64,000 nt of DNA from Fimbriosthenelais zetlandica (GCA_977030845.1 OZ365112.1:17236001-17300000); one strand, 5' to 3'. Positions 1 through 64,000 are shown, counted from the first letter of the stretch. Numbers and translations are program-made. The notes: generated by a model from the letters alone, not told the origin.

Positions 1-274
1 GCTAACCTGCCGGTACCACTGTGATTGGGCATCTCAGGAGAACATGCACAGTGGAAGATGGAAAATCCTCTGGTTTCTGTTGGAGGAAACATTATTTACA
101 CACTGTCCCCTAATCCTCATGAGATATGGGACTGGGTATATATAAACTGGCACACAATGATTTTCTTATTGCACAATGGGGATGCCAAATGAACCGGAGC
201 TTACCCAGTCACCACCTTGCGTGACAAATACCATTGCAATTATTCACCTTATTAAAGAAAGTTTTAAAACTCAC

Positions 275-352
275 CCATTTTTCATACATTTCCTCTGTCA
301 GATGCCCTGCACCTTCAGCCCGATAGAAAATGTGGCAGACAGACTGCAATCT
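275..352 (-). CDS. UTP6: UTP6 exon 16 (78 nt)
   Basis: cttctatttccag|RLQSVCHIFYRAEGAGHLTEEMYEKW|gtgagt; phase 0-0; aligns to recalled RLERTMTVFRKAHELKLLSECQYKQL. Confidence 0.85.
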
Positions 353-3300
353 CTGGAAATAGAAGGTTAAATATTGAACATTATAATCTAGTTTTTATTT
401 TAAAAAAAGAAGAAGACTTGACCTTTCGGTTTTTGATAACAAAATGGCCATGTCAGCTGTAGCAATGTTATTGGCATATTTCTTTCAGACATTGGTAGAT
501 AAAAGACATGGGAACGATATGGCATGGGAATTATATGGAAGGGGATGTTGTGGTGGCTGAAGGCAATGCAGGGCCTTGTTTCCTGCTTGGACTGGGGCAT
601 GAATTTAACGACAACGCTCCACTGGGTGGTGTAGTGGTGGTCGTGGCCGTGGTATTTGTAGTGGTGTAGTTTAGATATCTCTGGTAGTTGCAGGGATGAC
701 CTTATTCCCAAACAGGCTTTGGGTCATGAATTATCCCTGGAGAACTGCCTCAAAGATCAGGGTTCTGGTCAAAGCCAGGCCTGCGGGTAACAAATAATAG
801 CCTAGATAAAGTGAGGATATAACCAATCTATGTGACTTGGATGAGAACTGCAATAAACAACTTGGATTATGGATATTATTATATATTTACTTGAATGAGA
901 TCTAAAAAGAGTGATATCGAACAAAACAGAAAATCTGAATTTCTCGGACGTAATTCTAAAATCATGAAATGCAACGGCATTAAAATATAGAAACATTGGG
1001 AAGCTCCATATAATGTATCATCATATCTAACCGAACATTCGAGATGTTTACTAGAATGTATATGTATCGCCTATTCAGCTTTTTAATCACATTTCAATCT
1101 GGATGATGTTATTGCAAATGACAAGAAGATTCAGAGTAATCGAGAACCTAAAACTTTCAACCGAGCACAATAGCTTAGCTTATCAACGATATATCATCTC
1201 AACTTTTCAATCCAACGAAGAAAGCCAATAAAAAAAATACTGTATAGACAGAAGTTGGGAAGTGTAGTTAGGTTTTCCACAAAGCAAGTTCAGTAAAGCT
1301 GACAGTGATACGCCTTTAATATGTGGGATATTCTGTAAGAGATTAAACCAAGGATGGAAGAGCATGATTATCTAGCCCGCAAAGGCAGGGATCAATAAAG
1401 ACATCAATCAATACTGCTTTTCTCTTGCCGATGGCACCTCAAAGAAAATGTTTCTTTCCTTCTGGTGGAGCTTAAATAGAGTCTTTGAGGTGTGGGCTTG
1501 CTGAGGCTCTGATAGGGACAATAGCCCGTCCATGGTGAACGGTCCCACACTAGCCCCATCAGGCCCACTTATTGATATCTCGTTCCATTGAATCAAATCA
1601 TTTCCACTGTAATTATCTGGAATTTCAGCTAGGCCGGTGGGGAACTGCCTCGCAATATATTTTTCGGTGGGTACGATAAATACTTATATGCCCTGGGTGC
1701 CAGAGACTTTTTTCTTCAAAGTATCAGGGAATGAAAATAGAGGTAAATCCACATTCAGGAAGGATATCAAAAGGAAAAAAGTGATGGGTGGGGGGGGGGG
1801 GTATGTTTGTGAGTAGATAGATGGCGGTGGAGGGCTGGATGGTTTATAAGGGAGGAGGGTTTAGTGTCAACTACTGATCCACTTGGTAATTGAGGTCCTC
1901 TCATGGCAGGCGATTCTCCATTGATGGGAGGCACTGTGGATGAGATTCACCTAGGCTGGCTGGCTCATCTTGGATCCCTCATTTCATCCCGACCTCTGTT
2001 TCACCATATTTACTGCCGGACGGTAGATCCCGGGTCTCGTAATTAAGCCCAGCATGATCTCAACCACTCCAGTAACTCCAGCCATGTCATTTCCTCACAG
2101 ACATTCTTTCCGCAGGATGCCTCAAAAGGATAGGGAAATTTCAACAGGGGGAGTAAATGCAACATGGTTATCTGCATGGCTATAGGTGACAGCTCGCATA
2201 CAAATAGCACACTTAGCAGTGATATATATTTGAAGATTATTTTGATTCTTAAATGCTTGTAGTGGTAGACAACAGGAAATAAGGCGCGTCACAAATTCCA
2301 TGTCTGGGCCAGGAGCGGTACTGTTTAACCTGATAACGTCGTACCGGTCCTGTGGATGGGACAAAATATCACTAATTGGCAGTAAATCGACGAGTTTAAA
2401 TTATTCACATTTACCACAGTATCCACTCATTAGCCCCGTGAGATGGGACTCCCAGTTTAATCGACATTTAGGAGAAAAATTAGCTTTTAAATCCCTATAA
2501 TAGAGATGAAAATGAAGGATAAATCTCTCCACTCCTCCTAAACCTTATCAGAAAAGATGAAAGGGTCCAAGTGAGTTGCGAGTATTAAGGGATTGTATTG
2601 GGAAAGTTGATTACGGACCAGCAGACTCCTATAATAGATCAAACACCGAGAAATGATTTCTTTACAAAAGGAAATACACACTCAATTCTAACTCTCCCGG
2701 GTTCATTCTCGGGGAATCGAGGTTTTAACCACGGCATAATGACAGAGGAACCAGAATTCTGGCTAGATGTATGGGAGACTTTCGGAATGCTCCCTAAACA
2801 AGAGAACACTAAGTAGTTAGAAGTTAAAGGCCAGGAGTATTAATCTTAATCACGAGGGTATTCCCTCTTTTCCAGATTTTTAAGTGCACATTAAAGGACC
2901 TTACAGCCCACGGTGGCCTTTTCATTTAAGCCAGGAAGTTGTATTTGCAGGAAATTGCACTGGCTTGATCTATGAGGCAGTAAACAGGCAATTGAACTCT
3001 GTTTATTTTCCAAGCTGTAAGACTTTGAAACTTGTGCTGAGTTTGTTGTCCCTTACAATCAGCAGAAATGCTTAACGGAAAAAAATTTAACTTGCTTTTA
3101 ACCACATAACGTTTGAGAATGACCAATTAAGCCAGTTAATACGAAGTGGAAACACAACAAAGGGATTTTTTTGGTGAACTAATAATGAAAGGGTACAAAT
3201 ATTTAGCCATTTTAAATTGGCTGTTATGCCGAACTCAGTCTTAGAAGAATATATAGAAGAGTAGTTTTGGCTGTAGAATTTGATGAAAAGACTGGGTTTA

Positions 3301-6300
3301 GCGAGGGGCAGTACGTATACCCAGACATAATTAACCCGAGGGCTGCAGACACCAGCAATAGTGGACTTACTAGGGTCCACACATAAGTCACAAGAGGATT
3401 ATCTTTACCCAACAGATATCCATCAACAACACTGCTGTGTCTTTATAAAGTGATTTTAGGAGGAAAATAGGATCACATCTCACAATCTCATTTTCCAATA
3501 TAACCCTTTTCTTACCATAAAATATGTATTCTTTTGGGACCAAGAAAAAAACTCAGTTTGTTTTACTTTAAAGTAATTTCACATGATGAATAGGCTCATA
3601 TTTCTCGAATGAATCGTCACATATAATTATGGTTCAGTATCTATTACAATACATATGTAGGAGGAGCCATTTGACTTACTGATACAGACATATTTTTCTG
3701 GGCGATCACCCAATCATTTCTATAGATAGATGCTCGTTTATACAGTGTCAACTATGGACTTTAAACATGATTAGGACGTTCTCGGGTCACACCCTTTTCC
3801 GCAAGAAAAGTGAATTAGTCTCATCCAACTAATGTCAGAGACATCATTAGAAGAAGCAGATCAAATAAGGAGACGAAGAGGGGACTAGGAGAGCGAAACG
3901 AGGACGCTGGTCCGCGTGGAGGTGGACTGGGATAACACCCATAACACAAGGATATAATGCAGTAATCAGTCTCTTCTCCTAGCCAAATGCACCTGCTATA
4001 TTTCGAGAAGTTACTCTGGCTGCCAAGACGAGGTTGACTCCAGACATCTTGATGGACTAACTTCTGGTAATGGGATGAGATCTCGTTTTATCTCGGGGTA
4101 GCTCGTGAGACTAATTCTGACCATATTAAAATCAGCGAAATCTCTTTAATGATTTCCAGGGAAGAAATTAATACTTTGCCTTATTAGATGACAGACATCA
4201 AACACAAAAAGCTTTTAAGAAAAGTTCAAAGTGCTGGGAGAGGAAAGGCAATCCTGCCAGGAGTAAAATTTGCAATAACAATTAATGGTTTTGGGAGAGA
4301 AGTGTGTAGAAAGCGAGTAGGCCTACCTTTGAATTATACAGAAGGAAAAGAAAAAAGGTAAAGCTATTAGCAGAAAATAAACTGTACATTATGTATCTAA
4401 ACCACAGACAAAAGGGATCAATAGAGAGGAAGCCTGGGGAGAATGACATAAAGAGACCATATAGAAGACATACAAGGCAAGATTAAGCCAATAAAACGTA
4501 AATGTTGCACTATCATTCAAGTCATTTTATCTGTTCGCAACAATACTAATGACTGTCTTCCTGAACACAAATGTTAGACATTTTAGACGTAAAATGCGTA
4601 AGTAGGGGAGAAGGAAGGAGTGATAAGTAATTTAAATGGACAGAGGGAAAATGGAGAGCTCTTGCAGCAGAGGAAGACTGTCCTTTCACCTTTCCTTTCA
4701 ATGAGGTTCCCTTACCTTATTTCACCATATCCTCAGGCTCTCCCCACCACGCCCCCATCTCTCCAATGTGAGGGCCTTAAACCTCAGGCAATTATTGACC
4801 GTTTTTAAAGCCTTCTGTTTCTAGCGCAGATTCTCTGAGCCCTAAAAACTGTCCTATGCCGGGGGGCAGAGAAATCTTCATTTTCTCTTGAGATGTGCTT
4901 TAGCAGGGCTTGAATAGTTGAATCTTTAAGCAAGTCTAATCTCAGAGATGCAGAGAGGGGTGGGGTGGATACAAGGTTTGAAACACCCTGAACAACATGC
5001 TTCAACCCTTATAAAGTCAGAGCCATGCTGGAAATATCATCTTCACCTTGCACAGCGTATGGACATCCTGAACATACAAAAAGAAGATACCTTATACTTG
5101 TATGGGAAGTATATAGCTTCAAGCTTTTGACTGAGAGAAGCACATAAGACCAGAGTATATTGAGAGATCAGTCGTATATTGAGTCGTTTACTATCAGGTC
5201 AGCCATGGCGGCTTAACCTCACCAGATGTATTTGCAGCAATTTCGTTCTCCAGCTTGCAATCATTTTATTGGCTGTAGGAAAATCCGGAGCTGTCGCATT
5301 CCCAGACAGGGGAACAACTTGGCTATATATCAGTATCAGTAGCACCGAGGCTAGTCATTCACAGGGTAACAAGACCCGACAGAATCCAACATAAATTTGT
5401 CACCAAGCAGACATGATTATGCACACTCCAAGGACATATGTATGTATATGGATGTATTAGTCCGGAATAAAGAATTGAATTGAATTGAATTGAATTGAAT
5501 AAGGCCATCAATCTTTCATGTATCTATACGCCCTCAACCTCACATTTAATGAAGTTAAATGTGGGGGAATCAATACAACAGTACTGTATATTGCCAAGGC
5601 CTTGTAAATATGACCGCATACAATATATTATGCTTTATTCCCATGGTGAATAAAATATTGAGAAAATGGTGGCATCCATGACAATGGTTGACACGGGAGA
5701 GTTTTACAAAACTTCAGTAGGGTCAATAAAATGTCGTTAACGGACATCGACACCCCTCAGCTAAAACATGGCTGACACGATGGCACTGTGTGATGGTCCG
5801 AGCGCTGCGCCATTTATTATGTGAGGCAAGATGGGATAATGTGATAAAATATGCTATAAACACAAAGGAGAGAAAGCTGAGCCAGCCATGGGTGCATATT
5901 TATACAGCCAGGCAATGGGGTATATTATAAAGCTACTGACCCTGAAAACAGATCAATTGAGCAATGTTCTGTAGATGACTTACACAAGAATGCACTTCCT
6001 AATAAGAGGGCCTTATTGATAAGTATGTACATTTACAATAGTACATCTATGGTGTCTGACAGGCATGTTCCAGGCTTATGACAACCTGTGGTAAGAGCCT
6101 TGAAGAAGGACATTATGACCAGAAAAGCTCAGTTAAAACTACGATCCGTGTAGGCCTAAACAAGGAAATATTGCAAATTTATTAAATGTGGTCAAATAAT
6201 GTATGTTTTAAAGCAGTGGGAGCAATTATAGCCAATCTCACAACATAGGTACACCTTATTTTGCATGCGTCCAGGTCAGCATAGCATGTACACCTGATAC

Positions 6301-9300
6301 AAACCTGCAATTACTTGCACCACTTAGATGGCAAGGTGGCCATAGACTGCATAGAGACTCTATGTCCGCTAACGAGTACTGGAGGCCCGGCCTGCCTATA
6401 TAGGGCATCTTCACCCATAACCCAGCTCTCCAGGGATGCACATTGGAGAAGTGTACATTACATTTGAGAATCTCACATGCCATTCATTTGAGTGTAATAG
6501 GCATACTGATAGGCCAGAGGATTCTAACGTTATCAAGCCTTTTCAAAATATACTGTAATCTATGTAATATCTGATACTTTTATCTACTCTATATTATGTA
6601 AAAGAAAGAGACCAATATCTCGTCTGAAATGCCTAAAGACAAACTGTATTCCATTGCCTGACAGTTGCATGGTGAAACATCATTTTTTTAAACGCAGACA
6701 ATAAATCAAATGCTCATACTTCAATCTCTTGAATGGAATTCTCAATCTGATCTTAAATAGCAAAGTGATAGATGATTTCATGACAATGTGAGCAGAGCAA
6801 GAATAGCCAGGAGATGAGATGCTTGTATGAGTGGATGATATAGTGGTATCTACGCCCAAAGATGACACAGAAACATCCATACCGAGATGTTTATCACTGA
6901 ACCCACATCTCTGAGGCCATCCATCACACCCTCCCAGCCAACACAAGGTCACAAAACACCAGCATCATTCTAAATCTCCAATGGAATATCTCTCATCATA
7001 AATTTTAAAAATAAATACATCAAACATGTTGACATTTCTTTTATGGGAAATCTATCTTACGTTATATGGAGGTTGTTCACCATGCATGTATAAAAGATAA
7101 TGCACGCCGAGGAGAAAACACTACAGGTATCGGTACTCGATATGTGGTTACCAGACTCTTGTTTGGTGATATCCTTTGCCAACAAACTACTAATATGCCC
7201 CATTATTTTTGTCTTCCAAACCCGTCAACCATTCTTGTCTTCCAAACGCCAACGAAGCCAGCAAATAACTTGGCTGGAGTGGTCTTTCTGAAATGGTAGT
7301 TACTTCTGGTCCCATTTCACTCACTCCCATTCCCGTTAACATCCTTCCACCTCTTAATTTCCCAACCTCTTTTCCATTTGGCAAACACATTATTCAATTC
7401 TGTCCCTGACGACCATGGTCCCTGGGGTGCTGTTCCTTATCCCAAGTCCAAAGCAGCCCCAACAACCCACATCCTTGTTAATACCCAAACGTCTTGACCC
7501 CTGCCAGCATTGATCCGGGCTCTAGCCAGGCTCATCGAGCTTACCCCACCGGGACAGGCATCAGTTGTACTGAAACAGACACTTCTACCTCCCATATATA
7601 CCACAGAATAAGAGCTAAAATTAGGACAATAATCCTGACAGCAGCATAAACTGAATAAAATATTATGATGCCCAGCGGGAGAAGAAATCAGTTCCCCTAT
7701 GTACATCCTATGTACAACAGAATAGAGAACATGATTAGGGCTCAGGGGAATATGGTTTTCTAGTTTTAATAAAAATTGAAACAAATACTCAAAAGAGTAC
7801 TTGAAAGGTTTTTGCCTTTTTCTGGGCAGTCCTAAAGAGGGATGTGTTTAAGTATGACCTTCCGATTTTCCCCCGGGTTTATGTGATTGATAAAAAGAAA
7901 AATGGAAATGCCCCTTTTGTCATGCAAGGACAGGAATTGTTTGTGTTTCGGTTTCAGGTGAGCTGGATTATTTAGTTCGACTGGTCATTTCAAAGCCTTT
8001 TATAGTTACCTTTCTAAAGGATTCAGAAGTCGAAGAATCAAGGAATTCGAGACAGGTCGTCAGATAAAACGTCCACATCAAATCTGAAATAGATACAAAG
8101 ATGATTATATCACATTTCTTTGGTGATCATTGAAGCCCTTTACACATGAAGAAATGAAGATTCTGGAATCCTACATTCAAGAAAGCCCATTGGACTTCCA
8201 AAGTTATCAATCGTGTGACTATCTCAATACAAAATGTCAAACATATAAGCCTGTACGGGCCCTATGAATGCCACTCTAAAGATGTCACATTGTACCAGGG
8301 AATGAGAAAGGAATGTCTATTTCCCCCCACTTGTTGCTGCCCAAGTCACACACGGGGCGGGGTGTTCAAGCATCAATTGTGTTAACAGTGCACCATTAGA
8401 AGAAGCCATCGGCTATCTACCGGCATTGAGTGCCTGCTCCTCCTACCATTTCCCCATCGGCTTGGGGGCGAGCAGCTCTCAATGACAATCTGCTCGCACT
8501 GATTTGCTCTATCAGTGTGGGTAGAGGCCTGCGATACCAGCCCCATTAGCCGGCTACATGTTTAGGATGGCAATGTAGGTCCCCTTGGGCTATCACAAAG
8601 GCCAGAGAAGAAAGGACTGGACTGGTCCAGGCCCAACTGGACCAATCAGCAGTATCCGGGAAGGTGGTGCAATGCAAGGAGGGGACTGCTAGTCAACAGA
8701 TGGAACACGGTTTGAAAGCTGGATGACAAGATGGGCTAGCACCAAACTGCTGACAGCTATTTACTGGTGCAGAGGAAATTGGTCAGGAGCGTCTCACAGT
8801 GGGAGATGGGCTGGTAACTAGGCCTATAATGGTATGTTCCATGGACGGCTACAACTTTCAACAGATGTTCACGACTAAATGCACTTTTAAAATGTCTGCA
8901 AAGTGGAGGTTCTCAAAATCTAACTCAATTTTACTTTCACTTTCCTTTACAATCTTCTCCAATTTACAAAATGTCAAGAAAAACTACATCAAATGTCTAT
9001 ATCAGCTCTAGAAAAGGGAAGAATAAAATGATATATTTATACAAATATATAAAGTATTAAAAGGTCAGGCAACATCCTCGAATAATATCATAACACTGTA
9101 TAGAACATTCAGAAGAACATCCGGCTATCTGATAAATATGTTAAGGAAAGCCTTGCGTGTGTTTAACAGAGCCAACAAATGCACGGGGTGAATGTGGAGA
9201 GCATTTGTGTGGCTTGTATTGAGAGTTGACGTGATGTATGAGGTAGTGTAAATCCACGACCTATCCCTGCCTGTCACAGGTGACGAGTCGATTTGTCACC

Positions 9301-12300
9301 AAACCCAGGTCACATACCCTCCCACCAGGCCCTCCTCCTACAACGCTTCACATACACTCTCAGTGTGACCAATAACCAGGACTTCTGTAAGAGAACATTG
9401 CCTGATGTAGATGAACGGGAAAGCTTTATCCCCTTCAACCATGCATCATTCTGGTCGTCAATAATAAAACATTCTCAGCAGGGTTGTATTTGATGCATAT
9501 TGCTCTGATCTGATGGAGCATGTCACCCATAAGGATCATTCAATCTGGTCTTATTTGATCATCGAATAGAAAGTAACAATTTCGACCTCAAATAGGGCCT
9601 AGAAAGTACCAGAATTTGAAGGAAGTAGGAATCAAGGAAGTATGGATATTTTGACATCAAATAGGATATCAAGTACAGATATTTTAAAGGTAAACAAATG
9701 GCCCTCGTTGAAATGTATGTAAACATAAGTTTGTATCAATTTATTTTCCGCTGGAGAGAATGTCAGTCCGAGATTACAGCAAGCGATAGTATTTTTTATC
9801 GACTGCAGGCCGTGCAATTCTTTCCATCTGAATTTTCAGACGCGCAGTTGTTTATTGAGATGAAGAATCAAAAGGGGATATAGAATGACTGAAAGGTGAT
9901 CCGGGCTCTTTGAATAACAATCCTCAAGACCCACGAAAGAATGGGAGAGCTGACATAAAAGGAAATCTTCAACCAGCGAAACGTGGAAAGATATTTTTAT
10001 TATGGACAAAAGAAAGTGACCTATGTCTGAGTTGACGTTACTCTACAAATAGTAAGGATGACTTTTAATCTATCAAGTCCATCCAGGAAGCACCATGACA
10101 TGATCCCATTCTTACTATGAACGGTTCCCTGACCATAAAGTTATATTGAGATTGTGTACTCAGGCTGTAGTATTTCACTGTGTAATGGAAGCACAACGGT
10201 AAAATAAATACCTTATATATATATCCCCAATATACCCCATAAACCAGAGAGAGAAACAATCCAGGTGATTAAGCAGCCATGAGAAGAACATATAGCTTTT
10301 AAAAACATACAACACTAAAAGTGGTATCACAGAATAATGGGCAAGTGAGTTATCTTAGCATTGCTGAGTGGATGGGGAGCTTTTTATGTAGAATCTATGT
10401 CTGGGTGTGTGATTGAGCAAGGAAGTGCTTCATGAATGACCGAGAAAGTCTGATAAATTGTCCATCGTAGAGAACATCAGACTCCGCCAACCTTTTATCC
10501 TCACTTACATTCCTAAATCTAAGAGATCAAGGCCTTAGAAGGAGAATACAAGCTAGTCAATGAAGTTTACTGCAGGAGGGCATGAGAAGTGTAGCATAAG
10601 AAGGCATAAAATATGTCCGCCCTGTCCGGTAGAGTCTCTTGATCTCTGTTTATGCTACTTTTGATCCAGCAGCAGCTGGGCTGAGGTATAGAGCAGGCCT
10701 GGGTAAAACACACGGAGATCCCAACCAAAGATCCTCCAACAAATCCACGACTCAACTCCCATAAGGGAGCATTATCTGGTTTGGCTTCCATTGGAGGCGG
10801 TGATAAAAGCTGAGACTTGCTGGTGGAGGCGGGCTGTAGGGGAAGCATAAAGACCTGATGTAATGGCCTACAAATATGGTAAAAGTCAGTGGCAGGCACA
10901 TTAAATGTTGAGGGCTTTAATGGAATTGGTCACTGATATCATGATGTGTTTCTACATCCAGCATGACTGGCATTCATTCAGTGTTGTAAAAATCCAATTG
11001 CACAGGGATTTTCCACCACCCATTTTAACTCCGTAGTAATGTGATCACTGCAGGAGAATTAAAGTTGGACACGACAGTATGCCAAATTTAGGTAGTCAGC
11101 CAACTAAAATCATCTGGAATGAACTTGAAACAAAAGTTTAAAGTCTGAATAGCGAGCAGGATTGTACAGTTGAATTCAGAAAATACATAAAGAAAAGGGC
11201 AAGGGCAATAAGGTTATAGGCCGGCCAATCCTTGGATGGATATGGAGTAGTGGTAGTAGATAAAATGGGGGAGTGCATCGGGCAAGCATGGCAAATCATC
11301 CCGAGACTAGCAATGGATCTAGTCACTCACTTAGAACACAGTGATTGGAGTAGTCACGGAATGGACCCGGGACTGGCCCCGGTGTCTTTAAACCTGACAG
11401 CATTCAAAGAGCTTCTCCTCCACCCCAGCTCTCATCCTTGGCCACTTCACATTATACCTGACTTAAAGATATTTCCCAGTGGAGTCAGCAATAGCCTTTC
11501 TCACCCTGCTGGCCTATCCCATGCCAATTTTGCTGGTGTTCAGGGGCGGGTATGGAGTGAGACAGTTACACTCGCCTTATCAAATACGGTATCAAATTTA
11601 TTGGATGGATAGTTATTTTAATTACAAAATGACCAAGTCACCATTGGCATTAAAATTAGGGATGGGAAGTGTATCAAGTTGCTATAGTTGATTAGGTATT
11701 GGTTACTTACTTCTAGGAAAAAAATAAAAGAACCAAAGACTTGCGCAAGTCTAATATTGAGTCCGAAAGCAGCCCCGAAACAAAACGAAACCAGGTTATG
11801 ACCTGGTGACATAGGTCATGACATATCTAAAATTAGACACTCGAAAACTGGGTCATGCAGTGTAGATATGGTTGTAAGACCAGCTCCCAGAAGGGATCCT
11901 TCGTGGCCGAACGGGTTGGACGTCCGGACTGTTGCTTAGAACCTCGGAGTGGCAGGAGTGCTGGGGTTGTGAGGTCGCGTCCGTAGCCTCCAACAGAATT
12001 CAACAGAATCCAGTCCCAGGATATCTGTTCCCCTCTGGCTTGTAGACCCGGAAGAGTAGTCCGGGGGACGCCGGTGCCCGCCTACCGACTGTATGTAGAC
12101 ACGAGACACTCCCAGGTATACAGACGAAAGTCGGGATCCTATTTTATCAAAATTTTGTATTTCCAATGCCATTTTTAGGTAAATCATTAGAGTTCATGAA
12201 TAACATTATAAATACCTTTTTAAACACCTTCTTTATGGAATCTACTTTCAATTTTTGTGCTTGATTTATTGGTCATCTGTCAAATCAGGGCAGGTTCTTC

Positions 12301-15300
12301 AATGTGGGGGTACACTATGTACTTTATACGTTCTAGCAAGTGTTTCCTTTTGATAAAAGAAATCCTGATAACTTGACAAGAACCATGGGATTCCAAATGC
12401 ATACATGTACAAGTAATTTGAGGAGAGGACCATTGCATCAATTTAATGCCCTTTAAGATTTGAGAACAGGAAAGTATAAAGAAAGAGAAGATGTGAGTCA
12501 GTGAGGAGGTGTGATCCTTCAGCTCGTGTTACGGTGAATCATCTGGGTGGAATGATGTATGGCCACCCAGGAACTCCACCACCATCTTCCACACCTGGGC
12601 CATCCACCAGAACGCCGCCGCCTTCAGTGAGGTAACGCAAAAACCGAGACAGGGTAAATGCCAGACATAAATCAGCGCCCATACTCATGATTGACTGGGA
12701 CACATTATATACATCATTCTCCATCAGTGAAATTCATTCACTGATGAGCCATGAATTACAAAATGTGTAAGATGATACAGATTGTTTTAAGCAAGCCAGG
12801 ATTTCCATTTGAACTGACATCAATGTTGGCCACTGCCGTTGACAATCCGCTGTTCATGGGCCATCACAATGAGAGGATCCTAGTGGTGCATATATTGCCC
12901 TCATTGATCAGGGTAATACAGGTTGGTATCTGGCCTAAAGCGGCGACCAGTAAATGATAGCCGGTCCACGACTCATCCCTAAAGGTGAACTAATCCCCGG
13001 ATCAGGTGAACACGGCTAGCATTGATTGGAAGAATAAAATGTCATCATCATGAATGAAAAATTCATGCCTCTTAATCTATCTCATTATTGGCTTCCAACA
13101 TGGACGACCAGCAGATGGCATACCATGCTGTGTCCAACACAAGGATTCATGTTCCAAGGAAAAAATGAAGGCAATCGATAAAAAAAACTGTGCTTCAACC
13201 TGTTGAAGAGACAGAGAGTGAAGTAAAATTAAATGCACATTTCTACCATAATATATAGTGAAATGTGATACATGTATTTGCCACCATGTTTTGACAGTAA
13301 TATCACGTTGCAATGAATGCAGTTTGCCGAGTTGTCTTTGTGCTCAGGATTTTATTTCTTCCACAAGATAGTCAGAGACGATATGCAAATACAGTAGAGA
13401 CAGGTAATTGCATCGCTCTCGTGTCTAAATAAGCGTGGAATCGCCAAGTATGTGGAAAACACGGGACTGGCTACAGGCTGAGGCACCTCCATCTGGCAAA
13501 AAAGCTTGCTTATCTGATAAGCTGAAATGAGATGTTGATGAAATATTTTTCTATACTGTTAGGGGGAAGAGAGTAGAGCAGCATCATGCAAGGCTTAGTG
13601 ACATTCGAATAATTCTGATGCCCACGGTTTGGCCAGGGGAGCGAAAAGGGAAATATAAATGACATATAAGAAAGGAGAAAAAATGGTCTGAGAATAGCTC
13701 AGGAAAAGGGAGGAATTAAGGAAATTATCCGTGAGCAAAATATTCATCTTGGTTATTAAGAAGTATTGACATAGCCTGGAGACAGTGTGGGTGTAGTTAC
13801 ATGGATCTTACATCTCCTTGCTGCGGATTGAGGGATGTGGGATTGGATTAGGCATCCCCCCAACCTGTCCTCCCCCACATACATGTATGTATCCAGAGCC
13901 AGTCTGAGATGCCGGGTCTTAGGCCGGCATCTATCTCTATCTCCTCACTCAGTCTAAGAGTATTAGATGGTTTCATGTCTGAGGTAAGCAGATGAGGTTA
14001 AATCAGGCTTTACATCCCCCGTAAACAATCCAAACAGGGCTCAAAATGGCATCACAGCACCCATCATTAGTCTCATATAATACAAGTTAAACCAACTGCT
14101 TTTACTCTCCAGAAGTTTCAAGTGGTTAAGAAGTGATTATTGAGTAGAAATAAGTCAATTTCAATTCGTTCCATCAGCGATAAAATCAAGTTTGTGCTGA
14201 ACTAAAATTGTATCCAGGTCTTATGTATTGAACAGACCAGAGCATTCTTGCAGTCACGTTCATGGCACTTGTGACGTTTTATAGACGCACCCTCCTTGGT
14301 CTGTCTCCTTGTACACAACTAGGAAGAAAGCACTAGGGAGACAAGTCTGGCCTTTGATAAACCAGTTGGTCAGTTGAACAGGGTATTCTGAACCCTGAAG
14401 CTGTTGTCATTCTCCAAACGAAAAAACAAAAATATTTCAATAAATTACAAATATGAGACCCTTGTCAATTCTTTGTGTTCACACTCAAAGTAATCCTATA
14501 TCCACAGGCGTGAAGCATCCCAGCAACATCCCCTCATCTTTCTAAACCAATACAATCTTGAGGAAATTCAATTTCTTAAAGATTACTTCCTGGTGAATTG
14601 TGTTACATGTTGATACAGGCTAATGCAAATGCCAAATTCTAAATTGAATTTGGCAATTCTTCAACCGGAGGACGGGACTGGTGTGATAGATAAGCATCCA
14701 CAAGGAATTCATGCAATTTTCCTTCGCAATTCTGACAGAACATCCAAGACATCGCGTTTGATTTTTAATGTCTAACGTCATTTGCCAAATGCGGCTCCAC
14801 CTTTTCCAGTACTGGGTAACAGCCTAGAGGCACAGATGTCTTCTTGTCAACAGATCACTCTTCGATCTTTGACGGATCTCAGAAGTCAGACTATGGAAAT
14901 AAGTCATACTAGTGAATATCCGTACTATTGACGGGAATTCTCTAGCGTATCAGTGAGCCCAAAACGCATTAATGGTAAATTTGTAAATGTCATCGCCATC
15001 TTTCAACATAAAACATTGTAATATTCTCATGTGACAGCACATGCCATAAAGAGTAAAGTACAAAGAGGAGGACGGAATCAAGAATTAATGCCTAATTCCT
15101 CCTTTATCCAAACAGTGCAGCACGCGAATTGTAATAGAAAACATCTATAATGTATTATCTATGGGGAATATACAGATATATTAACAGCGCGGGGACATGG
15201 CTGATGGGGAATATCAGGACTCTGCTGCATACTTCCCTCAGTAAGTGTACCGAGGCAAAGAAAACCCGCTGTTAAACATCATTTGACACTTCCACGGGTT

Positions 15301-18300
15301 AAAACGGTCTCGTAGAAGGCGAGTTTGAAACTTCACAAATGGTTTTGGCCGTGCAAATGCAGACTGGGACTGTGGACCCCTCAGCCAATTTAGCTGTGGC
15401 ATGTTTTGATTGAGGGACTTGTATCGCCCAGGGGGTTCAATGGATCCACTTAGCTACACGAGACACAACCTGCAGCATTTATGGTCAATGTAGAAGGACA
15501 GACACCCCTCCCAGTGGAGCCCTTTATACACTAGACTGCACAGGGGTGGGCAATTGGCTAAATAACCCTTGTGAATCCAAGGTAAAAGCACCTCTCCATC
15601 TTCAGCGGTGCCTCTGGCCATCCTTTATCGTGTAACGATTTTTCCACTCTGGGCGTGATCTGGGAATGTGGCTGGTCTGAGTGGTTTTCCGTGATCAGAA
15701 GTGCTGCTAAGATCAATTACATGTTAGGGAGCGGGAGGCAGGTTTGTGGGAGGTTCCTTCATGGCCCTCATTAACCTCACAAACCTAGGTCCCAACCCAT
15801 TTCTTCTTCCCCCATGGGCGAAACTTACAATTTTCTAAAAGTTTCCCTAAAACAAGGAAATTCCATCAAGGTCAGCGGCAGCATGAGTTGCTCTATTAAG
15901 TGCTAGAACAAGTAAATAACAAACAATTGATTTTCTACCAGTTCAGATGGCAGTAGGCCATCAGCAGGAGTTAAGTTATTCTGATTGCTTATCTGCCGAA
16001 GGCGTTTGTCAATTGACAAACATTCCAGAATTGGGTACAGGGTTGAGGGTCCCATGAGAGGTCTACTCTTCACAGTGCAAACTCCTCAGCCTATCTGAGT
16101 TGCATCCTCAATTGGTTATTGATGTTGGTCTGATTTTGTCAGCAAATACACAAAATAAGGCACGAGAGAGTGCATCAACACCTTTCGTGTTTGCCTTCTG
16201 AAATGCACCAGAAACCAAGGTTCAATGTGTTAATATTTGTTAACAAGGTTAGCGATCACTCAGCCAGTCCCCGATACACGTTCTTGGTGACGCAGAAGCA
16301 TCCTTCATTGGCGGCTTGTTTTCTTCGGGGGTCATTGATGAAATAATGGATGGTAGAAGGGTGAGTGGGGTTTTGTGTGTGGCAGAGGTGGCAGCGAGAG
16401 GAAGGGAATTTGGGCCACCTTTCACAGGGCGATCTACGGGAGCAGAGCAGACTGGTCAGGGTGCCCATACTCTGCTATAAATCCAGATTGGTCGACCTTC
16501 TCTATGTCTGTCCTCGTCCTACAGGTCAATGGTTTGTCCTCGTTCCCTTGCCTGACACCCTGCAAGGCCCCCTGGCGATGCTATCAGCAATGATGGATTG
16601 TTGGGGGGTTGGCGGTCCTTTCCTGTGACACAACTTGTTATCAAATGTAACACCCATAGGAGAGCCTGGAGGGGTTACTTTGCTAGTTACCCTGCTCCAC
16701 AAATATTCCACCCTCGATAATTTTAATGATAGCTCTATAATAAAATTGTCAGAGAATCTTATCATATAATGAGGATCGTTGAAACCAGAATTAGAGAACG
16801 TGATAAAATAGGTCAGTCCAGTTATAGCTGATCATCTTCCTTAGATAAGATCATGCACCTTCCTCAGACAGGACACTGGGAAATGTCCAGAGCTATTTTC
16901 GTCCATAAGAAAGAGGCCAAGGCCAGGCTCCTTGTTTCAATATCACTTGCAACACTGTAGATGGCAGTGTACCAATTCATTGATCTGCGATTCTAGTTGA
17001 ACTGTGAACTCAATTACTGACGAAAACGATCACATCACGATGCTTCATCACAAATACCCAGCTCAGAGGTGTGTTGAGAAAAATAGTGATTCAAGATATG
17101 CCGCTACTTACAACATAGAAGCTGATATAAAAGAGAAAATGGACTGAAAATGAAGCCTCTTAACCATAGAGGGTGAATTAACAACTAGGCACTCAATGTT
17201 CTCATCGATTGACATGAAATCAAGAACCGAACCATGGACTATTTGAAAGAACTATTTACTGATTTGCCTTTAAGGCAGCCTTACCATAGATTTCATAAAA
17301 GATAAAGGATATCAAAGCAGTATCAAGGGCGGTTCATGAGACAAACCTCTTACAAAAGAGAAGACTGATGCAATTGGCAATACCAAGGGGGTCTATTCAC
17401 TGTGTTTGATAAATGCCTCTGGTGGAATGGATCTGAGTGAATTGGCCAATACAAGGTAATCAATTCCTTTATCTAAAACTTTCATCTAAGGACAAACTAC
17501 TTTTAATCTCAAAGATTGAGGATAAAATTGATCACTTATCCGTTGGTCAAGTATCCCAAGAGGAAAAAGTATCCATGGCATTTAATCAGTGCCTCATTTT
17601 TTAATCAAAGATGTTGGGAGATCAGTTGATTTATCGATCAATTATTTTTAGCCCAGAATTGTTAAAAAAAAAAATGAAGAATTATAATGAGCTTTCAATA
17701 TAATACCATTCAAGGGACATGATAAATCCCCGGGTACTTGTCTGGCTGTCGAGATTCAGCCTATTCATTTCTGAACAAAGAAGAATGTCGTCTTCCAAAG
17801 CAAACTATTCAAAGTCAAAATAGATGTATGGTCCCAAGTCCCTAAAAATCACATTCCCAATAGTCTCTCTGATGGTATTAAACCCGAAAGTTTAATTTAA
17901 GGAGGGAAAGGGAATGTGCCAGGAAGCTGGAGGCAAGCGTGGCACCAGGGATTCAGGACAATACCAGGAGCTATAATAGAGTTTAATGAAGCTTGCTCCA
18001 GCTTCCCATGATCAAACCATGCCAGCTGGAGGTGGTCAATAGCAGACTTCACAAACCATTGTAATAGTCTAATTAAGTTTACCGGCAAAAATGGCCGCCC
18101 ATTGGGAGGCAGGAAATGACAACAATAATAAAACTGAATGGAGAATGGGAAGGAAAAAGAATCATGCACAGACTTGGAGCAATGCGAAGCAATGGTCGCC
18201 AGTGGGAAGTGCTGGAGTTGTTGATGGACCCAGTTGGTCTTAAAGTTAATAGATAGGACGATGAAAATATATTGGTCAACACGTCTTCAAGAAACCGGAT

Positions 18301-21300
18301 TGACTATTAAAAATGCCCTTATGAGCAGCAATTAAGGAGGAGAAGCTCGATGGAAGAGCAAATACACAACATACAGACATGAGGGCTGAGGTTGACTCTC
18401 CTCAAATGAATGAGAAAGTCACCTGTTAACATTCTGGGAGCCGCCTGGCCGTGGTACAGGTGCTGGAAGTTGTAAAACATTCATAGAACACTAACATTAC
18501 CATTGTCACTGGAAATCTGTGGAAGGACCAACAAAAGGTCAGCAACGTTGACCCAGAAATTCTGAGAAGTAACTGCCAGAATAGGCATGGATTGTTATGA
18601 ATTAGGGGGAATATATGGGCCCCAAACAGGAAGCAGGGGACGAATTAATATCTGAAATTCAGATTGATAAGCAACCATGGTCCGTAGGATTGCATCTGGA
18701 TTGCAGTTCACATGCTTTTGTTAGTTATGTTAACATAAGGAGAAATTCCTTGATAGCATACAAGTTTTTAGAGTCATTGAGTTTTGAAGTACAGGGAGAA
18801 ACACTGGAGCACGTTGCAATGTTGGGGGCCTTTGGCTGATTGATTGGTGTTGCTTCATGATCCTAAACATGACAGATCCAAGGGTTCAGTGCTTCTGGCT
18901 TGACTGGCGACAAGTGACGGGGTACACTGTTAGCTACAACTTGAAATACAGTAGCTGACATGGGAATACGCCACAGATTACTCAGAGTTGTCCTTGGACT
19001 CTTTAGTGGCTTACCACAGCAGTAGAATTCGTATTTAAGATTACAGCAGAGAATGGCAGGTAATTCGGTGCCAGGTTCGCAGGGGGCCAGTTTTCTCATC
19101 GTGAGGTCTATGTCTAGACAGTACGTCTACCACTTACTCCACCAGAACTTAATTTTCTTCAAAGTTGTGAAGAATCTCCGATAGTGAAGACGACAACTAG
19201 TGACTGCCAAACCAGATCAATTCTCAGAGAAACGTTCATGATGCAGGCCTGAGACATTAATTCAGTTTCAATTCAGGACAATCTGCCTTCATTAGCCAAC
19301 TGATCGTCTCCTGCTGACCCAGTATACGAGATGAGAATTTTTTTTTCAGCAGGAAATGCTTTTATGAAGAAAGCAGCCCAAATCTGACTGGGTGTTGTAG
19401 GGTTAATCCCTGAATACACTGAGGTTCAATTAATATCGAAACAACAGTTAAGCCAGCTATATATTGAAGATAAGGCAGACAGCTCTATAGACAGTTGGAA
19501 ATGAATTATGCATTGGTAATTTCCAACATGGGTAAAGCTTGCAACATATGATATAGAGAACTAAATATGCCAGCTGCAGGCACTTCTTTCTCTACTACTC
19601 CGAATTTCCCTCAGCAAATGCAGCCATCCATCGCCTGAAGGGAAGTCTATGTCCTTATGCATTCAGCTTTGTCACATCCAGGGGGGTTTCTATGAAGAAA
19701 TCCAACTAGTGACATATGTTAGGGGTGGGTACCTGACAGAAATGTTCAGGCTGGACCGTAAGGCATATTATATATTATAATCATTCATAAAGGCGCCAAA
19801 AAACATTTCACAGTTAAGTTATCCGAGAACTAGGTCCACTTGCTATCGAAAATTAACCATCAGCAGAATAAATGCATTTGATTGGTACGCCAAAACTTGC
19901 CATGGCAAAAATAAACACAATTATATAAATTACCCCAAGATATTGGCAGTACTCTGGCTAATTGTGAGAAATAATTTCACTACACGGGTTTTTCAATACA
20001 TTATAAGTTAAATGAACCCAAAAATTATCGATATCAATTAACTAACGTCAAGAAGAAAACGATAATTGGTCTGCATTATTCATTAGGTAGAGGCGATGGA
20101 AATACAGAAATGGCATTTCATGAGCTAGGCGCTCATAAAAACGTAGAAAGATAAGTGCTTCATTAATGGCTTAAATCGAGGGGAGCACACCTGATTATGT
20201 CATGAATGGATGTGATTTCCAGCCACACCTGACTGCTCGTTTCCTAATGAGCATAATTAGAATGCTGCTGGCTTCATCTATACAAGTAGCATTAATTATT
20301 CCCCTCCACATTTAGACAATAATTGTCGGGTTAAAGAGCGTAACTAACGTTTCCAGAGGAACGCCTGACTGCTCCATTTAACTTGGGTGCAAAAACAACC
20401 CATCTAAATCTCTATCAATAATGATTGGGGTTCATGTTCAAAAACTGACTATTATATCATTCGTTCAAACTTAGTTGGAGCAGTATTTTATACTTTATGT
20501 ACCCCCGAACAGGGACAATGATCCATCAATTATATTTTTTGATATTCTATCAAGTCTAGCATGGAAAATAAAAAGAATCGCATCCAGTTTGGTTGGTTAG
20601 GCATCCGAGTGCATGTGGACTTTTCTGCACAATGGTTGATATCATGTTGATGTTATTTAGGGACGGATCATATAAGTGCCAAGTTATGTACAGTTTATTG
20701 GTAGAGGACTGGTTTATAACATTTGTCATAGCGGCACAAAAGCCATAAAGCATGGAGGTAATCACAAATGACGCGACAATAACTATTGCCATAATGTGTT
20801 ATTGATTATTAAGGCGGTACTTATGTCCCTAGATCTGTCATAACAGCTCTAGCCAGCAGCAATTCACATCACGAGCCCTCCACCACACAATACACACACA
20901 TACCACTGACTCCCAAATAATTCCTGAGAAGGAATTCCTGTTTCAGTCATTGGTCTGTGAGAAAGAAGTTTTCCTACGGAGGCAAGTTAGAGCAGGATCA
21001 AGTAAGGATTCAAGTATAGTCAGGACCACTGCTCTTCCATTCAAAACCTACCCTTATTGTTTCCTCAAGAGGAAAGCTAGTAACAGAGTGAATTGTAGTT
21101 ATGATATTGTATTTATTCAAATATGCCACACGTTATTAGTTGAACTACTCACATCAGCTCCTTGTTGCTCGGTTAGGCAGCTAATTTATTCCAACACAAG
21201 CATTGACGGAGAAGGAGCAAATTATAGTTTCCATAGTGAAGGCAATTCGGGACTAAGCTTTAGATTTTGGATATTTCAGCTGTCATTCGCAAATCTAGTG

Positions 21301-24300
21301 TCTCATATAACGGCAGAAATAAGCATAAAGTCATTCCACGTCTACACAGAGGTAGATGATCAAGAATATGAGCACTCCTCATGATTATTGTCCTACAAAG
21401 TAAACACTGTATCCTCCCACCCAGTAAGAGGCAAAAAGCAATACTATGTTCTTCGGTTATCAGGTTTCAGAACCGATACTTGCTTCCTGTATCAGGAAAG
21501 TCGGAAGCAAAACCTTGATAGGTTATCGAGGACGAGGCAGGTTTATTGTGACCCATTAAGTATTTCCAAGTGGCCCATGATGGCTCCGATATGGACCACT
21601 CAGACTGGAGGAGTCCAACCCAGGGGAAAATTAGTAGGTTTTATCTATAACGTCCCCTGTTTTCCCAGCAGTCAAGGGCCAAAGTTGCCAGGAAGTATTG
21701 GATTTAGCTTTTAATACAAGCAGGAAAGTAGGTGTAAAACTACACCTTTATTGTAATTACTGGACATCGAATACCCATAAAATCTCAGGGTGATGCATGC
21801 TTAATAAGGAGCAAGGCTGTGAATGAGAGATTCTAGAGAGTGGGTTACAGTATATCATGAAGAAACAGAGGATGATACTGCTAATCCAATAAATACTCAT
21901 GAGCATAATCCTCGTCAAAAGGCCGAGCTAATACTGAGCTTATATGGCTGGTGGACTATCCACTTTCCTCACTGAGCCAACGCCTCTAATGGACACAAGT
22001 TCGCCTTACTCCACCAGGGATGGTTGCCTGCCACCTTATATAACCCACATACTGATACAGCCATACAATGAGGCGTCCAGTCAGTGCCCATTTCATCCCC
22101 CTTCAATCTCCGTGCATACGTCCATACAATATACAGTTATAAGTCAAGAACCGAAGCCATAAAGAATGTTACCACATTTCTGTTATACAATTATTAAGAA
22201 TCACGCGCGCGCTTCATTCTAACCTTTTCACGAACATTTCTCATTTATAAGTAGAGTAAAAGCAGAATAGTTCATCCCTGGGGGCACTTGATGGGTAGGA
22301 CAGTGGTTCCAAAAAGTAGCAAGACGCTGCCATGAAAAGAGGCTTTAGCCTTAACTCTAATCTTGAGGTGGAGTCCACCAGGCTCCCCACTGATCCTAAC
22401 AGACAGGTCACATTCACTCACAATAAGATGGTGGCATGATCTGAGCAATGCCAAGAGGATTCTTCATATCCACCATTTTGTGCATGGGAGTGATGTGAAG
22501 CTAAGAGAAAACCAGTCCTCACAGGGCTCACATGGACAGAAAAATGTGTAGAAAATTCAAAATGTTCTCCCTATATAGAGGTTGTCACCTGTTGTGGATG
22601 ATATCAACCTGCATATTGCTACCAGACAACTCTGAAGACCCTTAGGGGAAATACTTGTTGACAACCATACGTTATACGTCCACCTGATATAGTCTAGCCG
22701 AATCTAGAGGGAAACGTGGGACAAACCTGGTCTTAATTGACCAGGAAAAGTGTATGTTCTCAGCAGTAAGCCCTTTGTTAAAGAGCTGCAGCTTTGGGAG
22801 GGTAGTTGTTGGTGAATGGGAGGCCTGGCCTTGGGCGTGTGAATTAGGCCGTAATTACAATGCTTTGGTAGACCACAGAGACTGATTCTTGGCTACTGAA
22901 GTGAGAGATTGTGACTGGTAGGGAGTGGTGAAGACGTATGGGACTGGTATAGTCGTGGGAGGCATGGAGAAAGATAGAGAAAAATGTAGGAAGAGGCCTC
23001 TGACTCAGGCGACCCACTGGGGGAAATAGAAGAAAGAGAGAAAGATGCGGAAAATCGGAAACACAATAGGTAAAATCTGTTCCACAGCAGGTACAATCTG
23101 TCCTGGCTCTTAACAAAGGTAATTATAAAGCTGGGTAGACATATATTAGGTCCAGACATATATGGTAGAAATCAAAGTTTAACACTGTAAACTACATCCA
23201 ACTCCCTCCCTATCCTGTTTACTGAGGGTAAACATAGAAACATTATGACTGATGCTTCTTACTTCTATAAAAATGATAAATTTATTTTATTCTTCTATTT
23301 AAATAATTTATGCTGTGGTAGTGAAATTTGAAGCAGTGGTTTATTCATCTACCCAAAGAATGGTTACCATTCCGGTGGTTGTTGAAAATATTTTAACATC
23401 ATAAGGGGCATTTTAACACCATAAAGGTTTATAAAATTGGACCAATTGTGGTTTACTCCCATAAAAGTACTACTATTAAACAATTTAATCTCTGCATAAA
23501 TAATCCTATTTACACATTCCTCCCAAAGAGCTATGCTGCATCCCACCTGTTGCCCTGGGCAGTCAGCCAATACATACAATAGTCATCAAAATCCTGTACT
23601 GCGTCACTTAGATTTATCCTAAAAATACTGTATGCATCTGAATATATATTTGGTCTTAGATTTGGTCCTATGATCGTACCACTGCTGGTAGGGTTAGGAC
23701 AGTGAGTGTATATAGTGGTATTGGTGGGCCTCTTCCAGCTGAGGAATGTATGGTGAATGTTTATACTGACCTTCAGTGAGGGTATACTGATACCAATCCC
23801 CTGGTGTTCAAGCTTCCTGTCTTCTATTATCTGCCTGGTGCCTCTAATTTAAATATATTATCTCTAACCTCAGTGTTTTCCATTAAAAACCTCCTGAGTT
23901 AGCTTCACCTTTATACTCTAGTTTTGAGTTGTAGAGAGCAGCAGATCAGACAACTTTCAACCTCAGATTCAATCAATCTATCAAGAAACGACTTGAAGTG
24001 AACATATTATGACCCTACCGCTTATGTTTTCTCCATAAGCATCCTGGGCATTCAATTGGTCTCAGCAGGCAATAGACTATATTGGTTCAAGAACATTTCA
24101 AAAATGCCCTTTCATCTTTCATCTGGTTTCATAGACTCTTCATCTCGCCCAAAGTTCCGAGGATAAAAGCCCCCAGCTTTCTTCATTTTACCACACCTTG
24201 TTTTCCTTGTGTGCACATTTCCTCTGAAAGAATCTAATTGTCAACACCTGAATGGCCCGCCACACACCTGCCCCCCCGGGTGTGCACACGCACAATGCCC

Positions 24301-27300
24301 CTTTCCTCCCTGCTCCTACCTCCCTGCTCCTTCCTCTTCATTCAAATTTCCTCCAAATATTCCTGGTATAATTCAAGGACTACAGCTGTCTAGTGAACAT
24401 GATATATAAAAATATCAATATCAAAATCCAACAATTTTCAACAAACTAATGTTCACTTATATGTAAATTAAATCAAAGGGAACATTGTACTTTGGGTGAA
24501 ATCCAAAGTTATTCAAATAGGATAGGAAACCTGATATGAGATGGTTAATTAGGGGAGGGGGTGAACTATAGGAGGAATCCATGCATATGGACGAAAGTAG
24601 ACCCAACAGAAGAGCACAGAATGAGAAAATATTGATATAATACTTGACTCTCTGTCAACAACGCAGGCTACGATAACATAACTAATATGATTTGATTTCC
24701 GTTCTGTTCAATTTCCTGACGTAATTATGTGCAACAGTAGTTTCTGTTATCTGAGAAGTGATCCATATCGTAAATAGATCAAGTAAACCAGACAGGAAGA
24801 ACAACAGATCAGGTTGAGGTCTGAATAAGCGTAGCTCTGGGGGCTCCAAGCAGTCTCATGACTTCTAAGTGAAGATGGGCGAGGCAAACTGAGACTACAT
24901 TATTGCTTATTTTATTGAAAATACAAAAAAAACAAACACTCAACAGTTTCACCATCTAGGCCCTAACAATATCTGTCAGGGGGTAATGAAGCAAACTGTG
25001 ACCGAAGGCAATGTTCCCTCATTAAATTCTCCAATCAATGGAGCATGGTTTGGCCTCAGGACAAACTGACATTGGTAAGGTTCATTTAACAAAACACAAC
25101 ACAAAGCCTTTTTACATTGCATAGAATACATCCACCAAAAGCCTGGAAGTTGAGTGCCGTTAATTACAACAGTAGACAGCTTTATTTCAGATGGACATGT
25201 TGAATATACAGTATTCATGTATGTAAATCTTTGCTACCTAGATATATGATGCCCATAGGCCTGTGTCTATGCACCATAGTTCATGTCACCGAGTGTTCAG
25301 AGTATACTACTCTAGGTTGAGTATATAAGATAGGTTGACTGAGAGGTTGTCGTAGAGTATAGATTCATGGGACCAGTCACACTATCAGCATGTGACCTAA
25401 TGTGAGGGCCTTGGGCTTTCATTCAAGGCGACGCCAGGGCCCCCTACGAACAGCGCCGTGAACTATGGCGCGTTCTCCCAGCGGTAGGCTGTGGGGATCC
25501 CTTCATTCAGTAGATGTGAGCCTGATCAGACAGCAGGCAAGGTGGACAATCCTCACCCCTACATCTTTCATCCTTCATCCCTCACACCAGCTTATCTCAA
25601 GATAAGTACTTCAGTCTGTGGATTTACCAGAAGAAAAGGCAAGATATTTGGTGTTTTAACTTAAACAAGTTCATTCAATTCCGCTGAGTGACATGAGGGT
25701 TTAAACAGTATACTTTTGGCCGTGGATAGATTTACAGCTGATTGGAGCACCTCTGGTATGTGTGATGTGGCATAGCTCCTAGAGAGTGGCTCTCACAACC
25801 ACCCTTCACTCTGGACGAATATTTTAAACGTAATACTAATTAAAAAGGACGAGAAAAGTACTGAACGAAATAGTCACTTAAATGTTTCAGAAGATATAAA
25901 GGATACGTTGATATTACTCACAAGCAAACAGGTTGGTATAAATTCCCCCATTTTTGAGGGAACATGGGTGTATTCTTTATGAGGGAGATCTATCGTCTTT
26001 AGTGTATGAGAGGGTAATTTGGGAGTGATGGGGGAGAGGGGAATGTTTATGCTGTCACATATCACACCCTACCACTGAACCCCCCAGAGTGTAGACCCAT
26101 TAATATAGACTGTAGTTTAGGTTAGATGAAGGGTGGCCCGCTGGTGGGTGGTGTTAGTTTATAGAGTCTATAAACACCGAATGATTGCCTTGATCACATA
26201 ATAAGCATGCTAACGAAGCTCTCCCACGCCAGGCTTTAGTCTTATTTACACAGAACATGCTGTTATCATGGAAGGTTAAATCAATGCTGCACATGACAGC
26301 ACCTCCCTCCATCATGCCCTCAACTGATCAATACAAAGTTATACATATCCAGCAGCCCCTGCTTAGCTACATAGAAAAATGCATTATTTTGCTCCAAAAT
26401 CATTTTGTATTTTTATCCCTATTTTGTTAAGAGTTTTCCTTTAAAAAAGTGCAGATCATAAATCTTGAGATGGCAAAGGACTATTGCGCATTCAATAAAT
26501 TCTGTATTATATGGTACAGATTTCGTAAGGGTAACTCCCTTTTTTAATCTCGTTAATGTACCACGGTCTAGTGATATATAGGGGAGCATTTATCGAATGT
26601 ATCCGATATGAAGTTTTTCTTGCACGAGTAAGATAGCTATACCGTCATATGACCTTAGGTTGCATAGTGATAGGAAGTCTTCTATCATACTGCCTATAAG
26701 GCTTGTTTCCAGATGGGCCCAGGATTCACTCACCCCTTGCTTCAGATTAATGATTCAAAACTACAGTATAGACTACAATGGAGACACGGATTATCAAATA
26801 TCCATGTAACAATCCTACTTATCTCTATGGATTTATCTCCCATACAGTGGAACGTCTTCTTTAGGTCTACTTAAGTAAGACAAGGTTGACCCTCCAGTTT
26901 AAGACACATGCACGGGGGTCATCTCCAGGGTCACCATAGCAACCTATAACAAGGCAAAGCAGGGGAGTGACATGATATATATAATACAATGGTGGGGTGT
27001 ATATAGAGAGTGCCGTTATAGGGCCTTTGTGTATACTGATGTTCAAGGGGCGGTTTTAATACCGCTAGCTGATTGAAAGGAGAGATAGGAACGGTGCGTA
27101 TACGTGCATAGCAAGAAGGTCCATGCCATCATTATCAATCTTTTTACATTCACGGTAATTAGTATGGTTTCTTATAAGAATACATCATGTCTCATTGAAA
27201 AGTAAGAGAATATTTCCTCCCAAAAAATAATTGGGACTAGGAGCATGCAATGCTTTGGCAGTTTTTTGTCCCCACTTACAGAGACCTACTGACATGCTTG

Positions 27301-30300
27301 GTATTCCTGCATATTCTCCGCCTGGGACCTGAAGGGACCTGGGAGTTGATTACAATACTCCACTGGGAACCTTTGTTCACTCTCCCTGTCTCCTGTACTA
27401 AAGTCTTGTTACCTTTGTACACACAGATCCTATTACGAGGCTGCCTCTATAAAGTCTCTATTAAAGGCGTCATATTTTTCAATGAGAAAGGTACAATTTG
27501 TGAGGCAATAAGTCTGAAAAGTGAAACAGGACACCTTAAAGAAGCAGCACAATGGCGAGGTGCTAGTTTGCTCCGGTGTATTGTATCGCACTGTTTTCTT
27601 TGTTGCCAAATTCATGGTTCACATGCTCGCCGTGAAATTGTGCTTGAGGGTAGAAGGAGTCACTTTCACGCCTCGCTCTCTTTCTCTCTACCTCACAACG
27701 GTTGTAATGTCATGTGTGGCCTTCAATAAAACCGAAACTAAAAATTAGTAGACCCTAGGGGTGTGCCCACACAGACAACACTTGTACGCACCGTGCATTT
27801 CTCCATAAATATAGGCCTACATTCATGGACTTTCTTTGAGTATTCAATTAGTTGAATGATATAGGATCTTGGCCGCATATTTTTAGTGAGCATTGCTCTT
27901 TCCTATACTCTGGTCAGAGTAAGACCTAAAGGCCTGGCCTCTTTCCGGACCACATCCCCAGGGGTGTTCACTTCTTTTACTTCAGAATGCAAAGATCCCT
28001 AACCCGAGGCGTGTATTCACCACACCGAGGTGAGTTCAGTTAATCCATCGATCCTGCCCTCGGATCGGACAAAAGTAAATATTTCTGACAGGAATATTCA
28101 ATACTTCTTCGATTTTCTAACATATATAGAAGCGATAAATTCTCAACTGGGCCCCAGGGGTTTCTATATCCGAGATATACTAAACTATTCTATCTGAAGT
28201 TCAACAGTAGAGGTAGACCTATATTATTATATGGAAGAATAACAATTTCTCTTCAACCAATAAATTATTGATGACCTGTGGAAAGGGAGTGTTTTTCCGT
28301 CCCCAAGCACCCCCGTCACTCTAGGAATGGTAGCCATTATTTAGGAGGAGCAGGGTAGGCGATTCCTCGTCTCTACCGGCATTTTAATTCATTTATGTAT
28401 TTTTTTCTCAGTGTAACCATTTAGGTTGGATTTTGGTCGCCGTCCAGGAATGTATATTAGAGCTGACAATGGAGAAGCTATTGAGTGGGGGGGGGGGGAG
28501 AGGGGGGTGTAGTGTTGGAGGGGTACACTGTCCTTTCTCCATAGCCACCCACACGCATCCTGCACTGGGCATAAATCTCCAGCATATCCCTCATTCAGTT
28601 CATGCTAAAAAATGTAATCAAGTTTCGACTAGAACCAGGGGGCTGGTTTGAAAAATTCATGACTGTACTTGATATCCCCTGGGAAGCCTCAGAGCGGAAA
28701 ATGACAAAGATATCGATTCCAAAACTAATGGCTGATCAGGGCGAAGTTAGTTCTGCCTTTGGCGGTACGCCATCATTGGAAGCAATAAAACATGATATTA
28801 TTGCAGTCTTGATCTTCAGAAATTACTGGAAAAACCAAGCTCGCATGGATCGAGTATTGACAAAGGCGGAGAAGATCAGCCTTATTAAGCACTCCCTGCA
28901 CTCAGAGGTAAAGAGGGAGTGGGGATCTTCATAAATTTCTATTCGGAGTATTTATCTGTGTTGCATGTGATACGTTAGGACAGTATACCCAAATACACTG
29001 ACGTGCCATCAAAATGATGCCAAAAACAGAGCGGACATATTCTCATGATAAAGTCACAAAGGTTTCACGCAAACTCCGTTTGTCACGCAATTTAAGGTTC
29101 AAAAGCTTGTGATCATGACAGGTAGTTGAATGGCACCTTTAAGGATACCAGGACCAAATAACAAGTCCTTGTTGAGCTTAAAGAGCAATAATGAAAGAGT
29201 TTAAGTGCCACTGGATTTATACTTAAACCACAGTAAATATTGGTTCAATTAGCTACAATGTGAGAAAGACCAAAGCATAGTAGACCCCTTTCCTTGGCTG
29301 ATTTTGTAACACTGAGCATATATGTATAAAATGGGCTTGGGACGTCTACAGTAACTGTGCTGTTTCTTACTTAGATCTACAAAAGAGAAAGGATCTCATT
29401 GATGCAGTCTAATGATCCTTGGAGGACATCACTCGGCCGAGCATGGTGAGCAATAGAAGGGCGCCATGGTGGGTAATGGAGATGTATGGTCAATAAATGG
29501 ATGGTGAAGACGGCACTGCCAGAAAGCAGGGGCATGTCTGTTTTGCTGGGTTGTAGAGAGGTGGGAAACAAGAAGTTAGTTACGTCCTCATCTCAGCATC
29601 TAGAGAGGGTTTAGCCAGTTAAGTGGCATCCTGACATTTCTCTGCAGGTGTAGAAAAAAATCTACCAAAAAATCACCCATTCAATTGCCCAAAGTTCAAC
29701 TTGGTGCTTCAATTAAAGACTCATGAAATTCAAGCTGAGCTGCAACAGACAAACTGAAATAAGATTTACATTTGGAGCCACTGGTATTAAAGCTATGTTT
29801 TTTTATTAATAAAGAAAACGTTATTACGTCTGTATTTCTGAACCAAGTATGCCTCCATATATGTCTACGACTAACAGCAGACACTTAAAACCATGTTTTC
29901 CGTGGATCCATGCATAACCTGAACAAACAGGAGTGAGTAACATGACCATGCAGCCCCGGACAGGGACTCGTTTATCAATGCTCTTGAGTAAATTTGCTCA
30001 AAAAGTGCTCACAAAAGCCTAGAGACCTGGCTCTTGACATCAGGGGAGAGCTCACAGGCCATACACGAGCCCCCAACAGAGTTCTCATCCACTGGTAAAA
30101 GGGGCTCAGCGTTTTGAGGCAGATAGTTCAAATACTTCTACATTAAGGGAGTAAATATGGGGGTATCTGATGCCTAGATATCCCACATTCAGCCTCCTCC
30201 CTCGCTCCACCCACCAGTATATGACAAGCAACGATGATATCACAGATTGCAGGGGGAGAATTTGTTCTGGCCGTTTTTTAACATAAGTAAATATCTTGAA

Positions 30301-33300
30301 TGGCAATTTGGAATTCGGTTCAAAATACAAACCAAACACAAGAAAGAAGTACTGGGTTGAAATGTGGAAGTCTCGGGTGGAAATCCAAAGTAGAATTTCA
30401 AATGGCAAATCACTGTGAGAGATCTAATCACGCTAGGACGTCTGGGAAAAGGAAAGTTTTTAAAAGTTGTCAGATATGGTGATAACTAGAGGATGGGGAG
30501 GCAGGGTGAATGACAAGGCAGCGTGGAGCAGAATGATTGTTTCTGTCAGGGAGCAGGGTTGGTGGACAGGTAGCAGGGTATAGGTAGGCTGCAAGTCATG
30601 GGTTGTTTTTAAAGGCAAGCTCTAATGGTGAAAGCCTTCTGATACTCATACCAACCAGCTGAGAGAAGAGCACCTCACCAGCCCATACTCTCTCCAGACC
30701 CTTATCTTTGCACTAAGAACAAGAGCTATGCAATCAAAGCTACTAGGGCGATGAGAGAGGCTGGAGAGAGAAAGTTATCTGGGCGGAGCTGGCTACCGCT
30801 CGTTAACATGCTGAGCATGTAACACGTGAAGCATGGTAATGGAACGAGAATCACTCACACATGTCAGCACGTGACTCTCGTCACATCTCGCCGCTCACCG
30901 CGAGACTTCACCTTACCATAACCACACCTTACAGGCGGAAAAACACTGGCCTCGTCAAAGCTGGGCGGAGAGGGGCAGCACCGTGAATAATCAGTACATG
31001 ATGAAATATGTCTCTCTCTTCAAATGTCGTTTGACTTTAAAATTCTTTGATTAAATGACATAAAAACGGGGGAATGTCTTCCATGCGGAAATTACCCTTA
31101 TATTACAGCGATGTAAGACTGGTCAAAGGGAGGTATGATGGAATTTGAATGATCATTGGCTAGTTAATTCCTTAATAAATTTACCAAAGGGCAAGGCATG
31201 GGGAGGAGAGGATGGGTTTAATTATAGCCTGGTGGTATTGATTATAAGTGATGACTATATATCTCAATCACACATGTACCTCAATATTAACCCCTCTCTA
31301 CATGCCACTGGCTTCCCGTACCATCTGTCCTCCACACTGGCATTAGGTAAGGCTTCAGCTGGGTGATCACAAGACTCTCTATAAAGTAGAAATGTGCACC
31401 TGACAGCATAGCTTTTAACTTCCAACCCTATACTCTATGTCACAGCACTTATACACCTGGATGTGTAGTTTAAGTACTGGATCTGGGCTATAAACTGGTC
31501 CCCAATATAGACAGCTAAAGACATTTTCCAGATCAACATGTCAAAGATGAATTATGAGGATCAGGGAAGTAGGGTGGGGCTTCCAAGAACTCTGACTAGA
31601 GGTGCACTGTCTAAGTGTATAGGATTAAAATGAAGAGAATGGAAGGCTTATTAGGGAGAGTTAGCGGGGAGACAGCCCCCTCGGGAAATAGGCTGCTAAG
31701 ACAGGCCAATGGAATAGATGGAACAGATGGATTAATTCTCATAAGGCATGGTTTTAAACTTATTTCACAGGATACCAATGACGAATGTATATTTCTTTAA
31801 GGAATGCATACTTATAAGTGGGTATTCTACTCTAAAATGAAATCGGAGAATGACCGCAGGTGCCTTTCTCAGAAGAGCTATGATTCAGTGAGTGACATGT
31901 TCCCAGCGTCAGTTTTCTTAACTACAGGGCCATATGGCATCTTAATCAATCACTACATCTGTGTATGTCATTTAGAAACATGGTCTCCACATAGAATGTT
32001 TGTTATCGAGGACACCAGCACTACAATGCCCCGAGGTTTTTCAGCTCCAGCTCTCATATATAAATGACCTCAATCCTACTCGAGCTTCTCCACCATTCAT
32101 GAGCAGATGAGTATATTTCCCACAGCACGGAGGGCATTTATGTCATCACTGCCTGAACTGATCATTTTATCATTTATTGGCAATTTATCACAATCCATAT
32201 AATATAAATATTCCCATGCTTTATTACAATATCCATTGTTGCATTAGACTCCACTTCGGTTCATTGTATGATATATATGGTATATGCACCTAGGGCAATG
32301 ACTATGTCCTTAATATACTGAGACATTCTGGCGCTATAGTGATGACTTATCATTCCCTAATCCCCAGCACCTGATCTCCCAACTATTTCCACCGTGATTA
32401 AGGTTCTGTTCAGTGATAAAATGTGTCACCTGCTGTTCTTAATAAACACGGCAGCTCCTCTCAGTTCAAAGGCTCACTACTCGCCTTTCTGGACAGGGTG
32501 AGAAGGGCAGAAGTCAGGGAATCATTTCTCTCCCTCGTCCCTCCCTCTGATTACTCGGCCACGTTGGCTTTTTACTTCCTCTGCCTCTAGTCAAGATTGG
32601 ATTTTCAGGAAGCATCCATCAAAAAAAAGATGTTTCCTTCATCGATTTCAGAGCAAGGAAAAAGTGTTCATTATTGTTGGGACAGTTTGGAATCTGGGAA
32701 TGAACAAGTTAAATTAGAAATTCCAACAACGATTTCGGAGGCAACTGCGTAATTGAGGGAGGATGGAACGTGTTTGGGAGCATACTTTAATAGCGCCGCG
32801 TGGGAGAGTAGTTAAAGCGTGAGAGGCATCATGATCTCTTGCTTTCTGCACTGATATTTGAGAGGAGAAAACTAAAACGAAAAGTCTGAAATTGCAGTCA
32901 TGAACAAATGGGGATCTTCAGGAAGTTGAACTTTCCGATTTTAACAGAAAATCTTCAACAAACTTTCAGAGGAGTAGTTCTCATAACAACATTAAATTAT
33001 TCTGCCTCCCATGAAGATGACCACAAAAATAGTTTGAATTTCTTGTTAAGATTCGTGGCAGGTATTCAATTTTGAGAGGTAAGTCCCCAGGATAGGTATA
33101 TACAAATAAGACATTGTCCCATTGTTAGAAAAAAAGTTTTATAAATCCACTAAATTCAGTTAAATTCATTCGTACTCGGGGGATAAATATTGGTATTGAA
33201 TCTTTAAGGACTCCTTGGCTCAGTGAACCCTTAAAACAAAGTCGAAGCACAAACTGTGCAGAGCGAGTAAGAGGAGGACCCTTTAGGTAGGAGAGTATGG

Positions 33301-36300
33301 TATTCTGTTTGTATTTTTAATGGAAGGAAACATGGGAGACCTTAGTGGAGAACCGTGTCTGAGAGGGAGGCTTAGAAAGCTGGAGGCGTGAAGGCTAATA
33401 GAGGACTGGCCATAACAAGGGACATTGGGAACGGCTACACAGCATAATTGTGACAATTGTTAATGAATAAGCCGTTAATACTTTATACGTGGTTGTGGAC
33501 TGATACAGTCTCTAGACTAATAAATTGGTCGAGATTGCAATGGTGTGATAGCAATATCATATAAAGAGACATCATTAGTATTAGGAAACACTTGTAGGAA
33601 TAATTTTCTTCGGGACTGGATCATTAAATATTAGTGATTAAACTCTGATCATAGGAGAAATTTAAAGCTGGAAACATTCTCACTATTGCCACCATGAATC
33701 ATAAGTTCTGATGGTTCCCTGGGCCAGCTTGGCAGTGAATTTGGTCAGGTTTTAGTGGGATTGGTGAGGATTACCCTTCGATTCCTTCCAGCTAAACATG
33801 ACTCGCCCCGCTTCCCGCGCCCAGTTTACCTTGCTGCGTGCCGCGGTGCGAGGGGAAGCACAACTGGCAAGTTTTTCCACATCTTACAAAGGTCCCGATT
33901 CATTCTGCTGACTTCAGTCTGGGGATAATATTTACCAAGACACGACAGGATGTGCGCGCATCCCCGGGGAATCTTATATGGGGACGCCTGTGTGTCGTGG
34001 CTGCGTTTATGAAATACGAGCGCTTTGGTATTCTTTACTGCACGATTTATCTCCCTTAATTCTCCTTTTTCATGCAAATCCATGTGAATAAAAAGTGTGG
34101 TGAAATATCGCATGATAAAAGAGCGCGATAACTCAAAGAGTTCAAGCAGGTGTATGGATGGCCGATGCTCAGTCATCATGGATCACTTTATATCTACTCC
34201 TTTATACTGCTTTTTGCTGCAGATCTTAATCCAATGGCGGACCATGCATACTGCTATATTAATAATTACAGGACTCTGCTTAAAACATGGACCCCAAAGT
34301 TGGACTGGAGACATGTGTGCAATACTATCTCGGAAATGTCAACTCTTCCCATATTCATTAATCAAAACCAGTTAGTCAGAATATGAGGGGTTCATTATGC
34401 AAAAAGCATGCGAATTAATCCCTTCTTGGAGATCTGTGTTAAGTGCACCAAAGCTCCTCAGCTTGATTAAATATAATTACTTGGGTTGGCCGGGCAGATG
34501 GCGTGAAACATTCAATCAGCTCAGCGAATGGCCATGTGCATGTCTCTATAAAAACGGTCCACAAACCCTTACATGGAAATGAAATATGTGTGTAATGCAT
34601 TTTCTTGTCTCTGATGCATTAAAAAAGACTTGAACACAATAAACCCCTGATAAAAGAATACATAGAAATTGTCACTGCTACAAAAACCTGACAAGGGAAA
34701 TAATTCACCCAAATCATGAATGATATGCCAGTTTCAGACACAATGAGACATGTATGCTGGAGATATTAAAAGTTACAGTCGGACAAAGTCCCATAGATGA
34801 GCCTTTTCATGGAAACAGGCAACGATTTTGAAAAAGTTCCTGACGATGCCTTTCATATCCTATCCTATACAAATTCCCCACAATTGAGCGGAACATCTCG
34901 CGAAAATCCATTTGCATTAAGTGCAAAATGAAATAGGAGCAGGACTTCTAAAATGCTCAAAACCATTGCAACTGTCCAAGGACAAAAGCAATTCAGCAGA
35001 AGGTAACAATAGGGTTGTTTGCATGTATTCGCTGTACCCCTCCTCTATCTCTGGTCAACAGAAAACATTTTCTATTCAACACTTGAGGGGGCAAATTGGT
35101 GATGAGGGTAAAAACATCCTCTGCACTGTCTGCCTGGAATGCTAATCTCCGTCCTGAAGGTAAATTGGTCACAACGGACTATTGATAGGCGGAGGTTGCC
35201 TCCACTAATGGAGGCCGAGCCATTATTCACTGCTGATCATGCCCACCTTCCTGTCTTACCAATGCTTCTTCCCACTCATCCACAAACAATTCGGAAACCT
35301 CCACAATACACAACCATTCTATTCACCTTTGCTTTATTTGTAAAAAGCAATGCCAATGACTTCTTGATGAGATTATGGTTTTGTAATTGCCTAAAATACT
35401 TATTAATGAATCATTAGTAAGGGGAGGGCTTCAGAAGGTCCCACGTTGTATCTATAGGAGTAACACTGTGTCTATAATAAGTCCACACTTGTGGTCCGTA
35501 GGGTTAAAGGCTTCCCTCGTGATACTCAGTGAATCGGGAGTATCAGGGTCTCTTTTCCATGTGACTGGTCAGGGAGAATGGGATGACAAGTTTTCAAGAG
35601 CTGTTCTGACTGCCTTTACAAACAGTCCCACAAAGTGAACCATTCAATGACTGGCAGTGCACACAGTGCAAACACAAGCAAATACTCTACCTCATGCTTC
35701 AATGTAATGGTCAACGACTGAGGGTAAACCTCTGTATATATCCTGTCGATAGATACCACCAAGTCCTTTATATCAACCAGCGACAAAGCCATCTACCGTG
35801 ATACCACTCTTCAATGAGCACGGACATAAAAGGGCAAATCTGACATGAGATAGTTGATCATAACACAGTTTTGCTTCTTCTTTGACTACAGCATCCTTGC
35901 TATTGGGGTCATTGTTCGGACAGGCATGAAAATGACCCATGAAATTTGGACGTTGTTTAGGGCAGTTGAGAAGTTAGTACGTGGAGCAGGGAAATGTTCC
36001 CGGAGGTAGAGTGTACCACATGTGGTGCCATAGACCAAGGATGGGGGCAGGCCAAGCGCAAAGATACCCGATCATTTCATCCTCTGGGAAGGGGGAGGGG
36101 TAAGCTTATAATGCTTTACAAGTCCTCTCCTAAATCCTAATCCCAACCACAGGTTAAATATTGATATTAATTAATGTTGTAGTCAGATGCAATCTTTATG
36201 GGGATTATAATAACATAGTTTTTAGATTGTATAACACCAATACTATAGTGAAATCAGACTTTCCGTGGGGCTAAGGTTTCCTTACTTTGCTAAGTTACTG

Positions 36301-39300
36301 AGTAAGAAAGGTAAAACTGATGGGAAAAGGTCTCGGTATCAAATTACATTTATCTAACATAGAACTCTGTGTCTATGTGATGTATTGGTATTGAGGGACT
36401 ACAATGGGATACTGTTCAAATGAACACGGGACACCGATATACAGTGTAGTCGTACTGTAGGATCAACTCCAGGCAAAAGTCAGCAGCAATTACTATAGAA
36501 TATCCACAGCAATGTGAAAATGAACGCCCAGGCAATCTCCTCCCGAACCAAGTTTTATGTAAGCCAATATGACTGTCTGTCACCTTATTCCCAACTGCAT
36601 CAGATCCTTCCATTCTGATCTATTCGCCGGACAAAACATGATAGGCATTGGTATGTGGATCTTGAATCTTTATACGTTCTACAGCCCCCCTAGGGTTTAG
36701 GATCGATAGAAAGCTTATGGATTCACATATAGCTTGTGGAGATAGGACATGTGGTGGTACTATTTTATAAGAAGGGCCTGTGGTCTCGGTGGGAAACACA
36801 ACACACCCACTGAGGCAGCTTTTCCGCCTGCATATGGATAAGAGTCTTGCATCATAATGTGGCTATGGAAATGGCAGTCCTCAATATACTAATTTCCCAG
36901 CACAATAATATGTGCAAACAAACTTACAGACATACAGACACAAAAAGTGTCCATATACCCATCTGTAGGCTTTTCTATAGAAAACCTCAATGCGGAAACC
37001 TTTTCTGGAAAGTTTCCACATGAATGGCGAATTCACCAGCCATTTCAAAGTAAGTACGTCTTTAGGTGGCAAAATGACATGCCTGCCATAAAGCAACAGT
37101 TCCATGTACTACTTATTCCGACCTCTGGCTCCACCGCTTATCAAAGTTCTAGAAGGTCCCCTGTAGATTCCTCATGAGAGGAGAATCTATTTTCTTCCCG
37201 TCCAAGTGACAGTTCCCTTCTTGTAATCGATTTAATCCCACCTCTACTGGTTAGGGTGTCAGCGGGATCGGCTTATGGCGCGCTCCAGCTTTGATCCAAT
37301 ATTCTGGACTGTTCAGAATGTATGCCTTTTGAGGTGCAATAATCGGCAGTAATATATTACCTGGTGACTCAATGGCAACTGATACTTTATTCAGCTATAT
37401 TTATAAGTCACTGAACTACTGACAGTAATGTGTGACCTCTTTTTCATTTCACATATAATTCAATTTGATAAATGTGCATTACCTGGTAGGAGGAGGCAGG
37501 TCTTTTGGGGGATGACCCCATATCGATGATGTGACTTTGGGAGGGTCAGCAGGAGTTCTCTACTTGCATGCTGACAGGTCCAGGTAGAGGGCTAGTGATC
37601 ACCTAATGGATCCATCCTATCTCTACCACTCAAACTGACAAACACACCAACATACTTGTACTGCTTCAGAAGCAGGTGGAAAGGATCAAGCCAAAACTCC
37701 CTCATGACAGCTCCTATCATTTCACAGAACTTTGTAATGGGCTTTTGGACATTAAAAAACTGATAGGATGAAGTGAAATTTTAAAAATGTATTTGCCTTC
37801 AAGCAGATCTGCATCTCCTCTGAGTTTCGGGGAATATGGCTTAGTTTTAGCTACGAGCTTAATTTCAAGTGGAATTTGAAAACCACCTTATCATGGCTGC
37901 CATCTCAACTCAGCTGACATTAGGGAGGAAAGCAGTTTGCTGTCATATTATGTGACAAAAGGCCTTTCTGTACGGAAAAGCAATCAATTACGGATGTTGG
38001 GACTCAGAGGGTTTAATTAATTGGATCAAAGGGAAAGTGTATAAAGCAGAATATGATGTGGGAAGCCATGCCCATTGGATTAGTGTCATTCCCTCCCTCC
38101 TGACACCCGTTTTTCCAATACACATCTGATTTCCTGCAAATGAGATAAGGGAAGCCTCCCTAATGCCAACACTATATTTTTGGTTTAAATTACTACGGGA
38201 TTTGTTACCACCCTAACACAAAACATCTTTCGTCATCTCATGCCCTTATCTTCGTTGTCATTGGTTGACAGGAGATAAAACATAAGCAGGATCATTTAAT
38301 ATTCGACCTGTACTCTTGGAAGGAAACTAAATTTTAATGACAAAGCAATCTGGCCCTAAACAGAACCACTCGCGTAAACAAAAATTTGATAAAGAGGAGA
38401 GAGATTTAGGAGCCACGAGGATCATTCCAAAATTGAAAGTTTCCTGGGTTTTCGGAACTTTGTCTTGACCTAATATGATTCATGGCATATAAAATACTAA
38501 TGCTTTAGTAGACAAACTAAGGTCAGAAAGTACCCGGATTTACTAGTGCAGCGTTAAGAGAGAAGTAAAAGCACCAAGGAGGTCACATTGTGGCCACATC
38601 TTAAGGACCTCAGCTAACCCTGCCACCATAAATATTGAAAGATCTCGTTCAGTTACATACATCAGTGGCCAGGCCAGAAAATGGTAATGCTCTGGGACGA
38701 GATTACCACAGACGTCAGAAAGCAATCTGATATGGGCAACAGAATTATCACCGGACAATCAAAGGCCCTTCCTGGACTGGTGCTGGTGGATTTGATTAGG
38801 GACAGGAATGGCTGATCAGCAGCAGGGAGGTGGAAGTTACCTCACATCTTACCTCTACTGGGGCTGATCCCTTATCCCTCTCAACCCATCCGGGGATAGT
38901 GCCTTCCACTTAGAAGAGATTAAGATTATCCCAGAGGACCATTGGTCTGATTGGCTGCCTTATATAATGGGACATTACCAATCACTATCCACTATTCTAG
39001 GGGTGTGGCCAGAAATTCAAATGGCACTCTGGCTGGCAATATAGCAATTACATTGTACCTGAACTGAAGCCTTAGAATATCAAGACTGCTAGCAAAGGCT
39101 TGCACAATAAACCATTGATACTCTGATTTAGTGAATTTCCCACACACAAGCATAACACAGGCTAGAGTGCCATGGCTTCATCAGAGCAATTTCCTTTACC
39201 TTGAATAATATCCTCAATATAAACAAGAGACCTAAAAATTTACCTGTATGGCAGTTTTGGATAACATACCAGCGCTACATAGCCCTTGCACACCAAATAC

Positions 39301-42300
39301 AGTGCCACTAATATATACAGTAGGGTCAAGGACTCAGCCCTCGTTTAATGGTTATAGTTACCCTTTTTACAACACAATTGTCCCCTGCAATCTACTACAG
39401 GATGGGAAGGGCCTTCCAATCATATTACGACCAGTCACTATTGATTTGGCCTACAATTCCCCACGTAAGGATTTAGAAGGCTCATTTCTACTAGGTTGTG
39501 GTACAGACAGGCATACAGTCCTCAAGCTTATCATTCTATACTACCGGCAATAAGGGATCAGATTTAAGTTTTGTGGCAATTTTACATCCTTTAACGGAAT
39601 TATAAAGTTATTGGTCTCTGATAAAAGAGCCTGAGGTCTGTGTAAGCATAGAGGATGGGGGATAATCTTCAGGCAATAAAGAATCAGAACAGCCAAGGTG
39701 CTTTTTGAGCCTTGTGAAAGCTCCACCTTCCTCAAGGCACCATTTCTAATACAGACACAAATATCTGTTGAGAATTGAAAGAGCAATTCAAGGTTATGAT
39801 TAGTTCTCTTTAAATATGATTGGTCCTAACTTCATCAAAGGATATTATGATATTGCCATCATAACAGCGTCTCCACCCGATCCATCACCTCTGGCGATTA
39901 GCATCCAATGGGATGCAACAGTGAAGATGCCAAACTTTTAACCTATCAAAATAGGATAGATGGATCAGATTTGGGGATCAATTTCAGACCAAGTCTCGGT
40001 TCTCATGCCGTTTCATGTTCTCCTGTCAGAATTTAAATCCAGCTACTGCATTAATTTGTGAAGGGAGTCGTGGCACAGTCAAAGACATCCCAGATTATCT
40101 GATGAGCTTTACGAAATACCCCGCCACATCCTGCTCTCAATGTGGTTAATAATGCATTATCTCAGGAAGCAGTGATAAACCTGGGATAAGCAGACCTCTC
40201 AGAACCCAACCTTGTTATAAGTTCTTCATAGGCTATGTGCTGCTACTTTGTGTTTGATACAACACATTAACGTTAAAGTATGGATAATAGATCATCAATC
40301 AATGATCAACATCCCAAATAAATGCAATTATCATGAGTGAATGCCCTGAGCGAATGATAGATCTCCAGCTCGTGTAATTAAGACGGGCATTGACCTTACT
40401 TGCACGCCACCTCGCCTTGCCCCATAAACCTTGTTGGCAAAAAAATGAGCCAGCAACTACTCAGGGTGTGAAGGCAGGAGCTTGTGTGGCTGGGTTTTGA
40501 ATTAAGGCCTGTTGCCAGGCTAGTTTCACCCTGATGAATCAGCTAGACTCCAACATCCATCCCCCTACACAAGATCCAATGACAACCAAAGGTTTTATCA
40601 CAAGAAATTGATTAGTGAGTTGGTCTTCTGGGCCTTTAATTGGAAGCAGGTGAGCAGAGGTAAAACGTACAATCTCGCTTCCCAATCTGTTTGAGAAATG
40701 GGATTTCCAACGATGGTATCGCTCCTAAAGTGAATCATTCTATCCAGAAAGGCCAGCTTTGTCCCTCGACTCAACAGTGTTACTTCACTACGTTCTGTCT
40801 GCTCAGGAATGGGCAGAACTAACGAGATGTGTCAATAAAAACATATTATGAGATTAATAGGCTCTGTTGTAGAGGGTGAAACGCAGCTGCTGACTAAAAT
40901 GAAGCAAGCGTTAAATGGGTATCAACAGAGTGGATGTACTAATGTTACCAAGTAAGTTTCTTAATGCTGTTACCAAGTTTTACAAGACTAACATTGCCAC
41001 TCATCTTTAAAGTTGGATCATTCGAATATCACTTGAAACACTCATGTCTGTTAGTGATCAGACACATCTGTTTGCCTATGTTACGACACAGTTTATAAAG
41101 AGTTTTGATCGTAACATCTGATATCATGGGGCAAGCACTGACACACAATAGGGGTTGGTAGTGTCCTTCAGAAAATCCAAAAGGAAAGAGAATATGATGA
41201 CCATGATAGAAGATGTATAAGGCATCCAAGACAGATCCTGTACTATCAGTCCTAAACAGACCAGATAGGAGACAAATTCACACTTCTAGTGAGCATATCC
41301 CAATGGAACAGCATAATATATTGGATTTTTTTCCCTTTCAAGTGTAGGTTATACTGTGCATTGAGCATCTAGGGCATCAGCTTTGACAGTCATTGCAGGG
41401 GGAGAGTTATCTGATTTATACATCAGTGTGAAACTCTTGAGGAAAAAAATGGCTGTGTGTCAGCTTATATCACTGGTGACCAGTGGTGCAGCTGCCTCCC
41501 CCTGTGCTACTCACTCTACTTCTTATATCAGTTAAGATCCTAGTGAAATAGTCATGAACCAATGAGATATCTGAGACATAAGCAATATATATTCAGCTGA
41601 GGTGGCCTCCAAATGCATACTGAGAGATATCCTGTTTTGTGGCAATATAACCATCTGCTTTAATCGACACTTGCATTGAGAACCTGCCCCATGCCCTTCC
41701 ACTGCATACAAATCAATGTCATCAAAGGGATGGCTAGCTTGCTGACCTGCAATTTAGCAGGTAGGAATAAATTGGCCTGGAGATATGATGGATTTGCCAC
41801 TTTTAGCGGGCTTGGACTGGGCTAGAACATAAAGCACTCCTCTGGCGATGACGAATGACTACATGGCAAGCTGGCTGCCAGAGACCAGCTCATGTCCCAG
41901 CCTTTTAACTTTATGTATCACCCCCTGTCAACACTCATCAAAACCTGCAGGCTAGCTTAACCCCCACAATGAATCAGTCTATGTTTTGCGGTGGTTTTGA
42001 TTTTAATGGCTCATTGGGCAGGATGGAACATTGCCTGGTCCTGACACATGGCACCATGAGGGAGTCAGGAATTAAAGTGATAAAGAAGTTCTCATAAAGA
42101 GGAGTATGTCAAGAATGTGATGCGATGCCACGACCTAATGTCATACAGTAATGGGCACATAAAAAAGAAGGAGCCTCAATATGCGCCGTCACCTTGCCAC
42201 TAGCAAGTTTATACCTAGCTGTTATTACGCCATTTTACTAGCTGCACGTCCCATCTCACACACTGTGGTCCGGAAACAACTCCCGGGCTCCGATGACAAG

Positions 42301-45300
42301 TCAGCCATCCTAAAAGAAAGCCAGGGCGTAAAAACATGACCCTAAAGAGGCGAGAGGTAAGAGCTAAGTCGGGGCAGATTCAATTAGGTGAAATGGTAAA
42401 AGGAAATGTGAGAGATGGATGGGGGACGTCAGTGATGCGTCTTTTGATGTACACGGTGATAGACTGTATGAAGGAGTTAATGGGCTATGACATGACATAT
42501 ACTACTCACTGATAAGCTTTCACAAAGCCGTTTCAATTTCCACCACTGATCAGATGGATGGAGCTTCAGGTAGGGATCTGCCGAGGCAATGTTATTTGAC
42601 ACAGCTTATTTAATATAACTGTACAGAAACCCAGCTCCTGTCAAAATACTTCACAGCGATAAGGATCCTTATGACAAGCTTGAGAGAAAATACCAAGGCC
42701 TGCATAGGGTTTTGAATCACTATCTTTAATGACTTGAGCGTGATACGAGTAAAATGATCACCCAGGTCTGATTGTAAGGTCTCCAGTAAAACATGGCATA
42801 TATCCTGACATATCATTTCTGGTTATCAATGAGGTTGAGAGGGAAGGCGTAATTGAGGTTATCTACAACTGATGGACATTCATGCCAAACTGGGTCCAGG
42901 GAAGCTTCTGCTGGGTTTCAATACTGTCCTTCCATTAGCCCCACTGACCCAAGGGTCTCATGAAGCGACCTGTCGAGGGGCCATAAGGGCAATAGTGTCC
43001 TGTAAGGTGGGTTACATATTATACTGTGCTCACAAAATGCACCTGGAGGGTCAGGCAGTCCTGGCCTCTAGTTAAAAACTAAGGTCATTTCACTGTTCAG
43101 CCTGGATGGGCGACTTTAATGGGCAGTTTGACAGTAAATGTACATATTACGTCATGGGTATAAACACGCCCTCCAATCCTGTCAGTCAAAACTTGAAAAT
43201 GATGGAAGGACAGTTGCCTGTTTGTGCTCTGGTAAATTTTCAGTTCTTTCACAGCTTGAATAATTGTTATTAGAAAAAAAGAATAGGATCATGATCTGGT
43301 AGATGCTGCCCAGTTCAGTACCAGCCGGTTGGGCAGCACAAGAAAACTCCCATCACACTACTTCCAAAATTGTTTGGTAAACTATGGACTAAAGGTCAAA
43401 AGGATGGAGTGGCAGGTCCTGTGTAAAGGTCGAGTACCGAATAGAGAGACGCCTTCTCCTCCAGGTCTAATCATGCCAGGAACTCAGGTTCCCAGCCATC
43501 CTACAGAGTGGGCATGGACTAGACATATCAATGTCCGGCCGAGGAAATGTGAAAAGGGGGACCCCATCTCCATGTCACTCACAATAGGAAGTCCCGACCT
43601 GTTGATCAGGAAAGGCCTCACTTAGCAGAGATCTCTCAACATCTACGTGGGGGATACTTGCTTAAAAGTAAACACAGGTATATGAGACTTGGAGACATGG
43701 GTAAATTATGACATGGGTATTGCAAATGTACTCCAATCGAGTCAATTGGAATGCATACAGCAGAGTATAGGGAAATGCATATAGAGGATCTGTCTATGAC
43801 AGGAGGGAGAAGCAGCGGAATATTAACTTGTGGTTCACGTAAGCTCGTAAGATCTATAGTCCTGTCCTGGCCATTAAAGAGATTTATGGCAGACCCTGTT
43901 ATTAAGCACCAGTCATAGAATGGTCGGGGGAGAAAGGACGCGTGCCACAGGTAAGGCCACTTAGGTGGAGCAGCTTTAAGAGATTTCCAGAGATGTTTAA
44001 CAATGCCATGACCCAACGCCATCCTGTTAAACACTGCTTCCCCCATCTTGAAACCCATGGAAAACATTTGCAAAGCAAAGCAGAGTCCACTCCATCATAA
44101 TAGTGGCCATATTATGATGGGGAAAGGTTATAATATTGCACTGTATGGGCTTTTCAAGTTGAATCTTTGGGAATAAATTATCACTGGTCAATCTAAGAAT
44201 ATAGGGAGAATATATATGGGGATAGGTGTATGGGCATCAAATAATGTCCTTGATTTTGACACATCAAAAATCGTACTCTTCCGGAGGGCGTTCTAACTTG
44301 TGTGAAACCCTCGTAATTCCATTTAGAGCTTCAATATTGGTTTAGTAAAGTCCAGCATACAGAGAGGATTCCTGACCCCTTCACCTTTCACCATACCATC
44401 TGACCACTGGTCACTCACCCCAGGCTCAGTACTGACCGCTGGGATCAGGGCCAAGTGACCTGGACACTCGGTGGTGGACAAAAGGCCAGTGGTCACTCGT
44501 GGTGACAAAAGGGAAGAATTCAATGAGATACTCGGGGCAAATGGAATCACTACGACTAGAGCAAACAAAATAGGTTTTTCAGGGGTTAAAGTGGGTATCG
44601 TTAATGTGAATTTCATCCCGAGTCACATATTCTCAGTATAGCCAATATCACCCCCAAGTTCAGTTTGAAAAATTGCAATTATAAACTATTCTCCCATACT
44701 GTTAAGCTGAAACATCAATACCTGAGGGTAATTGAAGCAGCGTGGGAAAACAGAATAGGTGTTCCCATCTGAATGATACATAGCTGGCAGCCTCTAATAG
44801 CTTAATAACACGGCCCACACGGACCATGGTGTAAATGATGGAATGACACACATTTCCATGCTTCTCAACAGAGCCAACGACCATTTCTTATGCCTACATA
44901 CAGAGAGTATGTGCAAAAAAATGAAAACCCTAAGGAAATCGATGGATCCACCTACATTTGTGCAATACATCATACACACTTTGGCCAGACAGTGGAAGAG
45001 ATAGCAAGGGGATCATACACAATACATGCAGTGAAAAATCACAACAAGCTCGCCTTCACCGATTAAAGGGCTTCTCATATAATGCCTTCGAAAATTTACA
45101 CCCATTGTGCAAACATGAATGGAGGTCTTTACATGTAAAACATGGAATAAATTCTCACACATTTTAGTCATAAAACGTCGGTTATAATTCTGGCATTACC
45201 ATGGTCGGTATGATGTATTTGGTTGGATGGTAGGGATTCACAATGAGCGGGCCTGTTTATTGCCGTAGCCACTGTCTGGGCCTATATAGATAGTCCTACA

Positions 45301-48300
45301 TATTGGCGCAGCTGGAAGTCCTAGAAACGCAATAAAACCTTTGCCACTATCAGATATCTACAATGCATGGATGATATATTGCGTATATGTGAGACAAGTG
45401 GAAAGATGGCAGGAAGACGACACAATGCGTAGGGCACTAACTGATTACTAGAAATGGATGGGAAGGGGATCTGAAATTGTCTTTTACCAAGAAATGGTAA
45501 GCACTTTCCTCTGCCCATTACATTGAGTATTCAAAAACGAACATAACCCAAATGATGGATATAAATTCCATCCACAATTACAATCTTGATCAAAGTGTTC
45601 GATGAATACAAGGGCAAAGGAAATGGTTAACAACTAAATGCGTAAAAATCTGGTTTGAAGGGACTATGTTACGCTTAGTGGGGATATATATGGATGTGAG
45701 AGGGATGAGAATGAAGTGGGATGTAGGGTCAAGGGTGGAGTCAAGTGTTTACACTAAGCTATCAACTTGACAAGAACATTGGCGAGACACAGGGTTATAT
45801 CAAGATGACAAAGAAGACACTCCAACAGGCAGACTTTAGTGGTGTAAATAGATGTATAATGATCGTGGAAGGCGTATAATAGACATAACAGGTGGATAAC
45901 CCAGGGTGCCTTCCAAGGTTTTACTGGCACTAGCAGCATATTATTTAAACTAGATATCAGAGTAAATGGTTTGAGTTAATTTAACCATTGTACAAGGCAC
46001 ATTGATTTGATATTAATAAAAATATTCATTTTCATTACAGGTGGAAACCTCAAGAGGGCAGAGATGAGGAAATGACAGATAAGAACTGAGCAGTGAAGTG
46101 ATGGTCAGTGGATTGTGAGTTACTTTGTATCAGCGATGTAAAGCCCCACCATGATCAAACACATGTTTGTATTCGGGGTTATCATCCCCACCGCCATCAC
46201 CATCCTCCTCTTCATCGGTTTCCTTGTCTGCTGGTTCAAGTTCAACATGCGTGAACGTCTCTTCGCCAAGAAAAAGTTTTTCAGCAAGCAGATCAAGCAC
46301 GCCATGGCAGCTCACCAGACAAACGGCTCCAAGCAAAGTCACTACACGCCGGAGCAGACCAGTGGTGCCAGTGGTGGTGGCACCTCCAATAAAAGAGACC
46401 ACCACTCAGACCACCATTCTGGAGGTGGAGCCTCCTGTATCAATGTGCCTAGTATTAAACCTAAGAAACAAAAGCATTATGAGAACTGTGAAGACCATGA
46501 CAGTTACGTTGGGGAGGACCCTGAAGCTGCCCTCTGTACAGCCTGTGAGGATGAGCATCATAACAGCGCACTTGAAGGCTTCACAAACCCCAACCTTTGT
46601 GTGTCTCCATCTCATAGTGCAGACGGTGGAGATGAACAGACAGAAACTGAGGACCATACAGATAATGAGTCAGAGTGTGTTCATGTAAAGAAAGTGGGTT
46701 CTATGATACAACACACCTTCCATTTCCCCGCGTCTGAAGGTCCCCATCTCAGTAATAGCCTTGTAGTGGACTCAGAAGATGGGGGTTCAGAGGATGGAAA
46801 CTATGGACACTTTGTACCTTTATCCCAACTATTACTTGATCCCAAAGCAAAACAGTTTTACGCCGCAGCCAGGAATGGTTCAGATAGTCCGTGTGGGGAA
46901 CTGTCTGAAGGATTACAGAGTGCAGCTGCCTCCTCAGTCATAGCTTAGAGACAATGTTTCATTAAAAATATGAGTGTAAAAATGTGGATCAGCATGTGGG
47001 ATACACAACAGATTCCCATTAATTTTAAAGTCTGAAATTAAATTATTTTGTTCATAATATTCTACAGCCTCTTGAAACATGGGACGTGGCGAATACTGAC
47101 TATAGTTTTCACTCCAGAAAAGATATTTGTTATTATATTCATGAATGAATACACCCAGGTTCACGTCGTGCATTTAATTCACAACTGTATCTGATAAATG
47201 GAGAAGTTGCACTTTAATTCTGGTGTAAATGTCTCGTGCTATTCATTAAAGGGGAAGAGTAGGAGTTGGATCTGGTTAGATATATGTTCCCAGTCTCTCA
47301 CCATCTGATTAGCGATAAGCAAGCTGACATAAAGCATCCCTCTAACTACTTTGGAAACCATTTACCTTTCAGCAATCAATTCATGACTAAAGACAACCAT
47401 CCATCACGGTACAAAAGCCTTGCTACTCATACCATTACATCACCATAGATGGGCCGTACACCCCCACATAATATACAGATGTATCACCTCCCTCTCAAAG
47501 TGAATGCAAGAGAAATGAGACTGATTAACTTTTCCCCCATTGAAGTGGGAGCAGATTATATTCCCTAAAGCCTCCCAAGTATGAAATATGCCTACCAGCA
47601 GTGATGGATGATAATTTCTTGTAATATGTCAGCACCAGAGTGAATAAAACAGAAACATCCCTCCATGTCAATGACAAGAGTTTCTTTTCAAGGTCAGATA
47701 CATAATGATAATAACATTTTCCTCGTTTCACAGTCTGTCAGGACCTGACTGTCAGTTGAGTACGACATTGTCTTCGTGGGATCGCTAATGTTTCTGTATT
47801 CAAATCTGTTGCCACTGTTTTAATGAAGTCAAATAAGATTGAGTCAAATAACTTCATTTGTCAGATAAATGCGACATGTTGTAAATGGTGTATTATTTAT
47901 TGTAAATAAAAATGATGTTATATAGATAATTATATTGTGTGTATATAATACGGTAAGCTATGACACAAGATAGGCACAAATAGGGGCACTTTTTATCGAG
48001 TTGATGTAAGATCTTATGTTGGTACTCAAGCAGAGAACATAAAAATTAAACACAAAAGGAGTTAAGATGGTGACTTTAACTTTGAAAAACAACCATTTTA
48101 CGAGGTGACTTAGTTCCATTATAGACATGACAAGGCTTTAAACAACTTCTGTTTGCGAATCTGCGAAGTATCTCTTTTCAGAAACATTTGTAATTGTGGC
48201 ATTAAGAGTTTGCAGACGGTTTACTCCACCCCTTCTCAAGTACTTCTGACACCCCTTGATTTGGAGTGAATACTATATTGCCCATTTGTATACGCTGCTT

Positions 48301-51300
48301 GCTGCCCAGCGAGGCACGGCGTGGCAGGCTCTGAATTATTTATCATTCCAGACCCGTGTTCATAAGCACTGAACATGTTCCTGTCCCGCCATCCGATTTT
48401 TTCTCAGTTGAAAAAAATTAGGCCCTCCCCATAGCAATCGTAGAATCCATACATCCTCCAACACTACATGTGTATATGGTCACAGCCTTCCCACACCGAA
48501 ACAGATCTAACGACGTATGGCCCCTCCCATCAGTAGGTCAAAATACAATAATAATATCAATCCTAAATTTTCAGACATATTCAACTTGATAAAAAACACT
48601 TTCTAATATGAAAGAGGTCAGAGAAATATGGAGCAAGTTATCTTTTTTGTCTCCTACTTTTCACATGCGCTATAGGTACCCACCCAGTGTCAATAGCATG
48701 ACCTTACATGATGTTGGATATACCCGCTGCATTACGATTAGTTTCCCTTGTCTCTCCAAAACGTAAAGAATACCAAGCAGTGGAAGATGCATTATAAAAT
48801 GGATGGGTTAAGGAGATATAGATGCAGACAAACCATCTCGAAAAAAACACCTCATCCATACATAACTTTTAAAAAACTTATGAGTAGAATTATAATCTAA
48901 GTATCCATCAAAGTTATCAAGGCTAAAATTTAATATGAGGTCTGAAATTAATATTCCCATAAGTATCAATGAAGCAATATTCGTGCACTGCCCTTCCTTT
49001 TTCACCTTATTAAAAATCCCAACTGATTGCATAATGAAAGCGATGTAATTATGAGAGCGATGTAATTATGAATTTCCTTGACACAATAAGATAATATTCA
49101 AAGTATGATGATATACTGAGGGGAGAAATCTAATGTAATTGTATTGCCATGACACCAGAATAATGTGACGATATGTGTGGAGACTATGCTATGAGATGTA
49201 TAGTATTCAATGTAATAAAGTGTATTTTCAATGTACAAAACAACTCAGTATCTGTCTCCTCTTTTATACCATTTAATCCAATTGGAAACATAAATAATTT
49301 GGTGTATACGGTATTTTCCCAGGGCCTTAATTACAAGAGCCCTTAGTTACTAGAGGCTCAGTTGGATGTCTCAAGATAAAATAAGAATCCTAGACAACTA
49401 AGATGTTATCTGGAGACCCGTCCCTGCTTTGCTGGTATTGAGCCATGGTATTGTAAGAGAATCTACTCTCAGTATGGATAAAGATAAGGCTCGGTTTAGG
49501 AACACACCAAAGCTCGCCTTCTGGGCTGATAAGAATCAATCAACTGAGGATTGACACTGCTGTAGGCATCATCCAAAGGAAGCATACAATACAAAGATTG
49601 GTGTCACCACCAGCTTCTACTTAAAACCCTGCATCCATCCAAATACTTCGTATCGTGAGTGAGAATGGACCGAGGTTATTTAGCTTGAATGTGAGGGGAT
49701 GTATAAAGATGCGTTCAGGAGAAAATCAGAGTTCCCTGGGAATAGGAGAAGTGAAAGAGTAGATTCTTAATGAAGTGACAGAGCCATAAAGGTAGGGCTT
49801 CAGTAGGCCACTGGGGCAAATTACCTTCAAGCAACGTGGCTCGATCCTTCGCATTTAACAAAGATTTTAAGAGCGAATTGTCCTATTCAAAATTAATTGA
49901 ACATGGGGATAATGACACAGATACTCACAAGAAATACACAACTACTGGTGTTGACTCTCTCAATGACAGATATTACTTTCGAGGATAATGAGAGCAATTT
50001 TCTTGTTTGGAGAAATTTGAGTCTGATTCGTCTTCTAGTCCCATGAGGCCTATTTTCTAAAGATTCACCCGAAGCGGAGCCAAATGATGGATCCCCGAGA
50101 GGGGCAAGGTAAATTAAAAGCTTGTACAAATAGGCCCGGGGAGAGTAGAGTGTTTGAGTGGCTTTCATCTGAGTCTGAGTGACAAGCACAAAGTGGTTCA
50201 CTGCTTGCTTTTCTCTGATCTCCAAAAGCACGGGGTCGCGACTCTGAAGGTCCCCAGATGGCACGATGGGGCCTGGCGGAAGAGGAAATAGGTTGGCCTT
50301 TAATATTTCCTAAAATAAAGACAAAGATGACATGCCATATCTCCGGTACAAGGAGCAAGAAAAGAGAAAGGGGGAACGGATTTATGGCTTCAAAGATAAA
50401 AAGGCAGTATTTTGATACGCATGGTTGATCGAATTGCCTGTAATGGTTCAGATAAAACTGTTTCATCTGAAGCAGGGCTGGATTCATGATATTATGGAAT
50501 ACCAATCTGCAAGATTCATACTTCGACAGATGATAATCCTTTGCAGATGATACTGAACCCAAATTACATAATTCATCACCTCAGGGATTATGTTCAGACA
50601 TAAAGGGTGTGATCAAATACATCTCAAATTTAAATAATTAATGTCTCTTCGAATCCATCATTGGACATATCTGCGACAGACAGGGCCCTGTGGACTTGTA
50701 TCCATCATTGCCTGACAATCATCTCTCTCTGAATTCCCCAATCCTGTCATGCTGGAGGAAATTAGATTGTCTTGAGAAAGCAACAGATATACATCAAATA
50801 TGATTACAGCAGCGAGAAGAGCACGCCTGACTCGAGCTAAAATCCACTTTTCTTCCTAAAAAAGAAACAACACTAGCCAGTTGATGTTTTTTTCATTCCA
50901 GAAGCGAGTCATATAATGTCTCAGACTGACAAGAGATTAGAAATGTTTCCCTCTCCCACGAAGATCACATCTAAATGTCAGATACATGCATCAATGTCCT
51001 ACCTAAAAAGGCCAACATATGTATATCTCATATGTAATAAGAGGTCAGGTATATGTCGGGCAAAGTGCCTTAAGTGTTTACTGCCACAATTTTAGTTTGT
51101 GGGCAGAGGTAGGCCTGCACTGCACTATGTAAGATAAAGGAAAATCAACAACCTCAATCATGGCACAGGAGGAGGCAAGACATTTGAGAAAAGTTTTAAG
51201 TAGACCTACTCCATTTGGAATTTTTTCGACAAGAAAAGCAATGTCACCTTTAAAAGGAAAAACATGCTGCGAATGGTCTTGAAGTTAAGATATTTCAAAT

Positions 51301-54300
51301 GTCAGGTCGGCTGAGACCTCTGAACTTTGCCATACATAAGACTCCCTTATACGCCCAGATCCGAAACCTCACATTTCCGACACATAAAAGCCTTGGTCGC
51401 CTTTAGAAATTCTTCTTCGGGAACGCTCAATTTGAGGCTCCTATCTCAGAGGGTGTTAAAAAGCGGGGAGATATTGTCAGAAGGGAACCAGATGGTCTTG
51501 TGCTTTATACGATGAAGAAGACCAGTGAAAGCAGCTATATGATGATCTATATGATCTACACAAACACCTGAATAAAAACTCAATGGTCATTCACCCTGGC
51601 TCGTGAAGACACCCCAGCATGGAGGGCTTGCTATACACCATGGAAGCCATTGAGAGTAGTGCATGCACTAAGTCCATTTCCCCAGGCTTCCACTGGCCAG
51701 TCAGTATCCTTCCTACAGGGCTTCCTCAAAGTTAAAGACCTGAGAATGCAGGTGTTCAATCATTACTCCATACAAAAGACTACCCCTTTTTACTTTTTAC
51801 CCCAAAATATGTAAAATATGTGCAAGCCCTGCATCTGCAATTCTAGATAGATGTCCCATTTAATCCAGTCCAGCCAGGTTTGAAACCTTCAAAGGCCCAT
51901 CATGGCATATTCCCCGACAAATTGAGACTGACAAACCCTACCTACAGCATCAAGGAAATGTCAACTCGAAGGGTCTGTCCCATTTATTGTATAGGGCACA
52001 ATACTCCATCAACGGAAATGATGGCAAAATGGAGCACCGGGGCTGGAAGGAAATCTCTAATGTCGTCTGGCAATGACACGTGGAATGAAATGGAATCATG
52101 AGTGTTTCGTAGGTTCATCAAAGAATATATTATATCTTATCGTTTCAGACACAATAAAGATATCCAAGTCTGTTGGATTGGTAAAACACTGCAATACAGC
52201 CTTCAGGGATATCGAAGACAAACCTTTTTTTCACAAAAGCGAATTTCAACCAAATCAGAATTTCCAATACCACCATGGCTCATTTCGTTTATCAGACACC
52301 ATTAATTTTTTGTCACTTTCTCTTTCCATTATTTGTTTTTGGGCTGCATTTTGCATCCCTATATTCCCTAGTGAACTCATTGTTTTTTCTCCCGTGTCGG
52401 CACGGCACGCCAGGAACCAGTATAGGACCTAAAGATCTATAACAGGGGAAAAACACGAGTTCTTATCTCCTGGCTGGTTCTGGAGAGATTACCAGGAAAG
52501 CTGTATATATCAGCAGAAAAAAACAGCTCCTAGTTCAGACTCCTCATTAGAGCAATTTATGGATGGACACTCAAGTCTTTGTGTTCAAGGGTAGAAGTGT
52601 GGAATACCTTAACAAACCCTGGATGTGTAAAAAGCGTTATACAGTGGCCTTGACTAAAACTATGGAGAACAGTAAGTGTAGAGGCATGAAGGCAAGTGGA
52701 TCAGAAATTGGATCTGAAATTGTGTAGACGTCATACATTCTTCACTGATCGACAAAGCCTATCACAGAAGCACACAAAAGGTTTGTCATGAATTACAGAC
52801 CACCGTTGTGAGTCGATCTGACAGATCTTTGAGACTTGTATACGGCTGACATAACATGTCTAGCAGGTCAGACATGCCGACTGCCTGTAAGGAGAGGGTC
52901 GAGGCTGACTGTTGGAAGGCAGGTAGCCAGTCTACTATAGTTGAGGCTGTCCTACACTATAGCCTCGAGCTGTGAAATATAAGCCTTTTGACAACTTCTT
53001 CACCAGGAGAATATACAAGCCCTGAGGCATGCAGAGGACAAGCTAATTTTCAATGGAACGATGCTAATACCGTTTACCATTTAATGCATTCGTCTGTCAT
53101 TTTCATCACAGGAGCAACAGCTGCTTCCCGCATTCCAATCAACAAGACGGCCTAAAATAAAGTTTTGTAGGGACTGGAAAGATAAAGCGTCAGATATTTG
53201 ACTTCAGAGAAACTAGATTTTTCCCAAATCTGCATGGAAACCAAGTAAGGAACGCACTGGTACGTACAAAGGGCCAAGAAGTATATTCTATGTGAAGTTC
53301 CACATTGATTTGCCAGGTCTACTTATCAAAGCCTTGAGGCATAAGGTTCTTTACCTCTCGCATTATAAAAGGCATAAAAATCCTTTCATTCAGTCACTAT
53401 TGAAGAAAGGCATTGGAAGCCTGAGTAGGCATCAATGGGGGGCAGACTCGAGACATCAGCTCCAAGTCACTTCAATGTTCGGGTGTGGCTTCTAAGATCC
53501 TGGCAACCGAACTTCTCAACAAGTGGACTGCTCTAAATCAATGCAGAGAGTGCCATAGTGTCTAGCCATCGTGGCAGACGTCCTATAGAGAGAGGTGAAA
53601 ATCTCCATAATATCCTAAATGGAAGCTAGAGAGAAGGAGCAAGTAACACCAGCTATACTTAAGCCAAGCTTTCGAATGAGTGACTGACATCTTTAGCATC
53701 AAGTCATCTTTTTATCTCCATCAGAGGCAGAGCCGAAAGAACTGGCCTAGCTATTTACATGATTCATTTGACAAAACACTGGGTTTATTCTCCGGTTATA
53801 ATGCTACTTTTCAGGTTCAGGTTGGGTGGTAACCTCTGAATCCTGTTTACCTGATCTTAAGCGTCTTTTGGTAAAGGCAACCTTCAGTGATTGCCTTCTA
53901 TACTTCCCTCAGCTTAAAAGCCACCTTTTCATTTCCCACTAGGAGAGGCAATTCCCCGGGGAAGCTATTTATTTTTTCCCAGCAGACCAATAGTCCTTCA
54001 TACAATCAAGCTGACCGGGCTGGAAACAGTGAACGGGGATCAAGAGGCCAAGGCGTCCACTCGCCTGGCTGGATGTAGCTTCAGAGGTCACATCATGATA
54101 CCTGCCATCTGGCAGGGGAGGTCCAACTGTGAGTGACCAATAAGAGCTTTCATGGCCATGTATTGAAGCCAGCCCCAGCTGATATATGGCCAACACTAGC
54201 CTCTATGTTATCATTTAGATTACCACCAGGCAAAAAGAAATTACTCCTAGGTGCTGGACACGTCTCGCTTTAACCATATATTCTTGTGTTTTGGCACTCA

Positions 54301-57300
54301 TATCAGATGCTCGAAATAAACAAGAGAAAATATGTGACAGCGAAGTAATTTTCCAGACTGGTAAACAAACTGACCTTTCGCCAGAAGCGAAGGATTAAGA
54401 ATGGATTTTGCAAGATCAGGGCGAAATTAATGAACAGGCCACTTTATTAAGTGTCCTCACAACAGGCAGCCCATTAGGCAGGGTCAGCAGGTCTGAAGAC
54501 GAATGAGCAACAATCTACAGACAATTACTATAGAGACTCATTATACCCTTCATGTATGCCATTTGAGGCGGAGAAATTTGACATTCCAGGCAGAAAGATG
54601 AATGATGATTGATGGAATATGTTACGGGGATAAAAGTACCTACATCTAAGTCTGTACTTGTTCTCATATATTACTCGTATGTTACTCTTACAAAACTTGG
54701 GGAATAATCAGTTTTATTTGAGAGGCAGCGGAGGCCATATAGGAGCCTAAACCTACTGCATCAACAGACTTATCAGAAAGTCGTTAAACTAATGTGAAAC
54801 CAAGCATTGGACTAGTAAGGCCTAGGCTTCCCTTTATAATTAATCAACCTGACGAGGGAAGATTCTACTCAAGGCAAATAAAGGGCCACTTTTTCAAGCT
54901 TTATCAAGGGAAGGAAACATACCTCCCATTCCCTAATTAATCTATTCCTACAGGTCCTGTTTGAAGCTTGGGAATTTCCATATGGACGGAGCTGGTTGGA
55001 AATAAGCATGATTATTTCACAACAGTTAACAAGGACTGGCAGTCTCTGCTTCAAAGGTCCAGGGATGAAATCTTTACGTGCCAGAAGCATTCTCAGTCAG
55101 AAAATGATCGGCCAAAGTAGAGACCGGGTTCTTTCTTTCAAACTAGGTTCATTTATACAAAGAAAGCAAGTTTGGTTCCTTAAGGCAGGCAAGCTTCCTT
55201 GAAGATTTTCTTTCATGGAAGGATTAGAATAAATGACGAATAGTAGCGTATCATAATGAATCCACCCCACAAAAAGACTCAGCAAAAAGATCCAACAACT
55301 CAAACGTGAGTTCAGAGGCAGAGAAACTGATAATGGGAGATGCAGAGAAAGGCAATCAGGAACACAAGGATCAAGAGAAACCAATGGAGTGGAGCAGCAG
55401 GATTGGTAACATAAAAAGTAGCAATTTATCTTTAATTGCTATGTTTAATGAGCAGAAACTTAACGTGGATTACATGGAATGCCTTAAAGTCTTGCATGAA
55501 AGTAACATTCACATAAAAGAGATAATGTAATCCAAGAGAAGTTCCCAAACTCTTACTCTGGGAAAATAGACCGACTAGGAGAAGGTCTCTCTGAAAGACT
55601 ATTAAAAGAGAGTGAACATGTGTGTATCGCTCATAGAGCAGGGCTCCGTGCAATTCTGACCAGGTTCACTTTGAAGGCAGGGTATCGATCTGGGCTGGAA
55701 GCAGGGCTGGCTGGGGTTATAGAGGGGGTGATTCCCTCAGCTTTTATCGGCAATGTTTTACTTAAAGTTCCCCACACATCATGTAAATAGGCCTACAAAG
55801 AGGTTGAGAGGACAGACGCCTCCCTCTCAGAGGACCAATGCAAATTAGGGGTTTGAAATGGATTACAATGTGTAAAGACATATCTTCTCGTTCGACCTTT
55901 CCACACTTGGAAAATTTAACAAATTGACTCCATTCAAAATTCAAGGAAGTCAATAGGGAGAACAAATATGTCTCCAATGAAGTCAACATGTATGATGTGC
56001 TGAACAAGATGATAATTATCTTGTATCCAGCCAACTGCATCAGTATGAAGGAAAAGACTTGGTCTAAAGTCCAACATAGAGTTCTGAACGAAAGTAGGAC
56101 CCAAGGACAATAATAAGCAATGCATATTTATGGGTCTCTCATTGGAAGGTGCAGACTTAATGTCATTACCGCTTCGTGATTAACTCTGAGTTACTCAATG
56201 AGGCACAGGTTGTAAAGGTAGAAACACACTTAGACATGCGAGAAAATCATAACACATTACTACCACTTCACCGCCGCTAAGCCCCACGCCTATAGAAAGC
56301 TAACACTAAACCAAAAGAAAGAAATGCAATTAGACAGGCTCATAATAGAGGGATTGAAGGCGTTCTCCCGGCTTTATTACTGATTTATCAAGCAGGGGGA
56401 ATTACTCTTTCATTAAGGGCAATAAACTTTATCTAATTTGCTTACAGACACGCATAGAGATGAACAAGGACAGTAAAACGTAGATTGGTGTCCTTCCTGA
56501 AAGCCCCTTGCATGTTCATATTTTAGAGCCAACTGGTCTAATGGAGCATCCGAAAACGCTTTACATTGCCGTGAATCAATAATGAATAAGGAAAGCTAAT
56601 AGAAAAATGGCAAAAACTGAATTATTATTATAGACAGTAAGCCAATCTACCTTTATGGTTCGTGCAAGCTTTAAGTAAGTGGGAAATGGGATTTCGCAAC
56701 ATGAGCAATAAAGTAGAATTTGATGTTGTGTGCAGAAGTAGGTAGAGTGAATTGGAGGTGGCCCTGTAATATAGAGATACGGAAGGCACCTGAAAAGTAC
56801 ATCCCAGGTTCCATAATCAAATAGCTTTGTTCTGAACCTATACTTCAAGGCAATGGTGTCAAATTTCGAATCATAACTGAAGCTTTCCAAACAAACAACT
56901 ACTACCTGACATTCTGAAAGCTAAAAATACAATAGCTAACCTAATAGGAATTAATAAGTCAGAGAAGGAAGATCATATTGACGAGGAAGGATTTGTGAGA
57001 ATCCATTCCTCGACACTCACAAATCCTTCCTCGACACAACTTTTACCTCAGTACAACGACTCAGATGAGATAAAGGAGAAAACCAACATGATAGAACAAA
57101 TGCAAAGAGGCGATACAATTTGACATAATTATCCCAGCAGAGCAAATCAACTGCGAGAGCTTCAATTATCGATGTGTTATCACCTAATTCATTCTCCTCC
57201 CATTATCACATCACTGTCACAAATGAGCGTGGAGGACAAGATGCCAGTTGAAAAAAACACTGTACGCAGTTTGGTAATGGGTGCAGTGGAAACAGGGGTT

Positions 57301-60300
57301 ATTTAATAAGAAGGGCTATATATTTATAAGAGTGAAAAGCTCTGGGTCGGAGGCTTCCCCTCCTGCTGACTTACCTAAACACCTTTGTTAGTAAGAAAGC
57401 AATAATGAGAAGTGATGTCTGCCTCGTCTAATAAACTCTAATCACTGCACTTAATTAAAGTTGCGAGGTAGCGGCTAAAGGTAGGCAGCTCCCTTGGTGA
57501 TAAGATATATTATCCCTAACTCACCGAGCACATGTTAAATGCTGGAACGTAGCATAAAATCCCATTATATGGGAATAATTTACTAACACAGAAACTCGGC
57601 AAGCTAATTGTTTCTATGGACCTAATGGCGGTTCACAATGTGAACATATCTTTCTCGATTAATAATGTAAGAGACATTTCGCCATTAAATGCAAAATAAA
57701 TGCTTTCGTCCTCAGGAAATGTTCCATGGCAGTGTTTAGTATGTCTGTGGAAATGCAGAGCAGTGGAATTCATTGGAACGAACAACTAAATGAACCAAGT
57801 TATCTCTCATATTGTCACACTGTGCATCTTCCACAAAAAAGTAAAAATATAGAAGTATCTTACTGTGGCTCATTTATAGCAGGCATGGCGACAGCCAAGT
57901 TCTGAAGCGATATGACTTTATGCGTTGGTGTGTCAAACTAATGATATGCCTGAATACAACTACAGAAAATTGCATACAGCGATGGTGTTAGAACTAAGGG
58001 CAAACGACAAGTACGAAGATGGAAATAGACAGTGAGATAATGTTAAATGTAAGGATGAAAGCAGCTGCTGCTGATTGTGTATTACAGTTGTCAGAATGAA
58101 TACTGGAGCCTACTGGATGAGTAGACCACCATACAACCAACATAGACAGTATGTACAGACTGTTAAAGGTAGAGACTACATGAAGGCTATATGTGTACAT
58201 ATATGGAATATCTCGGTTTTATGAAGAAGGTAACTTAGCCAGACAATACATCATAACATGTCAAGTAAAGTTTGCATTCCCTGTACAACACATCTCATAT
58301 GTATAATTCATGACAATAGAAAAAGATATATGGAAAAGACATCAGTCAGCGAAAAGGCTTACTGTTAATGCGGGGCGATGTGAAGGAGGGATAAGCTAAT
58401 ACCCTATCCCAACACACAAAATGGTCACTTATACTTATTACAAATAATAGTTAAGCCGCTGAAAGGAAATGTAGAAATACCACTGAAAACAAATATGTTA
58501 GCAAAGTGTAAAGTATAGGACACTAACCTGTGGGAAGTACTGTGAGAGCCTCTTCATATACTGTGTAACACAAATCCTCTGCTTCTACGTTCATCGATCC
58601 TAATTTTAGAGACAAAAGTGTTAATATAATAACTCAGACACCAGCAGCCGAAATGTGATAATATTATATGTGGAAAACTTCAACCTAAAATTTACACCTA
58701 CCATTTTCCTGACCTCGGCCAGTGGAATGATTCTCTAGATGTCTTCTTGCAAGGGCGTCCCATGTCTTCTCCGAGTTATGATGGAATAGCTTCAAGCTGG
58801 AAAATAGTAACAATACACCGTCACAGAATTACCCCTTTATGTTCTATATTAGTTTGATTTCAAACTGACAAATATTTTAAAAGCTATACAAACATGTCAT
58901 AATAGAGTTGTTCCCTACTCCCAACAGTTGGACGCCCTGAACTGTGTAGGCAAATCTTACAAGGGCCTGTGATGTAACAGGCTCATAGCCAAACAATCAT
59001 ACCTAACTTGATACCCCCGAAATTACCCAGATCAGAGATTGTTTGGTTATGAGCCTGATATAGTAGAGACCCTTCTTGGCTTTGCCTCTGCAGTTCAGAA
59101 CGTCCAACTGTTGGGAATAGGGAACAACTCTAATAGAAACTGAATATTTCAGATAGTTATAACAATAATTCATTCACACATTTCAATACATTAATATCAC
59201 TTACTGGTCGAAAATATGATCCGCCAAGCTTTTGGCAAATGGGAAGTCTTTAAGTATGGGAAGAAAGGCCAAAACAAAGTCGATAACATCTGTAATAGAA
59301 AATACACTCCCTGAATCAAATGACATCATGGATATTATCAAGCTTTAAGGGCGATGGATTAAGAAATTTACTTCGTCAGAGGAAACTTAACAGCAGAGTC
59401 AGTTGTGAACAACAGTAAGCTATGAAAATAAGTAAGTTAACGAAATATATATATATTATAGTAAGGAATACAACAGTGGCAAAAAAGACATACTTGGGAC
59501 TTGGTCTACAGCCTGTTGGAATACTACTTCAGCAATCTTTCCATCCACTACCACATCAGCTGTTTCTGAATCATCCTACAAATCATAAGTTGAGAAGTAA
59601 TATATTTTAATATTACAAACGTTCTTTATGCATTTAGATAATATTCAATCAATCATAAGTCAGAAAGCCAATGCCTTCATATCCACATTGATATTGCTTA
59701 GAAATAATAAGCTTAAGATGGGAACAACCAATGTTGCATGCCAATATATATGCAAAACTTACAACATCCATAAGTGCAATACCAAGGACCTCTCTTCGTT
59801 TCTTCAACTGTAAAAAAAAATCGCATGAATTAATAGGTAAATTAAATTGACCAGTAATTATATTCACACATATGGTATATATTTTGGTGATCCTTCAAGT
59901 TAATTACCCATTTCGGTTTAATAAAGAAGCCGTAGTTAATTTGTATTCGATTAAACTGACGACAGTACCTTATCAACGTTGAGTAGCTCCATTCGAAAAT
60001 ACTAAAATAGAAAATGGGTAATAGGTTCATAAAAAGTTGTAAAATTGAACACAACATTTATACATAAAACATAAACTCACCCTACAATAAGAGCTGAATG
60101 TATTAGACAGTAAATTCAAGCATAACATTTCATCAGGGTGTCAATGATTCTGGATTACCTCAATCCACAATTTCTGTGACTCGGGCAAGAATCGTAGCCC
60201 CCTCTGGAGTAAATTGCGAGCATTCTCCATCGATGCGTTAGTCTCTATTTCCCACTTGGCAGCAGCGATCCAGAGAGCTGAAAGTTTAACAGAACATCAA

Positions 60301-62407
60301 TTAAAACCTTTCCTAAATTTTCATCAGGCTTCGTGAAATGACAAGTTTCCTGGGATATTGTCTCTTGGCAGCATTCAATTTTCAAATTCAAAATGATTGG
60401 TAAAGGAATTCTCACCAGGTTTTCTCGTATGTATTTGTAACATCCTAGTGAAGATATTACTCACGGCCGACTTATGATTCTGTTAAAGAAAGAAATCATA
60501 TCTAATATCTACTGAATATGGGGAAGTTCTCCTCTCCCAAATCAAGAGAAGAATCAAAGAATGTTCTACCGGTATAATAGACAGGAGATCATAGTGGAAA
60601 ACAAATAATACACAATTAAAACTCCAGTTAATCACTAAACCAAGATAAGTTCTTACCCTGCTTTTGGCGAACCCCACATGTGAGAGCCACAGCTTTGTGT
60701 CCTCCTAATAAAAGACACGAAGACAATTATTTTACATACCGGTAACATAAAGATCCAATTTGACAGTATCATCAATCCTTGCTAAATAATTGTGTTCAGA
60801 CAGTATTAGTTGTTTTGTTCATACTTACTTGAAAACGAGAACATGCTATCTGCAAAGAGATGAAAAAAAAATCCCAGAATTAACCATTGTCTCCCATGCT
60901 TTATGTACGAGCAAAGAAAATACATCCAGATAAAATTTTACAAGTATACATAAGACAACTCAAGTAAAGTGGGTAAAATTTCCTTACCCCGAAGAGGCGA
61001 TGGACTCGATTTACAATCGCAAAATCTATTTCTTTCACCTTGAATTTGTAGCCAGTGTCCTGGTTAATTAAAAGAAATCGATAGGTAATAAGACAGATGT
61101 AATATAACTATTTTAAGATTATACAGACATAAAGTGTAAAAGTGAAAACATGTTCACCAAGATATAGTACTCAGAACATTCTACATTGGACAACTTAATT
61201 CATAGCCAAAGGAAAGAATATAATACTTCAATATTCTGCTATATTAGACACAGGTATTACTTATAAATGTATCTCCTTTAATACAAATGATCCAATAACA
61301 ATAATGACTAATTCTAAATGTACTAGGGCATCCTCACCTCTCTCCGCTTCATTAACAAAGCGTGCAAATTGATTTCATACTGAAAATTGATAAAAACAAA
61401 TGGTTAACTTGGGGACAGATCGAATACACAAACAGTAGGCCTATATTTTATATTTGAGTCATCTTACAGTCTATCTTCGCTGGTATCCACACGAAAATAA
61501 TTATACCAGTAAAAAGTGTTTTTCTCCAGCACATAAGGGGCGACCATTAGAACACCATTTTGTCTGGACATGGTAATTCTATTTATTTCAGAATCCTGAT
61601 GGACAACATCCATTTTTCACACGACATTATTTATCTCAGAAATAATCCAGGGGCCCCGGGCCCTGGTATTCTAATGGTCGCCCCCTAATTAAGCCTACAA
61701 AATTAATAGTGCTCACTAAAAATACTTAGGATGGCCAATAAACACAATTAAATTCGTCAAAATAGACATAATCATCAATTACATTTTGTATACCGTACCA
61801 TACGTAATATTTAAGTAATATTTACTTGGATATACTGAAGTAAGTCCTCCTTCTCTTTCGTTTGCCTTTGTAGTTTATATTCAAACGCTTTCCGCTTCTT
61901 CAATATAGATCTGCCAAGAATGTGTTACATTTTTAAATGGCATTATTATTCGTGACTATAACTAAAGTCTGTTCAAAATAAGTTGATCCCATATTGACAG
62001 TGCAGTACATTTACTAGATCTACACTAGTCTATAATACGGTACCTACCGGTATAGTAAAGTAAAGTGGGATCAACTTATTATGAACAGACTAAATTTAGT
62101 GTACATAAGAAAATGATATATTCGTCACGTTAGCTTAAACGAATGTAGTGTCATAAAAAATAGCCATTAAAATTAATAACAGGTGACTTAACAGCTGAGC
62201 CTGTACAGCCTACAGTCGGGTGTCACCCCACGGGAGGGAACCGCTTCTTGACCAGTCAACATTACAAGTCTACCGTCTGTATTGGCCGATATATACCAGG
62301 CCCTATTAAACTCACCTTGTCTCAGCCCCAGTGAATAGTTTTACGCGTGCCATCTGCTCTACCTCCTCGAGCATTTCTTCGAGGTTCTTCTGTACAAACT
62401 CCGCCAT
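275..62407 (-). CDS. UTP6: U3 small nucleolar RNA-associated protein 6 homolog (HAT-repeat SSU processome/UTP-B subunit); spliced, 16 exons in window, 3' end runs off the left edge
   Basis: join(62407-62316, 61910-61826, 61379-61338, 61059-60988, 60849-60829, 60704-60657, 60479-60416, 60277-60159, 60001-59969, 59807-59763, 59575-59494, 59289-59205, 58796-58702, 58599-58528, 8083-8010, 352-275) = 1107 nt with no stop and all GT-AG. Translation MAEFVQKNLEEMLEEVEQMARVKLFTGAETRSILKKRKAFEYKLQR...KLWLSHVGF...ALWIAAAKWE...NARNLLQRGLRFLP...YFRMEL is collinear with human UTP6 as I recall it (MAEIIQERIEDRLPELEQLERIGLF...LWIMAAKWE...ARQLFLRALRFHP...YFRMEL). Confidence 0.95.
1790..1801 (+). repeat. G12 homopolymer
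   Basis: Twelve consecutive G. Confidence 0.9.
5466..5500 (+). repeat. (GAATT)n microsatellite preceded by AATAAA; typical LINE/SINE 3' tail
   Basis: AATAAA 5466-5471, then GAATT x5 + GAAT at 5472-5500. Confidence 0.8.
6730..6850 (+). mobile_element. Possible RTE-clade LINE reverse-transcriptase fragment
   Basis: Translation VIDDFMTM*AEQE*PGDEMLV*VDDIVVS resembles the RTE consensus VMDRLTDEVRQESPWTMMFADDIVI; flanks do not extend the match. Confidence 0.3.
8010..8083 (-). CDS. UTP6: UTP6 exon 15 (74 nt)
   Basis: ctttgtatctatttcag|DLMWTFYLTTCLEFLDSSTSESFRK|gtaact; correct phase to follow exon 14; matches recalled EAMWKCYITFCLERF. Confidence 0.87.
10100..11600 (-). mobile_element. Second, deleted DIRS1-like remnant; limits approximate
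   Basis: ELKWV then MNASHAGC (~10955-11030, cf. L.WW...TDAS..GW); GLYASP (~10838-10857, cf. LYAFPP); TQACSIPQ...ETLPDRADIF (~10608-10700, cf. TQPWFPQL...LP.R.DLL); SIASLGMICHACPMH (~11270-11320, cf. SIDLKDAYFHIPIH). Confidence 0.4.
23364..23830 (-). mobile_element. Decayed apurinic-endonuclease region of a non-LTR retrotransposon (CR1/L1-like)
   Basis: GSLNTRGL at 23791-23817 (cf. SLN.RGL), then DCPGQQVGCSIALWEE (cf. DR...GGGVALY) and INLYG / YFQQPP in ORF 23364-23579. Confidence 0.35.
28487..28507 (+). repeat. G12 homopolymer plus adjacent G6 run
   Basis: ggggggggggggagagggggg. Confidence 0.9.
46021..46150 (+). promoter_or_regulatory. Splice acceptor (AG at 46039-46040) and 5' UTR with four uORFs of the nested gene
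   Basis: aatattcattttcattacag|gtgg. uORFs at 46064-46075, 46072-46089, 46101-46118 and 46136-46141 (ATG-TAA). Confidence 0.55.
46151..46948 (+). CDS. Uncharacterised 265-aa single-pass membrane protein (N-terminal signal anchor, long disordered cytoplasmic tail), nested antisense in UTP6 intron 14
   Basis: Longest ORF in the window. Kozak-like gccccaccATG. The first ~70 codons end mostly in C/G, unlike the AT-rich flanks. Hydrophobic run FVFGVIIPTAITILLFIGFLVCWF (aa 6-29) is followed by basic RERLFAKKKFFSKQIK. Splice acceptor ttttcattacag|G at 46040/46041 upstream; AATAAA downstream. Confidence 0.75.
   Translation: MIKHMFVFGVIIPTAITILLFIGFLVCWFKFNMRERLFAKKKFFSKQIKHAMAAHQTNGSKQSHYTPEQTSGASGGGTSNKRDHHSDHHSGGGASCINVPSIKPKKQKHYENCEDHDSYVGEDPEAALCTACEDEHHNSALEGFTNPNLCVSPSHSADGGDEQTETEDHTDNESECVHVKKVGSMIQHTFHFPASEGPHLSNSLVVDSEDGGSEDGNYGHFVPLSQLLLDPKAKQFYAAARNGSDSPCGELSEGLQSAAASSVIA
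47905..47910 (+). terminator. Candidate polyadenylation signal of the nested gene
   Basis: AATAAA about 960 nt after the stop, in an AU-rich stretch (tattatttattgtaaataaaaatg) followed by TG/T-rich sequence; another AATAAA lies near 47643. Confidence 0.4.
49039..49071. repeat. 17-bp tandem duplication
   Basis: agcgatgtaattatgag agcgatgtaattatga. Confidence 0.85.
49300..54250 (-). mobile_element. Heavily degenerate DIRS1-like tyrosine-recombinase retrotransposon; limits approximate
   Basis: Motif remnants in DIRS order on the minus strand, across many stops and frameshifts: PW/VVLEIL (~52245-52280, RT N-terminus); HLKYLNFKTIRS and KGD (~51240-51300); HLDVIF (~50960-50980) and CFFLG (~50860); RNase H MDTSPQGP (~50676-50705, cf. 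TDAS..GWG) and RRDINYLNL (~50626-50651, cf. HINYLEL); methyltransferase-like FYLNHY...AINPFPLSL (~50360-50460); YR-like LKFLQ and LPQWP further left. Confidence 0.55.
56982..57033. repeat. Perfect 18-bp inverted repeat with 16-nt loop
   Basis: cgaggaaggatttgtgag (56982-56999) / ctcacaaatccttcctcg (57016-57033). Confidence 0.9.
58528..58599 (-). CDS. UTP6: UTP6 exon 14 (72 nt)
   Basis: aaattag|GSMNVEAEDLCYTVYEEALTVLPT|gttagt; matches recalled CCAVYEEAVKTLPT. Confidence 0.92.
58702..58796 (-). CDS. UTP6: UTP6 exon 13 (95 nt; an alternative in-frame donor would end it at 58714)
   Basis: ctattttccag|HLKLFHHNSEKTWDALARRHLENHSTGRGQEN|gtaggt; TWDALARR matches recalled human TWDYVARR. Confidence 0.88.
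58903..59132. mobile_element. Fold-back MITE with ~100-bp imperfect terminal inverted repeats in UTP6 intron 12
   Basis: Left arm tagagttgttccctactcccaacagttggacgccctgaactg...caggctcatagccaaacaatc; right arm reverse complement tagagttgttccctattcccaacagttggacgttctgaactg...caggctcataaccaaacaatc; TA (or AAT) at both ends. Confidence 0.75.
59205..59289 (-). CDS. UTP6: UTP6 exon 12 (85 nt)
   Basis: ttctattacag|NVIDFVLAFLPILKDFPFAKSLADHIFD|gtaagt. Confidence 0.9.
59494..59575 (-). CDS. UTP6: UTP6 exon 11 (82 nt)
   Basis: gatttgtag|DDSETADVVVDGKIAEVVFQQAVDQVP|gtatgt. Confidence 0.9.
59763..59807 (-). CDS. UTP6: UTP6 exon 10 (45 nt)
   Basis: tttttttttacag|LKKRREVLGIALMDV|gtaagt. Confidence 0.9.
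59969..60001 (-). CDS. UTP6: UTP6 exon 9 (33 nt)
   Basis: ctattttag|YFRMELLNVDK|gtactg; read-through hits TAA after 5 codons. Confidence 0.9.
60159..60277 (-). CDS. UTP6: UTP6 exon 8 (119 nt), HAT repeat
   Basis: ctttcag|ALWIAAAKWEIETNASMENARNLLQRGLRFLPESQKLWIE|gtaatc. Confidence 0.96.
60416..60479 (-). CDS. UTP6: UTP6 exon 7 (64 nt)
   Basis: ctttaacag|NHKSAVSNIFTRMLQIHTRKP|gtgaga. Confidence 0.93.
60657..60704 (-). CDS. UTP6: UTP6 exon 6 (48 nt)
   Basis: cttttattag|EDTKLWLSHVGFAKSR|gtaaga. Confidence 0.95.
60829..60849 (-). CDS. UTP6: UTP6 exon 5 (21-nt micro-exon)
   Basis: ttttttttcatctctttgcag|IACSRFQ|gtaagt; supplies the 7 residues missing between RLFG and EDTKLW relative to the recalled human sequence. 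Confidence 0.85.
60988..61059 (-). CDS. UTP6: UTP6 exon 4 (72 nt)
   Basis: aaccag|DTGYKFKVKEIDFAIVNRVHRLFG|gtaagg. Confidence 0.92.
61338..61379 (-). CDS. UTP6: UTP6 exon 3 (42 nt)
   Basis: ttttcag|YEINLHALLMKRRE|gtgagg. Confidence 0.95.
61537..61685. mobile_element. PIF/Harbinger (Tourist-like) MITE in UTP6 intron 2
   Basis: About 21-bp TIRs ggggcgaccattagaacacca / tggtattctaatggtcgccccc; TAA on both sides (61534-61536, 61686-61688), the typical TWA target duplication; no ORF. Confidence 0.75.
61826..61910 (-). CDS. UTP6: UTP6 exon 2 (85 nt)
   Basis: ttcttggcag|...SILKKRKAFEYKLQRQTKEKEDLLQYIQ...|gtaaat. Confidence 0.95.
62316..62407 (-). CDS. UTP6: UTP6 exon 1 (92 nt CDS)
   Basis: ATG at 62407; MAEFVQKNLEEMLEEVEQMARVKLFTGAET(R); donor AAG|gtgagt. 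Confidence 0.95.
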
Positions 62408-63100
62408 GTCGTTGGTTATTTATTTCCCTTTAGAAGCTTAGAGAGTTATTCAGATATTCCACACGTGCTTGAGCGATAGTAGAAGCCGACCGGAAGTCAG
62501 GTTGTGGAAAAAGGGGTGAAAGCGCAGCTGGCTCTGACTCACACCAGTTACAACGGGAGATAGCCAGATGGTGCTGCCACTTCTCATAATTAGAAGGAAC
62601 TACCGGCATGACCTGATGGCAAGAATAGTATAGCCAGCCTACTACCCTAGGCCTATATATTTCATACATTTACTGATCATTAGGCCGAGATTCATACTGA
62701 CTGTGGCGGTAGGCCTAAGCCATAGTTCCCGCTTTGTCGGCTAGGTGGCGTAGGCTACGTAATGGTGCCCTTAGGTCACCAGCGTCTGGTTGACCAATAA
62801 GAACGGAGAACCGCGTCTAACCAATCAGAGCAGGTGGCGCTCTTTCCACGAGGCTATGATTTTATCGCCTCCATTTTGTCTCGCTCAGTTTTTTGCCAAA
62901 TTCGGATAGAAAAACTTAACAAAGCCCGGAAAAGTTATATAATTCGGATTAAGCGAAGTCTCATGTTCACCCAGGATACAATTTTGATCGACGGTCGATA
63001 TGCTGAACGCCGCGAGGACGAGGAAAAAAAAGAGTCTACCGACTTGGCAACTTTGCCGGAAGTGGAGTAAACACATTGCGCGATTGTAGCAGGACGTGTT
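62408..63100. promoter_or_regulatory. CpG-rich, probably bidirectional promoter of UTP6 and a divergent + strand gene
   Basis: CACGTG E-box 62462-62467; ETS sites ACCGGAAGT 62489-62497 and CCGGAAGT 63056-63063; CCAAT boxes 62794-62798 and 62821-62825; elevated CpG. Confidence 0.65.
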
Positions 63101-63399
63101 CAAAACCTCTTTCCTCGCCTAATATCGAGAGCCAATGTGTCGAAAATGGATATGATTCATTCTATTGATGCTTAAACATCACTATGGACATAGTTTTAAC
63201 TGCGGGAAGTGTGTGAGACGAGTAGAATTTGAGGTGAGGAAATTGCCCGTGAAATCATCCCATGATGGACTACCGGTACCGGCGTATCTCTCCATCGTGG
63301 TTCGTCACAAGTTTCACTGACATTGTGTGTTGATTCAACAACAAATCATCCAAAATACATTGACTGAGCAATCTGACGCTACCGAGTCTCCATCAAACT
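63064..63399 (+). other. Candidate first (largely non-coding) exon of a divergent gene; start approximate
   Basis: Strong donors GAG|gtgagg (63233/63234) and ACT|gtaagt (63399/63400) just downstream of the ETS/CCAAT cluster; several short ATG-initiated ORFs; no recognisable protein. Confidence 0.45.
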
Positions 63400-63789
63400 G
63401 TAAGTATAGTTATCTGTGCACATTGTTTTCACTGTTAGGCCTATATGAATCTTATACGGTGTTTATGTCAGTGGGAGACTTCTGAGAGATCTGTTGTTTT
63501 GAGTTGATATAGGGATGATAGGCTAATGGCTGTGTCTGAGGCTGGTTGACCTGGCCTGTAGGCCTATTCCTCGATTAGGCCTAGGCCTACGCCAGGGATT
63601 TGCCAAAATTTCACATAATAACGTTTAATTTAGGACAATAATATGTCTGTAGCTCCGCTGGAAACTTTTTCCAACATTTGACGATTTGTAGGTGAAAAAT
63701 GCCACAAAAATATTCTTCAAAACAATTAAATGGCAGGTCTGAAGTTTGGCTCAGTAGTCAGATAGGCCTAGTCATATAGACAGCTATAC

Positions 63790-64000
63790 CTTGTAGGCTA
63801 TTAGTAGTATACTAGAGTGACCTTGTGGTAAAATATATTAACCTGTATGAGTAGGGCCTAGTATATAACAGAATGACATTATGATAAACAATTGGTCAAT
63901 ATTAATAGTAGGCCTACATTAGAGTGACATGGGTCCTTAGGCTATTAGTAGTATAGTAGAATGACATTGTGATAAACTACTGGTCAATATTAGCCTAGTA
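63790..64000. repeat. Degenerate minisatellite-like repeat
   Basis: Recurring blocks taggctattagtagtata (x2) and agaatgacatt.tgataaac...tggtcaatatta (x2), interleaved with TAGGCCTA. Confidence 0.6.

Follow-up and report, generated by a model that had tools for sequence, protein, structure and literature searches.

To our knowledge, transmembrane adaptors of the LAT/PAG kind have been described almost solely from vertebrate immune cells. In the vertebrate proteins LAT, LAT2/NTAL, PAG1/Cbp, LIME1 and SCIMP, a very short external stub leads into a single helix, a cysteine marks the cytoplasmic end of that helix, and a basic flank is followed by a disordered tail carrying tyrosine motifs, including those of the YxN type. 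The same anchor-plus-docking-tail layout is found in two N-terminally anchored viral adaptors, A36 of vaccinia virus (OPG164) and UL135 of HCMV. A gene whose product shares this arrangement is described here from Fimbriosthenelais zetlandica, in a stretch of 64 kb that is referred to below as the window.

The initial annotation had reported an ORF of 265 amino acids with a Kozak-like start, and this ORF was found as described, with an A at position -3 of its ATG and an in-frame TAA three codons upstream. The features of the gene itself are the following:

46026 to 46040, plus strand: pyrimidine-rich tract ending in CAG, 110 nt 5' of the ATG; may be where an intron of the 5'-UTR ends (candidate 3' splice site, proposed from the sequence)
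46151 to 46948, plus strand: complete coding sequence (265 amino acids and the stop codon), all within one coding exon; supported by homologues down to 30% identity, dN/dS and single copy

No open frame in the window is longer than the stop-to-stop frame containing the ORF (268 codons), the runner-up having 183 codons, and in 200 first-order Markov copies of the window the longest frame measured 155 +/- 20 codons and never exceeded 229. When the ORF is compared with that of a relative showing 88% identity (L006), dN/dS is 0.052 with a dS of 1.3; the helix (codons 1-45) and the disordered tail, taken separately, give 0.039 and 0.048, so that each of the two parts is constrained. The similarity between both DNAs is strong over the ORF only, the flanks being reduced to a few patches of 70-74%. 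Moreover, the gene is present in single copy, a search of its own genome having found no paralogues, and an Rfam scan of 44000-50000 gave no match. Judged by these comparisons, the ORF is a genuine, strongly conserved protein-coding gene. The whole coding sequence lies in one exon both in the window and in five relatives (L001, L002, L008, L010 and L013), while pyrimidine/CAG sites comparable to the one at 46026-46040 exist 85-130 nt 5' of the ATG in L006, L001 and L009, which suggests that an intron of the 5'-UTR may end at this tract.

The possibility had been raised that the ORF is only the last exon of a large type I receptor; together with the reading as a chance ORF, it would mean that there is no independent gene at 46151-46948. 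Between the ATG and the stop that precedes it, an AG at 46142-46143 could serve such an exon, but it lacks a pyrimidine tract, and the stop codon lies only three codons before the ATG. Across nine loci of different species, the sequence M-I-x-H-[MV]-F begins at an ATG (called, or nearby and in frame) and stands straight before the helix, and in every locus compared the similarity to the window begins at the start ATG or a few bases before it. Furthermore, the RefSeq models of Lingula and Physella place the N-terminus a few residues before the helix and, like a Paralvinella gene model, describe stand-alone proteins. Since homologue ATGs, onset of similarity and RefSeq starts coincide before the helix, an exon of a larger receptor is very unlikely, and with the coding constraint given above the denial of an independent gene is nearly excluded, its chance being minimal.

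The contigs of the relatives L003, L006, L007 and L009-L013 carry no poly(A) tails and are therefore not evidence of transcription. The ends of cephalopod contigs obtained from five runs cluster within some 50 nt, a hint of mRNA from a distant relative and nothing more.

As regards genomic context, the ORF had been placed antisense inside UTP6, a gene of ribosome assembly. On the minus strand of the window, the Pfam domain U3_assoc_6 (PF08640, the N-terminal domain of UTP6) is matched at 61814-61912, the only such match in the 447-Mb genome, and a HAT exon at 60144-60296 matches residues 141-182 of human UTP6 and 146-186 of yeast Utp6. Further exon-like frames were recognised by eye from 62419 down to 58526, and the host gene enters the feature list as follows:

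58526 to 62419, minus strand: 5' half of UTP6, 3.9 kb, with about 11 exons by eye, only two of them with a tool match (PF08640, HAT exon, exon-like frames)

On the other side of the ORF, the 3' half of the gene lies ahead of the window: on the same contig and strand, Pfam UTP6_C is matched at a distance of 3.2 kb from the window's start with profile positions 70-138 and at 6.9 kb with positions 231-261, and these are the only UTP6_C matches in the genome. UTP6 thus spans at least 69 kb, and because minus-strand UTP6 domain matches flank the ORF on both sides, its placement antisense in an intron region of about 60 kb holds on the domain evidence. PDB searches with the frames at 43639-44094, 46937-47173, 49718-49882, 57020-57202 and 58526-58633 retrieved no UTP6. 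The TPR-like frame adjoining the ORF (46937-47173, minus strand) was considered as a UTP6 exon and rejected, as it is not conserved in L006. Among the relatives, no UTP6 exon was found within 10 kb of the homologue in L001 and L002, nor in the flanks of 3.4 kb and 8.4 kb available in L008, all of them shorter than the host intron of about 60 kb, and no host gene is annotated around the homologue in Paralvinella. The locus is a clean case of antisense nesting, in a housekeeping gene that is compact but for the one huge intron holding the nested gene.

The gene had been called an orphan, a description that has to be abandoned. A word-indexed search returned 11 relatives with identities from 88% to 30%, including a hypothetical protein of Paralvinella palmiformis, and an exhaustive profile search with an E value limit of 0.001 found 66 proteins, of which 39 had values below 1e-10; the relatives thus number at least 66. 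The named members belong to annelids (Paralvinella, and Owenia fusiformis CAH1793561.1), bivalves (Sinanodonta, Mytilus, and Mizuhopecten LOC110457516), a gastropod (Physella acuta LOC131946864), a cephalopod (Sepia pharaonis CAE1150224.1), a brachiopod (Lingula anatina LOC106162705) and a flatworm (Macrostomum lignano PAA57702.1); all are Spiralia, and all are labelled hypothetical or uncharacterised. The majority of the relatives come from unannotated assemblies only. A Pfam scan of the ORF at E values up to 1 gave nothing except a sub-threshold match to AF-4, ten distant relatives matched no known Pfam family, a PDB profile search found nothing relevant, and no publication was found under the locus names and accessions of its members. 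The family is absent from Pfam, and its members are easily overlooked by annotation.

By its sequence, the window protein is a member of this unnamed family, with true homologues in spiralians. The family-defining helix block (F6, G9, P13, T17, F21, F24, C27 and W28) is complete in it, and all spiralian homologues share this block, with F, G, P, F, F and C invariant and T and W nearly so; none of them has a name or a Pfam family. Depending on the tail, a core subgroup and a mollusc subgroup can be told apart. In the core subgroup the tail contains the islands EDPEAALC, GF.NPNLC.SPS, QHTFHFP and DSED..SED-NYGHFVPLSQ, the latter followed by a short helix. The window protein has the corresponding Q[HQ]TFHFP and, after an acidic DSE..ED run, [ND]YGHF. 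Its closest named relative of the core type, the annelid protein KAK2154427.1 of Paralvinella palmiformis (30% identity, same subgroup), likewise has the FHFP and DYGHF islands and a single-exon coding sequence. In the mollusc subgroup, by contrast, the tail motifs of the window protein are replaced by HDPHG, YHDSGMSEL, DSEDSGFRSS and a C-terminal [FY]SVV.

The membrane anchor proved to be as the initial annotation had described it, with about five residues before a 24-residue helix, a cysteine at its distal end and a basic cluster after it:

46166 to 46237, plus strand: membrane helix, residues 6-29 (conservation, 100-degree periodicity, AlphaFold2, mean Kyte-Doolittle hydropathy 2.5)
46229 to 46231, plus strand: Cys27 in LVCWF, at the cytoplasmic end of the helix, a candidate S-acylation site (invariant in 45 sequences)
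46238 to 46285, plus strand: basic juxtamembrane flank of 16 residues, net charge +5 (charge count, conservation)

All 45 sequences compared carry F6, G9, P13, F21, F24 and C27, and T17 and W28 each occur in more than 95% of them. Conservation recurs every 3-4 residues, with a signal peak at 100 degrees per residue, so that the conserved positions form one face of an alpha-helix. No part of the protein is better conserved across subgroups than this helix, also between those whose tails have nothing in common, and its conservation across phyla would imply a specific membrane partner. AlphaFold2, run with the family alignment, predicts a helix over residues 2-52 (pLDDT 94-98 over residues 1-30), and the hydropathy profile contains no second hydrophobic segment in the tail. 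As the basic residues come after the helix, the positive-inside rule implies an N-out/C-in topology, in which the tail would be cytosolic. The high hydrophobicity of the helix favours the secretory pathway over an anchor in the mitochondrial outer membrane as the probable destination. Cys27, the only cysteine near the end of the helix, is probably S-acylated.

An N-terminal hydrophobic segment followed by an acidic, low-complexity tail could also belong to a secreted protein, with residues 1-29 as a cleaved signal peptide and an acidic, His-rich, disordered product. Signal peptides, however, are short and poorly conserved, whereas this segment has 24 residues, is the part best conserved across phyla and contains eight invariant or near-invariant positions. 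Moreover, its basic residues are located after and not before it, and the predicted helix runs on to residue 52. A secreted product is nearly excluded, with a very small likelihood.

The tail, of about 220 residues, is acidic and rich in His, Ser and Gly. Apart from two short helices, AlphaFold2 models it as coil with pLDDT below 60. Its features are:

46478 to 46489, plus strand: YENC, an instance of a recurrent Y-x-N-hydrophobic motif of the Grb2-SH2-type consensus (family motif counts)
46514 to 46537, plus strand: conserved island EDPEAALC, with D123 invariant in A1 and C129 in 23/32 (alignment)
46577 to 46612, plus strand: conserved island GFTNPNLCVSPS, whose Ser-Pro (residues 151-152) is kept in most members (alignment)
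46703 to 46729, plus strand: MIQHTFHFP island, with T189, H191 and F192 invariant in A1; fits F-x-F-P, ERK DEF-type (alignment)
46766 to 46822, plus strand: acidic DSED..SED run followed by NYGHFVPL, with D207, Y218, G219 and F221 invariant; fits Y-x-x-hydrophobic (alignment)
46820 to 46876, plus strand: short predicted helices, residues 224-227 and 231-242 (AlphaFold2, pLDDT about 80)
46931 to 46945, plus strand: C-terminal SSVIA; family members commonly end in a hydrophobic residue (alignment)

The tyrosine motifs listed previously, YTPE (65), YENC (110), YVGE (119), YGHF (218) and YAAA (237), are all in the sequence, as is the SSVIA end. Their proposed role as signalling sites survives in part: Tyr218 is the sole invariant tyrosine and YENC represents a recurrent motif, while YTPE, YVGE and YAAA are not conserved. 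Of 30 non-redundant core members, 12 have the motif Y-x-N-[CVLIAMF]; shuffling the tails gave 2.8 +/- 1.5, and none of the 300-500 shuffles reached 12. When the 20 residues were tried at +2 of the tyrosine, Asn was a clear outlier (12 against 2.3 expected). Most carriers are at most 35% identical to one another, and the stretch from the helix to the EDPEAALC island is where the motif is usually found. An earlier view of YENC as clade-specific was dropped in the light of this recurrence in diverged core members. Conservation of helix, Cys and YEN motif, with dN/dS below 1, had been put forward as a check, and helix, Cys and dN/dS came out as anticipated, whereas the YxN-hydrophobic motif is absent from 18 of the 30 and not enriched in the mollusc subgroup. 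The clade P0004-P0007 keeps x-K-N-[LC]-E without the Tyr. F.FP was counted in 20 of the 30, where 0.4 would be expected, and corresponds to FHFP at residues 190-193 of the window protein. Most core members contain QHTFHFP and NYGHF.

Taken together, these features are best read, with a probability of roughly 55%, as those of a membrane-tethered scaffold with a disordered docking tail. The protein would cross the membrane once, leaving about five residues outside and its C-terminus in the cytosol; the near-invariant face of the helix would pack on another membrane helix, either of a partner protein or of a second copy of itself, and Cys27 would be acylated. The tail would then present short docking motifs to cytosolic proteins, with candidate sites in the YxN-hydrophobic motif, the Ser-Pro, QHTFHFP (FxFP type), the acidic run with NYGHFVP (YxxPhi type), the short helix and the hydrophobic C-terminus. 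Every link from motif to partner relies on consensus motifs, namely those of SH2, ERK-DEF, YxxPhi and PDZ ligands. The periodic conservation of the helix, the enrichment and persistence of the tail motifs, the predicted structure and the lack of any known domain in Pfam or PDB all argue for this scaffold, as do its neighbours in feature space, which are adaptors with an anchor and a disordered tail. Short-motif matches, however, are easily obtained and name no partner, and the YxN-hydrophobic motif is missing from more than half of the core members counted. In ERK substrates, FxFP is usually found 6-20 residues C-terminal to the Ser/Thr-Pro acceptor, whereas here it lies about 40 residues C-terminal to the conserved Ser-Pro, outside that range.

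The strong conservation of the helix suits equally well a subunit with an accessory or regulatory role in a membrane complex, such as a channel, a transporter, a receptor or the ER machinery, bound through the helix face. The tail would then hold trafficking and turnover signals, with the acidic cluster and YxxPhi serving sorting by adaptor complexes and the hydrophobic C-terminus serving PDZ scaffolds. A helix whose conservation is one-sided and which is the best conserved element in all subgroups is in keeping with such a subunit. Cycling membrane proteins combine an acidic cluster with YxxPhi, a layout matched here by the acidic run and the Y-G-H-F after it, and in the mollusc subgroup two DSGxxS-like motifs are found and the [FY]SVV end looks like a PDZ ligand. 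The invariance of N-Y-G-H-F-V-P, on the other hand, extends beyond what YxxPhi sorting needs. Chief among the alternatives to the scaffold is this accessory subunit with its sorting signals, a minority reading put forward tentatively.

Within the scaffold reading, a special case would be a palmitoylated phosphotyrosine adaptor similar to LAT or NTAL. Tyr110 (in YENC), Tyr218 or both would be phosphorylated by kinases of the Src or Syk type and would recruit SH2 proteins of the Grb2/Drk type to activate Ras-ERK, with FxFP as an ERK docking or feedback site. The excess of YxN-hydrophobic motifs among distant members, concentrated in one segment, is consistent with this version, and so are the invariant Cys27, the occurrence of LIME1, SCIMP and PAG among the feature neighbours, and the invariant Tyr218 with an acidic run before it, as the tyrosines of tyrosine-kinase substrates are often preceded by acidic residues. 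As for the resemblance to LAT/PAG claimed in the initial annotation, the layout (5 residues, a 24-residue helix and a +5 flank, with the bulk of the protein cytoplasmic), the invariant Cys and the disordered tail bear it out, whereas homology does not, no LAT, PAG, LIME or NTAL match being found in Pfam, and the juxtamembrane CxxC was looked for and not found. Furthermore, in place of the several tyrosine docking motifs of such adaptors, with YxN repeated in LAT and NTAL, there are one invariant Tyr and a single YxN-hydrophobic motif, which is enriched among the core members although most of them do without it, and which shows no enrichment in the mollusc subgroup, and the tyrosine-free motif of clade P0004-P0007 suggests that the core of the motif needs no Tyr. 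The phosphotyrosine/Grb2 version is possible, and is put forward with considerable reserve.

Three Atlas searches gave neighbours at the level of architecture only, with lead-level scores and no family. For the window protein as well as for a mollusc relative, the language-model neighbours are proteins with an anchor and a tail, such as A36, LIME1 and opalin, and UL135, SCIMP and PAG turned up for the mollusc relative. With respect to the viral adaptors, A36 and UL135 are top or near-top feature neighbours at 0.88-0.90 (for the window protein or the mollusc relative P0043, UL135 for P0043 only), and these scores, like all those obtained (0.91 at most, with few shared features), are to be taken as leads. 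A36 and UL135 show no sequence similarity to the window protein, and their likeness is read as one of architecture, not of kinship.

The clusters of LIME1, SCIMP and PAG follow at 0.84-0.87. It is conceivable, if rather improbable, that spiralians independently evolved an acylated transmembrane adaptor of their own as a functional analogue of LAT/NTAL, which would be held to a receptor by the helix face and would signal through YxN, the Tyr of NYGHF and FxFP to Grb2-Ras-ERK. In any case, the family offers a concrete, conserved and testable adaptor candidate in worms, molluscs, brachiopods and flatworms, with C27, Y110, Y218, FHFP and G9/P13/T17 as its candidate sites. Compared with the vertebrate adaptors, the window protein has no detectable homology to them and carries one Cys instead of CxxC, and one invariant Tyr plus one recurrent YxN instead of several. 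In addition, it belongs to a spiralian family whose membrane helix, unlike that of the vertebrate proteins, is conserved far more strongly than its tail.

Synonymous divergence of the nested gene from L006, the relative locus whose protein is 88% identical, is uneven: dS is 0.47 in codons 1-45 (window 46151-46285) and 1.65 across the remainder of the gene, and this large deficit hints at an additional, nucleotide-level constraint on the first codons, a segment of only 45 codons. Further features of the gene's surroundings, and of its host, are the following:

46136-46141: minimal upstream ORF, ATG-TAA, ending 9 nt before the main ATG
45725-45858, 47275-47465 and 48186-48305: patches without coding signature, about 70-74% conserved with L006
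58526 back to G000:C13:17232879, which lies about 3.1 kb ahead of the window's first base, on the minus strand: UTP6 region

The ATGTAA lies at an identical distance from the main ATG in L006, and is absent from the more distant homologues. As regards the three patches, all frames score alike in the comparison with L006 and no match to Rfam was found in them; the nested gene could have its UTR or regulatory elements there. The first half of UTP6 is compact, about 11 exons by our count being held within 3.9 kb of the minus strand, and the next detectable exon appears only after a gap of about 60 kb. No location was found for the part of UTP6 matching UTP6_C profile positions 1-69 and 139-230.

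Core-type family members are also borne by short contigs from TARA Oceans and other marine plankton metagenomes (L010-L012), which indicates that the gene is carried by some planktonic animal. A different architecture is presented by another protein:

L022:5001-7283: P0039, a 760-aa protein made up of six tandem copies of a unit of about 124 aa

Every repeat contains EGNYQHYIPLSQ, a near match to EDGNYGHFVPLSQ of the window protein, which may reflect reuse of the latter's putative docking motif, or chance.

Finally, the mollusc relatives (P0036-P0038, P0043, P0060, P0071, P0072 and P0080-P0089) possess two DSGxxS-like motifs, DSGMSE and DSGFRS, the pattern of the beta-TrCP degron, and strictly retain a C-terminal [FY]SVV resembling PDZ ligands of class I.
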